From positions 1,888,001 to 1,952,000 of the forward strand of contig CAWJET010000001.1 of assembly GCA_963842085.1 (NCBI GenBank): DNA of 64,000 nt. Direction: 5' to 3'. Numbering within the stretch: the first letter of the stretch is position 1; the number at the start of each line of letters is the position of its first letter. Below the pieces are notes generated by a model. The model did no database searches. It was not told where the DNA came from and was given only the letters and a program-made list of their open reading frames with translations. Position numbers and translations under genes: made by a program. The stretch comes from an uncultured delta proteobacterium. Lineage in GTDB: Bacteria > Desulfobacterota > Binatia > Binatales > Binataceae. Below, piece after piece: positions 1-64,000 of this stretch.

Positions 1-863
1 TTTCGGCGCGCGCGGTGCTGACTGCGGTGGCGCTTTGCGTGCCGATTATTTTCGCCATCTGTCTGGGCCTGAGCGGGCAAGTCGCGCTCAGCGCGTCGCT
101 GGCAGTGTTACTCACACTGATCTGTTTTTTCGCGACGGCGATCGCCGGCTACCTGACCGGAATAGTCGGCGCGTCGAACAATCCGGTGTCGGGTGTCACC
201 GTGATCGTATTACTCGCGGTGGCGCTGTTTCTGAAATTCGCCGGAGTGTCGCAGAGCGCCGGGCCGCACCTGGCGATTCTTGCCGGCGCGATCGTATGCA
301 CGGCGGCCGCAATGGCGGGTGATTCCCTGCACGATCTCGCGACCGGCTTTCACGTTGGCGCGACGCCGCGCTCGCTCGAAATAGGAGTGCTGGTCGGCGC
401 GATCGCTTCATCATTCGTGATGGCGCCGATTCTGAATTTGCTGATCGCCGGCTACGGAATCGCAGGCACTGCGACCGCGCGCGCGGGTGCACTGGCGGCG
501 CCACAAGCGTTTCTGATGGCGAAAGTGACGCAGGGAGTTTTCCACGGCGGACTACCGCTCGGGACAATAGCGACCGGCGCGGCGCTCGCGGCGCTTCTCG
601 GATTCAGCGATCGCTACCTGGAACGGATCGGATCGAAGTGGCGCACGCCGATCATGCCGGCCGCGATCGGTCTCTATCTCCCGTTGGGACTCAGCGTAAC
701 CATCTTCATCGGCGCGCTGGCGCACTCCCTCTTGGGACCCGAGGATGAGGCAGAGAACGGACCCGGGATTCTGCTCGCGGCCGGTCTGGTGGCAGGCGAA
801 GCGCTGATGGGAGTTGCGAGCGGCGCGATAGTCACGGCGGGAATCCGGCTGCCGCTTTTTTGA
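1..863 (+). CDS. OPT-family oligopeptide transporter, C-terminal part (5' end outside window)
   Basis: Multi-TM ORF 15..863 with OPT motifs GIVGASNNPVSG, GDSLHDLATG, LAAPQAFLM, GLVAGEALMG. Confidence 0.85.
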   Translation, partial: SARAVLTAVALCVPIIFAICLGLSGQVALSASLAVLLTLICFFATAIAGYLTGIVGASNNPVSGVTVIVLLAVALFLKFAGVSQSAGPHLAILAGAIVCTAAAMAGDSLHDLATGFHVGATPRSLEIGVLVGAIASSFVMAPILNLLIAGYGIAGTATARAGALAAPQAFLMAKVTQGVFHGGLPLGTIATGAALAALLGFSDRYLERIGSKWRTPIMPAAIGLYLPLGLSVTIFIGALAHSLLGPEDEAENGPGILLAAGLVAGEALMGVASGAIVTAGIRLPLF

Positions 864-976
864 CAGGATATTTTGCATGCGACCGATCCTCATCTCTGTC
901 CGGGACATCACCTGGATTTGCGGGGTTGCATTGATTTTGTTCGCCGCACCGGTGCGAGCGCAGGCGGGTCACTTCT

Positions 977-1498
977 ATGACGGTTACCCAGACGAAGGTG
1001 ATTCGGTTCATACCGCCGATCCCGACCGGCGACGTGCGCGAAGGTTCGTGCTGGACTGAATCGATCTCCGTTACGCGGGTTGGTGCTTGGCGGTGCATGG
1101 TCGGTAATGCGATCAGCGATCCGTGTTTCACGATACCCGGCAATCGTACGCAGCTCGTATGCGACGCCAATCCCGCCCTCAAAACCGACGGCTTTGTTTT
1201 GATGCTCACCAAGCCGTTGCCCAGGTCATCGCTTCCCAATCGGAAGCCGGAACCCTGGCTCTTTCGTCTGGCTGACAATTCGATCTGCGAGGCGATGACC
1301 GGGACGCTGTCGCCCGTGAACGGCGAGCCTGCGCGATGGGCTTGCGCGGTACACATCCGCGATCAGGTCAGACCGTCGGGACTGGTGACGGCGCTAATGC
1401 CGGGAAAAATCTGGACGGCCGACAAATTCCCGGAAAGCGCGATCGGCAAGCAAGGCGTCGAGCCGCAAAGAGTGCCGGTGAAGACGGTCTGGGAGTGA
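977..1498 (+). CDS. Cys-rich, probably exported hypothetical protein; likely frameshifted from a signal peptide starting at 877
   Basis: 173-aa ORF with six Cys (GSCW..AWRC..DPCF..VC..IC..WAC); signal-peptide-like sequence lies upstream in another frame. Confidence 0.65.
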   Translation: MTVTQTKVIRFIPPIPTGDVREGSCWTESISVTRVGAWRCMVGNAISDPCFTIPGNRTQLVCDANPALKTDGFVLMLTKPLPRSSLPNRKPEPWLFRLADNSICEAMTGTLSPVNGEPARWACAVHIRDQVRPSGLVTALMPGKIWTADKFPESAIGKQGVEPQRVPVKTVWE

Positions 1499-1506
1499 GC
1501 GCGCCG

Positions 1507-2007
1507 CTACTTGCGCATCGTGCGCAATTGCCGATGGGTCAGCATCCAACGCAGCTCGCCGCCGCCGCGTTCGAAGCGCGCAGGCAGATCAATCGCAATA
1601 CATCCGCCCGTCTTCAACTTCAGATGAACGGCGTCGCTCGCGCCGGTCAGCAGAATCGATGCGACGGCGCTGAGTTGGGGCTCGTGGCCGACGATCATGA
1701 CCTCGCCATGCTTTGAAAATGCGCGCAGTGCCGCCACCGCGTCGGCGGGCGCCACGCCGGTCGCGAGCGCGGGCAGCACTTGCGGCGGCGGAGTATTCTC
1801 GTATGCGGCCGCGACGATCTCGGCGGTTTCCGCGGCGCGCACGAGCGGACTGGTCAATATCACGTCAAACTTCAGGCCCATCGCGCGTAGACCGGCGGCG
1901 GCCCCGCGCATCTTTTCCTTGGAACGTTCGGTCAGCTTGCGCGCCCCGTCGTCGCCGCTGGATGCGGCCTCTTCGGCGGTCGCGTGACGCAGAATATAGA
2001 GCATCAT
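1507..2007 (-). CDS. sixA: Phosphohistidine phosphatase SixA
   Basis: LYILRHA, TSPLVRAAETA, VGHEP motifs; ATG at 2007 overlaps the CHAD stop (ATGA). Confidence 0.9.
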   Translation of the reverse strand: MMLYILRHATAEEAASSGDDGARKLTERSKEKMRGAAAGLRAMGLKFDVILTSPLVRAAETAEIVAAAYENTPPPQVLPALATGVAPADAVAALRAFSKHGEVMIVGHEPQLSAVASILLTGASDAVHLKLKTGGCIAIDLPARFERGGGELRWMLTHRQLRTMRK

Positions 2008-3095
2008 GCAGTTGCTTCCGCAGTGGAATGAGAGTTCATCGAATCGTGATTGGGCTGCGGCTCTCGTTCGATCTCGCCGCCCGCTATATCCGGTTGCTTC
2101 GGTGGAGCGGCTTCGCCGGCATCGGAATCCGGCGCGGCCGGGCTGACGGGCTTCAGCGCTGCCCTGCCGGCGCGGCGAATTTCGTCGAGCGTGTCGCGCA
2201 TCGCATCGGAGCGCTCGAACCGCCGCCACGCTCTCATGCATCGCCGGCGCAATTTGTTTTCGCTGCTGCGCAGCGACTGGATCAGCGCACCGGCTGCGAG
2301 CACGGTCCTGGGCGGCGCGGCCGCCGTCTCCGCATACGACAGCAGCCACGCAGATGCGACCGTGACGTCGTGATAGAGCCCCAGCAATTCCTGGAGTTCT
2401 TCGAGCCGCGCCAGGGTTTTTTTGTGGCGCTTGGCGCCCAGCGGCGCCATCATCTCGAGTTCGTAGCGCAGACGCTTGATCCGAACGCGCAGCTTGTGGA
2501 AAAGCAGCGCGGGAGCGTCGTCCGCAATCTTTTCGCCAAGGCGTGATGCACCGCGTGCAGCCGGCCTGATCAGTTGGGGCGCGACGATGCCGAGCGGGCG
2601 GTCGCTGCCGATTTTCTTGATCGCCGGCCGCGACAGCTTCGCGAGCAGGGTCCGATAGCGCTTCGACGCAAGCAGCTCGTACAGCTTCGCGTGCTCGGCT
2701 TTGCGCCGTTCGTCCAGCGCCGCAACCATCGGTGCGATCGCGTCTCTCAGGTCGGGATCGATTTTGGCCGCACGCGCGGCGATCAGCGCCGGGGTCACGT
2801 CACACTCGCGGACGGCGCCCGCCTGGGTGCTGATCCACCGGATGTCACGCCGGAAGATCCTGAGTTGCGCGGCGTAGATGACGTTCGAAAATAATTCGAT
2901 TGATGCGCGCAGGCGCCGCGTGGCGACGCGAAGTTGATGCAGCGACTCCGCATCGCCCGACTCCGCCGCGCTCTGATGCCGCAACAGCGATTCAGCGCCG
3001 AATGCAAGCGCTTTGCGCGCGGCATCGGCCACGGTTTCTCCGGGCGAAAGCGTCACCCTGCGCGGCGGCGCATCGGAGCGCGGGGCATCCATCAC
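2004..3095 (-). CDS. CHAD-domain polyphosphate-binding protein
   Basis: Two CHAD half-motifs: LHQLRVATRRLR...GAVRECDV and FHKLRVRIKRLRY...LQELLGLYHD. Confidence 0.9.
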   Translation of the reverse strand: MMDAPRSDAPPRRVTLSPGETVADAARKALAFGAESLLRHQSAAESGDAESLHQLRVATRRLRASIELFSNVIYAAQLRIFRRDIRWISTQAGAVRECDVTPALIAARAAKIDPDLRDAIAPMVAALDERRKAEHAKLYELLASKRYRTLLAKLSRPAIKKIGSDRPLGIVAPQLIRPAARGASRLGEKIADDAPALLFHKLRVRIKRLRYELEMMAPLGAKRHKKTLARLEELQELLGLYHDVTVASAWLLSYAETAAAPPRTVLAAGALIQSLRSSENKLRRRCMRAWRRFERSDAMRDTLDEIRRAGRAALKPVSPAAPDSDAGEAAPPKQPDIAGGEIEREPQPNHDSMNSHSTAEATA

Positions 3096-3100
3096 TTGTG

Positions 3101-3859
3101 CTATTCCTTGCGCGTCGATGCGCCGTGATCGGTCGAATCGGGACGCGGCTTGCCGTTGGCCCGCGACAAATATTCGGCGATGTGTTTTCTAAGCTCGCCC
3201 TGGAGCTCCACGACCGGAAGGCGCGCATCGACGGAGATGAAGCCGAACTCGCCGGACAAGCGCCGGTATTCGTCTATCAGGCGGCTCTGGTAGCGCTCGA
3301 ATGAATCGAACAGGTCGGTGCCGAGCGCCAGATGCATCCCGGATTCCCAGTAGTCCATCCCCTTGCCCATGATGACGCGGGGAATCAGAGATTCGACGTC
3401 GATGTCGAGGTAGAGCACGAGGTCGGGCACCAGCGCCATCCCAAACACCTCGCGCGTCCATCGCGGGTCGGCGCCCATCACCGAGTTGCGCGCGAACGCG
3501 GTGTACATGTAGCGATCGGCGATCACGATAAAGCCCGCCTGCAACGCCGGCAGGATTTCGTGCTCGAGCCGATCAGCAAAATCCGCGGCGTAGAGCAGCG
3601 AGAAGGTGGTGACCGTTAGCTGATGCCCCGCCTTGGCCTCGTTGATGGTCTCGGAGAGCAGTGGCGAGCGCGTCCATCCGGTGTTGCTGACGGCGTAGCC
3701 TTCGAGTTCGAGCCACGGGCGGAGCAGCTCGATCTGCGCGGAGCGGCCGACGCCGTCGGTTCCTTCGATCGCGATCAAGTGGCCAGGCAGCCGTTTTTTC
3801 GTGAGGTACGGCAGGCCGTGCCCGTACCAGGTCTTAGCGCGGCTGGGATGTGACGCCAT
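3101..3859 (-). CDS. Thymidylate kinase-like protein 2 (variant P-loop GTDGVGRS)
   Basis: IEGTDGVGRS, FSLLYAADFADR, ADRYMYTAFAR; start at MASHPS (3859). Confidence 0.85.
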   Translation of the reverse strand: MASHPSRAKTWYGHGLPYLTKKRLPGHLIAIEGTDGVGRSAQIELLRPWLELEGYAVSNTGWTRSPLLSETINEAKAGHQLTVTTFSLLYAADFADRLEHEILPALQAGFIVIADRYMYTAFARNSVMGADPRWTREVFGMALVPDLVLYLDIDVESLIPRVIMGKGMDYWESGMHLALGTDLFDSFERYQSRLIDEYRRLSGEFGFISVDARLPVVELQGELRKHIAEYLSRANGKPRPDSTDHGASTRKE

Positions 3860-4700
3860 TTTTTCCGTTTGCTCGATTAAGATCGTAGTCGCGAAGAATT
3901 TCCTGGACCATCGTGCGTACGACTCGCTGTTGATTGGGGATTTCGGCGGTCGCGTCGATCGGACGCATCCCGAACTCAAGCGTCAGTTGATCGTAAATTT
4001 CGAGCACGCGGCTCTGAAACATGCGGAAGCTTTCGACCGGATCGGCCGAGAGACCGACGTCCATCCCGGCTTCGTGGTACTTGAGCTTGGCGCGTCCCGA
4101 CAGCAGGCGCTCGAGCGAGATGTCGATCGGCACGCGAAAGTAGAGCGTCAAGTCGGGCCGCAGCGCGGGGCTGTAAACCGAGCGGACCCATTCGGGATGC
4201 ACGCCGCGGGCGACGTCGCGCGCAAATGCCGTGTAGACGTAGCGATCGGCGAGCACGATCATGCCGGCCTTCAGCGGCGGCAGAATCTGGTAAGTCAGGC
4301 GATCGGCGAAATCGACGGCGTGCAACAGCGAGAAGGTGGTCGGCGTCAGCAGATTTTTTTTCTTGCCGCGTTGCATCGAACGGCGTACCAGCCGCGACGA
4401 ATTCCACTCCGTGAAATGCACCGGGTAGCCGCGCGACCGTAGCCATCGCTCGAGCAGCAGCAGTTGCGTCGATTTGCCCGACCCGTCGATTCCCTCGACG
4501 CAGATCAGCCGGCCGCGATAGGGATGCGGCGTTTCGAGCAGGGTCTTCGGCGCACTCGTGACGGCGGACTTGGCGCTGGTCGCGGACGGAGTAACGTGAC
4601 CGTTGGGCGAAGGAACGGCGGCAGGCAGCCTTACCGCTGCAACACCACCTGGCGATCCAGCAGTCTCGATAACAGGTCGGTCCTTCTCTCGCATGTCCAT
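3834..4700 (-). CDS. Thymidylate kinase-like protein 1 (canonical P-loop GIDGSGKS)
   Basis: VEGIDGSGKSTQ, FTEWNSS, ADRYVYTAFARD; true start may be downstream of 4700 because 4700 overlaps ppx by 70 nt. Confidence 0.85.
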   Translation of the reverse strand: MDMREKDRPVIETAGSPGGVAAVRLPAAVPSPNGHVTPSATSAKSAVTSAPKTLLETPHPYRGRLICVEGIDGSGKSTQLLLLERWLRSRGYPVHFTEWNSSRLVRRSMQRGKKKNLLTPTTFSLLHAVDFADRLTYQILPPLKAGMIVLADRYVYTAFARDVARGVHPEWVRSVYSPALRPDLTLYFRVPIDISLERLLSGRAKLKYHEAGMDVGLSADPVESFRMFQSRVLEIYDQLTLEFGMRPIDATAEIPNQQRVVRTMVQEILRDYDLNRANGKNGVTSQPR

Positions 4701-6145
4701 AGCTCGAGGTCGGCCTCCTCGCGCTTCGAATCGACTCCGACGATTACACGGCCCGGTGAATACCTGACCTCGATATTCTTAACCACACCGAAGTGGGTTC
4801 GATCCAGCGCGTCGGCAACACGCAGAATCGCGGCGAGGCCCCTTATCACACGGCGCTTGGCGGGGCTGAGCGATTTCAAATCCGGCGAATCGAGCTTGGG
4901 GGCCTGCTTGCGATGCCCGCGAGCCGCCTGGGCGATGACCTCGATTTCGTCAGTGTCGAAGCCGAACAGCTCCGCATTCTTAATCAGGTAGTAAGAATGA
5001 CGATTGTGCCGGTCATGATCAATCGCGTGGCCAATATCGTGCAGTAAGGCCCCGAATTCAAGGAGTTCTCGCGAGGACTTGGGCAGGCCCAGAACCGGCG
5101 CCGTCGCGTCGAACAGCTTGAGCGCCAGCCGCGCGACCTGCTTGCCGTGCTCGTTGCTGCCGGCGAATCGCGCCGCCAGGGCGCCGACCGAGCGGCGGCG
5201 CGCGTCGGCCGCCGAGCGCGAGTCGAGCTTGCGCGCGAGACCCAGCAGCACGCCTTCGCGCAGCGCCCAGGTGCATGCGGCCAGTTCCGGCGCGCCGGAT
5301 TTCTTCAGAATAAAATTCACCAGCGTGGCCGCGGCCGGCATCAGGTCGACGCGCTTCGCGTCCATCCCGGGAAGATCGACGCGCAGCGCCGCGTTGGCCT
5401 CGACCAGGTCGCGCTTCAACTCGGCAATCTCACCGGCCGAGGCGCTCGCGCCATGCAGGCGGCCCAGTTCCTCGCCGCGCGCGGCTCGCGCCATCGCGAC
5501 CATCGTGTTGATCGTGCCCGAGGTCCCGATCGCGCGGACCACCCCCGCGCGCCGCGCCTTGCGCATCAGCGGCCCAATCGCGCGCTCGAGATGCGCCTCG
5601 AGCTTGCTCAACTGCGTGCGCGTCGGCGGGTCGTCGAGCAGAAATCTCTCTGCCAGCCGCGCCGCGCCGAGCTTCACGCTGCGCATCCACAGCGGCTTGC
5701 CGTCGCGCACCAGCACGAGTTCCACGCTGCCGCCGCCCACGTCGACGAGCAAATGAGGTCCGCCGTCGAGACCCAGCGCGTGACGCGCAGCCTGAAAGAT
5801 CAGCCGCGCCTCGTCGAGTCCCGAGATCACCTCAACCGTCAGGCCGGTCTCGCGCTTGATGCGCCGAATGAACTCCGTACGGTTGCGCGCTTCGCGCACC
5901 GCGCTGGTCGCCACCGCGCGCAGCCGATCCACTCGGCGCACCCGCAGCAGTTTCTTGAAATTCACCAGCGCGCGCACCGCGAGGTCCATCGATTCCGGCG
6001 TGAGCCGTCCCGTCGTGAACGATCGCCGGCCCAGCCGCACCATTTCCTTGACGCGATCGACGACTTCGAGATGACCGTCGCGGCTCACGTCCGCCACGAT
6101 CATGTGGACGGAGTTGGATCCGACATCGATGGCTCCCAGCCGCAT
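4631..6145 (-). CDS. ppx: Ppx/GppA exopolyphosphatase with C-terminal HD domain
   Basis: IDVGSNSVH, ATSAVREA, DVGGGSVE, LREG, LLHDIG...ADALD; start at MRLGAID. Confidence 0.92.
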   Translation of the reverse strand: MRLGAIDVGSNSVHMIVADVSRDGHLEVVDRVKEMVRLGRRSFTTGRLTPESMDLAVRALVNFKKLLRVRRVDRLRAVATSAVREARNRTEFIRRIKRETGLTVEVISGLDEARLIFQAARHALGLDGGPHLLVDVGGGSVELVLVRDGKPLWMRSVKLGAARLAERFLLDDPPTRTQLSKLEAHLERAIGPLMRKARRAGVVRAIGTSGTINTMVAMARAARGEELGRLHGASASAGEIAELKRDLVEANAALRVDLPGMDAKRVDLMPAAATLVNFILKKSGAPELAACTWALREGVLLGLARKLDSRSAADARRRSVGALAARFAGSNEHGKQVARLALKLFDATAPVLGLPKSSRELLEFGALLHDIGHAIDHDRHNRHSYYLIKNAELFGFDTDEIEVIAQAARGHRKQAPKLDSPDLKSLSPAKRRVIRGLAAILRVADALDRTHFGVVKNIEVRYSPGRVIVGVDSKREEADLELWTCERRTDLLSRLLDRQVVLQR

Positions 6146-6238
6146 GAATAGAAGGTAACGCCCCGGGCGCTCGATGTCATCCATATTGCCCCGCATCCGC
6201 ACCGGCGGACCGAAAATCCGCGCACTCAACCTGCGACG

Positions 6239-6283
6239 ATTAGAAGCGACGCGCGTTACCGTGCGATGAACGCCGGATGTCGA
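6239..6283 (-). promoter_or_regulatory. Putative Pho-box-like promoter of the ppx operon
   Basis: Minus strand TCGACAT-N4-CGTTCAT-N4-CGGTAAC-N10-TCTAAT (11-bp period). Confidence 0.55.
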
Positions 6284-6354
6284 ATTTGTTTTCGCGGTAT
6301 CATCGCAAATCCATCGAGTCTAATCTGAACTGAACCCTGCACGGACCTATTTCC

Positions 6355-7956
6355 TTGGCAGTCGCAGCCTCATCCCCGATTGGCACCGAGTATCCCGACT
6401 ACGGGACCTCCAGCCACAAATGGCTCATCGCCCTGGCCGTGATGCTCGGCACGACGCTTGAGGTCCTGGACACGTCGATCGTCAACGTCGCGCTGCCGCA
6501 TATGCAGGGCAGCTTTTCCGCGAGCGTCGACGAAATCGCCTGGGTGCTCACCAGTTACCTGGTCGCCAACGGCATCATGATTCCAATGACGGGATGGATC
6601 TCGTCGCGCTTCGGCCGCAAGCGCTACTTCATGACCTCAGTCGCCGTGTTCGTCGCCGCCTCGGGCCTGTGCGGCGCCGCGCGATCGCTCGATCAGATGG
6701 TCGTCTTTCGATTGATTCAGGGCGCGGCGGGCGCTGCGATGGTCCCGTCGTCGCAGGCGATCCTGATGGAGACCTTCCCGCCCAACGAACAGCAGCTCGC
6801 GATGGCGACGTGGGGGATGGGCCTGATGGTCGCGCCGATCATGGGTCCGACGCTCGGCGGATGGATCACCGACAATTGGAACTGGCGCTGGAATTTTTAC
6901 ATCAACCTGCCGATCGGCGCCGCTGCCTTCCTGATGGTCTGGACCTTCGTTCACGACCCCGCGTACCTGCGCACCCGCGCCAAGGGCGGCAAGACCGACT
7001 ACACCGGCATCATCCTGCTCGTCATCGGGCTCGGCCTGGCGCAGCTCGTCCTCGATCGCGGCCAGCGCGCCGACTGGTTCAGTTCGCCGTGGGTCGTTTA
7101 CTGCACGATAATTTCCACGCTCTGCATCGTCGGCCTCGCGATCAACGAACTGCGCACGCCGGAACCGATCCTCGATCTGTCAATCCTCGGGATTCCTGTA
7201 TTCACGATGTCGGTGATGCTGATGGTGGCGATGAGTTTCGCCCTGTTCGGCACCGGACTGCTGAATCCTATTTTCCTGCAGGAGTTGATGGGTTACAGCG
7301 CGTGGAAGGCCGGCCTGGTGCTCGCGCCGCGAGGACTCGGCACCATGGGGGCGATGCTGATCGTCGGACAGCTCGGGCGCTACCGCTACGACACGCGTCC
7401 GCTGATCGGCGTCGGGTTCGTCATCATGGCATTCGGGCTGTGGACGATGGCCGGATGGAATACTCAGGTCAGCATGTGGGCGGTGACGTGGCCGAGCCTC
7501 GTTATGGGCGTCGGGATGGGCATGATCTTCCCCACGCTGTCCGCCACCACGCTGGCATGCGTCAGCCGCGAGCGCGTCGGCTACGCCGCAAGCCTCTACA
7601 ATATGATGCGCAACACCGGCGCCGCGATCGGCATCTCGTACATGACGACCGTGCTCGTGAATCACGAGCAGACGCATCAGTCGTACCTGGTCGAGCATTT
7701 CACCGCCTTCGACGCATGGAAGATGAGCGGCGCTGCGCGGCTCACTCCCGGCGCGCGCAGCTTCGACTACCTGCCGCAAATACTCAGCGGCCAGAAGCAG
7801 GGACTCGGGATGGTGTATGGGATGATTCAGCGTCAGTCGATGATGCTGTCGTTCAACGACATCTACCGCACACTGGCTATTGTAATGATGATTCTGATTC
7901 CGACCTTTCTGCTCCTGCGCCGCGCGCAACCCACCACCGGCGTGGCCGCCCACTAA
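6355..7956 (+). CDS. DHA2-family (EmrB/QacA) MFS efflux permease
   Basis: LDTSIVNVALP, WVLTSYLVA, GPTLGGWIT, WRWNFYINLPIG; about 14 TM. Confidence 0.92.
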   Translation: MAVAASSPIGTEYPDYGTSSHKWLIALAVMLGTTLEVLDTSIVNVALPHMQGSFSASVDEIAWVLTSYLVANGIMIPMTGWISSRFGRKRYFMTSVAVFVAASGLCGAARSLDQMVVFRLIQGAAGAAMVPSSQAILMETFPPNEQQLAMATWGMGLMVAPIMGPTLGGWITDNWNWRWNFYINLPIGAAAFLMVWTFVHDPAYLRTRAKGGKTDYTGIILLVIGLGLAQLVLDRGQRADWFSSPWVVYCTIISTLCIVGLAINELRTPEPILDLSILGIPVFTMSVMLMVAMSFALFGTGLLNPIFLQELMGYSAWKAGLVLAPRGLGTMGAMLIVGQLGRYRYDTRPLIGVGFVIMAFGLWTMAGWNTQVSMWAVTWPSLVMGVGMGMIFPTLSATTLACVSRERVGYAASLYNMMRNTGAAIGISYMTTVLVNHEQTHQSYLVEHFTAFDAWKMSGAARLTPGARSFDYLPQILSGQKQGLGMVYGMIQRQSMMLSFNDIYRTLAIVMMILIPTFLLLRRAQPTTGVAAH

Positions 7957-7965
7957 CCTGTCTCG

Positions 7966-8496
7966 CTAATCTTTCATTTGCGCGAGTGCTCGCTCGAAGG
8001 CCTCGAGCGAGCGGCGATCGAACAGCACGAATTCCACCCGCTCCAGCGTCGTCGCACCGCCGAGATGCGCTCGCACTTCCCCGAGCATCACCTCGGCGCA
8101 TCGCTCGATCGGAAAACCCGCGATGCCGGTGCCGATCGCCGGAAATGCGATCGTCTTGAGCGAGTTCTCGTCGGCACGCCTCAGCGAGTTACGCGTCGCC
8201 GCACGTAGATTTGTCTCCGACGTCGATTCTCCCAGCCGCATGCTCGCTGCGTGAATTACATGCCGCGCGCGCAGCCGTCCCGCCCCCGTAATCGCCGCCT
8301 CGCCGAGCGCGATCGGCCCAATGCGGTCGCACTCGCGCTGAATCGCCGGTCCGCCCTTGACGCGAATCGCGCCCGCGACACCGCCGCCCAGCATCAGATC
8401 GTTGTTCGCAGCATTCACGATCGCGTCCACCTCCGCGTCCGTGAGGTCGCCCTGGCGGAGTTCGATCTTCGCGCGCCAATCTCTACTCATCGCCAT
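7966..8496 (-). CDS. Macro domain protein (YmdB/MacroD-like ADP-ribose hydrolase)
   Basis: GDLT, AIVNAAN, GGGVAGAI, AFPAIGTGIAGFP. Confidence 0.9.
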   Translation of the reverse strand: MAMSRDWRAKIELRQGDLTDAEVDAIVNAANNDLMLGGGVAGAIRVKGGPAIQRECDRIGPIALGEAAITGAGRLRARHVIHAASMRLGESTSETNLRAATRNSLRRADENSLKTIAFPAIGTGIAGFPIERCAEVMLGEVRAHLGGATTLERVEFVLFDRRSLEAFERALAQMKD

Positions 8497-8533
8497 GTTA
8501 TTATCGCGCCAATCGGTGATAATCCGAAGCGGC

Positions 8534-10105
8534 GTGTTCACGGTGTGGACGAGGAAGACAATTGCCCCGCTGCGATTGGTCGCGCTGATCGCTGCGCTCG
8601 CGCTCGCGGGATGCGGCCCCGATCGCACCGCTCGTTCCCCCGCGACGATTCAGGTCGATATCGAAATCACGCCAACCTCGACTGACCCGCGCTTTGCGAC
8701 CGACGCGACCTCATCGCGGATCAACGAACTCATTTTCGATTCGCTGGTGAAGACCGACCGCGATGGTCAATTTGTTGGCCACCTTGCTGACAGCATCGAG
8801 CGTCCTTCGGCTACGGAAATTGTTTTCCATCTGAAGCATGGGGTGCGCTTCAGCGACGGCCGCGAACTGACCGCACGCGACGTGTTATTCACTTACGATT
8901 CGATTCTCGCGCCCGAGTCGATGTCGCCAAAGCGGGCCAGCCTCGAGGAGTTGACCTCAATCGTCGCCCCCGACGACTACACCGTCGTCATGACCACCGC
9001 GCATCCATACGCCCCCGCGCTCGAGATGGCGACGGAGGGTATCGTACCCAGTGGCACTCCGCTGCCCTCGAAAGGAAGCGCAGCCGCTCCCGTCGGCAGC
9101 GGTCCCTTTCATATGGTAGCTTACGCGCGCGACGAGGCCGCGCGGCTCGAGCGCAATCCGTACTACCCGCATCCGCCGGGCGCAGCACAATCGATCCTGT
9201 TCAAGATAGTTCCCGACCCTACGGTGCGCGCGCTCGAACTGGCAGAGGGAGTCTGCGATTTCTCGGGGAACAATATCGAGAACGATGTCTTGCCGTGGCT
9301 GGCAAGGCACCCTTTTCTGGAAGTCAGCAACACTCCGGGTACTACTTATAGGTACCTGTCTTTCAACTTTCGTGATCCGCGGCTGCGAGACTTACGCGTG
9401 CGACGCGGAATTGCCTATGCGATCGACCGCAATACTATAGTCAGTACCATCCTTCGTGGTACTGCTCGAGTAGCTACTGGTATGCTCTCACCCGAGAACT
9501 GGGCATACGACGGCAACGTAACTAGCTATACCTACGATCCGGAGAAGGCGCGTCAGTTGCTCGATCAAGCCGGCTACAGGGTCGGAAGCAACGGCATGCG
9601 CGGCCTCAAATTTGAATATAAGACGACGCCGGAAGGCGCTCGCATGGGCGAAGTGTTTCAGGCGATGCTTCAGCGAGTGGGTATCGAGCTGACTATTCGG
9701 ACTCTCGACTTCGCCACCTATTATGCTGACATTCAGGGCGGAAGTTTCGACCTGACTTCGCTCCAGTGGGTAGGTATCAACGACCCCAATAGCTACTACA
9801 TGGTATTCGACTCGAAGAAGACACCTCCGCACGGAGAAAATCGAGGTTACTATTCCAGCCCCGCGATGGATCGTTTGGTCGAAGCAGGAATGCGAACCGT
9901 CGCTCCGGAAGAACGAAAAAAAATATATGCACAGGTGCAGCGGCTCGCTGCCGCGGACCTGCCGTATGTTTCGCTGTGGTGGGTCGACAATGTGGCTGTG
10001 ATGAATCGGCGGCTCGTCGGTTTCAACGCGTATCCCAATGGCAGCTTCCGCTCGCTCGCGACTCTGACGCTGAGTACTCCCGGCGGCGGAGAGCCGTCGG
10101 ATTGA
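8534..10105 (+). CDS. Peptide/nickel ABC transporter substrate-binding lipoprotein (family 5)
   Basis: Lipobox LAGC, FHLKHGVRFSDG, GSGPF, VRRGIAYAIDR; GTG start at 8534 or 8543 inferred. Confidence 0.88.
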   Translation: MFTVWTRKTIAPLRLVALIAALALAGCGPDRTARSPATIQVDIEITPTSTDPRFATDATSSRINELIFDSLVKTDRDGQFVGHLADSIERPSATEIVFHLKHGVRFSDGRELTARDVLFTYDSILAPESMSPKRASLEELTSIVAPDDYTVVMTTAHPYAPALEMATEGIVPSGTPLPSKGSAAAPVGSGPFHMVAYARDEAARLERNPYYPHPPGAAQSILFKIVPDPTVRALELAEGVCDFSGNNIENDVLPWLARHPFLEVSNTPGTTYRYLSFNFRDPRLRDLRVRRGIAYAIDRNTIVSTILRGTARVATGMLSPENWAYDGNVTSYTYDPEKARQLLDQAGYRVGSNGMRGLKFEYKTTPEGARMGEVFQAMLQRVGIELTIRTLDFATYYADIQGGSFDLTSLQWVGINDPNSYYMVFDSKKTPPHGENRGYYSSPAMDRLVEAGMRTVAPEERKKIYAQVQRLAAADLPYVSLWWVDNVAVMNRRLVGFNAYPNGSFRSLATLTLSTPGGGEPSD

Positions 10106-10109
10106 TCCA

Positions 10110-11030
10110 GTGATCAACTACCTGGTCCGGCGTTTGCTCGCACTCGTTCCGGTGGCGCTTGGCGTCGCGACCCTGACATTCGCGATCATCCACCTGGTGC
10201 CGGGGGATCCGGTGGTTGCGATGCTCGGTGAGACCGCCGCGCCCGCCGACATTGTCGGTATGCGTCATCGACTCGGCCTCGATCGCCCGCTCCTGGAGCA
10301 GTACGGCGCCTATCTCGGCGGGCTCGCCGTCGGCGATCTCGGCGAATCGATCTCATATCGCAAGCCGGTCTCGCGGCTTATCGCTGAACGCTTTCCGGCC
10401 ACGATTGAGCTCGCCGCCGCGGGGATGCTGGTCGCCTTGCTCCTGGCCTTTCCGCTGGGAATAATCGGGGGTTCCAATCCGGGCGGCGCCGGCGATCTCG
10501 GCGCCATGGGATTTGCAATCGTCGGCATTTCGATTCCGCACATCTACCTCGGCCCGCTGCTCATGATTTTATTTTCACTGGATCTGCGCTGGCTGCCGCT
10601 CACCGGCCGCGGCGGTCTCGCGCATCTGGTCCTGCCCGCGGTCACGCTCGGCACCGCGCTCGCCGCGATCCTAGCGCGGATGCTCCGCCAGAGTCTGATT
10701 CGTGTGCGCGAGAGCGACTATATGCGCACCGCGCTCAGCAAGGGGTTGAGCACGCGCGCGGCCCTCGTTCGCCACGGCCTTAAGAATGCACTCACCACCG
10801 TTGTGACCATCATCGGGCTTCAGATGGGCGCGCTGCTGAGCGGCACGCTCATCACCGAGATAATTTTTTCGTGGCCCGGTATCGGACGCCTGCTGATCAG
10901 CGCGATCGGGGCGCGCGATTATCCCGTCGTCGAGGGATGCGTGCTCACGTTCGCGATGACCTACGTCGTCGTGAACATGGCGACCGATCTCGCTTATGCA
11001 ATCATCGACCCGCGAGTGAGAATCCAGTGA
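10110..11030 (+). CDS. Peptide ABC transporter permease (DppB/OppB-like)
   Basis: PGDP, GLDRPL, EAA loop TALSKGLS, ITEIIFSWPGIG, RDYPVV. Confidence 0.92.
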   Translation: MINYLVRRLLALVPVALGVATLTFAIIHLVPGDPVVAMLGETAAPADIVGMRHRLGLDRPLLEQYGAYLGGLAVGDLGESISYRKPVSRLIAERFPATIELAAAGMLVALLLAFPLGIIGGSNPGGAGDLGAMGFAIVGISIPHIYLGPLLMILFSLDLRWLPLTGRGGLAHLVLPAVTLGTALAAILARMLRQSLIRVRESDYMRTALSKGLSTRAALVRHGLKNALTTVVTIIGLQMGALLSGTLITEIIFSWPGIGRLLISAIGARDYPVVEGCVLTFAMTYVVVNMATDLAYAIIDPRVRIQ

Positions 11031-11839
11031 GCCTCCGCGTCCGCAATCCGTCACTGGCTATTGGACTGACTATCATCGCAGCGATCGTCGTCGCTGCGAT
11101 CCTGGGTCCGCTGCTGTTTCACGCCGATCCTTTGTCGATCGATCTTGCCAACACGCTCGCCGGTCCCAGCCGCGCGCATCCGTTTGGCTGCGACGCGCTC
11201 GGCCGCGACGTGCTCGCCCGAGTCCTGTCCGGCGCGCGGCTTTCGCTCTCGATCTCTACCGTCGTCGTTGCGCTCTCGCTGGTCGTTGGCAGCCTGATTG
11301 GAGCGACCGCCGCGTTATCGGGCGGTCAAATCGACAACCTGATGATGCGCGGCGTGGATATCGTCCTCGCTTTTCCGGGAATCCTGCTCGCGATCGCGCT
11401 GGCGGCAATCCTCGGCCCGGGCCTCGTCGACCTCGCGATCGCGCTGACCGCCATGGGATGGACCGGTTACGCGCGCATCGTGCGCGGCGAAGTGCTGAGC
11501 TTGCGCGAGCGCGAGTACGTTCTCGCCGCCGAGAGCTTGGGCGCCACTCGGTCGCGCCTACTGATGCGCCATCTGCTGCCCGGCGTCGTCGGACCGCTCG
11601 CGGTGCAGGCGACGTTCGGAATCGGCGGCATCATCGGCGCCGAAGCCGCGCTTTCGTTCCTTGGCTTGGGCGCGCTCCCTCCCACTGCCAGTTGGGGCAA
11701 CATGCTCGACGCCGGCCGCGCTTTCCTGCTGGTCGCGCCGCATCTCACGACCGCGCCGGGACTCGCGATCGGGCTTTCGATCCTCGGCTTCAACCTTCTC
11801 GGCGACGGGATTGCGCAGAAGGTCGGCCATCGCGCCTGA
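11027..11839 (+). CDS. Peptide ABC transporter permease (DppC/OppC-like)
   Basis: HPFGCDALGRD, EYVLAAESLGA, EAALSFLGLG, FNLLGDG; GTGA overlap with the previous gene. Confidence 0.92.
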   Translation: MSLRVRNPSLAIGLTIIAAIVVAAILGPLLFHADPLSIDLANTLAGPSRAHPFGCDALGRDVLARVLSGARLSLSISTVVVALSLVVGSLIGATAALSGGQIDNLMMRGVDIVLAFPGILLAIALAAILGPGLVDLAIALTAMGWTGYARIVRGEVLSLREREYVLAAESLGATRSRLLMRHLLPGVVGPLAVQATFGIGGIIGAEAALSFLGLGALPPTASWGNMLDAGRAFLLVAPHLTTAPGLAIGLSILGFNLLGDGIAQKVGHRA

Positions 11840-11916
11840 CGGTCAAGTACGCGTTTCGCTCGGCGTGCGCAGCGGCGAAATTTCGTGATACTCATTCTTG
11901 GGAGTGACTGCGCATC

Positions 11917-12936
11917 ATGGAGAGAATCGAGCCCGGCGAAATGGTCCAGCGGCTGACTGCTTTCATCCGCGAGCAGGGCCGTTTCGACCGCGTCGCGATC
12001 GACAACTTTCGCAGGATGCCCGGCGGCGCGTCGCGCGAGATCTGGTCGTTCGATTGCGCGATGGAGCGTGGCGGCGAAGTGAGTCGCCGCGCGATGGTGT
12101 TGCGGCGCGATCCCGGCGCCCACAATATCTCCACCAATCGCCGTCACGAGTTCATGGTCATTCGCGCCGCGTTCGAGGAACGCATCCCGGTTCCCGAAGT
12201 CTTTTGGGTTTCGGAAGACCCCGCCGTTCTCGGCTCCGCGTTTTTCATCATGGAGCGCATCGACGGCGAAACACTGGCGCGTCGACTCCTGCGCGACGAC
12301 GCTTACGCTCGCGCGCGCGAAGTGATGCCCGCGCAACTCGCGGAAATTCTCGCGAAGATTCATCGAATCGATCCCGTCAAGCACAAGCTCGACTTCCTGG
12401 CGGAGCCGGGCGACAACGCGGCGCTGACCGAGGTCCGACGCTACGAGGAAAACTTCCGGCTTCTCGCGCTCGAACCCCATCCCGCCTTCGAATTGGCCTT
12501 CCGATGGCTCCTGAAGCGGGTTCCCAAGACCCCGCGCAAAACGCTGGTACACGGCGACTATCGAATCGGCAATGTTATTTTCGGCCCCGAGGGCGTGCGC
12601 TCGATCCTCGATTGGGAGCTGGCCCATCTCGGCGATCCGATGGAGGACGTCGGCTGGATGTGCGTGCGGGCTTGGCGTTTCGGCAACGATCAGAAGCCGG
12701 TCGGAGGACTCGGCTCGCGTGAGGATTTCTTTCGCGCCTACGAAAAAGCCAGCGGCACCGCCGTCGATCCCGACGCGGCACGCTTCTGGGAGGTCTTCGG
12801 CAACCTGCGCTGGGGCATAATCACCATCAGCCAGGCCCGAACCCATATCGACGGTTTCGTGAAGAGCGTCGAACTGGCTAGCATCGGACGGCGGACTGCC
12901 GAAACGGAGCTCGAATTGTTGAATCTGATCGAATAG
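11917..12936 (+). CDS. APH/choline kinase-family phosphotransferase (LvaA/ACAD10-kinase-like)
   Basis: GGASRE, LVHGDYRIGN, ILDWELAHLGDPMED, IGRRTAETE. Confidence 0.88.
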   Translation: MERIEPGEMVQRLTAFIREQGRFDRVAIDNFRRMPGGASREIWSFDCAMERGGEVSRRAMVLRRDPGAHNISTNRRHEFMVIRAAFEERIPVPEVFWVSEDPAVLGSAFFIMERIDGETLARRLLRDDAYARAREVMPAQLAEILAKIHRIDPVKHKLDFLAEPGDNAALTEVRRYEENFRLLALEPHPAFELAFRWLLKRVPKTPRKTLVHGDYRIGNVIFGPEGVRSILDWELAHLGDPMEDVGWMCVRAWRFGNDQKPVGGLGSREDFFRAYEKASGTAVDPDAARFWEVFGNLRWGIITISQARTHIDGFVKSVELASIGRRTAETELELLNLIE

Positions 12937-12987
12937 CAACATGGTAATTCCGCAGCCTGGTAGTGATACGTAATGTGAGTAATCAAT

Positions 12988-13413
12988 ATGCAGGACCGGC
13001 CGACCTCAATTGAGTTGCTCGAAGCCGCCGCTGACTTCGTCGATCGCGAACTGGTGCCGACGATCGAGGGCGCCCGTCAGTTCCAGGCGCGGGTGGTCGC
13101 CAATGTGATGCGAATCGTCGCCCGCGAGATAAAGATGGAAGATCCACTCGTTCGCAGCGAGGTAAAAGCGCTCGCGCGGCTGCTCGGCCACGATTCACCG
13201 CATCTGCACAGTCTTGACGATCTACGCTCCGCCGCTGCCAGTATGGGCGAAGAGCTGACCGCAAAGATTCGCGCGGGCGCAGCGGACGACGGCGAATGGC
13301 GCCGCGAAGTGCTGGCGGTCGTGCGTCAGAGCGTAGAGGACAAACTCCGTATCGCGAATCCGCGCTACCTCGAGAGCGACATCGCAATCCGCAGCGCCGC
13401 AAAAGTCAAATAG
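12988..13413 (+). CDS. Small helical partner protein (DUF6285/LvaB-like)
   Basis: MQDRPT..ELL, VANVMRIVARE, KIRAG, KLRIANPRY; directly follows the kinase; family assignment from memory. Confidence 0.7.
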   Translation: MQDRPTSIELLEAAADFVDRELVPTIEGARQFQARVVANVMRIVAREIKMEDPLVRSEVKALARLLGHDSPHLHSLDDLRSAAASMGEELTAKIRAGAADDGEWRREVLAVVRQSVEDKLRIANPRYLESDIAIRSAAKVK

Positions 13414-13425
13414 GAGATCTGACTA

Positions 13426-14445
13426 ATGCCTGAAATCAAAGTAGTACTTCTCGAACAGGACGACCTGATGCATCCCAACACCGGCGAGTCCAATTTCAAC
13501 GAAAGCGCATACTATAATTTCTACGATCGTAGTCAGCGCCTCGGCGGGTTTATCCGACTGGGCAATCGCGCGAACGAAGGTTACGCCGAAATGACGGCGT
13601 GCCTGCACCTCCCGGACGGAACCGTCGGCTTCATGTTCCAGCGGCCCGAGATCAAAAATAACGACGCTCACGACGCCGGCGGCGCAAAGTTCGAAGTCGT
13701 CAAACCGTTCGAACGCCACCGCGTCAGCTACCACGGCAAACTCTGCATTCTGAAAAACCCGCTCGAGATGGCCGATCCAGCCAGGGCGTTCAAGAGTAAT
13801 CCATACTCGCAAGCGTCGCTCGAGATTGACTACGTCGCCACGTCTCCCGGATGGGGCGGCGAAGTGCGCGAGAAAATCGGAGAGCAATGGGTCTCGCCGA
13901 AACCATCAGGCGATCCTGAAGCTCAGTTCGCCAAGGGGCATCTCGAGCAACTTGGCCGCGCAACGGGAAAACTGGTGCTTACGACTTGCGGTGCGGACCG
14001 CGAGTTCAAAATCGACGCGCTGGGCCTGCGCGATCATAGCTGGGGCCCGCGCTACTGGCAGGCGCCGAAGTATTATCGATGGCTCACGATGAACTTCGAC
14101 CAGGACCTCGGTGCGATGGCCACCATTACGGTGAATCGCGACGGTAGCGAACGGCCCGGAGGATTCGTTGCGCGCAAGAACCGGCCGTTTCTCAATATCG
14201 TGAAGGTAGACATTCAGACCGAATTCGCCGGCGAGCAGCAGCTGCACGACAAAATCACAGTGAACTGTCAGACTGCCGACGGCGGAGCGCCAATAGTCAT
14301 TACCGGCAAAGTGTTATCGATGATTCCGCTGCGCAACCGCCGCGCCGGTATAGTCACTCGAATCGCCGAAGGTATGACTGAATGGAACTGGGACGGCAAG
14401 ATTGGCTATGGGCTCTCTGAGTATCTCGATCACTTCGATGAGTAG
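13426..14445 (+). CDS. Hypothetical beta-rich protein (tocopherol cyclase/AttH-like, DUF7064-like)
   Basis: FNESAYYNF, HLEQLG, GLRDHSWGPRYW, GYGLSEYL; RBS AGGAG. Confidence 0.65.
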   Translation: MPEIKVVLLEQDDLMHPNTGESNFNESAYYNFYDRSQRLGGFIRLGNRANEGYAEMTACLHLPDGTVGFMFQRPEIKNNDAHDAGGAKFEVVKPFERHRVSYHGKLCILKNPLEMADPARAFKSNPYSQASLEIDYVATSPGWGGEVREKIGEQWVSPKPSGDPEAQFAKGHLEQLGRATGKLVLTTCGADREFKIDALGLRDHSWGPRYWQAPKYYRWLTMNFDQDLGAMATITVNRDGSERPGGFVARKNRPFLNIVKVDIQTEFAGEQQLHDKITVNCQTADGGAPIVITGKVLSMIPLRNRRAGIVTRIAEGMTEWNWDGKIGYGLSEYLDHFDE

Positions 14446-14453
14446 TCAGTCGA

Positions 14454-15488
14454 TCATCGTCCACTCTTCAACGCGCGCAGACTCTCCGTGTAAGGCGGAT
14501 ACGCGACTCCCCGTTCGGTGATAATCGCGGTCACCAGCTCGGCCGGGGTGACATCGAACGCGGGGTTGAAAGTCTGGACGCCCTTCGGTGCGATCTGCCT
14601 GCCGCCGTACTCGGTGAGCTCGCGACCCGACCGCTCTTCGATCGGGATCGCCGCGCCGTTGGGACAGTCCAGGTCGATCGAGGACAGCGGCGCCGCGACG
14701 TAAAAAGGCACGCCGTGGCGCCGGGCCATAACCGCCAGCGGGTAGGTCCCGATTTTATTCGCGACGTCGCCGTTCGCCGCTGTGCGATCCGTTCCTACCA
14801 CCACGCACGTGATCTTGTTTTGCGAGAGCACGGTGGCCGCCATGTTGTCGGCGATTACCGTCACCGGTATCCGATCCTTTTGTAGTTCCCACGCGGTCAG
14901 GCGCGAGCCCTGCAAGAAAGGCCGCGTTTCGTCGGCAAACACCCGGATCTTTTTTCCCGCGTCGCGTGCGGCGCGCACCACCCCGAGCGCCGTGCCGTAT
15001 CCTGCCGTCGCCAGCGCGCCCGCGTTGCAATGCGTCAACACCGTTGCCGAATCTCCGATGAGTTCCGCGCCGAACCGTCCCAGCGCTCGATTCGCGGCCA
15101 GGTCTTCCTCGTAGATTGCGATCGCTTCCGCGCGCATGCGCCTGAACAATGCTCCCGCGTCCAGCGAAACGCTCTCGTCGAGTGCGCGTCCCATTCGATC
15201 CACCGCCCACGCAAGGTTTACCGCAGTTGGCCGCGTGGCTTTGAGAGCCTTCGCGACCACCGCGAAGCGTTTCCGCGCCTTCGCCCCCGCGGTGCCCTTG
15301 ATGCCGAGCGCGACGCCCATCGCCGCCGCCACGCCAATTGCCGGCGCGCCGCGAATCACCATCGTGCGGATAGCGTTCGCGACGCCGCGGTAGTCGCGAT
15401 AGGTTCGAATTACCTCGCGTGCGGGCAGCAAGCGCTGATCGATCATGCGGACGGTGTCCGCCCGCCATTCAATCGTCATCACGGCCAT
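14454..15488 (-). CDS. mtnA: S-methyl-5-thioribose-1-phosphate isomerase
   Basis: IRGAPAIG, RPTAVNL, LTHCNAGALAT, DETRPFLQG, NKIGTY, NPAFDVTP. Confidence 0.95.
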   Translation of the reverse strand: MAVMTIEWRADTVRMIDQRLLPAREVIRTYRDYRGVANAIRTMVIRGAPAIGVAAAMGVALGIKGTAGAKARKRFAVVAKALKATRPTAVNLAWAVDRMGRALDESVSLDAGALFRRMRAEAIAIYEEDLAANRALGRFGAELIGDSATVLTHCNAGALATAGYGTALGVVRAARDAGKKIRVFADETRPFLQGSRLTAWELQKDRIPVTVIADNMAATVLSQNKITCVVVGTDRTAANGDVANKIGTYPLAVMARRHGVPFYVAAPLSSIDLDCPNGAAIPIEERSGRELTEYGGRQIAPKGVQTFNPAFDVTPAELVTAIITERGVAYPPYTESLRALKSGR

Positions 15489-15639
15489 GTGGTCTGACTC
15501 TTTCGCACGCGCATGAGGCTCCACTGACTAATATTCAACTAAGCAATAGAAAACGGCGTCGCTGATCGTTCGCGGCGCCGCTCAACTATGCTCTCGTCGC
15601 GCGACGACCGCATCCCGGCCGGCACGCGCGAAGCTTCGC

Positions 15640-16023
15640 CTAGACTCTTTCGTATACTCCGCGTGCCTTTCGCCTTGCGGCTCCCGCGTCGATCCATCGC
15701 GTGATTGCCGCAAAAATCTCTGACGGCCGCTTGCCCTTGAGTCCGCGCACGTTGCGCACGTCGGCGGCCTTGAATTGCCTGGGAAGTGCCGAAAGCACGT
15801 TGCGCCAATTTACCCGGCCGCGAGGCCCGCTGCTGATCGCTTTCGCTGCGCCGCCCCCCCGACCGATCAACGACCCCAGCCGCGCTTCCTCCGCTTTGAG
15901 TTTGCTCAGTATCGATTCTTTCATGCGGATGTCTTTGCGCAGATTCATCAGCAGCGTGCGCGCTTGCCGCTGAACTTGCTGGAATGCCGACGCGCCTCCG
16001 CGAGGGGCTTTCTTGCGAGGCAT
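15640..16023 (-). CDS. Basic 127-aa hypothetical protein, putative DNA-binding (coiled coil plus winged-helix-like C-terminus)
   Basis: Strong RBS GGAGGAG; Arg/Lys-rich; heptad-like N-terminus; ends RRKARGVY. Confidence 0.7.
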   Translation of the reverse strand: MPRKKAPRGGASAFQQVQRQARTLLMNLRKDIRMKESILSKLKAEEARLGSLIGRGGGAAKAISSGPRGRVNWRNVLSALPRQFKAADVRNVRGLKGKRPSEIFAAITRWIDAGAARRKARGVYERV

Positions 16024-16054
16024 TTGGCTATATCTCCTCCGCGAATTGGTCAGT

Positions 16055-16115
16055 ACAAATTGACTTTGAATCTACACAATCTAACCTACTTCTACAAGTA
16101 TCAAAGTCATTTTGT
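16055..16115. promoter_or_regulatory. AT-rich inverted repeat overlapping candidate divergent promoters
   Basis: ACAAAtTGACTTTGA (16055-16069) / TCAAAGTCAtTTTGT (16101-16115), 31-nt spacer; TTGACT-16-TAACCT on +, TTGTAG-17-TAGATT on -. Confidence 0.5.
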
Positions 16116-16307
16116 CCATTATCAACATCAACCAACTGGATATAAATCATCTATAGCGACTCGTCATTGCCACACTACGCGATCGGACTACTCCGCGCAG
16201 TGCTGAATTTATCCGGCGGGTAGCCAGATTGACTCGCCGATACTTCCGCAAGTTCCCCCGATCGCAATTGCCTGCCAGCCAGGGTTCGCATCGATAAGCG
16301 GAACTCG

Positions 16308-16460
16308 ATCTCGCCGCGCTCCGCGCTGAATGCGGATGCTTCCCCGAGCGGTTCAAGCGCGTGTACCCTCGATGTGTTCCCGTCGAGGGTGACCTACACG
16401 TCCTAACGGCGGGACAATGCAGAGACGACCGTCGTTCAGGCCGCGCCTGCGGCGTGCGAT
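16308..16460 (+). ncRNA. Candidate structured rod-like RNA (6S RNA-like)
   Basis: Nested helices: cgccgc/gcggcg, cgcg-ctgaa/ttcag-cgcg, tccc/ggga, cgtgta/tacacg, ccctcga/tcgaggg; 3' end gttcagg..gcctgcggcg resembles the 6S closing stem; strand uncertain. Confidence 0.4.
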
Positions 16461-16774
16461 ATAACTATTTTAGAAGCGCCCAGGAATCAGAATGCGTACA
16501 ATATGATGCATAGGCATTCGTTGGTTTTCTCCCTATTCGAGACCAGGTAACTGTTGGGACCAACCACGAAATGAAGTAAGGGGGGCAGCAGTAGGATGAG
16601 GCTATGTTTGAGTTTGGCGCGATGCTATAAGCATTCCGGAAATTCGGACTAGATGCGCGCCGTAGGTATCGCCCCGCCACTTAGGTGTCTGTACATCAGA
16701 TCAGGTTTCCGAATGCCTCTAGATACAGACGGAGTACGCCGTAGGGCAGCCGGTTTGCGCGCGAGGAGAGGGTA

Positions 16775-17086
16775 ATGGGCCGCAGACTGTATGTTGGGAA
16801 TCTGGCTTGGACTGTGACCGACCAGGATCTGCTCGACGTCTTTTCGGAAGCAGGAAAGGTGGACAGCTCGCAAGTCATCATCGACCGCGCCACCAACCGC
16901 TCGCGGGGATTCGGTTTCGTCGAGATGGCGACCGATGAGGCGGCCGAAGGCGCGATCAAGAAACTGAATGGCCGCGACATCAAGGGCCGTCCGATTCGCG
17001 TCAACGAAGCGCAGGCGCGCAGCGGCGGAGCTGGTGGTGGCGGCGGCGGCGGCGGTGGCGAACGCCGCGGCGGACGCGACCACTAG
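16775..17086 (+). CDS. RRM RNA-binding protein with Gly-rich tail
   Basis: RNP2 LYVGNL, RNP1 RGFGFVEM, IRVNEA, poly-Gly tail. Confidence 0.95.
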   Translation: MGRRLYVGNLAWTVTDQDLLDVFSEAGKVDSSQVIIDRATNRSRGFGFVEMATDEAAEGAIKKLNGRDIKGRPIRVNEAQARSGGAGGGGGGGGGERRGGRDH

Positions 17087-17228
17087 TCAGTTCCGAAGTT
17101 TCTGGATAGCGCGCGATTGTAGCTCGCCTCTTCGTCGCGCCGCAAAATATACTTAACCCACCTGCGGGGACGCCCGCCTGTCGGGCCGAACCCTCGCGTC
17201 CGGACGCTCCTCGTACTAAACCATCACC

Positions 17229-18167
17229 GTGGAACTCATCGCGCTTGAAGCACAGAGCGAGCGCGCCGTGATTGTGCCGGGCGCCGGATGCCAATGCCTG
17301 CGCTATCGCGCCGGCACGCTCGACCTCATCGCGGGCCCTGCCGATCCCGACGCATGGCGCGAGCATCCGCATCGCGGCGGCATCCCGATTCTCTTTCCGT
17401 GGCCGGGCCGCATCGCCGGCGCACGCTTCACGTTCAACGGCCGCGAATACCGAATGCCCGTGAATGAGCCCGCGCGCGGTCACGCGATTCACGGCTTCGC
17501 CTGCGAGCGCGCCTTTCGCGTGACGCGGCGCGGACCCTACTTCGTCACCGCGCTTCTCGATTCGTCTGACTATCCGGATCTCAAGGCGATCTGGCCATGG
17601 CCGTGCGCGCTCGAAATAGACTACGAAGTAGGTAATGGACTGAGATTGAAGGCCCGCATTACCAACACCGGCAACTCGGTGATGCCGTTCGGATTCGGCG
17701 CGCATCCTTACTTTCACGCGCCCCTCAATCCCAAAGGCGCGCGCGACGCGATGCTGATCCAGCTCGACGCCAGCGCGCGATGGCCACTCGACGCTCGCCT
17801 CATACCCACCGGCGCCGCCGAGCCTCTTGCGGGCAAGTACGATCTTCGCGCGCCACGTTCGCTTGGCGGTGACACTTACGACGACGCATTCCGCATGGCG
17901 CCGATCTCGAATGGCGAGCGCCAGACGCCGCGCGCGCGGCTGATCGATCCGTCGCTAAAAGTTGCGCTCGAGATTCGCGCCGACGCCGCGTTCGGCGACT
18001 TTGTCGTCTTCGCTCCCCCGGACAACCCGGTCGTCGCGCTCGAGCCGTACACCTGCGCACCCGACGCGTTCAATCTCGCCGCCCGCGGCGTCGCGGCCGG
18101 GATGCGCGAGCTCGCACCCGGCCAGACCTTCGAAGCCGGCTTCGAGATTCGCCTCAACGTCCCTTGA
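17229..18167 (+). CDS. Aldose 1-epimerase family protein
   Basis: LFPWPGRI, HAIHG, FGFGAHPYF, ALEPYT. Confidence 0.88.
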   Translation: MELIALEAQSERAVIVPGAGCQCLRYRAGTLDLIAGPADPDAWREHPHRGGIPILFPWPGRIAGARFTFNGREYRMPVNEPARGHAIHGFACERAFRVTRRGPYFVTALLDSSDYPDLKAIWPWPCALEIDYEVGNGLRLKARITNTGNSVMPFGFGAHPYFHAPLNPKGARDAMLIQLDASARWPLDARLIPTGAAEPLAGKYDLRAPRSLGGDTYDDAFRMAPISNGERQTPRARLIDPSLKVALEIRADAAFGDFVVFAPPDNPVVALEPYTCAPDAFNLAARGVAAGMRELAPGQTFEAGFEIRLNVP

Positions 18168-18963
18168 AGCGCGGCTCACGCCGCTGCGCCAGTGCTGCCG
18201 CGCCTTCGCGAAAATCCTCGGTGACGAGCAGCGAGCTCTGCGCCAGCACTTCGAGTTCCTGGAACGTCATCTTGTCCAGGCCGTGACCCTTGTCGATGAT
18301 TCGCTTGGCCAGCCCGACCGCGAGCGGCGCGTTGCGCGCCATCTCGCGCGCCAACTCTTCGGCCGCGGCAAGATGCGCGCCGTCGGCGACGACGCGATTT
18401 ACCAGCCCGATCTTTTCAGCGTCCGCCGCCTCGATCATCCGCGCCGTCATGATCAGCTCCTTCGAGCGCGCGTAGCCGACTGTCCGCGTAAGCCGCGTCG
18501 TGCCACCCACGTCCGGCACGAGGCCGACACGCACTTCCGGCATCCCGAGGCGCGCGCCGACCGACGCGATTCTCGCGTCGCAGGCGAGCGCCAACTCGAG
18601 TCCGAGTCCGCCGACGAAGCCATGCAGCGCGCCGATGACCGGTTTCTCGATACTCTCGATCCGGTTGAGCGACGCCTGCGACTCCGCCACGAAGCGCCGA
18701 AAACGCTGCATGTCGGGCCCGCCTCCTTCGCCGGCGCGCGCGCCCGTGTCGTTGGCGAGCGAGGCGAAATCGATCCCCGCCGAGAACGCCTGCCCCTCGC
18801 CATAAATGATGACCGCGCGAACTTCGGGCCGATCGACCTCGTCGATCGCCTGCGGAATCGCGCGGAGCATCGCCTGGTTAATCGCGTTGCGTTTTTCAGG
18901 CCGGTTGAGCGCGATGTACGCGATCTCACCGTCGATTCGAACCTTGATTACGTCTTCAGCCAT
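18154..18963 (-). CDS. Enoyl-CoA hydratase/isomerase family protein
   Basis: LNRPEKRNA, FSAGID, GLGLELALACD, PEVRVGLVPD. Confidence 0.92.
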   Translation of the reverse strand: MAEDVIKVRIDGEIAYIALNRPEKRNAINQAMLRAIPQAIDEVDRPEVRAVIIYGEGQAFSAGIDFASLANDTGARAGEGGGPDMQRFRRFVAESQASLNRIESIEKPVIGALHGFVGGLGLELALACDARIASVGARLGMPEVRVGLVPDVGGTTRLTRTVGYARSKELIMTARMIEAADAEKIGLVNRVVADGAHLAAAEELAREMARNAPLAVGLAKRIIDKGHGLDKMTFQELEVLAQSSLLVTEDFREGAAALAQRREPRFKGR

Positions 18964-19306
18964 GGCCATACCTCGTTGCTGGGTCGAAACTAGTTGGTTA
19001 GCGGGGCAAAAATGAGTGTTCTTTCGGGAACCGGATTTCGTGAGATGCTACCATCTGTTGTGGCTCAGTGACCTTCAGCTACTATCGGCGGGTTCGTTCC
19101 GTCAAATTTGCGTTTTGCATGAGGGTCGATGTGGGCAGAGTTTCGCTGGATGATCGCGCGGCGTGGAGGTGTTGATTGATGCGCATCACCGATCACATAG
19201 CATGTCGGAGTCTGCGCGGTAAGGCTGAAGAGTTCAGTTCCACCTGAAGTATGTATGTACCCACAGAGTCGCTATCAGAGTGGTGCGCGCGAAGCGCGCG
19301 ATTAAG

Positions 19307-19386
19307 GGACCGGGTTCGCGTCGCGCGAAGCTGTCCGAGATCCCTCCATCCGCTCGCGTTGCTCGCTTCGTCGGGATGACACAACA
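19307..19386 (+). repeat. REP-like dispersed repeat, copy 1
   Basis: accgg..cgcgaagctgtccgagatccctccatccgctcgcgttgctcgcttcgtcgggatgaca. Confidence 0.8.
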
Positions 19387-19428
19387 AGTGATCACGTCAG
19401 AATCGCGAACGATGCCCGCGACTCTCAG

Positions 19429-19512
19429 AACCGGTACCGGCGGCGCTTGCGCGCCGCTGTCCGAGATCCTTCCTGCCGCTCGCGTTGCTCGCTACGTCAG
19501 GATGACACAAGA
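19429..19512 (+). repeat. REP-like dispersed repeat, copy 2
   Basis: aaccggtaccgg..ctgtccgagatccttcctgccgctcgcgttgctcgctacgtcaggatgacacaag. Confidence 0.8.
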
Positions 19513-19647
19513 AAGTGCTCGCTTCGGCACCAAGGTCTGGGCGGACCTGTATCAGACAGAACCGGAATATTGAATAGCGGGCGAAAAATGCGCGCTGCAT
19601 ACGGCCCCCAACCTTCGATCCTCTTCCTTGCAGGAGAGGGGAAGGCT

Positions 19648-20703
19648 TCAGGGCTTCAGCAGGACCTTCATTGCGTTGTCTTTTCTTGCGTTGAAGATTT
19701 CGTAGCCTTTGGCGGCCTCGTCCAGGGGCATTATGTGGCTTATCAGGGGTCGCGGGTCCAGGGTGCCTTTTTCTATCAGGCGGGCCAGTTGCGGGATGTG
19801 GGCGTTGATGTTTGCGAGGCCGATGCTGAACGTCAGGTCTCGCGCGAAGGCATAGCCGATTGGGAAATTGAACGACGGCGCGGCGAAGACGCCGATTACC
19901 GACACGGTGCCGCCGCCGCGCGCGGCCATTATCGCCGAGGTCAGGGCGGCATCGTTGCCGACCGCTTCGATCGTGACGTCGGCGCCGCGGCCTTCGGTGC
20001 GATCGAGGATCGTCTGCTGCGCTTTTTCAGTGTCCACGGCGAACGCGCCGAGTTTGCGCGCGAGTTCCAGGCGGTACGCGATGCTATCGACGGCTATCAC
20101 TTCGGCCGGACCGAACAGCTTCGCACTCATCACGGCGCAGAGGCCGACGGGGCCGCATCCGAAGATTGCGACCGTGTCGCCGGGGCGGATGTTGCCGTTG
20201 ACGGCGCCGAAAAAGCTCGTCGGCAGGATGTCGGCGAGAAAGACCGCGACGTCATCGTCGATCGCGTCGGGCAGAGGATAGCAGGTGTAATCGGCCATCG
20301 GGACGCGCACCGCTTCGGACTGCTCGCCGCCGAGCCATCCGAGCTTGCCCGCGGAACTCGAGCCGTAGCCGAATACCGCGGAGCCGCTCTCCGCGCATTG
20401 CGAGGGCTGTCCGCGCCGGCAGAAGAAGCATCGCCCGCATGCGACCAGCCCCGAGACGACGACGCGATCGCCTTTCTTCAGACGATCGACGCCCGCGCCC
20501 ACTTCCTCGATCACGCCGACGCCTTCATGGCCCAGCACGAAGCCGGGCGCCGCGGGAATAGCGCCGTGATAGCAGTGCAGGTCGGAGCCGCAGATTCCCG
20601 CGCGCGTGATTCGCACGAGCGCGTCGGTGGGCGTCTGGAGGGCGGGGTCATCGACGCGCTCGACGCGCACGTCGTGGGGTCCGTGGAAGACAGTTCCTTT
20701 CAT
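19648..20703 (-). CDS. Zn-dependent alcohol dehydrogenase (MDR, FDH-like)
   Basis: GICGSDLH, GHEGVG, CGRCFFC..C, ADILPT, GCGPVG; start at MKGTVFHG. Confidence 0.92.
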   Translation of the reverse strand: MKGTVFHGPHDVRVERVDDPALQTPTDALVRITRAGICGSDLHCYHGAIPAAPGFVLGHEGVGVIEEVGAGVDRLKKGDRVVVSGLVACGRCFFCRRGQPSQCAESGSAVFGYGSSSAGKLGWLGGEQSEAVRVPMADYTCYPLPDAIDDDVAVFLADILPTSFFGAVNGNIRPGDTVAIFGCGPVGLCAVMSAKLFGPAEVIAVDSIAYRLELARKLGAFAVDTEKAQQTILDRTEGRGADVTIEAVGNDAALTSAIMAARGGGTVSVIGVFAAPSFNFPIGYAFARDLTFSIGLANINAHIPQLARLIEKGTLDPRPLISHIMPLDEAAKGYEIFNARKDNAMKVLLKP

Positions 20704-20750
20704 GGTGTGGGTGATACCTTTTGTGTAATGGCGTTCTCCAGCATGGGCAA

Positions 20751-20866
20751 AACCGGTACCGGCTTCGCCGGCGCGAAGCTGTCCGAGATGCTTCCTTCCG
20801 CTCGCGTTGCTCGCTTCGTCAGCATGACACAAGACGCTCGCGTTGCTCGCTTCTGTCAGGATGACA
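20751..20866 (+). repeat. REP-like dispersed repeat, copy 3 plus a tandem partial copy
   Basis: aaccggtaccggcttcgccggcgcgaagctgtccgagatg..cgctcgcgttgctcgcttcgtcagcatgacacaag, then cgctcgcgttgctcgcttctgtcaggatgaca. Confidence 0.8.
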
Positions 20867-20994
20867 GGACACCCGCGGCGCTTTGCGCTATCGTCGAGAC
20901 GGCGAACCAGCGAATAATGGCACAGAGCAAGGCGGGTTTGCAGAGGCGGCGAAGCCCGTGATAATTGCAGAGGCTTGCTACTCGGGAGGTTCCT

Positions 20995-21459
20995 ATGATT
21001 CAAACGGTGAAGAAAATTCTCGCACCCATAGATTTTTCGGTGCACTCGATGGAAGCGATGCGGGCCGCGTTTGAAATGGCGAAAGAGGTCGGCGCCGAAG
21101 TTCACCTGGTGCACGTTATCGCGCCGCATCACACCTTCATCCCGTTGCCGTTGGAGTCCAATGCCGAGCAGAACCGGGAGCTGGTGCGGGAATCCGCGAT
21201 GCTCGAGCAGGCGGAGGAAGAACTCGCGCGCATCAAGAAAGATGACTTCGGCGATTCCACGAAGGTCTTCACCTTTTCCGTGGTCGGCCATCCCGTTCAG
21301 AAGCTCGTCGAATACGCCAAGGAGCAGGCGATTGACCTGATCGTGATGGCTACGCACGGACGTAGCGGCGGCGAGCATATGTTGATCGGCAGCGTGGTCG
21401 AGAAAATGGTGCGCAACTCACCGTGCTCAGTCCTGGTCTTCCGTCCGCGCCCCCGATAA
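20995..21459 (+). CDS. Universal stress protein (UspA family)
   Basis: KILAPIDFS, DLIVMATHGRSG, IGSVVEKMVRNSPCSVLV; RBS GGAGG. Confidence 0.93.
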   Translation: MIQTVKKILAPIDFSVHSMEAMRAAFEMAKEVGAEVHLVHVIAPHHTFIPLPLESNAEQNRELVRESAMLEQAEEELARIKKDDFGDSTKVFTFSVVGHPVQKLVEYAKEQAIDLIVMATHGRSGGEHMLIGSVVEKMVRNSPCSVLVFRPRPR

Positions 21460-21706
21460 CCAACAAGCACGTCATTCCCGGCGGCCGCGTGCACTCGCGG
21501 CCGTCGTCGCGTCGCGGCAAGTATTACTGCGCGGACGTATTAGTTCTGCTGATGACCACTACTCTGAACAAATAAGGGCCAGGCAGATTGCTCTACCCAG
21601 CCCGTAGCCAACCGGGAAAAGGGGGGCAAACCCCGGCCAGCAAAGGAATTATACGCAACTGCCGCTGTGTTGCAACAACCGCCGAACCCCCCTGCCAACC
21701 AGCCCG

Positions 21707-21976
21707 TCAGACTTTGCCGCCGCCAAGCGCAGGGATGAAATGCACTTCGCTATTCTCGCCGACTGCGTCGAGCACGCCGCCGGTGGCGATTTCGCCGTCG
21801 ATTGACACCGCGATCGACGGCCGGATGTCTCCGTCCACGAGTAACTGCTGGTCGATTCCTGGAAACTGCTCGCCAAGATGCCGAACCAGCTCGCGAATCG
21901 ATTTTCCCGGTACGTTAATGCGCTCGATGCCACCGGTAAATTTGCGTAACAGGGCAGGAATAACAACGATAGGCAT
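21707..21976 (-). CDS. MoaD/ThiS-family sulfur carrier protein
   Basis: Ubiquitin-like pattern IPALLRKFTGG..VSIDGE..FIPALGGGKV; alternative TTG start at 22003. Confidence 0.8.
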   Translation of the reverse strand: MPIVVIPALLRKFTGGIERINVPGKSIRELVRHLGEQFPGIDQQLLVDGDIRPSIAVSIDGEIATGGVLDAVGENSEVHFIPALGGGKV

Positions 21977-21985
21977 CGTAAAAGC

Positions 21986-22020
21986 AAAAAAAGGAGCGAG
22001 CAACCAAGCTCGCTCCTTTT
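21986..22020 (-). terminator. Intrinsic terminator after the Mo-enzyme large subunit
   Basis: GGAGCGAGC-ttggtt-GCTCGCTCC followed by U7 on the minus strand. Confidence 0.8.
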
Positions 22021-22032
22021 GACCACTCCTGA

Positions 22033-24321
22033 TTAATCCGCCGCGGCGGAATGCTGGGTCGAGCCGCGATGCTTCAGCATCGCCTTCAGCAGCTTCGGCG
22101 GCGACATCGGCGTCTCCGTCATCCTGACGCCCACCGCGCGATAGATCGCGTTGGCGACCGCTGCCACCGGCGGCACGATCGACACTTCGCCGACACCGCG
22201 CACGCCCAGCGGATGGCCGGGGTTTGCCTCCTCGACGACGATCGTTTCGATCATCGGCAAGTCGAGGCAGGTCGGCATCCGGTAGTCGAGGAATCCGGAG
22301 TTACGCAGCGTGCCCTTGTCGTCGTAGAAATATTCCTCGTTCAGCGCCCATCCGAGTCCCTGCGCCGTGCCGCCCTGCATCTGTCCTTCGACGTAGCTCG
22401 GATGAATCGCCTTGCCCGCATCCTGCGCGACGGTGCATCGCAGAATTTGCACCTTGCCGGTGTCGGGATCGACCTCGACGTCGACGACCGTGGTGGCGAA
22501 TCCCGGCCCTACGCCGCGTGCGTTCACGCTGGCGCGACCGGTGATCGGTCCGCCCGTGCGCGGGAAGCGTGGCGCGAGCTGCTTGATCGACAGCGGCGGC
22601 ACGCCGTTGCCTTTCGCGTGGAGCTTGCCGTCGCGGAATTCCACCTCGTCGGGCTTTTTCTCCCAGACCTTGGCGGCGCGCTCGATCAACTGGCGCTCGG
22701 CGTCCTTGGCCGCCTCGTACACGGCCATCCCGGTTGCGAAGGTGACGCGGCTGCCGCCGGTCACGTCGGTATGGCCTATAGAATCGGTGTCGGCGGTGAT
22801 CGGGCGCACGTCGGTCACCGGGATTCCGAGCACTTCCGCCGTGATCATCGCCATCGAGGCGCGCGAGCCGCCGATATCCGGCGAGCCGGTCACGACGCTG
22901 GCGGTACCGTCGGTGTGGATATTCACCGTGGCCGACGACTGCATCCCGGCGTTGAACCAGAAGCCCGAGGCGACGCCGCGTCCGCGGAATTTGCCGGTCA
23001 GCTTCGACTTGTAATGCGGGCTGTTCTTGATCGCTTCGCAAGTCTGGATGAATCCGATGCGCTTGAACGGAGGGCCGACGACCTGCGGCGCGCCTTCTTT
23101 GGCGCCGTTCTTGATGCGGAAGTCGATCGGATCGATTCCGCACTTCTCGGCGAGTTCGTCGATCACCGTCTCGGACGCGAACGCGGCGTTAGTCGCGCCC
23201 GGCGCGCGATAGGCCGCGGTCTTGGGCCGATTGACCACTACGTCGTACGCATCGATTTGAAAATTCTCGACCGTGTACGGAGCGATGATGCACATCGCGC
23301 CCGCGCCCACCGGCGAACCGGGGAACGCGCCCGCCTCGTACGCCATCCAGATTTCCGCGGCGACCAGTTTGCCCTCCCTGGTCGCGCCCATCTTCACTTT
23401 GATCTTCGAGCCTGAGGTCGGGCCGCTGGCGCGGAGTACCTCCGAGCGCGACATGACGAGCTTCACCGGCGCGCCGGTCTTCTTGGACAGCAGCACCGAC
23501 AGCGGTTCGAGGTAGATGGTGGTCTTGCCGCCGAAGCCGCCGCCGATTTCAGCCGGCACGACCTTGATATGGCCGACCGGCATCCCCAGCACCTGCGCGC
23601 TGAGCGAGCGCACGTCGAAGGCGCCTTGCGTCGAGCAGTAAATCGTCGCCTGCCCGTCGGAGTTGTAGATGCCGACGGCGTTGTGCGGTTCGATATATCC
23701 CTGGTGGACCATCGCGGTGTTGAATTCGCGCTCGATCACGTAGTCCGCCGCCTTGAATCCCGCTTCGAGGTCGCCGCGCTTGAACTGGTAGTGCTGCGCG
23801 ACGTTGGTCGGCTGGTCGCCTTCCTCCTTGTTGCGCAGGTCCTTCAGCAGAATCGGCGCACCGGGCCTGGTCGCGGCATCGACGGTCATCACCGGCGGCA
23901 GCACTTCGTACTCGACTTCGATCAGCCGCAGCGCCTCCTCGGCGATATGCGGGCTGATCGCGGCGACGGCGGCGATCGCGTGGCCGTCGTACAGGACCTT
24001 GTCGTGCGCGAGGATGTTCATCGACAGGTACATCGGGTTGATCACCATCTCGCCGGACTGCTCGAGCTTGTTCTCCGCCTGCGGGAGATCCTTCGAGGTG
24101 ACGATCGCCTTGACGCCGGGGAGCTTGAGCGCCTTGTCGATTTTGATCGATTTGATATTCGCGTGAGCGTGCGGGCTGCGCAGCACCTTGCCGTGCAGCA
24201 TGCCGGGGAAAGCGTAGTCGGCGCCGTACTTGGCGCGGCCCGTCACTTTGTCAACGCCGTCGTGCCGAATCGGACGCGTGCCGATAACTTTGAAATTGCC
24301 GGTCGTGGTTGATGCCGCCAT
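22033..24321 (-). CDS. Xanthine dehydrogenase-family molybdopterin-binding large subunit
   Basis: KVTGRAKY, HQGYIEPH, GGGFGGK, AYRAPGA, EGQMQGG, GVGE. Confidence 0.92.
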   Translation of the reverse strand: MAASTTTGNFKVIGTRPIRHDGVDKVTGRAKYGADYAFPGMLHGKVLRSPHAHANIKSIKIDKALKLPGVKAIVTSKDLPQAENKLEQSGEMVINPMYLSMNILAHDKVLYDGHAIAAVAAISPHIAEEALRLIEVEYEVLPPVMTVDAATRPGAPILLKDLRNKEEGDQPTNVAQHYQFKRGDLEAGFKAADYVIEREFNTAMVHQGYIEPHNAVGIYNSDGQATIYCSTQGAFDVRSLSAQVLGMPVGHIKVVPAEIGGGFGGKTTIYLEPLSVLLSKKTGAPVKLVMSRSEVLRASGPTSGSKIKVKMGATREGKLVAAEIWMAYEAGAFPGSPVGAGAMCIIAPYTVENFQIDAYDVVVNRPKTAAYRAPGATNAAFASETVIDELAEKCGIDPIDFRIKNGAKEGAPQVVGPPFKRIGFIQTCEAIKNSPHYKSKLTGKFRGRGVASGFWFNAGMQSSATVNIHTDGTASVVTGSPDIGGSRASMAMITAEVLGIPVTDVRPITADTDSIGHTDVTGGSRVTFATGMAVYEAAKDAERQLIERAAKVWEKKPDEVEFRDGKLHAKGNGVPPLSIKQLAPRFPRTGGPITGRASVNARGVGPGFATTVVDVEVDPDTGKVQILRCTVAQDAGKAIHPSYVEGQMQGGTAQGLGWALNEEYFYDDKGTLRNSGFLDYRMPTCLDLPMIETIVVEEANPGHPLGVRGVGEVSIVPPVAAVANAIYRAVGVRMTETPMSPPKLLKAMLKHRGSTQHSAAAD

Positions 24322-24379
24322 GGCCTTACCTCTCGAATCGCCTGGTCGTATCGATCGTCGTCTGAGTACTGCGACGCGC

Positions 24380-24883
24380 TCAGCGCGCGGCCGCCTTGCC
24401 TTCGCCCTGCGAGCGCATGTCCGCCGCCGCGTCGAGCACCGCCTTCACAATCTTGTCGTAGCCGGTGCATCGGCAAAGATTCCCGGCGAGCGCGTAGCGG
24501 ACTTCGGGCTCGGTCGGCTTCGGATTGCGATCGAGCAGCGACTTCGCCGAAATCAAGAATCCCGGCGTGCAGATACCGCACTGCAGGCTCGCGTGCTCGA
24601 GAAACTTGTTCTGCAAAACGTGCAGCACGCCATTGGTGGCGAGTCCCTCGACGGTCGCGATGTTTTTGCCCTGCGCCTCGACGCCGAGCATCAGGCACGA
24701 GCATACCGCGCGGCCGTCGACCAGCACGGTGCACGCGCCGCAGTCGCCGGTCAGGCACCCTTCCTTCGAGCCGGTGAGTTCGAGCACGTCGCGCAGGGTT
24801 TCGAGCAGGCTCTGGCGCGGCTCGCACAGGAACTCGACCGTTTCGCCGTTGATCGTCGCTTCTACCAGGGTCTTTTTGGACAT
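24380..24883 (-). CDS. 2x[2Fe-2S] small subunit (CoxS/CutS-like)
   Basis: KEGCLTGDCGACTV..SCL; QCGICTPG; NLCRCTGY. Confidence 0.95.
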   Translation of the reverse strand: MSKKTLVEATINGETVEFLCEPRQSLLETLRDVLELTGSKEGCLTGDCGACTVLVDGRAVCSCLMLGVEAQGKNIATVEGLATNGVLHVLQNKFLEHASLQCGICTPGFLISAKSLLDRNPKPTEPEVRYALAGNLCRCTGYDKIVKAVLDAAADMRSQGEGKAAAR

Positions 24884-24914
24884 CGTCTTGTTCGCCGTGA
24901 TTGATTTTCGGGTG

Positions 24915-25784
24915 TCAGTTCTTCTTCGCGCGTTCGGCGGCGATGGTCAGCGCGCGGCGCGTCAGCACGCCGGTGACGTGAAGCCGGAATTCGGCCGTTC
25001 CGCGCATGTCGTCGATAGGCTTGCACGCCGCGCTCGCCGCACGTCCGGCGGCCTCGAGCGTTGCATCGTCGAGTTTCTTGCCGACCAGCGCGTCGGCAGC
25101 CTTGCTCGCGAGCAGCGGAGTCGCCGCGACCGCGCCGAGCCCGATGCGCGCCACCTTGACCTTGTCGCCGTCGAGCGTGACCGACGCTCCCACGCCGACC
25201 ACTGCGATATCCATCTCGTTGCGCGGGATGAAACGCAGATACGCGTCGCTCGAATGCGGCGCCGGTGCCGGCACCAGCAATTCGACCAGCAACTCGCCGG
25301 GCTTGAGCACCGTGCGTCCGGGCGACACGACGAACGATTCGACCGGCACCTCGCGCTCGCCGCTCGGGCCGACGATTCGCGCACGCGCACCGAGCGCTAT
25401 CAGCGCGGGCGTCGTGTCGGCGGCGGGCGATCCGTTGCACAGATTGCCGCCGACCGAGGCGCGGTTCTGAATCTGCAGCGAGCCGATTAGATGGGCCGCT
25501 TCCGTCAGGCCGGGATAATGACGCCGCATCACATCGCTCTCGCTGATCTCGGTGCACGGGACTGCCGCGCCCAGGCGCAGTCCTTTCTTCGCGTCGAAGG
25601 AGAGAGTCTGCAGCTCCTTGATTTTTTTGACGTCAACCAGATGCTCGGTGCGGCGGACTCCGGCGCGCAACTGGATGAGGATATCGGTGCCGCCGCAGAA
25701 CGGGCGCGCGTTCTCGCCGTGGGTTTTGAGGATGCTGACCGCCTGCTCGAGCGTGGTCGGGGCTTCGTAGCTAATCGCGTGCAA
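24915..25784 (-). CDS. FAD-binding medium subunit (CoxM/CutM-like)
   Basis: GGTD, QIQNRASVGGNLCNGSPAAD, PIDDMRGTAEFR; TTG start after GGAGG. Confidence 0.92.
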   Translation of the reverse strand: MHAISYEAPTTLEQAVSILKTHGENARPFCGGTDILIQLRAGVRRTEHLVDVKKIKELQTLSFDAKKGLRLGAAVPCTEISESDVMRRHYPGLTEAAHLIGSLQIQNRASVGGNLCNGSPAADTTPALIALGARARIVGPSGEREVPVESFVVSPGRTVLKPGELLVELLVPAPAPHSSDAYLRFIPRNEMDIAVVGVGASVTLDGDKVKVARIGLGAVAATPLLASKAADALVGKKLDDATLEAAGRAASAACKPIDDMRGTAEFRLHVTGVLTRRALTIAAERAKKN

Positions 25785-25906
25785 GAGTGGAAAACCTCCG
25801 GGTCGGGCCAAGATTATACCCGCCTTTATGCATTGGATAGCCTAGATGCCGCCCGCTGAAAAGGGCACCCCGGACAGCGCCCGGCGTCACGCCGCGCGCG
25901 CCCAAT

Positions 25907-26695
25907 TCACCTCCCGCACCAGACTGGCTTGCGCTTTTCCAAGAATGCGCCGATGCCTTCCTGCGCGTCCTGCGCCATCGCATTCTGGCTCATCACTTCT
26001 TTCGTGTAGTCGTACGCTTTCGCCGTATCCAGATCGATTTGCTCGTAGAACGCGCGCTTGCCGATTCCGATGATTAGCGGACTCGCCTCGACGATCTGTA
26101 TCGCCAGCTTGCGCGTCTCTGCGATCAGGTCCGCGTCGGCCACCACGCGGTTCACGAGCCCCCATTCGGCTGCCGTGCGCGCTTTTACCGGCTGTCCCGT
26201 CAGCAGCATTTCCATCGCATGCTTGCGTCCGACCGCGCGCGTCAACGCCACCATCGGCGTCGAGCAAAACAGTCCAATCCTCACGCCCGGCGTGGCGAAA
26301 CTCGCGCTCTCGCCCGCGACGACGAGGTCGCAGGTCGCCGCGAGCTGGCATCCCGCGGCGGTGGCGATCGCATGCACGCGCGCGATCACCGGCTGCGGAA
26401 TCGCTTGAATCGTGAGCATCAGTTGCGCGCACAGGTCGAATTCATATCGGTAGAATGCGAGGTCGCGCCCCTTCAGTTCGCCGAGGTCATGACCGGCCGA
26501 GAACGCCGGCCCGTTGCCCGCGATTATCACCGCGCGCGCGTCGCTGCGTTTGCCGATCGCGTGAAGCGCGTCGTTCAGCTCCGTCATCATCGCTGTCGAA
26601 AGCGCGTTGCGCTTCTCCGGGCGGTTCATCGTGAGCGTGACCAGTCCGGCATCTTCCTCGACGATCAGGTTTTTTTGCGCAGTTTCATTTGCCAT
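25907..26695 (-). CDS. Enoyl-CoA hydratase family protein (ECHDC3-like)
   Basis: FSAGHDL, ATAAGCQL, TPGVRIGLFCSTP. Confidence 0.9.
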   Translation of the reverse strand: MANETAQKNLIVEEDAGLVTLTMNRPEKRNALSTAMMTELNDALHAIGKRSDARAVIIAGNGPAFSAGHDLGELKGRDLAFYRYEFDLCAQLMLTIQAIPQPVIARVHAIATAAGCQLAATCDLVVAGESASFATPGVRIGLFCSTPMVALTRAVGRKHAMEMLLTGQPVKARTAAEWGLVNRVVADADLIAETRKLAIQIVEASPLIIGIGKRAFYEQIDLDTAKAYDYTKEVMSQNAMAQDAQEGIGAFLEKRKPVWCGR

Positions 26696-26739
26696 TGATT
26701 TTCACCCGTCTTCCATTCTCCAACTTTTTAAGCCGCGTG

Positions 26740-27576
26740 CTAATCGCCCGGCTCGTTTTTCCATTCCTCGGGATAGAGCAGCAGCAAATCCTGGCCGAGC
26801 GCGCGCACCAGGAAGCGCTGCGTCTCGTTGATCGCGCGTTCGAGCGCCCGCCCGCCAATCAGCCAATGCCCGCGGCCCGCGATCGTCGCCATCTTCGCGC
26901 CGATCGACTCGGCAAATTTTGTCGTCTGCGGCAGCGGCGCGAAGATGTCCGAATCGCCCGCCACGACGAGCCGCGGTGCGGCTTTGTCCGCCGCGGCAAA
27001 CTCGATCGCTCCGCTCGTCACATCGCTAGCCAACGCACCGGAGTCGGGCACCATCGCATTTATCAGGCCGTCGCGAGTGAACGGATCGGAATCGGCGATC
27101 AGCTCGAACAATATCCGTCCGTGCGGCGGCTTGATCGGTCCGCCCAGCATCATCGCGAGCCGATTCGCGAATCCGCCCACCAGCGGCGTGCGAAAGCCAG
27201 GTGCCAGCGGTGCGTACGCGACTGCGGCCTTTACTCGGCGACGCTCGCTGAGTTTGAGCGCGATCAATCCGCCAACACCGTGACCGAGCACGACTGCGTC
27301 GCGGCCCATCCCCTCGATTGCCTCGCCCGCCAGCGCGGTCAAATCGTTGAAGTGAAGTTTTTCGAGCGAGGGCGTCGCGCCTTTGCCGAACGCAGCCCGC
27401 AGATCCGGCACGAACACTTCCCATCCGATCGACGCGAGATAGCCGAGCACGAGTGCAAGATGCCGCGGCGTCGTGAACAGTTCAGGCAGCAGCACGATGG
27501 GCCACGCGAACTTGACCGGCTCGGGCAGCTCGCGTTGCGCGGGGATGCGGCCCAGTTCGATTTCGTTGTCGTCCAC
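26740..27576 (-). CDS. Alpha/beta-hydrolase fold protein lacking the nucleophile Ser
   Basis: Elbow LGHGVGG, acid GDSD, His GRGHW; GTG start inferred. Confidence 0.75.
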   Translation of the reverse strand: MDDNEIELGRIPAQRELPEPVKFAWPIVLLPELFTTPRHLALVLGYLASIGWEVFVPDLRAAFGKGATPSLEKLHFNDLTALAGEAIEGMGRDAVVLGHGVGGLIALKLSERRRVKAAVAYAPLAPGFRTPLVGGFANRLAMMLGGPIKPPHGRILFELIADSDPFTRDGLINAMVPDSGALASDVTSGAIEFAAADKAAPRLVVAGDSDIFAPLPQTTKFAESIGAKMATIAGRGHWLIGGRALERAINETQRFLVRALGQDLLLLYPEEWKNEPGD

Positions 27577-27587
27577 CGGACTGCGGA

Positions 27588-28850
27588 CTAGGCGGCCCGC
27601 GACGCCGCCGCCATCAGCCGCGCGAATCGGAACGACGGAAACGCGGCGCGCGGCGTAATCATCTGCGCGAACCTGATCATCTCGTCCGCCGCCCACTGTT
27701 CGCGGCTCGCCGCGCGATGCGCATAACGGCTGGCCGGATCGAGCCCGAGTTCCTGCGAGGCGCGAACGCTCGACCTGTAGTACGGCATCAACTCCGCATC
27801 ACGACGCCGCGTGAATTCAGCCAGCGTCGCCGCGGGAATCGAGTTGCTGCGGCCGTTGGAAAACCACTCGCGCGCGAGCTCGCCGGCGATCCATGCGCTC
27901 ATCAGCGCCAGCGAATGCCCCTGGCCGAACAGCGGATCGACGTGCAAGCCCGCGTCGCCGAGCAGGAGCGCTCCATCAGTCACCGGATTGCGATACGTGT
28001 TGTTGAGCAGGCCCGAGGAAAACACCTTGCCCGCCATCGTCGCGCCCTCGAGCATTTTGCCAACCGCGAACGAACGGTTCAGGTAGGTGCGCAGATTCGA
28101 CGCGAGGTCGGTGCGGAAGGTTTGCATCTCGGCCGCGTCGAATGCGGTCGCCGCGACCGTGAGTCCGTTCTCGCATCGACACAGCAGGTTGCCCGCGCCG
28201 GGGGCGGCCTCGAATTCCACGACCAATTCGTCGCCGAGGTTTTTGCGCGCGACGCCTTCGAAGTACGCATAGTAATAGGCGCGTGCGCATGGAACGTCGA
28301 TGCGCTTGAACGCGCCGATTCGCGCCGACGCGATCTGCGCGACCGTGCTGCGCATCCCGTCGGCGCCGATTGTCAGCGGCGCGCGAAACTCGTGGACGCC
28401 CGACGCATCCTCGCCGCGAATTCCGACCACGGCGCCATCTTCAATGAGCAGATCGACGAGCCTCAAGCGCTCGCGAAACGTGACACCGTCGAAACTCCGC
28501 GCCGCATCGATCATCGCAGCATCCATCAACACGCGCCCCAGACACAGTCCGCGATCGTCGGCGCCGTCGCGCGCGAGTTCGCCGCGGTAGTCGAAGTCCG
28601 GACCGATCGTGCGCATCCGCGCAAAGCGGACGCCGCCCAGGCGCTCGAGCATATCGAGCACGCCCATTCGCTCGAGCACTCTCGTTCCGCCACCGAGCAC
28701 GATGTGCGTCGAAAGCCGGTCCGACGGGAAGGCATCCTTATCGACCAGCAAAACGCGGCGCCCGTCGCGCGCAAGTAAAATCGCGGCCGCGCTGCCGGCG
28801 ACGCGCGCGCCAACAATTATCGCGTCAAAATTTTTCGCCGACTCGGACAT
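27588..28850 (-). CDS. FAD-dependent oxidoreductase (geranylgeranyl reductase/flavin monooxygenase-like)
   Basis: IVGARVAG, IGADGMRS, LLGDAG..DPLFGQG. Confidence 0.88.
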   Translation of the reverse strand: MSESAKNFDAIIVGARVAGSAAAILLARDGRRVLLVDKDAFPSDRLSTHIVLGGGTRVLERMGVLDMLERLGGVRFARMRTIGPDFDYRGELARDGADDRGLCLGRVLMDAAMIDAARSFDGVTFRERLRLVDLLIEDGAVVGIRGEDASGVHEFRAPLTIGADGMRSTVAQIASARIGAFKRIDVPCARAYYYAYFEGVARKNLGDELVVEFEAAPGAGNLLCRCENGLTVAATAFDAAEMQTFRTDLASNLRTYLNRSFAVGKMLEGATMAGKVFSSGLLNNTYRNPVTDGALLLGDAGLHVDPLFGQGHSLALMSAWIAGELAREWFSNGRSNSIPAATLAEFTRRRDAELMPYYRSSVRASQELGLDPASRYAHRAASREQWAADEMIRFAQMITPRAAFPSFRFARLMAAASRAA

Positions 28851-28923
28851 TAAGCTTGCGTACCTTCGCGGGCGATTGAACCCTATCATGTTGACCGCGC
28901 GTGTTCCCAAGCGAGCGCCACAT

Positions 28924-28957
28924 AAGGAAAGAGCCCCCTCTTTCAAGGGGGCTCTCC
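28924..28957 (-). terminator. Intrinsic terminator of the micropeptide transcript
   Basis: Minus strand GAGAGCCCCC-TTGAAAGA-GGGGGCTCTTTCCTT. Confidence 0.7.
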
Positions 28958-29058
28958 CGTGTTGCGAGGCCCTTCAGCCTCGGCTTATTCCAGCAGCAAA
29001 TCCTGGCAGCCTTAGCCAGCCTTCGGGGTATTGGCCCGAAGGTAAACTCGTTAAGTGG

Positions 29059-29163
29059 TTACTTCTTTTTGGTCTTTTTGGCCGGTTTCTTCTTTGCCAT
29101 TTTGCTCTTTCGCATCGGTTTGGACTTGGTGGCCTTTTTGGCCCGTTTCCTTCTCACTGGCAT
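29059..29163 (-). CDS. 34-aa Lys/Arg-rich micropeptide (histone H1-tail/protamine-like), absent from the ORF track
   Basis: MPVRRKRAKKATKSKPMRKSKMAKKKPAKKTKKK*, RBS AGAGGAGG, own promoter and terminator. Confidence 0.75.
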   Translation of the reverse strand: MPVRRKRAKKATKSKPMRKSKMAKKKPAKKTKKK

Positions 29164-29245
29164 AGGTACCTCCTCTTCCTAGGCTGCTACTGGACAAGCA
29201 CCCTTTTCTTATGGATGAGGGTTCATCCCTCATCGAGTCGGGCCG

Positions 29246-29274
29246 ATTATAGAAACATGTTATTCTCAAATCAA
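29246..29274 (-). promoter_or_regulatory. Sigma70-type promoter for the micropeptide gene
   Basis: TTGATT (29274-29269), 17-bp spacer, TATAAT (29251-29246). Confidence 0.75.
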
Positions 29275-29409
29275 GGGTTACGAGGTGATTTATAAAGAAA
29301 TTTTAAAGTCGAAAGAGTGCAACCTAACCGGTCTGTTTCGGCTCTTTAGAATGTCGTTCAAAATTAGATCGCTTGAACTGGACCAGGCGCTTGGATTACG
29401 ATTCCTCGG

Positions 29410-29739
29410 ATGACCCGGTTAAGCTTCGTACTCCGCCGCGAGTGGCTCAGCCTAATCTTCGGCGGGGTGCTCGTGATGCTGCTGCTGAGCGCCCTGCTCG
29501 GCAACCTGGGTCCGCGCGACCTGCTCGCCCTCCAGAGCCATCGCGCCGCGTTGGAGGAGCGCCGCAATCAACTGGCAGCGGACAACGCCGCGTTCAGAAC
29601 GCGCATTCAGAAGCTTCGTTCCGACGACCGCTATATCGAACGCCTCATTCGCCGCGAGCTTGGCTACGCCCGCCCCGATGAACTGGTGTACAAGTTCACC
29701 GGCGACGCGGATCGCGACGACGACACGCCGTCGCGCTGA
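29410..29739 (+). CDS. ftsB: Septum formation initiator (FtsB/DivIC family)
   Basis: One TM, coiled coil, YIERLIRRELGYARPDELVY. Confidence 0.8.
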   Translation: MTRLSFVLRREWLSLIFGGVLVMLLLSALLGNLGPRDLLALQSHRAALEERRNQLAADNAAFRTRIQKLRSDDRYIERLIRRELGYARPDELVYKFTGDADRDDDTPSR

Positions 29740-29753
29740 ACGGTTCGCAACTA

Positions 29754-31088
29754 TCAGAAAACGGCGCGCGAGATCAGCCGGTACTCGCGCGCCTGGCGCT
29801 CCAGCTCTTCGCGGAAATCAGGATGCGCGATCGAGATCAGCGCGCGCGCCCGCTCCGGCACTGATTTGCCCTTCAGATTGACCATCCCGTACTCGGTCAC
29901 CACGTACATCACGTCGGTGCGCGGCGTCGTCACGATGTTGCAGTCGTCGATGCGCGCGACGATTCGGCTCGCGCGCCGCCCGCTACGTTCGAAGGTCGAA
30001 GCGAGACACAGGAATGACTTGCCCCCGCGCGAGGCGTACGCACCGCGCACGAATTGCAGTTGTCCGCCGGTGCCGCTTATCTGCCGTACTCCCGCCGACT
30101 CGGAGCACGTCTGCCCGGTGAGATCGATTTGCGCCGCGTTGCAGATCGAGATGACGCGATCGTTCTGCATGATGTGATGCGGCAGGTTGGTGTAGTCGAC
30201 CGGTCCCGCGAAGCATGCGGCGTTGCGATCGAGGAAGTCGTACATCCGTTTCGAGCCCGCCGCGAAGGTGTACGCCATCTGGTAGCGATTGGTCGCCTTG
30301 TGCGCGCCGGTCACCTTGCCGGCCTCGTAAAGCGAGACCAGCGAATCGACGAACATCTCGGTATGCACGCCGAGGTCCTTGATCGGCGCGGCCGCCAGCA
30401 ACTCGCAGACCGCGTTGGGCATCGCGCCGATGCCGATTTGAACGCAGGCGCCGCTGGGAATTTCCGGCGCGATCAGCTCCGCGACTTTCTGATCGACCGC
30501 GCTCGCGGCGGGATTCTTCAGCTCCGGCAACTCGGACACGCCGCCGTCCAGCACGTACTCGACATCATCTATATGGACCGCGTTCTCGATTCCGAAAACG
30601 TACGGCACGCTGGCGTCGGTCTCGACGATCAGGGTCTTCGCCTTTTCGCTGATCGCCTTGTGATAGGTGACCGACGGTCCGAAGTTGAAGAATCCGTGCT
30701 CGTCCATCGGCGCGGTCTTCAACACCGCGACATCCACGTCGACGAAGCGGCGATAGTTGTCGGGCGCCTCGCCGAAGTTCATCGGGATATGATGCGCGAG
30801 GCCGCGATCGTGCATCTTTCTTTCCAACCCCGAGAAATACCACGACAGGTAGGTGAGATGACGCTCCTCCGGATCCGCCTCGGCCGCCGCACGCGGGCGC
30901 AGCGCAAGGCATCCGCGGATTTTCACGCGTTCGAGCGTTCGCGCTCGCCCTGCCAACGCGCGATCGAACAAATCCGGCTGCCCGAGTCCGAATCCGTACT
31001 CGACCCAATCGCCGGATTTGACCTTGGCCGCCGCTTCCTCGGCGCTGACTTTTTTGCGTTTGAGTTTTCCCTCGTGGGAAGTCGCCAT
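29754..31088 (-). CDS. Acetyl-CoA hydrolase/transferase (4-hydroxybutyrate CoA-transferase-like)
   Basis: QIGIGAMPNAV, LGVHTEM, ISGTGGQLQF, VTEYG, IAHPDFRE. Confidence 0.9.
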   Translation of the reverse strand: MATSHEGKLKRKKVSAEEAAAKVKSGDWVEYGFGLGQPDLFDRALAGRARTLERVKIRGCLALRPRAAAEADPEERHLTYLSWYFSGLERKMHDRGLAHHIPMNFGEAPDNYRRFVDVDVAVLKTAPMDEHGFFNFGPSVTYHKAISEKAKTLIVETDASVPYVFGIENAVHIDDVEYVLDGGVSELPELKNPAASAVDQKVAELIAPEIPSGACVQIGIGAMPNAVCELLAAAPIKDLGVHTEMFVDSLVSLYEAGKVTGAHKATNRYQMAYTFAAGSKRMYDFLDRNAACFAGPVDYTNLPHHIMQNDRVISICNAAQIDLTGQTCSESAGVRQISGTGGQLQFVRGAYASRGGKSFLCLASTFERSGRRASRIVARIDDCNIVTTPRTDVMYVVTEYGMVNLKGKSVPERARALISIAHPDFREELERQAREYRLISRAVF

Positions 31089-31172
31089 CGGTACGCCCTC
31101 GTGTTGATTGCGATAGCTTCGCTTGACTGCGCGGCCGGCGTAGGATTCTCTGCAACCCGCGTACTCCAATCA

Positions 31173-32381
31173 ATGCCAAGTATCGAACCAGTCACGCAAG
31201 CGCGCGCCGGGGCTCCTGCAGCCTCGCGGCTGATACTGTTTCTGACCGTCTTTATCGATCTGCTCGGCTTCGGAATCGTCATACCGTTCCTGCCGATGTT
31301 TGCGCACGGCATGGGGGTCGGCGCGATCGGGGTGGGTCTGCTGCTTTCGATCTATTCGCTGATGCAATTCGTGTTCGCGCCGATTCTGGGCCGAATCTCC
31401 GATCGCGTGGGACGCCGGCCGATCCTCTTGCTCGGATTGCTCGGCTCGTCGCTCGGCTATTTGATTTACGGATTTGCCGACACGTTCTTCTGGCTGCTCG
31501 CGTCGCGCGCGATGCACGGCGCGTGCGCCGCCACGATTTCGACCGCGCAGGCCTACATCGCCGACACCACCGACGCCGAGCATCGCGCCGGGGGCATGGG
31601 ACTGATCGGCGCCGCGTTCGGACTCGGCTTCGTGCTGGGCCCGGCGCTCGGCGGCACTATGGGGCATTCGAGCCTGCGCGTGCCGGTGTTCTTCGCCAGC
31701 GCGCTGACGTTCGCGAACTTCATCTTCGCCGCCGCCCGGCTGCCCGAGTCGCATCATCCCGATCGCTCAGCGCCGCTCGACCTCGCCCACTTCGTCGCGC
31801 CGCTGCTGGCAATCCCGCGCCAGCTCGTGGGCCATCGCCTGGCACGCATGTTCGCGATTGCATTTCTGCTGACGTTTTCGTTGTCCGCGCTCGAAGCCAC
31901 GTTTGCGCTGATGGTGCCCGTAATTTACGGTTACGGCGCGTTGGGCATCGGTGTGTTGCTGGCATTCGCCGGCCTGATGCAGGCGCTGGCGCAGGGCTAT
32001 CTGCTGGGGAAGGTCGTGCGTCGCTTGGGCGAGGTGCGGCTGCTGAAAATCGGCGTGATCGCGATGATCGCCGGGTTGGCGCCGATGGGCTCGATTTCAT
32101 CGCACGGCGCCTTGCTCGCGATGCTGGCCGCCCTCTCGATCGGTTACGGCTTCGCCAGCCCGTCGATCGCGAGCCTCATCTCGCGCAACACCAGCCGCGA
32201 TTTGCAGGGTGAAGTGATGGGCGTGAATCAGTCTGCCCTGTCGCTCGCCCGCATCTGCGGCCCGGTTGCCGGGGGCCTCGCGTATCAGCTGATCGGACCC
32301 GCGGCGCCCTACCTTGGCGGCGCCGCGGTCGCTATGCTCGCGTTCGCAACCGCCAGCGGTGTCGACATGCAGGCAATCTGA
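31173..32381 (+). CDS. DHA1-family (TetA-like) MFS transporter
   Basis: FIDLLGFGIVIP, GRISDRVGRRP, AYIAD, GPALGG. Confidence 0.9.
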   Translation: MPSIEPVTQARAGAPAASRLILFLTVFIDLLGFGIVIPFLPMFAHGMGVGAIGVGLLLSIYSLMQFVFAPILGRISDRVGRRPILLLGLLGSSLGYLIYGFADTFFWLLASRAMHGACAATISTAQAYIADTTDAEHRAGGMGLIGAAFGLGFVLGPALGGTMGHSSLRVPVFFASALTFANFIFAAARLPESHHPDRSAPLDLAHFVAPLLAIPRQLVGHRLARMFAIAFLLTFSLSALEATFALMVPVIYGYGALGIGVLLAFAGLMQALAQGYLLGKVVRRLGEVRLLKIGVIAMIAGLAPMGSISSHGALLAMLAALSIGYGFASPSIASLISRNTSRDLQGEVMGVNQSALSLARICGPVAGGLAYQLIGPAAPYLGGAAVAMLAFATASGVDMQAI

Positions 32382-32399
32382 CGCAATCGGGGGAATTCG

Positions 32400-32828
32400 A
32401 TGATCTTTCTTCGCGGTTTCATACTCGCACTTCACATCTTCGGCGTGATCTTCTGGATGGGCGGGCTACTGATGATCACCAGCCTGCTGGCGCGCGTGCC
32501 GGAAGAAGTCGGACTGCCCAAGGAACGCTTTCTCGGCGCGGCGCGCGGTTTGTTCGAGTCGACAATCAACCTGGGCGCCGCAATCAGCATCATTCTCGGC
32601 CTTCTGCTGATTCTCATGTATCCGTCGGTGCTGCGGCACGGATGGCTGCACGTGAAGCTGCTGCTGGTCGCGATCCTGCTCTTTTATCACGTGCGGTTTT
32701 ATCGCCGGATCAAGTTCCTCGAGAACAATCCGAGCCAGTCTTCGCGGCGCGAGTTTCGCGTCATCCACGGGATGGTGAGCGCCCTGCTGATCGCGATCCT
32801 GCTGCTGACCGTGCTGAAACCCTTCTAG
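32400..32828 (+). CDS. hemJ: HemJ-like protoporphyrinogen IX oxidase (CopD/UPF0093 family)
   Basis: ALHIFGVIFWMGGL, GWLHVKL, C-terminal KPF; four TM. Confidence 0.75.
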   Translation: MIFLRGFILALHIFGVIFWMGGLLMITSLLARVPEEVGLPKERFLGAARGLFESTINLGAAISIILGLLLILMYPSVLRHGWLHVKLLLVAILLFYHVRFYRRIKFLENNPSQSSRREFRVIHGMVSALLIAILLLTVLKPF

Positions 32829-32883
32829 CAGCAGGCGTCCGCTTCCCTCTCTCCAATCCCCCGCCCGATAACGGACGAGGGAA

Positions 32884-33660
32884 CTAGAACTGGTCCTTGA
32901 GTTCGCGGGCCTTGGCAAAAATCGCGATCGGATCGTCATCCACCGACGGATCGTGCTTCTTCAGGTTCGCGCGCAGCTCGGGGCTGTCGGTGCGCAGAAA
33001 CGGATTGGTTTTCTTCTCGTCGCCGATCGTGGATGGCACCGTGAACTGGTTCTGTGCGCGCGTCTTCAGGCTCCACTCGTGCTTGTTTTTCAGGGCCTGG
33101 TTCCCCGGCTCCAGCGTCAGCGCGAAGCGCAGATTTTTCTCGGTGTACTCATGCCCGCAATAGACCTGGGTCGCGTCGGGCAGCGCCGCGAGCTTCTTCA
33201 ACGACGCGACCATCGTCGCGGCCCTGCCTTCGAACACGCGGCCGCATCCGCCGACAAACATCGTGTCGCCGGTAAAGACCGCGCCGAGCGCTGGAAAATA
33301 GTACGCGACGTGGCCGTTGGTGTGCGCCGGGATTCCGATCACGCGGCCTTCGAGCGCGCCGATCCGGACGTTGTCGCCGTCGGCGACCGCATCGGTCAGC
33401 GCGGGAATCCTTCCGCCCTCCGCACTCGCGCCATACACTTTGATTCCCGGCACCTTCGACGCGATGTCATGGTTGCCACCGGAATGATCGCCGTGCCAAT
33501 GCGTGGTCAGCACCGCGACGAGCTTCGCGCCGTGCGATTTCGCGGCCGCGATCACCTTGTCGGCCTCCGCGCAATCAACGACCGCGCATTCCTTGCTGCC
33601 GTCGTCGATCACCAGGTAGGCGTAGTTGTCCGATAGCTGCGGGACTGTGACTATTGGCAT
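32884..33660 (-). CDS. gloB: Hydroxyacylglutathione hydrolase (glyoxalase II)
   Basis: DNYAYL, THWHGDHSGG, FTGDTMF..GCG, CGHEYT, TNPFLR. Confidence 0.92.
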   Translation of the reverse strand: MPIVTVPQLSDNYAYLVIDDGSKECAVVDCAEADKVIAAAKSHGAKLVAVLTTHWHGDHSGGNHDIASKVPGIKVYGASAEGGRIPALTDAVADGDNVRIGALEGRVIGIPAHTNGHVAYYFPALGAVFTGDTMFVGGCGRVFEGRAATMVASLKKLAALPDATQVYCGHEYTEKNLRFALTLEPGNQALKNKHEWSLKTRAQNQFTVPSTIGDEKKTNPFLRTDSPELRANLKKHDPSVDDDPIAIFAKARELKDQF

Positions 33661-33677
33661 CGCGATACTCCTTGCAG

Positions 33678-34451
33678 CTAGACGCCAACGATATTGTAGC
33701 CCACGTCCACGTAAAGCGTCTGGCCCGTGACGCCGCTGGAAAAATCGCTCAGCACGGCGGCCGCCATCTTGCCGACTTCCTCGATCTTCATCCCGCGGCG
33801 CAGGGGAGAGCGCGCCTCGACCTCGTGCGCCATCGTATGAAAGTCGCGAATCGCCGACGACGACAGCGTGCGTGCGGGCCCGGCGCTGAGCGCGTTGACG
33901 CGGATATTCTTGGCCCCGAGGTCAACTGACAAGTAGCGCACGCAGGCTTCCAGAGCGGCCTTCGCCACACCCATCACGTTGTAGTTGGGAATCGCGCGGA
34001 CCGCTCCCAGGTAGCTGAGCGTCAGGATCGAGCCGCCGCCGCGCGCTTCCATCAGCGGTTCCGCCGCGCGCGCGAGCGCGACCAGCGAGTAGGCGCTGAT
34101 CTCCATCGACTTTTTGAAATTCTCGCGGCTCACCGTCAGAAATCGATCGCGCAGATCTTCCCGCTCCGCAAATGCGACCGCATGCACCAACAGGTCAAGC
34201 CCGTTCCACTTTTGCTTGAGCGCCGCGAACACCGACGCGATTTGCGCATCGTCGTTCACGTCGAGTTCGCCGATCACGTCCGCCTCGATCTGCGCCGCCA
34301 GCGGACGGACGCGCTTTTCCAGGATCTCGCCCTGGTAGGTCATCGCGATCTCGGCGCCTTCCGCGGCCAGCGTTTGCGCTATCGACCACGCCAGGCTCTT
34401 GTCGTTCGCGACGCCCACCACCAGCGCCCGCTTGCCCTGTACTATGCCCAT
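33678..34451 (-). CDS. fabI: Enoyl-ACP reductase
   Basis: GVANDKSLAW, ISAYSL, YNVMGVAKAALE, SAGPARTL. Confidence 0.95.
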   Translation of the reverse strand: MGIVQGKRALVVGVANDKSLAWSIAQTLAAEGAEIAMTYQGEILEKRVRPLAAQIEADVIGELDVNDDAQIASVFAALKQKWNGLDLLVHAVAFAEREDLRDRFLTVSRENFKKSMEISAYSLVALARAAEPLMEARGGGSILTLSYLGAVRAIPNYNVMGVAKAALEACVRYLSVDLGAKNIRVNALSAGPARTLSSSAIRDFHTMAHEVEARSPLRRGMKIEEVGKMAAAVLSDFSSGVTGQTLYVDVGYNIVGV

Positions 34452-34499
34452 GGCGAGTATCCTTGTCTGCGACGGTGCGCGCGGCTCAGATCGAGATTC

Positions 34500-35273
34500 T
34501 CATATCTTAATCTTCATGCCGTCATAGCCCAGTTCAAGCGCGATCTCATCCTCGCGGCTCAGCACTTCGCGCCCGAGATGGGTCAGCACCATCCGGCGCA
34601 CCTTGAACTTGTCGCGGTTGGCGGCCAGCAGCGGGTAGTTGAGATGAAACTTCAGCTGCGCGCTTTCGAAGTACGTGCATTCGCACAGGAACAGGTCGGC
34701 GCCGTCGCTCAGCTCGACCAGTTCGTCGTTCCATCCGCTGTCGCCCGAGAACACGATCGACTTCCCGCCGCTGTCGATTCTGAGCGACAGCGAGATTTCC
34801 GGCCTGGTGTGCGGACTGCGAATCGCGCTCACCTTGAACTTGCCCAGCCGCGTCGAGCTCCCCGGCTCCAGCACCACGAACTTGAGCTTGTGCTTGATCT
34901 TGTCGACTTCGAAATGCGGGAACATCGTGCGCATCAGCGTCCAGGTCCGCTCCTCGAGCTTGGGCGGACCGGCGATCGTCAGCACCTTTTTGCGGCGCGT
35001 TTCCCACATGTAGTCGAGGATCAGGAACGGCAGGCCGGCGAAGTGATCGCCGTGCAGATGACTGACCAGTAGCAAATCGAAGCTATCGGTAGAAATACCG
35101 CCGCCCTTGAGCGCCGGCAGCAGCCCGGGCCCGGCTTCCAGCAGGATTCGGCCCGCAGGCGCGTCGATCAGATAACCCGATTGTGAACGGCCGAAACTCG
35201 CAAACGCATCGCCGGTGCCCAACAGGGTCACGGTCACCGGCGCACCGTTTCGTGCCGTAGGATTCTGATTCAT
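34500..35273 (-). CDS. MBL-fold metallo-hydrolase (RNase Z/BN-like)
   Basis: LGTG, SHLHGDHF, FSGDS, ECT, LTHL. Confidence 0.85.
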   Translation of the reverse strand: MNQNPTARNGAPVTVTLLGTGDAFASFGRSQSGYLIDAPAGRILLEAGPGLLPALKGGGISTDSFDLLLVSHLHGDHFAGLPFLILDYMWETRRKKVLTIAGPPKLEERTWTLMRTMFPHFEVDKIKHKLKFVVLEPGSSTRLGKFKVSAIRSPHTRPEISLSLRIDSGGKSIVFSGDSGWNDELVELSDGADLFLCECTYFESAQLKFHLNYPLLAANRDKFKVRRMVLTHLGREVLSREDEIALELGYDGMKIKI

Positions 35274-35329
35274 TGAGGCGGCCTATGCTATTATCATCTA
35301 CGGAAGCGCGCAAACGAGGAGCGCCCGGG

Positions 35330-36277
35330 ATGAAACAGGTGAAGATCGGGGTCGGTTTCGGACTCTGGCGGCTCGGGATGCCCCCGGCGGAAACGATCGC
35401 GCGCGTCGCCGAGCGCTCCGAAGATTGGGGCCTCGATTCCTTCTGGCTCTCCGATCACCTGCTCGCACCCTCGCCGGAACTCGACGTCGTCGCGACGCTG
35501 TCGCTCCTCGCCTCGCGCACCTCGCGCATGAAACTCGGGCCGAGCGTGCTGCTGCTCAACCTGCGCCACCCACTGCTGGTTGCGAAATCGTTCGCGTCGC
35601 TCGACTATCTGTCGGGCGGCCGGATGGTGATGGCGGTCGGCACCGGCGCCAACCTCGCCGACTACGCTGCCTGCGGGATTCCGCTCGAGGGACGCGGCAA
35701 GCGCCTCGACGAAGGAATCGAGGTGCTGCGCACGGTCTGGCGCGAGCGCGTCGCCAGCTACCACGGACGCTTCTTCAACTTCGACAACGTCACCATCGAG
35801 CCGCGTCCGGCCGCGCGCACCAACAACGATTTCGGCACGATGGACATCTGGGTCGGCGGCCGCTCCGACGCGGCGCTGAAACGCGCGGCGCGCCTGGCCG
35901 ACGGCTTCTTCGCGTCGTTCCAGACTCCCGACGAGTTCGGCACGAGCATGGCAAAGATTCGCGACTACGCGGCCGGCTACGGTCACGCCAACGCGCACAT
36001 CGAATCGGGACTCATCCTGCTCTGCCGCATCTCGTCGTCGCGCGAGCGCGCGCTCGAGGAGATGCGCCCGATGCTGTCGGCGATGGGCCGCGGCGCGGAG
36101 GCCTATCTCGAACGCACCGTTTACGGCTCTCCCGACGACGTGATCGCGCGCCTGGGCGAATATGTTGCCAAGGGTCTCGACAAATTTGTGCTGTGGCCAA
36201 TCGCGGAACCCGATGCGTGGCCGAAGCAAATCGAGCTGGTCGGCCGCGAAATTGCCTCCCACTACGCCGCTGCCTGA
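35330..36277 (+). CDS. LLM-class flavin (possibly F420)-dependent oxidoreductase
   Basis: DSFWLSDH, ASLDYLSGGR, WVGGRSDAALKRAARLADG. Confidence 0.9.
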   Translation: MKQVKIGVGFGLWRLGMPPAETIARVAERSEDWGLDSFWLSDHLLAPSPELDVVATLSLLASRTSRMKLGPSVLLLNLRHPLLVAKSFASLDYLSGGRMVMAVGTGANLADYAACGIPLEGRGKRLDEGIEVLRTVWRERVASYHGRFFNFDNVTIEPRPAARTNNDFGTMDIWVGGRSDAALKRAARLADGFFASFQTPDEFGTSMAKIRDYAAGYGHANAHIESGLILLCRISSSRERALEEMRPMLSAMGRGAEAYLERTVYGSPDDVIARLGEYVAKGLDKFVLWPIAEPDAWPKQIELVGREIASHYAAA

Positions 36278-36842
36278 GGGGCGAACTGCCGCCGCCCTCG
36301 CGTTCCTATTCGCCGCAATCCTGGCGGGATGCGGCAACCCGTCCCCGGCAAAGGCGCCGCCGCGCATTTACGCCAGCGCCGAGGAGGTCGAGCTCAACTT
36401 TCGCGATCGCACGTTCGTGCTCGGCGACAACAATCAAATCGCCGAAGTGCGCCCGCCTGCCTGGCCCAAAGACAAGTTCCTCAAGCTGCCGTTCTGGCTC
36501 GGCATCAACGTCCTCGTGCCCGGCGTGACGACGCCCAAAGAGGGCGACTTCTACGTCATTAGCGAGGCGACTCTCGAAAAGCCGCTGGACACGCCCGGCG
36601 AATGGATGATCGAAGCGGGCAGCTCGCTGGTGAAGCAGGAGACGGTGTTCGTCACGACCCGCACGCAATACTTAGCCCCCGGAAAAATTTTGCCCACCAT
36701 CGTGCAGTACGTCGGCAAGCGCGAATTCAAGCGCGCCGACGGCGAGCCGGTGCAAATCCCAGTGCTGCGCGAGGTCTCGTTGCCGATGAAATGGACGCTC
36801 GGCGGCGGCATCCCGGCGGAATACGCGAGGTACCGCACATGA
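36252..36842 (+). CDS. Hypothetical lipoprotein (paralog A)
   Basis: Lipobox LAGC; start uncertain (TTG 36252); colinear similarity to the next gene. Confidence 0.7.
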   Translation: MPPTTPLPEGRTAAALAFLFAAILAGCGNPSPAKAPPRIYASAEEVELNFRDRTFVLGDNNQIAEVRPPAWPKDKFLKLPFWLGINVLVPGVTTPKEGDFYVISEATLEKPLDTPGEWMIEAGSSLVKQETVFVTTRTQYLAPGKILPTIVQYVGKREFKRADGEPVQIPVLREVSLPMKWTLGGGIPAEYARYRT

Positions 36843-37462
36843 TTCGCGGCGGCCGGCCGATTCTCATCGCAATCGCGCTGACGCTCATGGCGCTCGCCGC
36901 CGGATGCACTCCCGACAAGGCGCTCGACTTCGGACCGGTCGGCGAGATCAACACGCCGCCCGAGGATCAGATGAGCCGCGATATCATGCGCGATTTCGCC
37001 GGCCGCGATTTCATCCTCGCCAACAACGATCACGAGGCGCACGTCAGCCTCACCGACTGGAAGCCGGGCCGCCGCATCATCATGCCGTACTGGCTCGGCG
37101 TGAATCCGCTCTACCCCGGCTTTCTGCGCCCGACTGTCGGACATCTATATGTGATGAGCCAATCGACGCTGGTCCGCCCGCTCTCGAACAACGAGTACCT
37201 GATTCGCGCCGGGTCGAAACTCTTCAAGAGCGACACGCTCTTCGAAGCGACGCGCACGCGCTACCTGGATACCGGCGGGATGCTGCCGACCGTGGTCCGC
37301 TTCGTAGGCACGCGCGTAATCACGGTGCCAAAAGACGCGCCCGCCACCGGAACGATCACGGAAAAGGTCCCGGTGCTGCGCGAAGTGTCGATGCCCATGC
37401 ACACAACGCCGGACGAGGACCTAACAGGCTACGCGAAATTCGAAGCAGTCAATGCGAAGTGA
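36839..37462 (+). CDS. Hypothetical lipoprotein (paralog B)
   Basis: MIRGGRPILIAIALTLMALAAGC lipobox; ATGA overlap with paralog A. Confidence 0.75.
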   Translation: MIRGGRPILIAIALTLMALAAGCTPDKALDFGPVGEINTPPEDQMSRDIMRDFAGRDFILANNDHEAHVSLTDWKPGRRIIMPYWLGVNPLYPGFLRPTVGHLYVMSQSTLVRPLSNNEYLIRAGSKLFKSDTLFEATRTRYLDTGGMLPTVVRFVGTRVITVPKDAPATGTITEKVPVLREVSMPMHTTPDEDLTGYAKFEAVNAK

Positions 37463-37486
37463 AAATCCGTCGGAGGACTATCCCGC

Positions 37487-37909
<423 letters not shown>

Positions 37910-37914
37910 CGTTA

Positions 37915-39912
37915 CTACTCTTCTGACTCCTGCAGGGTCGCGGTTTGAAGAAGCTCTGCCGGCACATCTTCCAGAAAACGCGACACGCGGCCCATCACGA
38001 AGCCGAAGCTGCGGTCGAACATGTGGATCGGATACGACAGGTACAGCTCGTCGCGCGCGCGCGTGCTCGCGACGTACATGAGCCGCCGCTCCTCCTCGAT
38101 TTCGTCGTCGCCCACGCTTTGCGGCCCCGGGAAGCGCCCGTCGGCCGCCCAGATCAGGAAGACCACCTTCCATTCGAGTCCTTTGGCGGAGTGGATCGTG
38201 CTGAGCGTCATGTACTCGTCGTCCGAATCCGTCGCGAGCACGCCGTCGAGCGAGTCGCTCGGCGGCTCGAGCGCCATGTCCGACAGCATCTGCTCGAGGC
38301 TTTTGTAACGCTCAGTGAGATTCTGAAAATGCTCGAGGTCGCGCTCGCGTTTCGGATAGTCGTCAGCATACGCCTCGCGCATCACGGGCAGATAGTATTC
38401 CAGCGTCATCGCGATTTGCTCGGGCGGCCGTTTCTCACCGCTGCGCAATTCCGCCAGCAGCGCACCCAGCCGCTTGAGGCCGCCATCCGCACCGCCGCGC
38501 GCCGTCTCCGCAAACTTCGCGATTGCCGCCGCTGGATCGTCGGATGCCACCAGCACGTCGATCGTTCGCTCCGCCGTGCGATGACCGATGCCCTTGACCA
38601 GCGTGAGCACGCGCAGCCACGACACGGCGTCCGCCGGATTCGCGATGACCCGCAGATGCGCCAGCACGTCCTTGATGTGCGCGGTTTCGATAAACTTGAA
38701 GCCGCCGCGCTTGATGAACGGGATGTCGCGGCGCTGCAGCTCGAGTTCCAGATCGAACGAGTGAAAACTCGAACGGAACAGCACCGCGATCTCGCCGAGC
38801 TCGACGCCCTCCTCGCGCAGCTCCAGGATGCGCTGTGCGACGAATCGCGACTGCATGTGCTCGTCCTGCGCGCGCACCAGGAACGGCCGAAAGCCGCCCT
38901 CGCGATCCGTGAACAGCGCCTTGGTGTATTTTTCACCCGCGCGGGAGATCACATCATTTGCTACATCCAGAATTCCCTGGATCGAGCGGTAGTTCTGTTC
39001 GAGCTTCACGACTTTCGCGCCGGGAAAAATCGCCGGGAAGTCCATGATGTTGCGGAAGTTGGCGCCGCGAAACGAATAGATCGACTGCGCGTCGTCGCCG
39101 ACCGCCATCACGTTGCGATGATTCATCGCAAGCAGCCGCACCAGGTCGGCCTGAATCAGGTTGGTGTCCTGGTACTCGTCGATCATGATGTAGCGATAGC
39201 TGTCCGACAGCCGGCGCCGCACGTTCTCATGCTGTTCGAGCAGCTCGGCCAGCCGATACAGCAGGTCGTCGTAGTCGAGCAGGGCGCGCTCGCGCTTGTA
39301 GCTCTCGTAATTCTTCGCGAGCTCGAGAATTTCGGTCTGATGCTCGCCGAGATGCGGAAAGTCGAGCTCGATTTCCTCTTCCAGCGCGCGCCGCTTGTTG
39401 CGCGCCATGCTGATCGCCTCGGCGATCGTGCTCTTCTTCGGAAACCGCCGCTCGCGCGACGCGAGTCCCATCCGCGTCCGGAGCAGGTTGACCACGTCTT
39501 CCATATCGGAGCGATCGAGAATCGTGAAGTTGGGCTTGAGGCCGATCGGCGCGCCCATCCGGCGCAACACATTGTTGGCGAAGGAATGAAACGTGCCGCC
39601 GGCAACTGCGCCCGCGCGGTCTCCCACCAGTTGCTCTGCCCGGCGCAGCATCTCCTGCGCGGCGCGCCGCGTGAACGTCAGCAGCAGGATCGCGCCGGGA
39701 GGCACGCCGCTCTCGATCAGCCGCGCGACGCGATAGATCAGCGTGCGAGTCTTGCCCGAGCCCGCCCCCGCCACGACCAGCAGCGGGCCGTCGCGATGCG
39801 TGACGGCGGCGAGCTGCGCGGGATTGAGCAGCTCGGCGTACTTGATCTTGAAGTTGCGCTCGTCGGCCGGCGATGCCGGCTTTTCGCGCAGGTAAATTAC
39901 CTTGTCGGCCAC
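37915..39912 (-). CDS. UvrD/PcrA-like SF1 ATP-dependent helicase
   Basis: AGAGSGKT, TFH, DEYQD, VGDDAQSIYSFRGA, QNYRS, TIHSAKGLEW, EERRLMYVA. Confidence 0.93.
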   Translation of the reverse strand: MADKVIYLREKPASPADERNFKIKYAELLNPAQLAAVTHRDGPLLVVAGAGSGKTRTLIYRVARLIESGVPPGAILLLTFTRRAAQEMLRRAEQLVGDRAGAVAGGTFHSFANNVLRRMGAPIGLKPNFTILDRSDMEDVVNLLRTRMGLASRERRFPKKSTIAEAISMARNKRRALEEEIELDFPHLGEHQTEILELAKNYESYKRERALLDYDDLLYRLAELLEQHENVRRRLSDSYRYIMIDEYQDTNLIQADLVRLLAMNHRNVMAVGDDAQSIYSFRGANFRNIMDFPAIFPGAKVVKLEQNYRSIQGILDVANDVISRAGEKYTKALFTDREGGFRPFLVRAQDEHMQSRFVAQRILELREEGVELGEIAVLFRSSFHSFDLELELQRRDIPFIKRGGFKFIETAHIKDVLAHLRVIANPADAVSWLRVLTLVKGIGHRTAERTIDVLVASDDPAAAIAKFAETARGGADGGLKRLGALLAELRSGEKRPPEQIAMTLEYYLPVMREAYADDYPKRERDLEHFQNLTERYKSLEQMLSDMALEPPSDSLDGVLATDSDDEYMTLSTIHSAKGLEWKVVFLIWAADGRFPGPQSVGDDEIEEERRLMYVASTRARDELYLSYPIHMFDRSFGFVMGRVSRFLEDVPAELLQTATLQESEE

Positions 39913-39965
39913 GTCGAGCGCGATCCTACCACGCCGCGCGCCGCAAGTTGCGATGCCACGATGCG

Positions 39966-40439
39966 CTACGGCAGCATCGGCCCGCTTCCCGCGGGCGGGG
40001 TCTGGCCACCGTTCTTGTAAATACCCTGCATCGTCTTGTTCCACAGTTGATCGGGGCTGTTGAGCGAAGGCGATTGCGAGCCTGCCACCGCTGCTGAACC
40101 CTGCGGCGCCGAGCGCATATCTTCCACCTGCGGATCGAGCAGGATCTGGTCAACCATGCTGACGCTCGGATCGTTCAGGTACGCGGTCGCGATTCGTTCC
40201 GCGTCGTTGCGCCCGAACTGCGTCGCCACGAACCCGGTGAGTATCAACTGCTTGCTGCCGCCCGGGGAGGTCGAAAACTGCGCGGTAACCATCGGCAGAT
40301 CGTTCATATGCAGATACTTCGTGAGCGCGTCGCTGGTGCCCTGATCGATCACGTAATTCTGCGCCCGCGCGATGCCGCACGTCGCGAGCATCATGACGAT
40401 CGCCGCGACTGCCGCGGTTGCTCTAGCCTTCAAGTGCAT
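39966..40439 (-). CDS. Exported hypothetical protein with a BON-like domain
   Basis: Signal peptide ending ARA-Q; LILTGFV..DAERIA..VDQILL pattern. Confidence 0.6.
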   Translation of the reverse strand: MHLKARATAAVAAIVMMLATCGIARAQNYVIDQGTSDALTKYLHMNDLPMVTAQFSTSPGGSKQLILTGFVATQFGRNDAERIATAYLNDPSVSMVDQILLDPQVEDMRSAPQGSAAVAGSQSPSLNSPDQLWNKTMQGIYKNGGQTPPAGSGPMLP

Positions 40440-40548
40440 TCGTCGCAACACCATACACCTGATCGAACGCGGTGTCGCGACGCAATCGGAAAAAGAGAGC
40501 GGGCGCCCATCTGCGACGCCCGCGCCTCTTTGTCCTTGCGATCATAAG

Positions 40549-41580
40549 TTAGGGAACTTGGATCTGCTGAATCTGTGCTTCCTCCTTCTGCACGACTTCA
40601 GCCGGAACGGGGGCGTATTGCAGCGACGGCGCCAGGGTTTGGCCCTCGCTTAACGCCCAATGCAGGAACTTCACGATCTGCTCGCCGATCTCCTTGTTGG
40701 TCTGCTTCTGATAAACGAGCAGATAGGTAAACGAAGATATCGGATACGCCTCCGCGCCTGGCGCATCAGTGATCGACACGCGGAAGTCGGCCGGCATGTT
40801 GCCCGCTACAGATGCGGCCGCAGCGGTCACCCCTGCCAGGCTGGCCTTCACCCAGTTGCCCGCCTTGTTCTGCAATTCAGCGAACGGGATGTGGTTGTTG
40901 AGCGCGTAGATCAACTCGATGTATCCAATCGCTCCCGGCGTTTGCTCGACCAGCGCCGTCACGCCTTCGTTGCCTTTGCCGCCGAGTCCGACCGGCCACT
41001 TAACCGAGGTTCCCTTGCCCACATCCGATGCCCAGGTTGGGCTGACCTTCGACAAGTAGTCGACAAAGATGTAGGTCGTGCCGCTGCCGTCAGAACGATG
41101 GCATACGACGATGTCCTGCGACGGGATCGCAGCGCCGGGATTCAGCGCCCTGATCTTCTCGTCATCCCACTTGGTTATCTTGCCCAAAAAAATATCCGCG
41201 ATTACAGGACCCGTCAGGCGCAGCGTGCCGGTGAATCCGGGTAGGTTATATGCGAGCACGTCCGCCCCCATCACGCTTGGAAAGTGAAAAATTTTCCCCG
41301 GCGCTTCGGAAAGCTGTTGATCGGACAACGGAGCGTCGCTCGCACCAACATCGACGGTCCGATTAGAGAGCATCCGGATGCCGCCACCCGAGCCGATCGA
41401 TTGGTAGTTGAACTTGATGCCCGGATTTTCCTTCGCGTAAACGTCGAACCACTTGGAATAGATCGGGTACGGGAACGTCGCGCCGGCGCCATTGATTAAC
41501 AGAGCGGCATATCCGGAGCGGCCGATCCGCGCGAACGCCAAAAGGATGAAAAGGGCCAGAATTAGTCGTCGTTTCAGCAT
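40549..41580 (-). CDS. pstS: Phosphate ABC transporter substrate-binding protein
   Basis: GAGATFPYP, YQSIGSGGG, GASDAP, HRSDGSGTT, GKGNEGV, YPISSFTY. Confidence 0.95.
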   Translation of the reverse strand: MLKRRLILALFILLAFARIGRSGYAALLINGAGATFPYPIYSKWFDVYAKENPGIKFNYQSIGSGGGIRMLSNRTVDVGASDAPLSDQQLSEAPGKIFHFPSVMGADVLAYNLPGFTGTLRLTGPVIADIFLGKITKWDDEKIRALNPGAAIPSQDIVVCHRSDGSGTTYIFVDYLSKVSPTWASDVGKGTSVKWPVGLGGKGNEGVTALVEQTPGAIGYIELIYALNNHIPFAELQNKAGNWVKASLAGVTAAAASVAGNMPADFRVSITDAPGAEAYPISSFTYLLVYQKQTNKEIGEQIVKFLHWALSEGQTLAPSLQYAPVPAEVVQKEEAQIQQIQVP

Positions 41581-41640
41581 CTTTTGAACTTTGCCTCGAA
41601 GTTAGTTGCGTCCGTTCGCGGATCTATGTGCGGCGCGAAA

Positions 41641-41696
41641 ACGGTATGCATTGCATATTAAGAGAGGATGAACCGGGCGTGTCAGCCGGTTGAATT
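41641..41696 (-). promoter_or_regulatory. Putative Pho box and -10 element upstream of pstS
   Basis: Minus strand AATTCAA-N4-CTGACAC-N4-GGTTCAT-N4-TCTTAAT-N10-TACCGT (11-bp period). Confidence 0.6.
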
Positions 41697-41807
41697 GTCC
41701 GCTGGGAGCCGGATTCCCGTGCATAGTCGCGTTTCGGCTCGATCGTTTGCTTTTCCCGCCCCGGCTCAACGACAATCCAATACTCAAAGCCGCGCCCGGC
41801 AATTTCA

Positions 41808-44126
41808 ATGAGTAAATCACTCGACGGGATTAATATCGTTGAATTCGATTCCAACCTTGGCGCCGCTTACGCCGCGATGCTGCTGGCGGAAAACGGCGCG
41901 CGCGCCATCAAGATCGAGCCGCCCGGCGGTTCGCGCGAGCGCGGCACGCCGCACTTCCACGTCCTGAACCGCTCCAAATGTGCGCTCGAGCTGGACCTCG
42001 ACGATCCCGCATCGCAAGCCCGCGTCGCGGACCTCGTTCGATGGGCCGACATCGTCGTCACCGGCTTCACACCGGCCCGCCTGCGGCAACTGAAACTCGA
42101 TCCGGAATCGATTCGCCGCGTAAATCCGCGCGCGATTGCGCTCGGCGTGCCTCCGCTCGGCAGCCGCGGCCCGGACGCCGACTTCGACGCGAATGACGAT
42201 TTGGTCACTGCGCGCGGCGGAATCACCGGCAGCCAGTGGGCGCGCAGCGGCGATCCCGTCGCCCTGGTTTTTCCGGCGGCGAGTTATTCGGCGGGCGTGA
42301 TGGCAGCGACGGCGGCGGTCGCCGCGATCCTGGCGCGCGGCGCGGACGGAGCGGGCGATGCGGTCGAAGTCTCGCTCCTGGCCGGCGCGTTCTCGCTCCA
42401 CACCGGCGCAATCCTGCGCCACGAAAAAATGACCAACCTCTATCACGGGCCGCAGGATCCGCTCGGCCCGATCCCGGTCTATCGGTTGTTCGAGGCCGCC
42501 GACGGCAAGTACCTGTTTGCCGCATGCGGCAACGCGACCTTCTGGGGCAAGTTCGCGATCGCGATCGAGCGCCCCGACCTGGTCAGCGACCCGCGTTTCG
42601 AAAATGCCCCGTGGGGAATCCCGGCCGAGCACTGGCAGCCGCTCAAGGACATCATCGAGCCGATCATCCGCACGCGCACGCGCGACGAATGGCTGAGCAT
42701 CTTGCGCGAGTCCGACGTCCCGTGCGCCCCGGTGATGTCTCGCCGCGAGTTCATCGAGCACCCGCAGACGCGCGCGCTCGCGATGCGCGCTGAAATCGAC
42801 GACCCCGCCCTCGGCCGCACGATTCAGATGGGCCTGCCGGTGTTCCTGAACGACACTCCCGGCGAAATTACCGGTCCCGCGCCTGCGGTCGGCGACGCTC
42901 GCGTCGCATTGCAATGGCTCCAGGAGCCAGCGCACGACACGTCGCCGGCAAAAGATGTGCGCCGCGGTGAACGGCCTCCACTCGATGGCGTCACCGTGCT
43001 CGACTTCGCCAGCTACATCGCTGGTTCGTACGGCCCGATGATACTCGCGCAACTCGGCGCCGAGGTTATCAAGATCGAGAGCCTCGAGGGCGATTCGTTT
43101 CGCCATTTCGGCTTCGGTTTTCTCGGTTGGAACCAGGGCAAGCGCGGCATCTCGGTCAATCTCGCGACCGCGGAAGGCCGCGAGATCATTCATGGGCTCG
43201 CGGACAAGGCCGATATCGTGGTCGAGAATCTGCGCCCCGGCCGGATGCGCAAATTCGGCTTCGATTACGAGACTCTTGCGGCGCGCAACCCGCGCATCAT
43301 CTATATGTCGGTCAACGCGTTCGGAAATCGCGGGCCCGAGCATAACCAGCCCGGTTTCGATCCGCTGCTGCAGGCACGATCGGGCGTGATGGCGGCGCAG
43401 GGTGGCCACCATGGGCATCCGGTGTACCTGACGTGCGCGATTTGCGATTACGGCGCGGCAATGCTCTCCGCGTTCGGATGCGTGCTGGCGCTGTGCGCAC
43501 GCGAACGCACAGGACGCGGCCAATTTTGCGAGACCTCGCTGTTGCAATCCGCGATGGCCTTCCAGGCGGGAGAGTTTGCGTTCTATCCGGGACGGCCCGA
43601 CTTGGAAAATGGCGGCGCGGAGAATCGCGGGTGCTCCGCCCTGTCGCGAGCCTATCAATGTCGCGACGGCGAATGGCTATTCATCTCGCTAGCGGATGAA
43701 ACTCAATGGAAGGCGCTAATGACTATTCTGCCGGGCCTGCCGAATAGCAACTGGGATGCGGCCGCGACGGAACCGAACGAAGGCGCGCTCGCGGCGGCGC
43801 TGGCGGAACAATTTGCCATGCTCGAGCGCGACGACGCTCTCGCGGCGCTCAAGAAATCCGCCATCCCGGCGACGCGGGTAAATCATATCCGTGAATTGTT
43901 CGACGATCCGCAGGTCCTTGCCAACGACCTGATCGCCGAGTTGTCTCATTCGCAATGGGGCCGCGTTAAGCAAACCGGATTGCTGACGAAGTTTTCAGCG
44001 ACCCCCGGCATGATCGAGCGCGCCGCGCCGCTGCTCGGCGAGCACACCGACGAGATCCTCCGCGAGTACCTCGGCTACTCGCCCGACCGAATCGCCACGC
44101 TGCGCGCCGCCGGCATCGTCAAGTGA
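41808..44126 (+). CDS. Class III CoA-transferase (CaiB/BaiF), tandem two-domain fusion
   Basis: Two repeats of LDG..V....GA..IKIE..NxxK; C-terminal APLLGEHTDEIL. Confidence 0.9.
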   Translation: MSKSLDGINIVEFDSNLGAAYAAMLLAENGARAIKIEPPGGSRERGTPHFHVLNRSKCALELDLDDPASQARVADLVRWADIVVTGFTPARLRQLKLDPESIRRVNPRAIALGVPPLGSRGPDADFDANDDLVTARGGITGSQWARSGDPVALVFPAASYSAGVMAATAAVAAILARGADGAGDAVEVSLLAGAFSLHTGAILRHEKMTNLYHGPQDPLGPIPVYRLFEAADGKYLFAACGNATFWGKFAIAIERPDLVSDPRFENAPWGIPAEHWQPLKDIIEPIIRTRTRDEWLSILRESDVPCAPVMSRREFIEHPQTRALAMRAEIDDPALGRTIQMGLPVFLNDTPGEITGPAPAVGDARVALQWLQEPAHDTSPAKDVRRGERPPLDGVTVLDFASYIAGSYGPMILAQLGAEVIKIESLEGDSFRHFGFGFLGWNQGKRGISVNLATAEGREIIHGLADKADIVVENLRPGRMRKFGFDYETLAARNPRIIYMSVNAFGNRGPEHNQPGFDPLLQARSGVMAAQGGHHGHPVYLTCAICDYGAAMLSAFGCVLALCARERTGRGQFCETSLLQSAMAFQAGEFAFYPGRPDLENGGAENRGCSALSRAYQCRDGEWLFISLADETQWKALMTILPGLPNSNWDAAATEPNEGALAAALAEQFAMLERDDALAALKKSAIPATRVNHIRELFDDPQVLANDLIAELSHSQWGRVKQTGLLTKFSATPGMIERAAPLLGEHTDEILREYLGYSPDRIATLRAAGIVK

Positions 44127-44129
44127 TCG

Positions 44130-44693
44130 ATGGATCCTGAGGCGGCTGCCGTCATCGCTCCACATCTGCTCGCGCGCGAGGAGCTGCTCTGGTGCGGACG
44201 CCCGCATGATACGACCGCGCTTCGATGGCGCGCCGGCGCGATCGTCCTGGTCGGAATCGCGGCGCTGGTGATGCGTGCGTTGCCGCTCGACTCCAGTCTT
44301 GCCGAGCGTGCCGACACCAATTCAATTCTGCTGGCAGTGTTGGTCGGGGTGCTCATCGCGGAAGCGATCGTGTTCCACTGGTATCTGTCGAACACGTTTT
44401 ACGGTGTCACCAATCAACGCGTGATAATCGTGTCGGGATTGAGAGAGCGCGAGATGGTGGCGGCTCTGCTCGACCGGCTGAACACTCCGCAACTACGCCT
44501 GCGGCGCATCCACCGCGACATAGAATTGCGCGCGCCCGGTGACCAGGGCTTTCAATTGAGATACCTGCCGTTCACGAACCCTTCTGTCCCGCCGGATTGG
44601 ATTGGATCGCCCGAGTGCTACCGCCTGATCGCGCTTGACGGCGCAGTTCGAGTGTACGACTTGATCGCCGAATCGGCGCGCAAGCTGGAATAG
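44130..44693 (+). CDS. Hypothetical membrane protein (bacterial PH-like domain)
   Basis: EELLWCGRP, two TM, YGVTNQRVII. Confidence 0.6.
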   Translation: MDPEAAAVIAPHLLAREELLWCGRPHDTTALRWRAGAIVLVGIAALVMRALPLDSSLAERADTNSILLAVLVGVLIAEAIVFHWYLSNTFYGVTNQRVIIVSGLREREMVAALLDRLNTPQLRLRRIHRDIELRAPGDQGFQLRYLPFTNPSVPPDWIGSPECYRLIALDGAVRVYDLIAESARKLE

Positions 44694-44712
44694 TCAGATC
44701 CAGCGGAGCGCT

Positions 44713-45810
44713 CTATACGATCCGCAGATAGTCCGGCGATGGCAGCGGCGGGAATTTTGCCGCGGGCAAAGTCTGGTACCAGTACGCCACCGACGCGATG
44801 TCGTCCTGCAGCGGCAGGAACTCCGCGCCCTTGCGCGGATCGCTCATCCATCCGAGCGCCTGGATCGTCACCCGCAGATCGCGCTTGAACCTCACCGGAT
44901 CGGCGATATGCCAGCGGTACATTCCGAATCTCTGCTGCGACGCGTACAGCCCGTCGGGCCGAATGACTTGCGGCAAACCCGCGTAGGGCGTCGTGAACTC
45001 GCGATAGCCGCCGTTTTCCTTGCCCACGTCGAAGTTGTACGAGCCGCAGAAATAATCCTCGGTGCCGGTGCCGCAGATCGTGGGAAACTCCGCGTCGCCG
45101 TCGATGAAAAACTTTATCTCGCCCTCGCCCCACCATCCGCTGTTATGAACGCCCCACGCCATGTAGGTGCCGACGTATTGCCCGCGCCCCGTAACTCCGT
45201 CGAGGATTGTGTAAACCTCCTTGTACGGGATCGGATTCACGCGCCGGAACTGCGCGTGGAAGTACGCAGCATCAGTAGGTACTTCAGTTAGTACATAGTT
45301 GATTTGATAGAATAGTATCATTGCCGTGTCCGCAGTATTGGTCATGGTAATCAGGCAGCGCTTGCGAAACGGCATTTCCCAATAGCAATTGAACGCGCTG
45401 CCGGGATTCACACACACCGCCAGCGACGAAACCTGCGCGTACTTGTTCCATCCGCACGCGAAAAAATCGCCGACCGGGCATTCCACCGACGGCTCCGGCG
45501 ACCCGTCCCAGTAAATTCTCAAGATGCTCGAGCGCCACGGTCCCGTCGGCGTCATCCAGATTTGCGCGATCGCGCCTGCGCCCGCGATATCGGCCAGCAC
45601 TTTCACTTCATCGGGCTCGATGACGACGTACGGCGCGACCTTCCATCCGCGGCCCAGCTTGCGCGCCGGACTCTTGGCCGGGTCGGGGATCGCCATTGCC
45701 CCCTTGCCTTTTTCGCCGGTTGGATTTTCGGGACTTATCGAGCGGCTCTCGGCCGTCGAAAGAATCGCGAGCTTGCCCAGGTGCATGCCGAGTCCGTTGA
45801 ACGATGCCAT
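44713..45810 (-). CDS. DUF2961 / glycoside hydrolase family 172 protein
   Basis: SISPENPTGEKG, NCYWEMPF, WWGEGE, GTGTEDYF, DDIASVAYWYQ. Confidence 0.9.
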   Translation of the reverse strand: MASFNGLGMHLGKLAILSTAESRSISPENPTGEKGKGAMAIPDPAKSPARKLGRGWKVAPYVVIEPDEVKVLADIAGAGAIAQIWMTPTGPWRSSILRIYWDGSPEPSVECPVGDFFACGWNKYAQVSSLAVCVNPGSAFNCYWEMPFRKRCLITMTNTADTAMILFYQINYVLTEVPTDAAYFHAQFRRVNPIPYKEVYTILDGVTGRGQYVGTYMAWGVHNSGWWGEGEIKFFIDGDAEFPTICGTGTEDYFCGSYNFDVGKENGGYREFTTPYAGLPQVIRPDGLYASQQRFGMYRWHIADPVRFKRDLRVTIQALGWMSDPRKGAEFLPLQDDIASVAYWYQTLPAAKFPPLPSPDYLRIV

Positions 45811-45883
45811 CGTGTGCGCCTCCTTATGACGGGCCGCGCAATTCTAGTCCGGTCGGCTCGCAACGCGGAAGGATTTCAGCGGC

Positions 45884-46855
45884 TTACAGTTCGAGGTCGA
45901 CGGTCACGAAATCGTGATCGGAAACGCGACGCATCAGAATCGGCGATCGCGGCGCTACGACCGCCGCCGTTCCAGCGATCGGACGGAGCTCGCGGACCGC
46001 GAGCCAATCGAGTTTTGGCCTCATCGATCGCGGGATCAGTCCGGAGAAGGTGAAAGTCGGGCGATTGGCGGCGTTGGCGCCTTCGATCTCAAGTCCACTC
46101 TCTCGTAGATGATCGAACAACGGCTCGTATGCCTGCGGCGCATGGAACCTCTTCGGATTCCAGATCATTTGCCGCGCCGCCGCCAACAGCAACCGCCGGC
46201 TCGACAGCTCAGTGGTAGTAGTATTCAGGTCGCCGCCGAAAATCGCCCGGCCCGCAGCCGGGAACGATTCCAGGTAAGTCGCGATCTGGCGCGCGCGCTC
46301 GGCCGGCGTGCAGCGGCTGTGCAGATGCGCAACGCCGACGGTCAACTCTTCGCCGCCGAATTTCACCCGGGTGACGATTCCGGTTGGCGTACCCATGCGC
46401 GTCCAGTGCCCCCGGCTTCTGGGCCATGCCATGGGCGTGGCCGGTTTGTGCATCGCGACGGCGGCCACGTCCTCGAACGGCGCGGCGCTCAGGATCGCAT
46501 TGCCCATGTACGAGACGATTTCGCCGCCATGCCGGGGTGCCAGACCGTACTCGGGAACGTACGCGCAGCTCAGCTCGAGCATCTCGCCTAGTTGGGCCGC
46601 GACGTCGCGGCCCTGCGACCGCTTCTTTCCCGCACTTGAGTTGATCTCGCACAGCAGGACCAGGTCGGCGCCGTGCAGCGGCGGACGTTTCAGACATGCG
46701 GCGATCTCGCGCAAGCGCCGGCCGCCGGCCGCGTTGAGCAGCACGACACGCAGGCGCGATCTCGCGCCGCGCGCCGCACGATTCACGACGATTGGCGGAA
46801 AATGCGGCGCCGGCTTTGCGCCACCAGGAGTGCTGAGGTCGCGCGCGCGGTCCAT
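45884..46855 (-). CDS. Endonuclease/exonuclease/phosphatase family protein
   Basis: LCEI, GNAILS, AHL, GGDLN, LDW, SDH. Confidence 0.85.
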   Translation of the reverse strand: MDRARDLSTPGGAKPAPHFPPIVVNRAARGARSRLRVVLLNAAGGRRLREIAACLKRPPLHGADLVLLCEINSSAGKKRSQGRDVAAQLGEMLELSCAYVPEYGLAPRHGGEIVSYMGNAILSAAPFEDVAAVAMHKPATPMAWPRSRGHWTRMGTPTGIVTRVKFGGEELTVGVAHLHSRCTPAERARQIATYLESFPAAGRAIFGGDLNTTTTELSSRRLLLAAARQMIWNPKRFHAPQAYEPLFDHLRESGLEIEGANAANRPTFTFSGLIPRSMRPKLDWLAVRELRPIAGTAAVVAPRSPILMRRVSDHDFVTVDLEL

Positions 46856-46864
46856 CGCCCCGAG

Positions 46865-48952
<2,088 letters not shown>

Positions 48953-49055
48953 GAGTCTCGCTTCATCCTATCTGCCTCCCTGCGGTCTGTCATTCCGATC
49001 GAGGTAATTCCGCCGTATGGCACAGCGGCGAGCGCGCCAGTTACAATTCGGTGCT

Positions 49056-50804
49056 ATGGCCTCCGCTTCCGCACCACGCGCCTCTGCCACGTTGCAGCAA
49101 TCTGCGGCTGGCGATTCGCGATTCCGCCTGCGCGCCGGACTCGTCCTCATTCTCGCTGCGATTCTCTTCTTCGCCCGCCTCGGTGCGCGAGCGCTGTGGT
49201 CCTCGGAATTCCGATGGGCCGAAATTGCGCGCGAGATGCTGGTGACGCACAACTACTTCTGGCCGACCATCAACGGTCACGTCTATTACGACAAACCGCT
49301 CGGCTCGTACTGGCTCGTACTTTTTTCGACACCGATCACAGGCGGCCTCAACGAGGCGGCCACGCGCCTGCCCTGCGCGATAGCGGGCTTGCTCGCAGTG
49401 GGCATACTGATGATCCTCGTGCGACGCCTCTACAACGCTCGCACCGCGATACTCGCCGGCGTCGTCCTCGCGACCAGCTTCAGCTTCGTATTCTTTTCGC
49501 GCCACGCGAGCGCCGACGTGGAAACGCTCACCGGCGAACTCGCCGCGCTGCTGCTCTTCAATCACAACGAAGAGCGCGGCGGTGGCATCTGGGTCGTTGG
49601 CCTGTGGCTGATCATGGCGGCGACATCGCTGACCAAAGGTCTGCTCGGATTCGTGTTGCCGCTGCTGGTGATCGGGGTGTACTCGTGCCTGCGCGACGGC
49701 GGTGCGCAGTTTATTCAGGAAATTTCGCGTGGAGCCCTGGCCGAACGGACACGACGACTCATCGCGCGCAACCGATGGTTCTTCAATTGGTACACGATTG
49801 TGGGCATCGCGTTGGGCGGGCTGGTGTACTACCTGCCTTTTGAGATTTCCTCGCGCCTCACGGGCTCTGAAAAGGGCCTCCGGATGGTGTATCGCGAGAA
49901 TGTCGTGCGGTTTTTCCACCCGTTCGACCATCGCGGGCCCATCTACCTCTACGTCTATGTAATCTTCGCCCTGATGGCTCCGTGGTCAGCGCTGCTGCCC
50001 GCGGTACTCGTCGAAACGCACAACCTCCGTCACGCCGGGGCCGAGCCCGCTCGCGCGGATCGATTTGCATTGGTTTATTTCTGGGCGACGTTTATATTTT
50101 TCACGCTCTCGGGCTCGCGCCGCAGCTACTACATCCTGCCGATTCTGCCCGCCGCGGCAATCCTGATCGCCCGAACGCTCGCCTGTCGCGGCGAACTACG
50201 CTCGATGATCGCCCGGCGCCTGCTTACCGTCGGCTACGCAATCGTCGCACTTGCCGCAATCGCCGGCATCGTTCTGCTGATTCCCGCCCGAGCGATTCTC
50301 CCGAGTCCCTACGACGGGCTGCCCGCCCTGCCCAACAAGTCCGCGTTCATCGTGTTCTGGGTTGTATCGGTGGCGGCCGTAATCTACGCGATTCGTAAAT
50401 TCAGTTCCTATCGCGTCGCGATTTCCATGGGCGCAATCGCCTACCTCGCGATGACCTACATTTATATCTTTGCGATGCCTGCGGCGGAGGCTTACCGCGG
50501 CGAAAAGCCATTTGCCTACGCGGTCCTGAACAAGGTTGGCGGTTCCACCGACGGGCTCGTACTATTCAAGACCGAAGGGCCGCTGTTTTATCTCAATCCG
50601 CCCGCGCCGCTCCCCGAGTTCGACAAAAAGCAGGAGCTGGAGGATGCGATCGCAAAAGGCGAGGCTAAATGGATGATCGTTCGCCGCCGCGACATGCCCA
50701 AGCTCGACACCGCGGCCACCGTCGAGCTGAGCGAGGCGTCATATCCGTGGGAGACCGACTACAATTTCCGCAACAAGGTAGTCTTGGTCCGCCTCGGCAA
50801 CTGA
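49056..50804 (+). CDS. ArnT/PMT-like GT-C membrane glycosyltransferase
   Basis: EFRWAEIAREM, YYDKPL, ATRLP, LTKG, YYILP; start at 49017 or 49056. Confidence 0.85.
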   Translation: MASASAPRASATLQQSAAGDSRFRLRAGLVLILAAILFFARLGARALWSSEFRWAEIAREMLVTHNYFWPTINGHVYYDKPLGSYWLVLFSTPITGGLNEAATRLPCAIAGLLAVGILMILVRRLYNARTAILAGVVLATSFSFVFFSRHASADVETLTGELAALLLFNHNEERGGGIWVVGLWLIMAATSLTKGLLGFVLPLLVIGVYSCLRDGGAQFIQEISRGALAERTRRLIARNRWFFNWYTIVGIALGGLVYYLPFEISSRLTGSEKGLRMVYRENVVRFFHPFDHRGPIYLYVYVIFALMAPWSALLPAVLVETHNLRHAGAEPARADRFALVYFWATFIFFTLSGSRRSYYILPILPAAAILIARTLACRGELRSMIARRLLTVGYAIVALAAIAGIVLLIPARAILPSPYDGLPALPNKSAFIVFWVVSVAAVIYAIRKFSSYRVAISMGAIAYLAMTYIYIFAMPAAEAYRGEKPFAYAVLNKVGGSTDGLVLFKTEGPLFYLNPPAPLPEFDKKQELEDAIAKGEAKWMIVRRRDMPKLDTAATVELSEASYPWETDYNFRNKVVLVRLGN

Positions 50805-50827
50805 TCTGCTGAGGAAGCCCGCTTGCT

Positions 50828-50972
50828 TGTCATCTCGACGACGCGAACATCGCAAGCGCCTAAAGGATCTGTCAGGCCAGCCGGCAATCCGTCTTTGTCA
50901 TCCCGACGAGGCGAGCATCGCGAGCCAAGGAGGGATCTCGGAGCTTCGCGCAAGCGAAGCCGGTTCCGGTCT
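50828..50972 (-). repeat. REP-like dispersed repeat: one degenerate and one full copy, inverted relative to copies 1-3
   Basis: tgtcatcccgacgaggcgagcatcgcgagccaaggagggatctcggagcttcgcgcaagcgaagccggttccggt is the reverse complement of the 19.3 kb unit. Confidence 0.75.
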
Positions 50973-51011
50973 CTTACCCGCGCGCTTCGCGCGGTCCACC
51001 AGGCAGAAGCC

Positions 51012-52154
51012 TCACAGTCGCATCGGCATGACGACGTAGGTGTACTGCTGATCGGTCTCCGTCCTGATGACCCCGGGGCTTACGTCATCGCTGAGCCCGA
51101 GCTCCACGGTCGAATCGTTCCCTGCCGGAATCACACCGAGCACCTGCTGCACGTAGGACGCGTTGAATCCGATCGCGAATTCTTCGCTCTTGAAATCGAC
51201 GTCCAGCGACTCGCTCGCTTCGCCGGTCTCCGGACTCGTCGACGAGACCGTCAGCGTCCCGGCCGACAGCGCGAATTTGACGCCGTGATAGCGTTCGCTC
51301 GAGAAAATCGCCGCGCGCTTGATTGCCGAAAACAGCAAATCCCGCTTGACGACGATCTTGTACTTGGACTGCTTGGGGATGACGCCACGGTAATCGGGGA
51401 ATTCCCCCTCCACCAGCCGCATCGAGACTTCCGTCGCACCGCGCTTAAGGTATGCGAGCTGGCCCTCGAGGCTCAGCCGCACTTCGGCGTCGCCGCCCTC
51501 ATCCAGAATTTTGCGCAGTTCCGAGAGACCCTTTCGCGGAATGATCGCGCCGGTCTCCATCCTGAATCCCGGCACTTCGCGGTCGATCATCGCCAGTCGA
51601 TGCCCGTCCGTCGCGACCATCCGCGCCGAACCCGGCGCGTTGGACTCTACGAACACCCCGCTCAGGTTGTAACGGGCTTCATCCGGGCTGACGGCGAAGA
51701 TCGTTTTGTCGATCATTCCAGCCAGCACGGCGGCCGGAATGGTCAATTCGGCCTTGAGTTGTTTTTTTGCCGGACCCGAATCCTTGCCGGCACTTTGGCT
51801 TGGCATGGCGGGAAAACTGCGCGGGTCGAGGCCCATCATTTTGAATTTCGCGCGACCGCACTTCAGCTCGACCCAATCGCCGTCGAGCGACGTCAGCGCG
51901 ACTTCGTCGCCTTCGGTCTCGCGCACGATTTCGAAAAGCTTGCGCGCGTTGAGCGTCAGGCTTTTCTCCTTGCCGGAACACGCGACCTGGGTGCGGATTC
52001 CGACTTCGAGGTCGGTTGCGCTCAAGGTCAGCGCATTTCCGTTTGGCTCGATCAGAACATGGCCGAGTATCGGAACCGTCGTGCGCCGTTCCACGATGCC
52101 CTGGACCAGTCCCAAACCGCTAAGCAACGAAGCGCGCTCGATGGAGAGTCCCAT
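51012..52154 (-). CDS. dnaN: DNA polymerase III beta clamp
   Basis: ATDLE, VATDGHRL, EGEFPDY, C-terminal VVMPMRL. Confidence 0.97.
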   Translation of the reverse strand: MGLSIERASLLSGLGLVQGIVERRTTVPILGHVLIEPNGNALTLSATDLEVGIRTQVACSGKEKSLTLNARKLFEIVRETEGDEVALTSLDGDWVELKCGRAKFKMMGLDPRSFPAMPSQSAGKDSGPAKKQLKAELTIPAAVLAGMIDKTIFAVSPDEARYNLSGVFVESNAPGSARMVATDGHRLAMIDREVPGFRMETGAIIPRKGLSELRKILDEGGDAEVRLSLEGQLAYLKRGATEVSMRLVEGEFPDYRGVIPKQSKYKIVVKRDLLFSAIKRAAIFSSERYHGVKFALSAGTLTVSSTSPETGEASESLDVDFKSEEFAIGFNASYVQQVLGVIPAGNDSTVELGLSDDVSPGVIRTETDQQYTYVVMPMRL

Positions 52155-52179
52155 GAATTGTTAGCCCGTCTTCCTGTTT

Positions 52180-52390
52180 CTGGATCTTGGATCTCTAAAA
52201 AAGAATAGCAGTAATAGTAGGAGTTGTGGATTTGTTGATTGATCTTTCAAGCGCCCGAAAACGAAGGCCGTTCGGCCGCTGAAAAGCTGTTGGCGGAAAA
52301 GCGGCTGACCGACAGGGCCGGCCTTGCGCGCGCCGGCCCTGTCGATATCTCAATCCTTATGCCCACCTCCTCCACAGCCTCCTCCACATC
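52180..52390 (-). other. oriC part 2 (dnaA-dnaN intergenic): DnaA boxes, DnaA-trios and AT-rich DUE
   Basis: Minus strand caatcaacaAATCCACA-actc-CTACTATTACTGCTA-ttctttttt; two TCCTCCACA at about 52368-52388. Confidence 0.8.
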
Positions 52391-52395
52391 GATTC

Positions 52396-53817
52396 TCACG
52401 CGGCATTGGCGCGAATCGATTTAAGCTCGCGCTCGATTTTCTCGATCGAGAGCCGAAAAGCCGAATCACTGGTCACCCGGCGCATGATCAGGTTGTGCGC
52501 GTGAATCACGGTCGAATGATCGCGCCCGAAATGCTCGCCGATGGTCGGGAACGAGCTGTCGGTCAGCTTGCGGCACAGGTACATCGCAACCTGGCGGCAA
52601 AATGCGATGTGCTGGGTGCGCTTCTTCGACTTCAAATCCGTCAGCTTGATATGGAAAAAATCCGCAACGGTTTTCTGGATCGATTCGACGTCGGGCTTGG
52701 CGTCGGCATTTCGAATGAGATCCTGCAGCGCCTTGCGCGCGAAATCCACCGTGATTGCCAGGTTTTCCATCGAGGCCAGCGCTGCCAGCCGCGTCAGGCA
52801 TCCCTCCAGCTCGCGCACGTTCGACGAGACACTCTGCGCGATATACATCGCGACTTCCGGCGTCAGCCGCAGATTTTCGAGCACCGCCTTCTTCTGCACG
52901 ATCGCCACGCGCGTCTCCAGATCGGGCGGCGCGATGTCCGCGATCAAGCCCATCTCGAAACGATTGCGCAACCGCTCCTCGAGTCCCGGGATTTCGCGCG
53001 GAACTTTGTCCGAGGTCAGAACGATCTGATGCCGCTCGGCATGAAGCGCGTTGAACGTATGGAAGAATTCTTCCTGCGTGCGCTCGCGGCCGGCCAGGAA
53101 CTGCACGTCGTCGAGGATCAAGGTGTCGACCCGGCGAAATTTCTCGCGAAACTCGCCCATCTTGTCGCGGCGCAGCGAACCGATCAGCTCATTCATAAAG
53201 ATTTCGGCCGGCATGAAGAGCACTTTTCGCGGCCGCTCGCCGCTGGCCCAGATCTGGTGCCCGATCGCGGTCACCAGGTGCGTCTTGCCCAGGCCTACCC
53301 CGCCATAGATGAAGAGCGGGTTGTACTTTTCGCCCGGCTGATTGGCGACCGCCTGCGCCGCGGCATGCGCGAACTGATTGGCCGATCCCACCACGAACTC
53401 CGCGAAGCTGTAGCGGGGGTTCAGGGTCGGATGGCGATCTCCGCGCGGCAGCCCGGCTGCCGTCGTGGCGCGATTCGCCGCGGAGGCCTTGCCGTTACTG
53501 TTGCCGTTTGCATGACCATTGCCGTTGCCGTTGGTGTGGCCATTGCCCGGACGTTGCGGCGGGGGCCCCGCCGCAGCATTGTTGCCGAGAGTCAGCCGCA
53601 CCTCGATTTCCCCGCCCGCCTCCTCCGATAGCGCCGCGCGCATCAGGCTCAGATAGCGATCGTTGATCCAGTCGCGGAAAAACCGGTTGGGCGCCTCGAC
53701 TGTGACGGTCGATCCTTGATGACCGACAAAGTTGAGCGGCCCAATCCACGTCTCGTAGCCGACCTGACCAAGTTCATTGCGCATGCGGTCGGCGGCTCGT
53801 TGCCACAAACCATTCAT
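52396..53817 (-). CDS. dnaA: Chromosomal replication initiator
   Basis: YNPLFIYGGVGLGKTHL, DDVQFL, QEEFFHTFN, NVRELEG, RDHSTVIH; RBS AGGGGGAG. Confidence 0.98.
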   Translation of the reverse strand: MNGLWQRAADRMRNELGQVGYETWIGPLNFVGHQGSTVTVEAPNRFFRDWINDRYLSLMRAALSEEAGGEIEVRLTLGNNAAAGPPPQRPGNGHTNGNGNGHANGNSNGKASAANRATTAAGLPRGDRHPTLNPRYSFAEFVVGSANQFAHAAAQAVANQPGEKYNPLFIYGGVGLGKTHLVTAIGHQIWASGERPRKVLFMPAEIFMNELIGSLRRDKMGEFREKFRRVDTLILDDVQFLAGRERTQEEFFHTFNALHAERHQIVLTSDKVPREIPGLEERLRNRFEMGLIADIAPPDLETRVAIVQKKAVLENLRLTPEVAMYIAQSVSSNVRELEGCLTRLAALASMENLAITVDFARKALQDLIRNADAKPDVESIQKTVADFFHIKLTDLKSKKRTQHIAFCRQVAMYLCRKLTDSSFPTIGEHFGRDHSTVIHAHNLIMRRVTSDSAFRLSIEKIERELKSIRANAA

Positions 53818-53893
53818 ATCGTCTCCCCCTGTGAAAACCGGAACCTCTTCCCCGTTCCGGAAGTAGTGCACGGGCATCGAATCCCGCGCGAAA

Positions 53894-53925
53894 TTACGCA
53901 CAGTCTTATCCACACCTGTGGATAA
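53894..53925. promoter_or_regulatory. DnaA boxes upstream of dnaA (oriC part 1 / autoregulation)
   Basis: Perfect TTATCCACA 53906-53914 and inverted TGTGGATAA 53917-53925; degenerate TTACGCACA 53894-53902. Confidence 0.9.
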
Positions 53926-54418
53926 CGAACATTTCCTTTGTCACCTTCAACAATTTGACGGCTCTTCACACCGGACTATCAACTCTTCCGGGTTACGATC
54001 GGTTTTGTGAGGCTTGAAAGTCTGGTCGAGAATGCAAGCGATGCAGACGTGCTTGGAAGCCATTAGCCCACGCGCCGCGAATGAACCCGGCAGTCGAAAT
54101 CGGTTCTCGAAAGTACGAAGTTTGCGGCCAAGGGAACGTGATAAACTTATTTCGCGATGAGGACAAGCGCGAAAAAAATTTTCTTTCTATGCGCGCGGAT
54201 CGAAAAGGAAATTTTGTGCGCGGAGGTTCGCGCGCCGCGCGCACGAAATTTCGCGCCGATCCTGCGATCGCTAGCAGCCGCTCTGGAAGCAGTCATGCGC
54301 GATCCGGAATTTTCGCGTCGTGCTGCAATTCGGTCGCATCAACACGCGTGCAATCGGATTTTTTTGCGCGCTCGAAAAAACAATTTCTGATCGCACCCGA
54401 GATCGGCAAGGAATTGCG

Positions 54419-55720
54419 ATGACATCACGCAAAAAATCAGATGAACTCTTCAATCGCGCCAGTGTTAAGATTCCTGGTGCGGTAAATTCTCCCGTGCGCG
54501 CATGGAAAGCCGTCGGCGCGGCCCCAATCTTCATCGAAAGTGGCAGCGGTGCAACATTGATCGATGCCGACGACAACACTTTTCTCGACTACGTTTGCTC
54601 CTACGGCCCCGCGATTCTCGGACATGCTCATCCGCGCGTCACCCAGGCAATTGCCGAGCAGGCGCGGCTTGGTTTGGGCTTCGGCGCGCCGACGCGGCTG
54701 GAGGTCGAACTCGCGGAATTGATCTCATCGGCGATCAAATGCGCACAGAAAGTACGACTCGTCAGTTCTGGAACGGAAGCCGGCTTGACCGCACTCAGGC
54801 TCGCGCGCGCGGCAACCGGGCGTCAGAACATAATCAAGTTTGACGGATGCTATCACGGTCACAGCGACTCGATGCTGGTGCGCGCCGGTTCAGGCGGCTT
54901 GACTCTTGGTCAACCCGACAGCGCAGGTGTTCCATCGGCGCTCGCCGCGATGACGATGGTTGCGCGATATAACTCGATTGAGACAGTCGAAGGATTATTC
55001 CGCGCCGCGGCTGACAAAATCGCCGCCGTGATCGTCGAGCCCGTCGCCGCCAACATGGGCGTGGTAAATCCTGACGCCGGTTCATTGAAGGCTCTGTCCG
55101 AAATCGCGCACAACAATGGCGCGCTTCTGATCTGTGACGAAGTTATAACCGGGTTCCGGCTCTGCTTTGGCTCGGTTGCCGAAAGTATGGGCGTCGCACC
55201 CGACCTGATCATGCTCGGGAAAATTATTGGCGGCGGGTTGCCGGTGGGCGCCGTCGCCGGCCCGGCGAAGCTCATGGACCTGCTCGCGCCGGTCGGTCCG
55301 GTTTACCAGGCGGGAACATTGTCGGGAAATCCGCTTTCCGTTCGCGCCGGGCTCGAAACACTTAGTGTTCTAAGGGAAAGCAATCCGTATGCCGCGCTCG
55401 ACGCTGCGGGCGCCCGCCTTGAAGCCGGGCTTCGCGACGCATTGAAGAAAAATGGCGAGACGGGATGCGTCAATCGCGCAGGCTCGTTGCTGACAATGTT
55501 CCTCGGTCCCGAACGCGTGCGCGACGCCGACGAGGCTCGCGCGTCCGACGCGGCGAAGTTCGCCAGGTTTTTCCACGGGATGATTGAGCGCCGGATAAAT
55601 ATCCCACCGTCGCAATTCGAGGCTATGTTTCTGTCGACGGCGCACACCAATGCCGACATCGACCGCACGATCGCCGCCGCCGCCGAATCTCTCCGCGATC
55701 TTGGCCGAGAGAAATCCTGA
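54419..55720 (+). CDS. hemL: Glutamate-1-semialdehyde 2,1-aminomutase
   Basis: GAVNSPVRA, SGTEA, GCYHGH, DEVITGFR, GKIIGGGLP, YQAGTLSGNP, PSQFE. Confidence 0.96.
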   Translation: MTSRKKSDELFNRASVKIPGAVNSPVRAWKAVGAAPIFIESGSGATLIDADDNTFLDYVCSYGPAILGHAHPRVTQAIAEQARLGLGFGAPTRLEVELAELISSAIKCAQKVRLVSSGTEAGLTALRLARAATGRQNIIKFDGCYHGHSDSMLVRAGSGGLTLGQPDSAGVPSALAAMTMVARYNSIETVEGLFRAAADKIAAVIVEPVAANMGVVNPDAGSLKALSEIAHNNGALLICDEVITGFRLCFGSVAESMGVAPDLIMLGKIIGGGLPVGAVAGPAKLMDLLAPVGPVYQAGTLSGNPLSVRAGLETLSVLRESNPYAALDAAGARLEAGLRDALKKNGETGCVNRAGSLLTMFLGPERVRDADEARASDAAKFARFFHGMIERRINIPPSQFEAMFLSTAHTNADIDRTIAAAAESLRDLGREKS

Positions 55721-55727
55721 AACCGCG

Positions 55728-55946
55728 ATGGCGCTGAGCACGGGCAAAATGATGCGCTTCGCCGCGATCGGCTTCGAGTTCGCGTGGCCGATGATCGCCG
55801 GCGCAATCATCGGCCATTATCTCGACCTCTATTTCAACACCGACCCCTGGCTGACGCTGGTGATGTTCCTGCTCGGCGTCTTCATCGGCTTTTACCGGCT
55901 GATCCAGGAACTCGCGCTCTTCCAGCGGGAGAACCGCGAGTCTTGA
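55728..55946 (+). CDS. atpZ: AtpZ/AtpI-family small membrane protein
   Basis: IGHYLD..FNTDPW..LGVFIGF; at the head of the atp operon. Confidence 0.8.
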   Translation: MALSTGKMMRFAAIGFEFAWPMIAGAIIGHYLDLYFNTDPWLTLVMFLLGVFIGFYRLIQELALFQRENRES

Positions 55947-55994
55947 TTGGCGTTTTGATAATTCTCAATATCTCGGGAGATCGAGGTCACAGCG

Positions 55995-56264
55995 ATGTGC
56001 AGGAATATCAAAATACTTTTCAATTTCGATCCACCCGTCACCGATGAGGAGGTTCGTGCCGCGTCGCTTCAGTTCGTGCGGAAAATCAGCGGCTTTAACA
56101 AACCTTCGAAGGCGAACGAAGGCGCGTTCATGACGGCGGTCGATGAAATCGCCGGAGCCTCGGCTCGTCTGCTTCGTTCGCTCGAAACCACCGCGCCGTC
56201 GAGGAATCGCGAACACGAGGCCGCCAAGGCAAGAGTTCGCGCCGCGGAAAGATTCGGCGCCTGA
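55995..56264 (+). CDS. DUF2277 family protein
   Basis: MCRNIKILFNFDPP, AASLQFVRKISGF.KPSKAN. Confidence 0.85.
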   Translation: MCRNIKILFNFDPPVTDEEVRAASLQFVRKISGFNKPSKANEGAFMTAVDEIAGASARLLRSLETTAPSRNREHEAAKARVRAAERFGA

Positions 56265-56656
56265 TGGCGTTCTCGTGGTCAGTGCCGACGATTGCGTCGA
56301 TCCAGCGCACCAACTTCGTGCTCGTGATGGTCAGCGCCGTGGTTCTCGCTTTGCTCGCCTCGATGGAGGCGGCGGTGGGATGCCTGCTCGGCGGAGCAGT
56401 CGTGATCGCAAACCTATGGATCCTGTCGGCGCTCGGCGGCCTGATCCTGGCTGCGTCCAGCGCCGGTGTCTCCGGCGCAGCCGCCAAGCTGGGTGCGCTC
56501 GCGATTCCGCTGAAACTGTTCATTATCGTCTGCCTTGTCTATCTCGTTTTCAGCCGCGCCCGTATCGACGCGATGGGCTTTGGCATCGGCGTCTTGACTC
56601 AGATGGCGGCTATCATTATTGAAACCGGGCGTGCTTCGCTTCGCGGAGCCAGCTAG
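56264..56656 (+). CDS. atpI: ATP synthase protein I
   Basis: Four-TM protein immediately before atpB. Confidence 0.7.
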   Translation: MAFSWSVPTIASIQRTNFVLVMVSAVVLALLASMEAAVGCLLGGAVVIANLWILSALGGLILAASSAGVSGAAAKLGALAIPLKLFIIVCLVYLVFSRARIDAMGFGIGVLTQMAAIIIETGRASLRGAS

Positions 56657-56680
56657 GATCGCCGCGTCGGAGAAATATAG

Positions 56681-57373
56681 TTGCAGAAATCGGTAAATTT
56701 CCTCGAACTGCTCGGCGGCGGCAGGATTCCCGAGGTGCTAATCGGCACCTGGATCGTGATGGGCATCCTGCTCATCTTTGGATTTATCGCCCGCGCCTCC
56801 ATCGCCGGCGCCGGAGACCCGGTTGTCCCGGACGAAGGACTGACCATCCGCTCGGTCTCCGAGATGATCGTCGAGTGGCTCGACGGTTTCGTCAATGAAG
56901 TCACGGAGATGCACGGGTCGCGCGCGATGGTACCGTTCTTCGGATGCATTTTCATGTTCATCCTGTTTGCCAACTTCTTCGGCTTGATCCCGGGGATGGA
57001 GCCTCCGACCGGCGACTCCGACCTGACGTTCGCCCTCGGCACCATTTGCTTCGGCTATTACATCTACCAGGGCTTCGCCGCGAACGGCGTCCGGTATCTG
57101 AGGAGTTTCCTCGGCCCGTACCTGCCGCTGGCGGTGCTGATGCTGCCGATCGAGCTGGCCGACAACCTGTTCCGGCCTTTTTCGCTCGGGATTCGTCTTT
57201 ACGCCAACATGTTCGCCGACCATACCGTACTCAGCATTTTCACCGGGCTGACGCGGCTGATTGTGCCGCTGGCGTTTTACGCACTCGGCTCGATCGTATG
57301 CGTGATCCAGGCGATCATCTTCGTGGTTCTTTCGATGAGTTACGTTCGACTCGCCGCAAGCCACGATCATTAG
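56681..57373 (+). CDS. atpB: F0 ATP synthase subunit a
   Basis: FANFFGLIP, RPFSLGIRLYANM, IQAIIF. Confidence 0.95.
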   Translation: MQKSVNFLELLGGGRIPEVLIGTWIVMGILLIFGFIARASIAGAGDPVVPDEGLTIRSVSEMIVEWLDGFVNEVTEMHGSRAMVPFFGCIFMFILFANFFGLIPGMEPPTGDSDLTFALGTICFGYYIYQGFAANGVRYLRSFLGPYLPLAVLMLPIELADNLFRPFSLGIRLYANMFADHTVLSIFTGLTRLIVPLAFYALGSIVCVIQAIIFVVLSMSYVRLAASHDH

Positions 57374-57481
57374 AAAGGATTTTTCGTGCCAGGGATTCCG
57401 TCCGGAATTTGTGGTGGTAGAGGAAGAGAGGCGGTCGGCTGCGGCACCCGGGGCGCGCGAAAGAGAAGGAGGATCGAAAAA

Positions 57482-57823
57482 ATGTTACGACGACGGATTG
57501 GAACCATAGTGACGATGGCCGGTATGGCCATCCTCGCGTCGCCGCTGCTCGCGATGGCGCAGGAGGCGGCCGGAGCCGCGGGTTCAAGCGCGCCGCTTCG
57601 GGCGGGCCTGATCGCGCTCGCCGCGAACATCGGCATCGGCATCGCGGCTTTCGGCAGCGCGCTCGGGCAGGGCCGGATGGCGGCCTCGGCGATGGAATCG
57701 ATCGGCCGCAACCCTAACAGCGCCGGCCAGATCTTCGTGCCGATGATCATCGGCCTCGCGTTCATCGAAGCGCTGACCCTGTACGCGCTGGTGATCGCAT
57801 TCTTCCTGCAGGCGAAGATCTAG
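57482..57823 (+). CDS. atpE: F0 ATP synthase subunit c with N-terminal signal-like extension
   Basis: GIGIAAFGSALGQG, RNP loop, FIEALTLY; RBS AAGGAGG. Confidence 0.93.
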   Translation: MLRRRIGTIVTMAGMAILASPLLAMAQEAAGAAGSSAPLRAGLIALAANIGIGIAAFGSALGQGRMAASAMESIGRNPNSAGQIFVPMIIGLAFIEALTLYALVIAFFLQAKI

Positions 57824-57855
57824 CGATTACGCACGCAGCCAATGCGGTGCTGACA

Positions 57856-57884
57856 GCGGGGCCCATCCGGGCCCCGTTTTTTTC
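57856..57884 (+). terminator. Intrinsic terminator after atpE
   Basis: GCGGGGCCC-atcc-GGGCCCCGT followed by a T run. Confidence 0.85.
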
Positions 57885-57922
57885 TTAGCATCGGGTGCAG
57901 GGGTCACCCCTGCCGAAGGAAG

Positions 57923-57947
57923 TGTGAAACCCACCGCGGGTTTCACA
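57923..57947. repeat. Perfect 10-bp inverted repeat (hairpin between convergent genes)
   Basis: TGTGAAACCC-accgc-GGGTTTCACA. Confidence 0.55.
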
Positions 57948-57976
57948 TTCAATCAAGTGATTTCCCCGTCCACCCG

Positions 57977-58783
57977 CTACCCGCGTTTGGCGCCTTGCAG
58001 AATGTCGAACGGAGCGCGGCTCTTCTCACGCTTCAACAAGACGTACGTCGCACCCGCGCCGCCGTCCGCCGGACGTGCGCTCGTGAATGCCAGCACGTGG
58101 CCGCCAATTGCGCCATGCGACAGCCATCCGGCGGATGCATGCTTTAGCACCGAATGTCCGCCCGGAGATCGCAGCCCGCGCCCGTGGACGACCAGCACCG
58201 TGCGCAGCCCCTTGCGCACCGACGCGATGATGAACTCCTTGAGCGCTTCCTTGGCGGCGCCCTGGATCATCCCGTGCATGTCGAAATGCGCCTGCACGGC
58301 GAACTCGCCGCGGCGAAGCTGCGACACCAGGCGCGGGTCCAGGCCGACGCGGTAACCCTCGACGTATTCGTCCGACTCTGTGATATCGAACGGGGCCTGT
58401 CCCGACACGAGGTCCGACAGTCGCGCGATTACCTCCGCGTCCTCATCGACGATCGTGTGAGTGATCGGCGGCTCGAGCGGTATGCGCGACCGCGCGTTGC
58501 CGTTGCGATGCAGCGGCCGCACACCGTCGAGCGCCTGTCGCAGGAAAGACTCGTCGTCGAGCACTTCTGCAACGGGTGGCGCGGATTTTTGCACGGCCGG
58601 CGTCGCCGCTGTTGCAGCCTTGGGCTTGATCGCCGGCGCTTTCGATTCCGCTCGCTCACGCTCGGCGAGCATCTTCTTCAGGTCTTTGAATGGCGAGGAG
58701 AAGACCCGTTCAGGCGCGGACGCCGCCTTTCGTTCGCCGTCTGGCTCGTCGCCTCGGCGGCCATGCTTTCGCTTTTTTGCCAT
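57977..58783 (-). CDS. Smr-domain protein (SmrA/SmrB-like)
   Basis: LRRGEF, DMHGM, VVHGRG, ARPADGGAGATYVLL. Confidence 0.9.
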   Translation of the reverse strand: MAKKRKHGRRGDEPDGERKAASAPERVFSSPFKDLKKMLAERERAESKAPAIKPKAATAATPAVQKSAPPVAEVLDDESFLRQALDGVRPLHRNGNARSRIPLEPPITHTIVDEDAEVIARLSDLVSGQAPFDITESDEYVEGYRVGLDPRLVSQLRRGEFAVQAHFDMHGMIQGAAKEALKEFIIASVRKGLRTVLVVHGRGLRSPGGHSVLKHASAGWLSHGAIGGHVLAFTSARPADGGAGATYVLLKREKSRAPFDILQGAKRG

Positions 58784-58977
58784 TGGGAGACAGAGCCGCA
58801 AGTTCGAGATCAATGACAGACTACGCCGAGGACGCAACGCCGTTCAAACCGGCGCGCGCTTGCAAGCGGGGGGAAGATAAAATCGCAAGCCAGAAATGGT
58901 GCGCATTCGGCGCGCATCGACTACACTTGCCGGCGTGTTGCGAACCAGTTCGAAGTTGCTGATGTGAGGATCCCCGT

Positions 58978-61503
58978 ATGCGCCGTGTCATCGTAATCGC
59001 CGCCGCAATTGTCGGCGCCATCGTGATTTTCGCCGGTGCCATCCTCTTTTATGCCGCGACCAACCTGAACTCGATCATCGCCGAACGCCGCCAGACTATC
59101 CTCGCCAAGGTCAGCAACGCGCTCGGCCGCCAGGTCCACGCCGACGACATCAAGGTGAGCCTCGGCTGGGGAATCATGGCCGACGTGACCGGCGTCCAGG
59201 TGGCAGACGATCCCGACATTTCGAAAAAGCCGTTCATCGAGGCAAGCAACGTTTACACGCGACTGCAACTGTTGCCCCTGCTGGCGCGCCGGATCGAGGT
59301 CACCGAAGTCGTGCTCGACAAGCCCGTGATCCGAATCGTTCAAACCCGCGACGGCAAGCTCAACGTGACGACGCTCGGCAGGAAGAAAGTCGAGAGCGAA
59401 GCGGAGTCGGGCGAGGCCGAGAGCAGGAAAGGCGGGGGCGCGACCGAAGAATCGCCGATGGCCGAAGCGGGCCGGGCGCCGTCGGCGCTGGGCTCGTTGT
59501 TCGTGCAGAATTTTACGATCAATGAGGGCACCTTGACCTATGAGACTGAAGGCGCGCCGCAGGGAGCGACCGTCAATGCGATCGACCTCAAGGTCCGCGA
59601 TTTCGGCTTCAATGCGCCCTTCACCGTCGCGCTCACCTTCGCCGCGCTCGCCGACCAGCAGAACTTCGATCTTTCGGCGACGATCGGGCCGCTGATCAGC
59701 AACGGCGTGCTCGATGTCGACGCGATTCCGCTGACGGGCAAGGCCAAAGTCGGGCCGCTTCAACTGACGCAGCTTGCGACGATCCCGATACTCGCGAAAT
59801 CGATTCCGCCGAAGCTCTCGATCTCCGGTCCGCTCAGCCTCGATGCCACCGCTGACGGCACCGTTCAGTCGATCAAATTCAACGTGACGAGCGATTTGAG
59901 CGCGCCTGCAATAACCTTCGGCGATACGTTCAGCAAGCCTGCCAACCTGCCGCTGAAGATATCGGCCGAGGGTTCGCGGACCGGCTCTGCCGTGGGAGTG
60001 ACCCTCGCCAACGTCACTCTCGGCGACCTCGAAGCGAAGGCAGCCAATATCAAGGTAGGAGGCGGCACGACCGCGGCTCACGTCGACACCAACAATTTCG
60101 ATATCGCTTCGCTCGCAAAAACGATTCCCGCGCTTGGCAAGTACAACCTCGCGGGCAAAGTCGAGATTCATGCCGACGCGGCGCTTGCGGAGGGCAAGGT
60201 GTCGGCTGACGGCACGGTCGCGCTCGCGGGCGTCGGATTGTCGCTACCCGATCAGAAAGCGCCCCCGCTGAGCAATCTCAGTGGCGACGTCAAGCTCACG
60301 GGCACCAGTGCCGACATTGGGCCGCTGACGTTCAATCTGGGCGCGCAGCAGGCCACGTTGAAGTCGCACGTCGACCAGTTCCAGCCGTTGGTAATGAGCT
60401 ATGAGCTGAATGCGGCCGCGGTTCGCCTGGCCGATCTCGTGCCCTCGCGGCCGCCCGACGAAGTGATCAACCAGCTTTTTGCCAAGGGCACGGTCTCGAT
60501 GGGTGGGAGGAATGTTACCACGGTCGATTCCGATATCACCTCGCCGTCGGGAAACCTGGCGAACGTTCCGTACCAGAACTTGAAGCTGTCGGCGTCGCTC
60601 GCCGACCAGCTTGCGCGGGTGACGATGCTGAAGTTGAAGGCGTTTTCAGGCGACATCGTCGCGACGGGAAACACGCGGCTCGCGGCGTCGGCGCCGATGG
60701 AAGCGTCGATCAGTTTTACCAATATCGACGTTCAACAGGCGCTCGACTCGCAAAAATCGAAGGCTGCGGGGACCGTTCGCGGGACGCTGGGCGGAAATAT
60801 CAACGTCACCGGGAAGACCGGCAGCTTCGACGAGATGAAGCCGACGCTGAAGGGCAGCGGCAAGCTGACGCTGACCAACGGCAAGCTGGTCGGCGTCAAT
60901 ATCGGCGGCCAGGCGCTCAAGAAGGTGCAGCACCTGCCCGCGATTGGCAACCTGGTTCCCGATGCGGTCGTCAAGAACCATCCCGAGCTGTTCAGCGATC
61001 CCGACACCGACATCCAGCTCGCGAGTCTGACCTTTGTGCTTACCGGGCCGCGAATCACGTCGCACGACATCAAGGTGCAGACGCTGGACTACAATCTGCT
61101 CGGCGACGGATGGTTCGACATAGACAAGAATATCGACCTGGCGGCGCGAATCGTGCTCTCGCCGCAATTCAGCAAGGAACTGATCGAGCAGAAGCAAGAA
61201 GTCGCGTTCATCGCGAATAAGTACGGACAAATCGACATCCCGCTGCAAGTCGTCGGGCAACTGCCCAAGCCGCAGGTCCTGCCCGACGTGACTGAACTTG
61301 CGCAACGCGCGGCAAATCACGCGGTGCAGGCACAGGGTCAGAAGTACCTGGGCAAGGTTTTCGGTAAGAAGGGACTGCCGGGAGGATTGAGCAAGTTTCT
61401 CGGCGGCGACTCGGGCGGAAATAACGGCTCCGGCGGTGGAGCACCCGCGGGCGGCTCCAACCCTCCGCCGAATCCGCTGGATCAGCTTAAGAAGTTGTTC
61501 TGA
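58978..61503 (+). CDS. AsmA-family protein
   Basis: N-terminal TM anchor, ALGRQV, LLPLLARRIEV, long beta-rich body, AsmA-like C-terminus. Confidence 0.85.
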   Translation: MRRVIVIAAAIVGAIVIFAGAILFYAATNLNSIIAERRQTILAKVSNALGRQVHADDIKVSLGWGIMADVTGVQVADDPDISKKPFIEASNVYTRLQLLPLLARRIEVTEVVLDKPVIRIVQTRDGKLNVTTLGRKKVESEAESGEAESRKGGGATEESPMAEAGRAPSALGSLFVQNFTINEGTLTYETEGAPQGATVNAIDLKVRDFGFNAPFTVALTFAALADQQNFDLSATIGPLISNGVLDVDAIPLTGKAKVGPLQLTQLATIPILAKSIPPKLSISGPLSLDATADGTVQSIKFNVTSDLSAPAITFGDTFSKPANLPLKISAEGSRTGSAVGVTLANVTLGDLEAKAANIKVGGGTTAAHVDTNNFDIASLAKTIPALGKYNLAGKVEIHADAALAEGKVSADGTVALAGVGLSLPDQKAPPLSNLSGDVKLTGTSADIGPLTFNLGAQQATLKSHVDQFQPLVMSYELNAAAVRLADLVPSRPPDEVINQLFAKGTVSMGGRNVTTVDSDITSPSGNLANVPYQNLKLSASLADQLARVTMLKLKAFSGDIVATGNTRLAASAPMEASISFTNIDVQQALDSQKSKAAGTVRGTLGGNINVTGKTGSFDEMKPTLKGSGKLTLTNGKLVGVNIGGQALKKVQHLPAIGNLVPDAVVKNHPELFSDPDTDIQLASLTFVLTGPRITSHDIKVQTLDYNLLGDGWFDIDKNIDLAARIVLSPQFSKELIEQKQEVAFIANKYGQIDIPLQVVGQLPKPQVLPDVTELAQRAANHAVQAQGQKYLGKVFGKKGLPGGLSKFLGGDSGGNNGSGGGAPAGGSNPPPNPLDQLKKLF

Positions 61504-61540
61504 CCTTTTCTATCGTTGAGAGAAGCGCGCGCACTCATTT

Positions 61541-61586
61541 TGTCATCCTTCCTGCCGCTCGCGTTGCTCGCTTTGTCAGGATGACG
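61541..61586. repeat. Collapsed hairpin copy of the REP-like repeat
   Basis: tgtcatcct-tcctgccgctcgcgttgctcgctttgtc-aggatgac. Confidence 0.7.
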
Positions 61587-61673
61587 AGGGGGCGGGCGTT
61601 CCGAACGATGCGAGGAACCTAACCCGTAACCTTTCTCATTGTGGTAACGGGAACCGGACGCGGAGAGACTCGT

Positions 61674-64000
61674 TCACAAATTCATCTGCACGATCGTTGC
61701 GCCGGCGCCGCCGTGATGCGGTTCCGCGCCGCGAAACGATGCGCAATATGGCGACGTGCCAAGGTATTCCGTCACCGCCTTTCGCAGCGCGCCCGAGCCG
61801 ATGCCGTGCACAATCCGCACTTCCGCGCGATTGGTCAGGAACGCGGTGTCGAGAAATTCCTCGAGCTTGCGCAGCGCGTCCGCCGTTCGCATCCCGATCA
61901 GGTTCAACTCGTCACGCTCGCCGCCCTCGATGCTGAAGGTGACGGCCGCCGTTTTCTTCTGCGCGGAGCGATTTTCGGGCGCGCTCGCCGCCGACCTGCG
62001 CAGCCGCTCGGGCGCGACCTCTATCCTGAGACCGCCGCGGCTGATCACGGCGCGTCCCGCTTCGAGCACGATCAATTCGCCGCGGATGTCGCCGACCTCG
62101 ACGCTGTCGCCGACCTTGAGCGGCGCGTCGGACTCCGATAAGGCGTCGGGCGCCGGCGCGAGGCTCTCGAGTTTCGCCGCCGCCTTGGTGATGAAGCCCT
62201 TCAAGTCGGTGCGCGATTTCACCCGGGTTTTCAGCTCATCCATCAGCGCCGCACCGTCGCGCCTCAGCTCTTCGATCAGGTCCGCAACTTCGGCCCGTAG
62301 CCGCTTGCGTTCCAGCTCGGCGCGCTCGCGCGTTTTTTCAGTGTCCTGAATCAGTTCCTGCTCGACGCGAGCGAGGTTGAGTTCGCGCTCGCGCAATTTT
62401 TCGAGCTGCGCATTCAGCTTGGCGCGCTCCGCGTCCAATCTCTTCAGCGCATCGCTGAGCTCGATCGTGCCGGCGCCCATCGATTGTTCGGCCGCGCGAA
62501 TTATTTCCTCGGGCAATCCGAGCCGGCGCGCGACTGCCAGTCCGTAGCTCTGCCCGATCGTATGCGGCTTCAGGCGATACAGCGGCGCCAGGTGCTCGGC
62601 GTCGAAATCCACCGCGGCGGCCTCGAAGCCGGCTTGCGAGTATGCGTGCAGCTTGACCGCGGTCGAATGCGTCGCGATCGCCATCATGCAGCGCCGCGTC
62701 CCGAGATGGTTCATCAGTCCGATCGCGAGCGCCGCGCCCTCGGCGGGGTCGGTGCCCGCGCCCGGCTCGTCGAGAATCACCAGCGCCGGCTCGTCCAGCG
62801 ATCTGATTATCTCCGACAAGTTTGCGATATGCCCCGAAAAGCTCGACAGGTTGGATTCAATCGACTGCTCGTCGCCGATATCGGCGAACACGCTGCGAAA
62901 CACCGTCGCCTTGCTGCCGGCGAGCGCCGGAATCAGCATCCCCGCCTGCGCCATCAGCGACAGCAGCCCAACCGTCTTGAGCGCGACAGTTTTTCCGCCG
63001 GTGTTTGGCCCCGAGATGACGATCCCGCGCTGTCCGGCGCCGATCTTCACGTCGATCGGAATCACGTCGCGGCCGCTGGTCATCAGCAGCGGATGCCGCG
63101 CGCCGATAAAATCGATTCCCTCGTCCACGAGCTGCGGCGCGACGCATCGAAAGCGCTCGGCGAAGAGCGCGCGCGCATTCAGCGCGTCGAGCGCGACCAT
63201 TGCGTCGAACGTGAACTGCAATTCCGGCGCGTACCCGCCGACCATCGCGGTCAGCCGCGCGAGGATTCGCGTTTCTTCCGCCTCCGCTTCGCGCTCGAGC
63301 ATCATCAGCCGGTTGTTCAGCTCGACCGCCCACAGCGGCTCGACGAACAGCGTCTCCCCCGAAACGCTTCGGTCCTGCACGATTCCCTCGAACCGTTCGG
63401 CGTAGTTCAGCTTCATCGGCAGCACGAAGCGGCGATTGCGTATCGTCACGATGTAATCGGAGACGAACGACTCCATGCCCGACGCGTTGAGCGAGCGCAG
63501 CAGCCGCGCCTCGAGTTCCGCGCGCTCGTCACGCAGCCTGCTGCGCAGCCGCTTCAACTCGGGGCTCGCGTCGTCGAGGATTGTGCCGTCGTCGGCCAGC
63601 GCACCGAGCATCGCGTCGGCCAGCTCCTTCGGCGCGAGCAGGTTCTGCACCAGCGCCGCGACGTGCGGGAAGCGCTCGACGCGCGATCGCAAAAATCCGC
63701 CGACATGGCGCGAGCCGACGATGAAATCGCGCACTTTCACCAGCGCTTCGCCGCCGAGGATCGCACCCGCGCGCTCCGCCGCCAGCAGGTACGGCCGTTG
63801 ATCGCTGAATTCGCCTATCGGTATCGAGCCGGCATGCGATCTCAGCTCGACCATTTCGGCTGTTGCGGCCAGCCGCTCCCGAACTTCATTCACGTCGACC
63901 GACGGGCGCAGTTGGGCGATTGCCTCGCGCCCCGGCTCGGAGGCGCAAAGCTCCATGACGAGGTGAATCACCTTGTCGAACTCGAGCGCTTTCAGATCGC
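61674..64000 (-). CDS. mutS2: MutS2 endonuclease / ribosome-collision sensor (start lies just outside the window)
   Basis: DLKALEFDKV at the window edge, SGPNTGGKT, DIGDEQS, LDEPGAGTDP, C-terminal Smr IVHGIGSGALR. Confidence 0.95.
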   Translation of the reverse strand, partial: DLKALEFDKVIHLVMELCASEPGREAIAQLRPSVDVNEVRERLAATAEMVELRSHAGSIPIGEFSDQRPYLLAAERAGAILGGEALVKVRDFIVGSRHVGGFLRSRVERFPHVAALVQNLLAPKELADAMLGALADDGTILDDASPELKRLRSRLRDERAELEARLLRSLNASGMESFVSDYIVTIRNRRFVLPMKLNYAERFEGIVQDRSVSGETLFVEPLWAVELNNRLMMLEREAEAEETRILARLTAMVGGYAPELQFTFDAMVALDALNARALFAERFRCVAPQLVDEGIDFIGARHPLLMTSGRDVIPIDVKIGAGQRGIVISGPNTGGKTVALKTVGLLSLMAQAGMLIPALAGSKATVFRSVFADIGDEQSIESNLSSFSGHIANLSEIIRSLDEPALVILDEPGAGTDPAEGAALAIGLMNHLGTRRCMMAIATHSTAVKLHAYSQAGFEAAAVDFDAEHLAPLYRLKPHTIGQSYGLAVARRLGLPEEIIRAAEQSMGAGTIELSDALKRLDAERAKLNAQLEKLRERELNLARVEQELIQDTEKTRERAELERKRLRAEVADLIEELRRDGAALMDELKTRVKSRTDLKGFITKAAAKLESLAPAPDALSESDAPLKVGDSVEVGDIRGELIVLEAGRAVISRGGLRIEVAPERLRRSAASAPENRSAQKKTAAVTFSIEGGERDELNLIGMRTADALRKLEEFLDTAFLTNRAEVRIVHGIGSGALRKAVTEYLGTSPYCASFRGAEPHHGGAGATIVQMNL

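Follow-up and report, generated by a model that had tools for sequence, protein, structure and literature searches.

A five-gene operon on the minus strand

The window analysed here is a stretch of 64,000 nucleotides (C1:1888001-1952000) from the genome of a soil bacterium, an uncultured delta proteobacterium. Between 6145 and 1507 it carries five minus-strand genes, ppx, two TMK-like genes (copy 1 and copy 2 below), a CHAD gene and sixA, with neighbours either overlapping or separated by 5 nt; the tight coupling described in an earlier note on this DNA is borne out by the coordinates. The ppx gene (4631..6145, minus strand) encodes 504 aa from an ATG at 6145, in a reading frame that is already open from 6229. 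It overlaps by 70 nt with copy 1 (3834..4700, minus strand; 288 aa), the cPPK3-like catalytic subunit, which consists of an N-terminal extension and a dTMPK-fold core; no alternative in-frame ATG, GTG or TTG was found for copy 1 from 4694 to the P-loop. Copy 2 (3101..3859, minus strand; 252 aa), the rPPK3-like second subunit, also of the dTMPK fold, overlaps copy 1 by 26 nt and is separated by a 5-nt gap from the gene for the CHAD-domain protein (2004..3095, minus strand; 363 aa; PF05235, 148.5 bits). The latter shares a 4-nt ATGA overlap with sixA (1507..2007, minus strand; 166 aa). The PPX, SixA and CHAD genes all lie within a single translationally coupled operon with the kinase pair.

The ppx product is a Ppx/GppA family exopolyphosphatase with a C-terminal HD-type domain III (Pfam: PF02541, 213.8 bits; PF21447, domain III, 103.8 bits). 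Since it scores 274 bits with the exopolyphosphatase-only NCBIfam model TIGR03706, below the cut-off of 307, a GppA-like activity is also conceivable; its match to the GppA model itself is weak (183.7 vs 624). This gene was the single match of a genome-wide PF02541 search and is the sole Ppx/GppA homolog found in the genome. Similarly, the CHAD gene was the single match of a genome-wide search for CHAD proteins. CHAD is a polyphosphate-associated domain, and the CHAD protein presumably binds polyphosphate (polyP) granules. The sixA product belongs to the SixA-type histidine-phosphatase superfamily (TIGR00249, 81.5 bits, cut-off 74.5; PF00300), and its sequence has RH near the N terminus and GHEP further on. 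A phospho-histidine control by SixA had been proposed for this operon, but nothing in the present data supports it. No phospho-histidine intermediate is known for P-loop kinases.

Two paralogous kinases of the PPK3 family

Copy 1 and copy 2 are paralogs, 44% identical across 218 residues (E = 2e-61), and their alignment contains all four common motifs that the earlier note had quoted. The Walker A strings are also as given there: GIDGSGKS in copy 1 and GTDGVGRS, with Lys changed to Arg, in copy 2. Both proteins match Thymidylate_kin (PF02223) in Pfam, with 71.9 and 66.6 bits, respectively. Besides its Walker A, the core of copy 1 includes a WNSS motif, DRY (corresponding to the DRX motif) and the lid residues R203 and K207. 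In copy 2, DRY is kept (the region reads ADRYMYT), R203 and K207 are gone, and Tyr and Met stand in place of the c-type His127 and Arg165. The AF2 model of copy 1 has pLDDT >93 in the core blocks and <60 in residues 1-40, the N-terminal extension of ~50 residues being disordered. The model of copy 2 has a pLDDT of 91.6 and finds st1543, an archaeal protein, as its top Foldseek match (TM ~0.9). In a PDB sequence search, the best matches were 2plr/5h70 for copy 1 (E = 2.3e-56) and 2plr for copy 2 (E = 5.2e-41), with canonical Tmks at about 1e-13 to 1e-11. Membership in PPK2 was also considered and rejected: at E <= 0.01 the two copies report PF02223 only, without PF03976, and the PF03976 matches of the genome lie elsewhere.

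The known PPK3 is formed by Saci_2019 (cPPK3) and Saci_2020 (rPPK3) of Sulfolobus acidocaldarius (Hofmann et al., J Biol Chem 2026, PMC12995831). The tandem TMK-like pair near ppx in Sulfolobus, which the earlier note had named as a catalytic plus regulatory polyP kinase, is real and published. In Sulfolobus, the c and r subunits form an alpha2-beta2 heteromer that strongly favours making ATP from polyP. The same paper foresees PPK3 operons in bacteria that include PPX, SixA and CHAD, predicts that the dTMPK paralogs in them are PPKs, and says that PPK3 occurs in 'a few' bacteria (PMC12995831).

In an IQ-TREE phylogeny of 59 rows, 54 PPK3-type sequences are split from 5 canonical Tmks with an SH-aLRT of 97, the separation from Tmk that had been named as a check. 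Copy 2 falls in a 26-row r clade (SH-aLRT 99) together with Nitrososphaerales and Sulfolobales-like second genes, the latter including the gene downstream of an ORF that reads identical to 2plr. In a FastTree phylogeny of 186 rows, copy 1 lies within a 93-row clade of first genes only (support 99), while monophyly of the c group received a support of just 37 under a mixture model (IQ-TREE, 59 rows). Copy 1 is 46% identical to an ORF in one related locus (L092) that matches st1543.

PPK3 has been characterised so far in one archaeon, and a scan of one genome per species found at least 568 confirmed stretches of the family, which is common in uncultured bacteria. Of the best 80 loci, 69 come from bacteria and 9 from archaea, and 2 are unassigned; Acidobacteriota, Nitrospirota, Verrucomicrobiota and Chloroflexota head the list. 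Two TMK-like genes are present in 77 of these 80, and in 74 the c gene is followed by an adjacent r gene on the same strand. Within 6 kb of the pair, ppx is found in 52/80, sixA in 36/80 and CHAD in 27/80. There are also natural fusions, of c with r (P0122) and of c and r with the Ppx domain III (P0133 and P0143), and single PPK3-like domains were found fused to SPX or pyrophosphatase domains.

A putative polyP-mobilising module

By sequence, tree and fold, both copies belong to the PPK3 family. The locus is very probably a bacterial PPK3 operon with a putative catalytic and a putative helper subunit. As judged from the sequences, it would be a bacterial copy of the known PPK3 system and not a new system; since such operons with PPX, SixA and CHAD had been predicted earlier (PMC12995831), 'candidate', as the earlier note put it, is the right word.

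Copy 1 is probably the catalytic subunit, which would transfer phosphate reversibly between ATP/ADP and polyP. The direction ADP + polyP(n) -> ATP + polyP(n-1) is probably favoured, as in the Sulfolobus enzyme. Copy 2 would then have little or no catalytic activity of its own and would bind and activate copy 1 in a putative heteromer. Complex prediction supported the c and r pair weakly, with a score of 0.44 vs 0.00 for the best of 3 controls, a pass that may reflect likeness to solved Tmk dimers. In these runs, with alignments made for this analysis, at least 87% of contacts agree and the partner pLDDT is at least 81. Of 157 solved complexes, 116 reach the mark applied, as do 2 of 215 mismatched pairs; scores of 0.60 or lower include 18 of the 157 solved complexes and both passing mismatches.

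Co-translated with the kinase pair, the only exopolyphosphatase, the only CHAD protein and a SixA-type phosphatase could together form a polyP-mobilising module, in which the roles of CHAD and SixA are presumptive, and which would work alongside PPK1 and PPK2 encoded elsewhere. The locus had originally been interpreted as a synthesis/binding/degradation module. Here 'synthesis' may overstate its role, because the characterised enzyme prefers to make ATP from polyP and because the genome has a PPK1. No ppk1 or ppk2 gene is present in the locus, as had been noticed, or in the rest of the 64-kb window; the genome copies, both intact, lie outside it, PPK1 at C1:1445989 (TIGR03705, 740 bits) and PPK2 at C1:2392929 (TIGR03709, 378 bits). 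The synthesis of polyP in this host can thus be explained without PPK3. The majority of PPK3 genomes are said to be without PPK1 and PPK2 (PMC12995831), which is a tendency and not a defining feature, and it does not hold for this host. Of 30 other PPK3-bearing genomes, 10 have PPK1 and 19 have PPK2; the two occur together in 10, and neither was found in 11.

What the second subunit may do

Residues were compared in 93 c-type and 89 r-type sequences. Copy 1 has all the residues that are invariant in 93/93 c-type sequences, namely the Walker-A Lys, WNSS, His127, Arg134, the DRX Arg and Arg161/165, as well as the lid residues Arg203 and Lys207, each present in 91/93. Among the residues of copy 1, K76, K113-115, R134, D152-R153, R161, R165, R198, R203 and K207 are invariant or nearly so among the 93. 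The r-type sequences, in contrast, have Tyr at position 127 (89/89), lack the lid Arg203/Lys207 and the WNSS motif, and carry Arg at the Walker-A Lys position in 83/89 cases, copy 2 included. The DRX Arg is kept in 80 of the 89, that is, in 80/80 non-Sulfolobales sequences including copy 2, and is Gly in the 9 Sulfolobales-like ones, in all of which Arg134 is also changed, to Gln. Arg161 is kept in 80/89 and Arg134 in 54/89, copy 2 being among the latter. The features cited for a sensing pseudokinase are the Arg in place of the P-loop Lys, the intact Asp-Arg of DRX and, in the lineage of copy 2, the retained Arg134.

The inactivity of Sulfolobus rPPK3 was attributed to replacement of the catalytic arginine of DRX (Walker B) (PMC12995831). 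Loss of this arginine is not seen in copy 2 and is limited, among the r-type sequences, to the Sulfolobales-like ones. Because copy 2 retains it, 'regulatory, inactive' does not follow here by that criterion. The census points to the Walker-A change from Lys to Arg as the mark of the helper subunit across the family, with loss of the DRX arginine a Sulfolobales-like feature only.

One alternative keeps the PPK3 pair but makes its second subunit, in bacteria, a ligand sensor (for ATP/ADP or polyP) or a weak second catalytic site, with allostery by energy charge. The conserved DRX Asp-Arg, Arg161 and Arg134 speak for this, and so does the nature of the Walker-A position: it is occupied by a conserved Arg rather than by residues of any kind, a sign that phosphate binding may be under selection. 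Moreover, the model of copy 2 is that of a well-folded kinase core, and the second genes of two related loci (L054 and L060) have a Walker-A Lys. On the other hand, a Walker-A Lys to Arg change in P-loop NTPases usually abolishes phosphoryl transfer, and the r-type sequences have lost the lid residues and WNSS. In the fused forms the r P-loop is wholly degenerate (GSDYSGHY, GAHHAGVT), which means that not every r needs to bind a nucleotide. Furthermore, Sulfolobus rPPK3 alone is described as having neither PPK nor dTMPK activity (PMC12995831). On balance, we regard this alternative as possible but rather unlikely.

At about the same level of doubt, it may be speculated that outside Sulfolobales the r subunit is a phosphate- or nucleotide-sensing pseudokinase that gates c by energy charge or by polyP, and that the gated PPK3 serves as an emergency ATP regenerator beside PPK1 and PPK2. 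If true, the gated PPK3 and the sole exopolyphosphatase of the cell would both work on granules coated by CHAD, and three unrelated polyP kinases would divide the labour.

Other nucleotide kinases as improbable alternatives

Could one or both copies be genuine (d)NMP kinases, a second dTMP kinase or a kinase of another nucleotide, with the link to ppx, CHAD and sixA a neighbourhood effect? Pfam and NCBIfam do place them in the thymidylate kinase family, their close homologs carry the name 'dTMP kinase' in public sources, and the fold is that of a dTMPK. However, with 76.1 (copy 1) and 77.3 bits (copy 2) both fall below the 83.25 cut-off of the dTMP-kinase equivalog TIGR00041. A holB-like gene follows a canonical tmk at C1:1058182-1058763 (PF02223, 165.7 bits; TIGR00041, 178.3 bits), which means that the Tmk of this genome is neither of the two copies; had either been the only one, the polyP kinase reading of the earlier note would have been in difficulty. 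Four of 5 other PPK3 genomes checked also have a separate canonical tmk, and none was found in the fifth (G305). In an alignment with 5 canonical sequences, the E-P-G-G stretch corresponds to W-N-S-S in c and to W-T-R-S in copy 2 (xRS in r-type sequences), in line with the loss of dTMP-binding residues, EP motif included, that is expected of a PPK3. Sulfolobus PPK3 orthologs are described as without dTMPK activity (PMC12995831). The frequent pairing of c with r and the proximity of ppx in the best 80 loci also argue against a neighbourhood effect, and we consider such kinases very improbable. As far as sequence goes, the PDB matches, the TIGR00041 scores and the canonical tmk support the earlier proposal of a two-subunit polyP kinase in place of dTMP kinases. 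More improbable still is a (p)ppGpp or nucleotide-alarmone module, with the Ppx/GppA protein as a pppGpp phosphatase and the kinases acting on guanine nucleotides rather than polyP: the first gene does belong to a bifunctional family and has the scores given above, but the operon includes the polyP-associated CHAD domain, the fusions to Ppx domain III, SPX and pyrophosphatase are of phosphate and polyP themes, and the characterised homolog uses polyP (PMC12995831).

Implications

Databases label PPK3 proteins 'dTMP kinase', and genome-based polyP inventories of soil and wastewater bacteria therefore miss one kinase and over-count Tmk. With the full five-gene operon, the only ppx, the only CHAD gene and both PPK1 and PPK2 in a genome of closed quality, the present host is a suitable case in which to ask why one cell should maintain three polyP kinases. 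The census of r subunits also offers a testable correction to the account of the helper subunit by DRX loss.

Comparison with known systems

Canonical Tmk (TIGR00041) shares with the proteins described here the fold, the P-loop, the DRX motif and a lid arginine. Copies 1 and 2 differ from it in scoring below the equivalog cut-off, in lacking E-P-G-G, in the WNSS and basic lid insertions, in being paired and in their linkage to polyP genes. The two-domain class II PPK2 (such as PA3455 of P. aeruginosa) offers a possible analogy: one of its P-loop kinase modules is active, the other, a degenerate paralog, serves oligomerisation and activation, and there is a similarly strong bias to polyP-driven nucleotide phosphorylation (PMC12995831). 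Unlike the present pair, it belongs to a different P-loop kinase family (PF03976) and has its modules fused, not encoded by separate genes.

Closer to the present proteins is st1543 (STK_15430) of Sulfurisphaera tokodaii (PDB 2plr/4nzy/4rzx/5h70), which was deposited as a 'dTMP kinase' and is treated as a cPPK3 homolog (PMC12995831). It is the best sequence match of both copies, and among known folds it is the one closest to the copy 2 model. Unlike copy 1, it is archaeal and has 213 residues without an N-terminal extension; it was crystallised without an r partner.

The closest system is PPK3 of S. acidocaldarius, in which, as here, adjacent Tmk-derived paralogs, c then r, lie beside ppx with sixA and CHAD nearby and a separate canonical tmk. 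Its c subunit and copy 1 have in common the Lys of the P-loop, the Arg of DRX and the basic residues of the lid. Copy 2 groups with r genes of the Sulfolobales-like type, yet retains the DRX Arg and Arg134, its visible lesions being the Walker-A change from Lys to Arg and the loss of the lid basic residues. The present host is bacterial and has PPK1 and PPK2 in addition to the putative PPK3. Finally, copy 1 has a disordered N-terminal extension, and all five genes are co-linear here.

Organization of the operon

Five tightly coupled genes on the minus strand extend from 6145 to 1507 of the window, and family scans agree with the names proposed for them in the earlier note. They are ppx (6145..4631; Ppx-GppA, 213.8 bits, plus domain III), two TMK-like genes, copy 1 (4700..3834, 288 aa; Thymidylate_kin, 71.9 bits) and copy 2 (3859..3101, 252 aa; 66.6 bits), a CHAD gene (3095..2004; CHAD, 148.5 bits) and sixA (2007..1507; SixA TIGR00249, 81.5 bits with the cut-off at 74.5). 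The ppx gene overlaps copy 1 by 70 nt, and 26 nt are common to copies 1 and 2; the CHAD gene begins 5 nt after copy 2 and is joined to sixA by a common ATGA. The kinases are indeed paralogs, 44% identical to each other (E 2e-61), and both contain the motifs previously named. The operon is flanked by an OPT transporter fragment, a 173-aa ORF, a divergent MFS transporter, a Macro-domain gene and a solute-binding protein. Since none of these genes is phosphate-related, the operon is self-contained. The 173-aa ORF (977-1498, plus strand), convergent with sixA, has no Pfam match at E <= 0.001.

Plus-strand ORFs over the operon were rejected as genes: they are shadows of a coding strand with 62-69% G+C and have no family support. 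Between 1200 and 6500, promoter-like sites (0 found, 0.7 expected) and terminator-like sites (5 found, 4.7 expected) do not exceed chance, and no Rfam family reached its gathering score in window 1-9000.

Copy 1 begins with a low-complexity N-terminal extension of about 50-60 residues (4536-4700, minus strand), the coding part of which accounts for the overlap with the 3′ end of ppx. A start located 3′ of the ppx stop was considered and rejected: after 4694 there is no in-frame ATG, GTG or TTG before the P-loop, so translation must include the extension, barring a non-canonical start. A later start is also opposed by the 84-94% identity of all 288 residues in relatives of the same genus. In the AF2 model of copy 1 the core blocks have pLDDT above 93 and residues 1-40 fall below 60, which indicates that the extension is probably disordered.

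Membership in the PPK3 family

The Sulfolobus acidocaldarius work to which the earlier note refers is published (Hofmann et al., J Biol Chem 2026, PMC12995831). According to that paper, Saci_2019 and Saci_2020, neighbours of ppx once annotated as thymidylate kinases, constitute a heteromeric polyphosphate (polyP) kinase, PPK3, composed of a catalytic (cPPK3) and a regulatory (rPPK3) subunit and preferring ATP formation from ADP and polyP. The authors describe the PPK3 clade as mainly bacterial dTMPK paralogs, usually neighboured by PPX, SixA and CHAD, and state that each of the predicted PPK3 operons codes for both subunits (PMC12995831). As bacterial PPK3 operons are predicted there, the hypothesis of a bacterial two-subunit polyP kinase is already in print as a prediction. 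The table of PPK1, PPK2 and PPK3 per genome in that paper does not contain "Binat" in the 31,788 rows available (47,545 genomes are stated). At the level of listings, literature from 2024 on for "PPK3" and "polyphosphate" includes no characterised bacterial Tmk-derived PPK3; several papers, judging from their titles, apply "PPK3" to an enzyme of nucleotide-sugar cascades.

The best match of both copies is the solved cPPK3 homolog of Sulfurisphaera tokodaii, st1543 (2plr, 5h70), with E values of 2.3e-56 for copy 1 and 5.2e-41 for copy 2; canonical Tmks match at about 1e-13 and 1e-11, respectively. Both copies score below the dTMP-kinase equivalog cut-off of 83.25 bits (76.1 and 77.3 bits). The AF2 model of copy 2 (pLDDT 91.6) has the st1543 structures as its top fold matches, at a target-normalised TM-score near 0.9. 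A canonical tmk is encoded elsewhere, on contig 1 of the genome (1058182-1058763; PF02223 165.7 bits, TIGR00041 178.3 bits), with a gene resembling holB (DNA polymerase III delta-prime) directly after it. Because of this tmk, neither copy is the only Tmk of the genome, the one genomic circumstance that the earlier note had held to be fatal to its proposal. In the 7.1-Mb Acidobacteriota MAG that carries one of the related loci (L025), PF02223 matched the c/r pair alone, with no canonical tmk at E <= 1e-5; the MAG may be incomplete or its tmk divergent.

Trees were built from an alignment that left out domain matches shorter than 120 residues. In the FastTree phylogeny (186 rows, after removal of one row under 170 residues), copy 1 falls in a clade of 93 rows consisting of first genes only (support 99). 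In an IQ-TREE analysis under a mixture model (59 rows, from 27 loci picked for spread and 5 canonical Tmks), the 54 PPK3-type rows are split from the canonical Tmks (SH-aLRT 97), and copy 2 belongs to a 26-row clade (99) together with the second genes of Nitrososphaerales and of Sulfolobales-like loci; a branch sets the c rows apart, with a support of just 37. The same loci cluster in the c and r subtrees: the window with L011, its nearest relative, a Nitrospirota set, and a Verrucomicrobiota/Nitrososphaerota set. Matching groupings of this kind are what one would expect of a pair inherited and transferred together. Taken as a whole, the locus is an uncharacterised new bacterial member of the published PPK3 family.

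Residues of the c-type and r-type sequences

The residue census covers 187 aligned rows: 93 c-type, 89 r-type and 5 canonical. All 93 c-type rows have the Walker-A Lys, W-N-S-S, His127, Arg134, the Asp-Arg of the Walker B motif (DRX), Arg161 and Arg165. In the lid, position 203 is Arg in 91 of them and Lys in 2, and position 207 is Lys in 91. Copy 1 holds this full set, including lid Arg203 and Lys207. In the r-type rows the Walker-A Lys is mostly replaced by Arg (83/89), namely in 67/69 bacterial and other loci, 10/10 Nitrososphaerales, 5/9 Sulfolobales-like loci and the window itself. Position 127 is Tyr instead of His in 89/89, position 207 is Asp, Asn or Ser instead of Lys, and Arg203 is mostly gone. 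The DRX Arg is retained in 80/89 r-type rows, and Gly is found in its place in 9 Sulfolobales-like rows only. Position 134 is Gln in 35/89 r-type rows and Arg in copy 2; position 165, Arg in all c-type and 87/89 r-type rows, is Met in copy 2 and L011. Based on this census, copy 2 is clearly assigned to the r-type.

In two loci, L054 (6666-7334, an uncultured bacterium) and L060 (6666-7334, a Gastranaerophilales MAG), the second gene combines a Walker-A Lys (GTDGSGKST) with an r-like lid; these pairs may be intermediate or doubly active. The r-type consensus, as in the copy 2 N-terminus, also has an aromatic-Tyr-Gly-x-Gly-x-Pro stretch about 17 residues ahead of the first strand that the c-type does not have, and this stretch may contribute to the interface between the subunits.

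Distribution of the pair among relatives

Homologues form 335 clusters at E <= 1e-30 among 50%-identity representatives. A scan with a c-only alignment against one genome per species gave at least 600 pattern matches and, among these, at least 568 confirmed stretches; the best 80 loci were taken further. By record title, 69 of these best 80 are bacterial and 9 archaeal, and 2 carry no assignment; the phyla include Acidobacteriota (26), Nitrospirota (8), Verrucomicrobiota (8), Chloroflexota (7) and Nitrososphaerota (7). A further 12 loci, from the phylum to which a Nitrososphaerales genome belongs, served as anchors; 9 are Sulfolobales-like ppx-c-r loci, and the c ORF of one of them, L092, reads identically to chain 2plr_A.

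Two TMK-like genes are present in 77 of the best 80 loci, and in 74 they stand as c then r, adjacent and on the same strand. Among the three loci with no pair, L027 and L083 stop at a contig edge and L062 has no second gene downstream. Within 6 kb, ppx is found in 52 of the 80, sixA in 36 and CHAD in 27, and 20 loci have all three; the exact co-linear order of the window (ppx, c, r, CHAD, sixA) is seen again in just 1. The c-r core is constant and the accessory genes are shuffled. In a genome from another family of the class (G332, contig 128, 75249-78071), the pair has a PPK2 gene directly upstream.

Some homologous proteins are natural fusions: P0122 joins c and r, and P0133 and P0143 join c, r and Ppx domain III; the r halves of these c-r fusions have degenerate P-loops. 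In a complex prediction run on custom alignments, copies 1 and 2 scored 0.44 (best of 3 controls, 0.00), passing a mark that 116/157 solved complexes and 2/215 mismatches also pass; at 0.60 or under, however, it is passed by only 18 of the same 157 and by both of those mismatches. At least 87% of contacts agree between runs, with partner pLDDT of at least 81. The pass may mirror likeness to known structures, since Tmk homodimers have been solved. The fusions, the near-universal c-then-r adjacency and the weakly supportive complex prediction suggest that copies 1 and 2 may bind each other.

Fusions of a PPK3-like kinase domain occur among P0122, P0133, P0143, P0174, P0190, P0191, P0197, P0206 and P0269. 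Besides the c-r forms, they include SPX + kinase + DUF2252, MFS transporter + kinase + DUF2252/APH, and polyvalent-protein pyrophosphatase (InPase) + kinase, once also with an ADP-ribosyltransferase domain. The domain combinations hint at phosphate-sensing proteins in the SPX and MFS forms, and at polyvalent proteins of mobile elements in the InPase forms.

Coexistence with PPK1 and PPK2

The operon contains the sole Ppx/GppA match and the sole CHAD match of the genome. Outside it, the genome encodes an intact PPK1 (TIGR03705, 740 bits) and an intact PPK2 (TIGR03709, 378 bits). A second PPK2 of class-I type on contig 2 (about 1566741-1568697, loci L006-L008; pieces match TIGR03707) is interrupted by a 361-aa IS5-family transposase (NF033581, 283 bits), its distal part lying in two frames. 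Of 24 further genomes of the genus, 21 carry the c/r pair, 23 PPK1 and 21 PPK2 (20, 21 and 19 of 22, respectively, if the unpublished G324 and G329 are left aside). The pair is also present in 4/16 genomes from other families of the class. Searches of 30 other PPK3-bearing genomes, which may be incomplete, detect PPK1 in 10, PPK2 in 19, the two together in 10 and neither of them in 11. The majority of PPK3 hosts are said in PMC12995831 to lack PPK1 and PPK2; given these counts, that statement is not a rule. The genus is a three-kinase case, with PPK1, PPK2 and PPK3 together.

PPK1 is located 11-50 kb from the PPK3 operon, on the same contig, in many of the related genomes G307-G320 (for example, G308, G314 and G320). 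The corresponding distance in the genome of the window is about 446 kb, which suggests a rearrangement.

Proposed function and comparison with Sulfolobus PPK3

By homology, copy 1 would bind ADP/ATP at its P-loop, with polyP lying along the basic lid and cleft, and would shift the terminal phosphate between ADP/ATP and polyP. Copy 2 would attach to copy 1 and increase its activity. Going one step further, and with PPK1 on hand for synthesis, the whole operon (Ppx, PPK3, CHAD) would probably serve to mobilise polyP at the surface of granules. In PMC12995831 sixA is also given among PPK1-associated genes, so it is tied to polyP loci generally rather than to PPK3; the phospho-His control by SixA that was originally proposed finds no support here.

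What is new here is the census of r subunits, with the DRX Arg retained outside Sulfolobales and the Walker-A Arg as a hallmark, the co-occurrence of PPK3 with PPK1 and PPK2, and how widely the family occurs among bacteria. Two differences from the archaeal enzymes can be pointed out. First, the N-terminal extension of copy 1 is kept across the genus, whereas the archaeal proteins have no such extension. Second, Sulfolobus rPPK3 lacks the DRX arginine, and its inactivity is ascribed to this loss in PMC12995831; this explanation is not applicable to copy 2, in which the DRX Arg is present. Judging from the aligned rows, the family-wide hallmark of the r subunit is instead the replacement of the Walker-A Lys by Arg together with the loss of the basic lid residues.

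Follow-up and report, generated by a model that had tools for sequence, protein, structure and literature searches.

The minus strand of the window, by which we mean the whole stretch of 64,000 nucleotides of Binataceae DNA analyzed here, carries a short transcription unit that encodes a 34-amino-acid, lysine-rich peptide and whose mRNA is predicted to be closed on itself by a helix between its leader and its 3′ untranslated region (3′ UTR). Judged from the pattern of substitutions among relatives, the locus is a real protein-coding gene under protein-level selection, and the pairing of the two ends of the transcript in the Binataceae is likewise real, with compensatory changes. The gene is near universal in the Binataceae, yet annotation has largely missed it. 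What is new is the gene itself; the kinds to which its parts belong, H1-like basic proteins and mRNAs with 5′-3′ pairing, are known.

All of the elements that a first-pass annotation of this DNA had proposed for the unit (promoter, 5′ hairpin, ribosome-binding site, open reading frame [ORF], 3′ UTR hairpin, and terminator) were found on the minus strand, and their positions are given in Table 1. The promoter scan returned a single site, compared with 0.4 ± 0.6 in shuffled sequences, and the pattern TTGAnn-N17-TATAAT occurs only once in the 4.93-Mb genome (61.5% G+C), at the peptide locus itself. The promoter is close to consensus and the SD sequence is strong. The promoter spacer is conserved (ATAAC...TTTC), and family-wide conservation within the promoter falls on TTG, ATAAC, and TTTCTATAAT. 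The A/T-rich element upstream of the promoter is kept across Binataceae genera in the alignment, and its 15-nt core is unique in the genome. Transcription probably starts near position 29239, a few nucleotides before the 5′ hairpin. A 5′ hairpin (at least 5 pairs, with a dG of −4 or lower) was found in 49 of 59 relatives, in which its sequences differ. At the other end of the unit, the intrinsic terminator has 12 pairs, 8 of them with changes on both sides, and 92% of cells are paired in the alignment of 59 units. It lies about 100 nt downstream of the peptide stop codon in the window, and the 3′ UTR of the mRNA, which contains hairpins, is about 135 nt long. A scan of positions 28700 to 29500 found no promoter on the plus strand, where the only terminator-like site in the same interval corresponds to the Lys codons read on the opposite strand.

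Table 1. Features of the peptide unit and its neighbors, in coordinates of the window
Feature	Position	Strand	Sequence	Basis or remark
ftsB (DivIC family), divergent neighbor	29410..29739	+		Pfam DivIC 8.7e-14
A/T-rich upstream element (putatively UP-like)	29288..29303	−	AAATTTCTTTATAAAT	
Sigma-70-type promoter	29246..29274	−	TTGATT-17-TATAAT	Scan, 10/12
−35 element	29274-29269	−	TTGATT	17-nt spacer to −10
−10 element	29251-29246	−	TATAAT	
5′ hairpin	29214..29234	−	GATGAGGG-ATGAA-CCCTCATC	A few nt past probable start
Long-range helix, 5′ strand	29186..29199	−	GCUUGUCCAGUAGC	RNAalifold, covariation
Shine-Dalgarno (SD) sequence	29169..29176	−	AGAGGAGG	5 nt upstream of ATG
ORF, 34 aa	29059..29163	−	MPVRRKRAKKATKSKPMRKSKMAKKKPAKKTKKK + stop	Translation
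3′ UTR hairpin A	29020..29042	−	CCTTCGGG/CCCGAAGG (also CCUUCGGG/CCCGAAGG)	
3′ UTR hairpin B	29003..29019	−	CUGGC/GCCAG	
Long-range helix, 3′ strand	28983..28997	−	GCUGCUGGAAUAAGC, one bulged A	RNAalifold, covariation
3′ UTR hairpin C	28965..28982	−	CGAGGC/GCCUCG	
Intrinsic terminator	28924..28958	−	GGGAGAGCCCCC...GGGGGCUCUUUCC, then UU	Scan
Alpha/beta-hydrolase gene, downstream	26740..27696	−		Anchor shared with family f8

The surroundings of the unit were also compared. As had been claimed, it lies divergent from ftsB, the neighbor being a member of the FtsB/DivIC family, and a divergent DivIC gene was present at all 18 Binataceae loci tested. Downstream of the unit in the window, a gene for an FAD oxidoreductase is followed by the alpha/beta-hydrolase gene. 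At 16 Binataceae loci, the downstream gene encodes an alpha/beta hydrolase (Abhydrolase_6) in 9 cases, an FAD oxidoreductase in 5, and an enoyl-CoA hydratase or IMPDH in one case each. In the Binataceae, the gap between the unit and the next gene is 50 to 93 nt where it could be scored.

The window peptide contains 15 lysines and 4 arginines (19 of 34 residues, or ~56%) and no aspartate or glutamate. Its mass is ~4.0 kDa with the initiator Met, and it has no hydrophobic stretch and no repeats. Among 72 distinct Binataceae ORFs, which range from 30 to 38 amino acids, the mean pairwise differences at codon positions 1, 2, and 3 were 0.171, 0.225, and 0.412, the median dN/dS was 0.17 (1,340 pairs), and the gap runs in ORF columns were only 3, 6, or 9 nt long. 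M1, K19, M22, K24 to K26, K30, and K32 are invariant in these ORFs and S14 is present in 71, with an overall consensus of MPVKKKxxxxAxKSKPKLKSxMKKKAxKKKKK. The codon-position signal and the low dN/dS argue strongly for the translated, ultra-basic micropeptide in a hidden unit that the first-pass annotation had predicted. The tight length, together with the conservation of S14 and M22, points to a dedicated binding site rather than to charge by itself. AlphaFold2 modeled the window peptide with a single short helix (residues 15 to 22) at a pLDDT of 65.6 and a pTM of 0.18, a confidence so low that the model is too weak for a fold search.

In order to determine how widely the unit occurs, genomes were searched at the DNA level and with a peptide profile. 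Of 24 other genomes that belong to the genus, 23 gave a DNA match; 16 genomes of other families gave none. Within the Binataceae, 138 of 165 genomes had a match. These span 24 of 30 genera, and among the 96 high-quality genomes 81 were positive. The DNA-search tallies include seven unpublished genomes (G018, G023, G117, G173, and G178-G180), without which the Binataceae count is 131 of 158; the conclusions drawn from sequences do not depend on these seven. The ORF and its ribosome-binding site are conserved well beyond close relatives, as expected for the proposed gene: all 40 distant loci inspected have the ORF, in every case with GAGGAGG upstream of the ATG, and 38 of the ORFs are intact at 30 to 38 amino acids. 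The ORF has an altered C terminus and 47 amino acids at one locus (L088) and is cut to 18 amino acids at another (L090). The Binataceae profile matched 31 of 36 family genomes, with one copy in each, and gave no match in 214 genomes of 19 other families. When 10 exact peptide sequences were compared with ~15 billion predicted proteins, 8 were absent and 2 were present as "hypothetical protein." A profile search of 1.84 billion representatives returned 9 proteins, all of them plainly the same peptide and several with wrongly extended starts.

The transcript has a predicted folding energy of −127.7 kcal/mol (z = −6.12), and none of 100 shuffled sequences folded as well. Fifty-nine units were aligned with MAFFT, and from this alignment RNAalifold predicted, unprompted, the helix between leader and 3′ UTR. 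This long-range helix has 14 pairs, 13 of which have changed on both sides, and 90% of cells are paired across the 59 units; pair 106:378, for example, is UA in 31 units, CG in 17, and UG in 6. The compensatory changes anticipated for the long-range pairing are thus present. For the structure model as a whole (the 5′ hairpin, the 14-pair helix, hairpins A, B, and C, and the terminator, counted on the same alignment), 88.4% of cells were paired, compared with 82.6% after shuffling (a value of 88.4% was reached in none of 500 shuffles) and 42 to 55% with slid partners. The individual 3′ UTR hairpins differ in their support. Hairpin A has 8 pairs, 6 with both-side changes, and 92.5% of cells paired, and hairpin C has 6 pairs, 3 with both-side changes, and 98% of cells paired. 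Hairpin B, with 4 pairs and 87% of cells paired, has zero both-side changes and is weakly supported.

The helix was also assessed from duplex energies and from single sequences. Mean energies of leader/3′ UTR duplexes were −24.9 kcal/mol for cognate, −20.4 for non-cognate, and −9.7 for shuffled pairs; none of 2,000 permutations was as good as the cognate mean, and the own 3′ UTR was the best or tied-best partner for only 13 of 59 leaders. When the transcripts were folded singly, the helix was expected in 55 of 59, on the criterion that at least 8 of the 14 leader bases pair to the 3′ UTR segment. The first-pass annotation had described the leader as complementary to two 3′ UTR segments. One of these, 28998-28989, stands with the covariation and the single-sequence folds just described. 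The other, 29015-29006, forms 9 pairs with the leader in the window, and across 12 alignment rows from the genus 98% of its cells remain paired, compared with 53% across 47 rows from other genera; the latter value is at the level of the slid controls, so this second pairing has no support beyond the genus.

The long-range helix occupies positions −36 to −23 of the leader relative to the AUG, and its end lies 8 to 10 nt upstream of the SD sequence. The median unpaired probability over the 59 sequences is 0.58 for the SD sequence and 0.60 for the AUG. Because the helix ends before the SD sequence, and both SD and AUG are largely open, the mRNA would be closed around the ORF with its start site unhidden. 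Identity to the window across 18 loci of other genera is 78% for the ORF, 72% for the 3′ UTR, 66% for the ftsB coding sequence, and 61% for the leader, and loops and junctions are conserved in addition to stems.

Small Lys/Ala/Pro-rich ORFs of 16 to 126 amino acids are present in at least 12 other Binatia families, and similar genes thereby occur in most of the families sampled; neighboring genes and complementarity between leader and 3′ UTR are shared features. In one of these families (f8), 39 of 55 genomes, representing 9 of 10 genera, matched the unit, and 19 of 20 loci have ORFs of 34 to 88 amino acids with PAKKA-type repeats in variable number, preceded by GAGGAGGTCACT-ATG. To CCUCCGCCUC in the f8 leader corresponds a complementary stretch of the 3′ UTR, GAGGCGGAGG, which lies directly upstream of the terminator. 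A relative of the window alpha/beta hydrolase is encoded directly downstream of the K-rich ORF at 18 of 20 f8 loci, FtsB is encoded within 1.5 kb at 2 of 20, and coordinates place FtsB ~1.4 to 1.5 kb away in six more f8 genomes. The hydrolase frame starts 0 to 7 nt past the terminator T tract at 11 of 17 f8 loci (the other 6 were not scorable), so that a separate promoter would not fit in between. Against Pfam HC2, for which the cut-off is 40 bits, an 88-amino-acid f8 member reached 30 bits. In a second family (f9), unit matches were found in 24 of 25 genomes, with ORFs of 19 to 30 amino acids at 22 of 24 loci. RNAalifold predicted for f9 a leader-to-3′ UTR helix of 13 pairs, then a hairpin and the terminator, in the same order as in the window; this helix is nearly invariant within f9 and therefore offers little covariation of its own. 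The f9 3′ UTR also has an invariant box, CUGCUAGGCACGUA. Variants of the helix are present in other families as well; in f11, for example, GCCUGUGAUGAGAGGG pairs with CCCUCUCGCACAGGC.

A pattern describing the start site (SD, ATG, P or A, KKK) matched 157 of 301 genomes of the class, in 19 of 20 families, and the reversed control pattern accounted for 2 among the matches listed; the pattern is not gene specific, as the match in the window's own genome is a different protein. Reading of 21 pattern loci revealed K-rich ORFs of 16 to 126 amino acids at 19, in 11 further families, and no K-rich ORF at the f14 and f20 loci. Eight sequences from four other families have in common the motif SKAKKKAPAKKK, in which the variable sites number 1, 1, and 7 by codon position and the Ser is coded by AGC or TCN. 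Both the codon-position pattern and the switch between Ser codons point to selection on the protein. Synteny, the SD context, MPAKKK-like N termini, and a KKKAP/G-KKK motif together indicate that the Binataceae peptide is probably homologous to the ORFs of the other families.

A helix between leader and 3′ UTR across the class is suggested by these comparisons. The two segments form at least 8 pairs in the minimum free energy structure of 16 of 19 units, for which the transcript ends are approximate. Duplex energies of ~100-nt segments were −55.4 for cognate and −51.8 for non-cognate partners (9 of 5,000 permutations), and the own partner was the best in 3 of 23 cases. Shuffles of gapless helices were mostly nondiscriminating, with 1 to 155 of 200 as good. 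These class-wide tests are weak, so the helix is suggested, not proven, at this level.

Searches of family databases gave no match for the window peptide in Pfam or NCBIfam, and HC2 (PF07382) matched neither the window peptide nor any of the 34 members of alignment A1. A profile search of the PDB, ribosomal chains included, returned only two rows at chance level (E values of 0.52 and 0.76). In the protein atlas, the peptide fell among unannotated clusters only, with HC2 at a chance-level 0.82. A search of the whole window against Rfam yielded no match at gathering thresholds; the best subthreshold match scored 18.1 bits, with the gathering score at 50, and none was convincing at an E value of up to 10. 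Comparison of the unit with the rRNA of the genome revealed only chance matches of 13 to 17 nt, and rRNA mimicry was rejected on this basis. Replacement of bS21, bL34, bL36, or bL35 by the peptide was likewise rejected, as all four are present. No paper on the 34-amino-acid peptide gene appeared among titles and abstracts of the literature on Binatota, small ribosomal proteins, and lysine-rich small proteins.

The reading that we favor, at somewhat better than even, is that the gene produces a stand-alone polycation resembling a histone H1 tail from a stabilized mRNA, with both presumed functions deduced from features described above; the assignment for the peptide rests on its composition and its relatives. 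The closing helix and the end hairpins would protect the short mRNA from decay, giving a compact and long-lived message, and the SD sequence and AUG left open by the fold would allow high, steady output. The peptide would represent, in the Binataceae, a family of free-standing Lys/Ala/Pro-rich proteins (16 to 126 amino acids) that is widespread in the Binatia and resembles histone H1 tails, and it may act by its charge on polyanions, be they nucleoid DNA, RNA, or polyphosphate. The first-pass annotation had already raised a histone-like or polyanion-binding role. That idea fits the Lys/Ala/Pro-rich ORFs at matching loci of other Binatia families; the window peptide itself has no family match.

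Lys/Ala/Pro-rich low complexity is common to the Binatia ORFs and to Hc2, Pseudomonas AlgP, PhaF, and the tails of mycobacterial Ku. In AlgP and PhaF, the repeats adjoin another domain. In mycobacterial Ku, the repeats are reported to form a C-terminal tail (PMC3553676), and H1-like basic repeat regions are reported to bind DNA, polyphosphate granules, or RNA (PMC9239181, PMC12818456, PMC3553676). The variable repeat number of the f8 ORFs resembles that of Chlamydia Hc2, the size of which is reported to vary with lysine-rich pentamers, from 165 to 237 amino acids (PMC2848022). In the Binatia, the basic stretch is the whole protein, which has 34 amino acids in the window and as few as 16 elsewhere. 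The window peptide further differs from H1-like repeat regions in that it lacks repeats, has a fixed length, conserves S14 and M22, and reaches no family threshold. We would give only a small chance to a broader version of the favored reading, in which this free-standing "histone tail" of 16 to 126 amino acids in the Binatota is among their most abundant gene products in soil, condenses or buffers polyanions, and binds the helix of its own mRNA, so that feedback on this mRNA sets the level of free polycation.

The other readings that we weighed place the function in the ribosome, in attenuation, in the RNA itself, or in a toxin. We consider it unlikely that this is a ribosomal protein, or a ribosome-bound one, peculiar to the lineage and sitting in an rRNA pocket, with the structured mRNA perhaps serving autogenous control. 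The small size, the high content of Lys and Arg, the lack of an autonomous fold, and the very strong expression signals would all suit such a protein, and the tight length with conserved S14 and M22 resembles tiny ribosomal proteins, additions of which are reported for other phyla (PMC11851116, PMC10618245). The proteins bS22, bTHX, bL37, and bL38 are similarly very small, very basic, lineage restricted, and easily missed in annotation. However, the peptide has no sequence relation to these four, nor any match among PDB chains (best E value, 0.52), Pfam, or NCBIfam; its gene lies outside ribosomal operons, ORFs at matching loci vary in length through repeat expansion, unlike ribosomal proteins, and the likeness of the unit to rRNA does not rise above chance 13- to 17-mers. 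We consider it distinctly unlikely that the ORF is a leader peptide whose lysine codons sense Lys-tRNA or ribosome speed and so set read-through of the terminator into the hydrolase or oxidoreductase genes. Lysine does account for 15 of the 34 codons, same-strand genes lie beyond a strong terminator, the f8 hydrolase frame begins within a few nucleotides of the T tract, and short terminated leader RNAs would be abundant too. Set against this, the window terminator is ~100 nt past the stop codon and the next-gene gap in the Binataceae is comparatively wide at the loci scored. All supported helices lie outside the ORF, and a translating ribosome could not remodel the covarying helix, both strands of which are outside the ORF; an unsystematic look revealed no alternative fold. 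Moreover, non-lysine residues are conserved, Ser switches codon family, ORFs extend up to 126 amino acids, and the downstream genes do not belong to a lysine pathway and vary by locus.

That the RNA is the main product, as a structured sRNA or 3′ UTR-derived regulator with a secondary ORF (a dual-function RNA), appears quite improbable. The 3′ UTR is more conserved than the ftsB coding sequence (0.72 compared with 0.66), loops and junctions are conserved like stems, f9 has its invariant 3′ UTR box, and contigs from RNA libraries cover the unit. The clear coding signal and the lack of an Rfam family match weigh on the other side, no target or partner is known, and paired stems with compensatory change explain most of the UTR conservation. 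The RNA may still have a second role beside coding. The fold also recalls the long-range pairing of the hok and aapA1 mRNAs, in that leader and 3′ UTR segments separated here by more than 180 nt pair and enclose a small ORF; icaR mRNA is another case of long-range 5′-3′ pairing. In the toxin mRNAs, the ribosome-binding site is masked by the pairing and becomes free only once the RNA has been processed. Control of toxin expression by mRNA folding is reported (PMC5416894, PMC6733600), and type I toxins are reported to be small, hydrophobic, and accompanied by an antisense RNA (PMC6563280, PMC8594479). A type I toxin mRNA kept inactive by 5′-3′ fold-back would have the small ORF and the long-range helix seen here. 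Nevertheless, the gating of this kind that the first-pass annotation had proposed did not hold up: the helix ends ~23 nt upstream of the AUG, the SD sequence and AUG lie outside it and are ~60% unpaired, and a helix that stops upstream of the ribosome-binding site provides no hok-like gate. The peptide is 56% Lys plus Arg and lacks a hydrophobic helix. An antisense partner was not seen, and the scan of positions 28700 to 29500 returned no antisense promoter. The gene is single copy, in a fixed chromosomal context, and near universal in the family. With two of the three defining features missing (a hydrophobic peptide and sequestration of the ribosome-binding site), a type I toxin is largely refuted and is barely credible.

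Should the polycation reading hold, the peptide would be a candidate major polycation, with the nucleoid, RNA, or polyphosphate as its partner, in a widespread phylum. To our knowledge, the Binatota, including the Binataceae, are still uncultured. The covarying clamp at the ends of the mRNA, with the ribosome-binding site unhidden, offers a natural test case for the effects of closure on stability and translation. The unit could also serve as a compact RNA and peptide marker for Binataceae in soil metatranscriptomes. Part of the stretch is present in 16 soil and peat runs that are recorded as RNA. All four runs examined, from four studies, yielded contigs on the unit within positions 28933 to 29226, which indicate presence only, without strand, ends, or level; RNA libraries may also contain DNA. 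Positions 28700 to 28915 and 29240 to 29500 had no cover in the four runs, which is not informative on transcript ends, and the adapter letters found past 29226 in a single contig show no more than where a fragment ended. One of the runs, of only 22.8 million letters, gave a contig of 257 nt on the unit.

Further inspection of the strand opposite the micro-gene, which encodes a 34-aa Lys-rich peptide on the minus strand, revealed an open frame of 228 codons that runs antisense to the entire unit (see the table). Lys codons read in reverse become Phe or Leu codons in this frame and introduce no stops. The variable third codon positions of the peptide coincide with the first positions of the antisense frame and, judged from this pattern of substitution, it is very probably not a real gene. 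Automated gene calling could select it and mask the real micropeptide gene.

Features in and around the unit and its relatives (window positions unless stated otherwise)
Feature	Position	Strand	Remark
Open frame, 228 aa	28609-29295	+	Antisense to entire unit
Promoter spacer ATAAC...TTTC, 5' of TATAAT	29252-29268	-	Kept between genera
Upstream element AAATTTCTTTATAAAT	29288-29303	-	Kept between genera
ATG, codon 22	29098-29100	-	Met22 of the 34-aa ORF
3' UTR box CUGCUAGGCACGUA, family f9	Columns 301-314 of alignment A3 (f9 units)		Loci L229-L251; nearly invariant

Conservation across genera of both the promoter spacer and the upstream element points to a candidate regulator site or UP element in addition to the -35 and -10 hexamers. 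Within the ORF, Met22 was invariant in all 72 distinct Binataceae versions compared, and the motif AAGAG often lies 5 to 6 nt 5' of this codon in these versions. Internal initiation at Met22, which would yield a polylysine product of 11 to 13 aa, is conceivable.

In each of two genomes of genus g1 (G004 and G060), the unit occurs twice at full length, as copies or matches on separate contigs or at separate places. Each genome is listed at 5% contamination, so the paired copies may reflect a strain mixture rather than duplication. The ORFs at loci L088 and L090 are atypical: the former (47 aa) ends in an altered C-terminus, as a frame slip within the A-rich run could produce, and the latter is shortened to 18 aa. 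These could be assembly errors or genuine decay. Another gene, with the start MPTKKKPAKRKKAAKP, lies outside the window near position 1014590 of contig C1 (genome G000). Its start is kept within the genus and leads into a sequence of approximately 190 aa, coiled-coil in appearance when judged by eye; the product is a distinct protein with a K-rich N-terminus and not the peptide of the unit.

In f8, another Binatia family with K-rich small ORFs (L159 to L178), the alpha/beta-hydrolase frame starts 0 to 7 nt downstream of the T tract of the small gene's terminator at 11 of the 17 loci scored, which leaves no space for a hydrolase promoter or an obvious SD. In family f9, the CUGCUAGGCACGUA box lies after the stop codon and before the 3' strand of the long-range helix, and RNAalifold predicts base pairing between part of it and the ORF's Ser-Lys-Ala codons. 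We also noted that a 3' UTR stretch of the window unit (29007-28991) has an exact 17-nt copy at 26779-26795 (E = 0.076), inside the alpha/beta-hydrolase gene and 2.1 kb from the unit; this may be a chance match.
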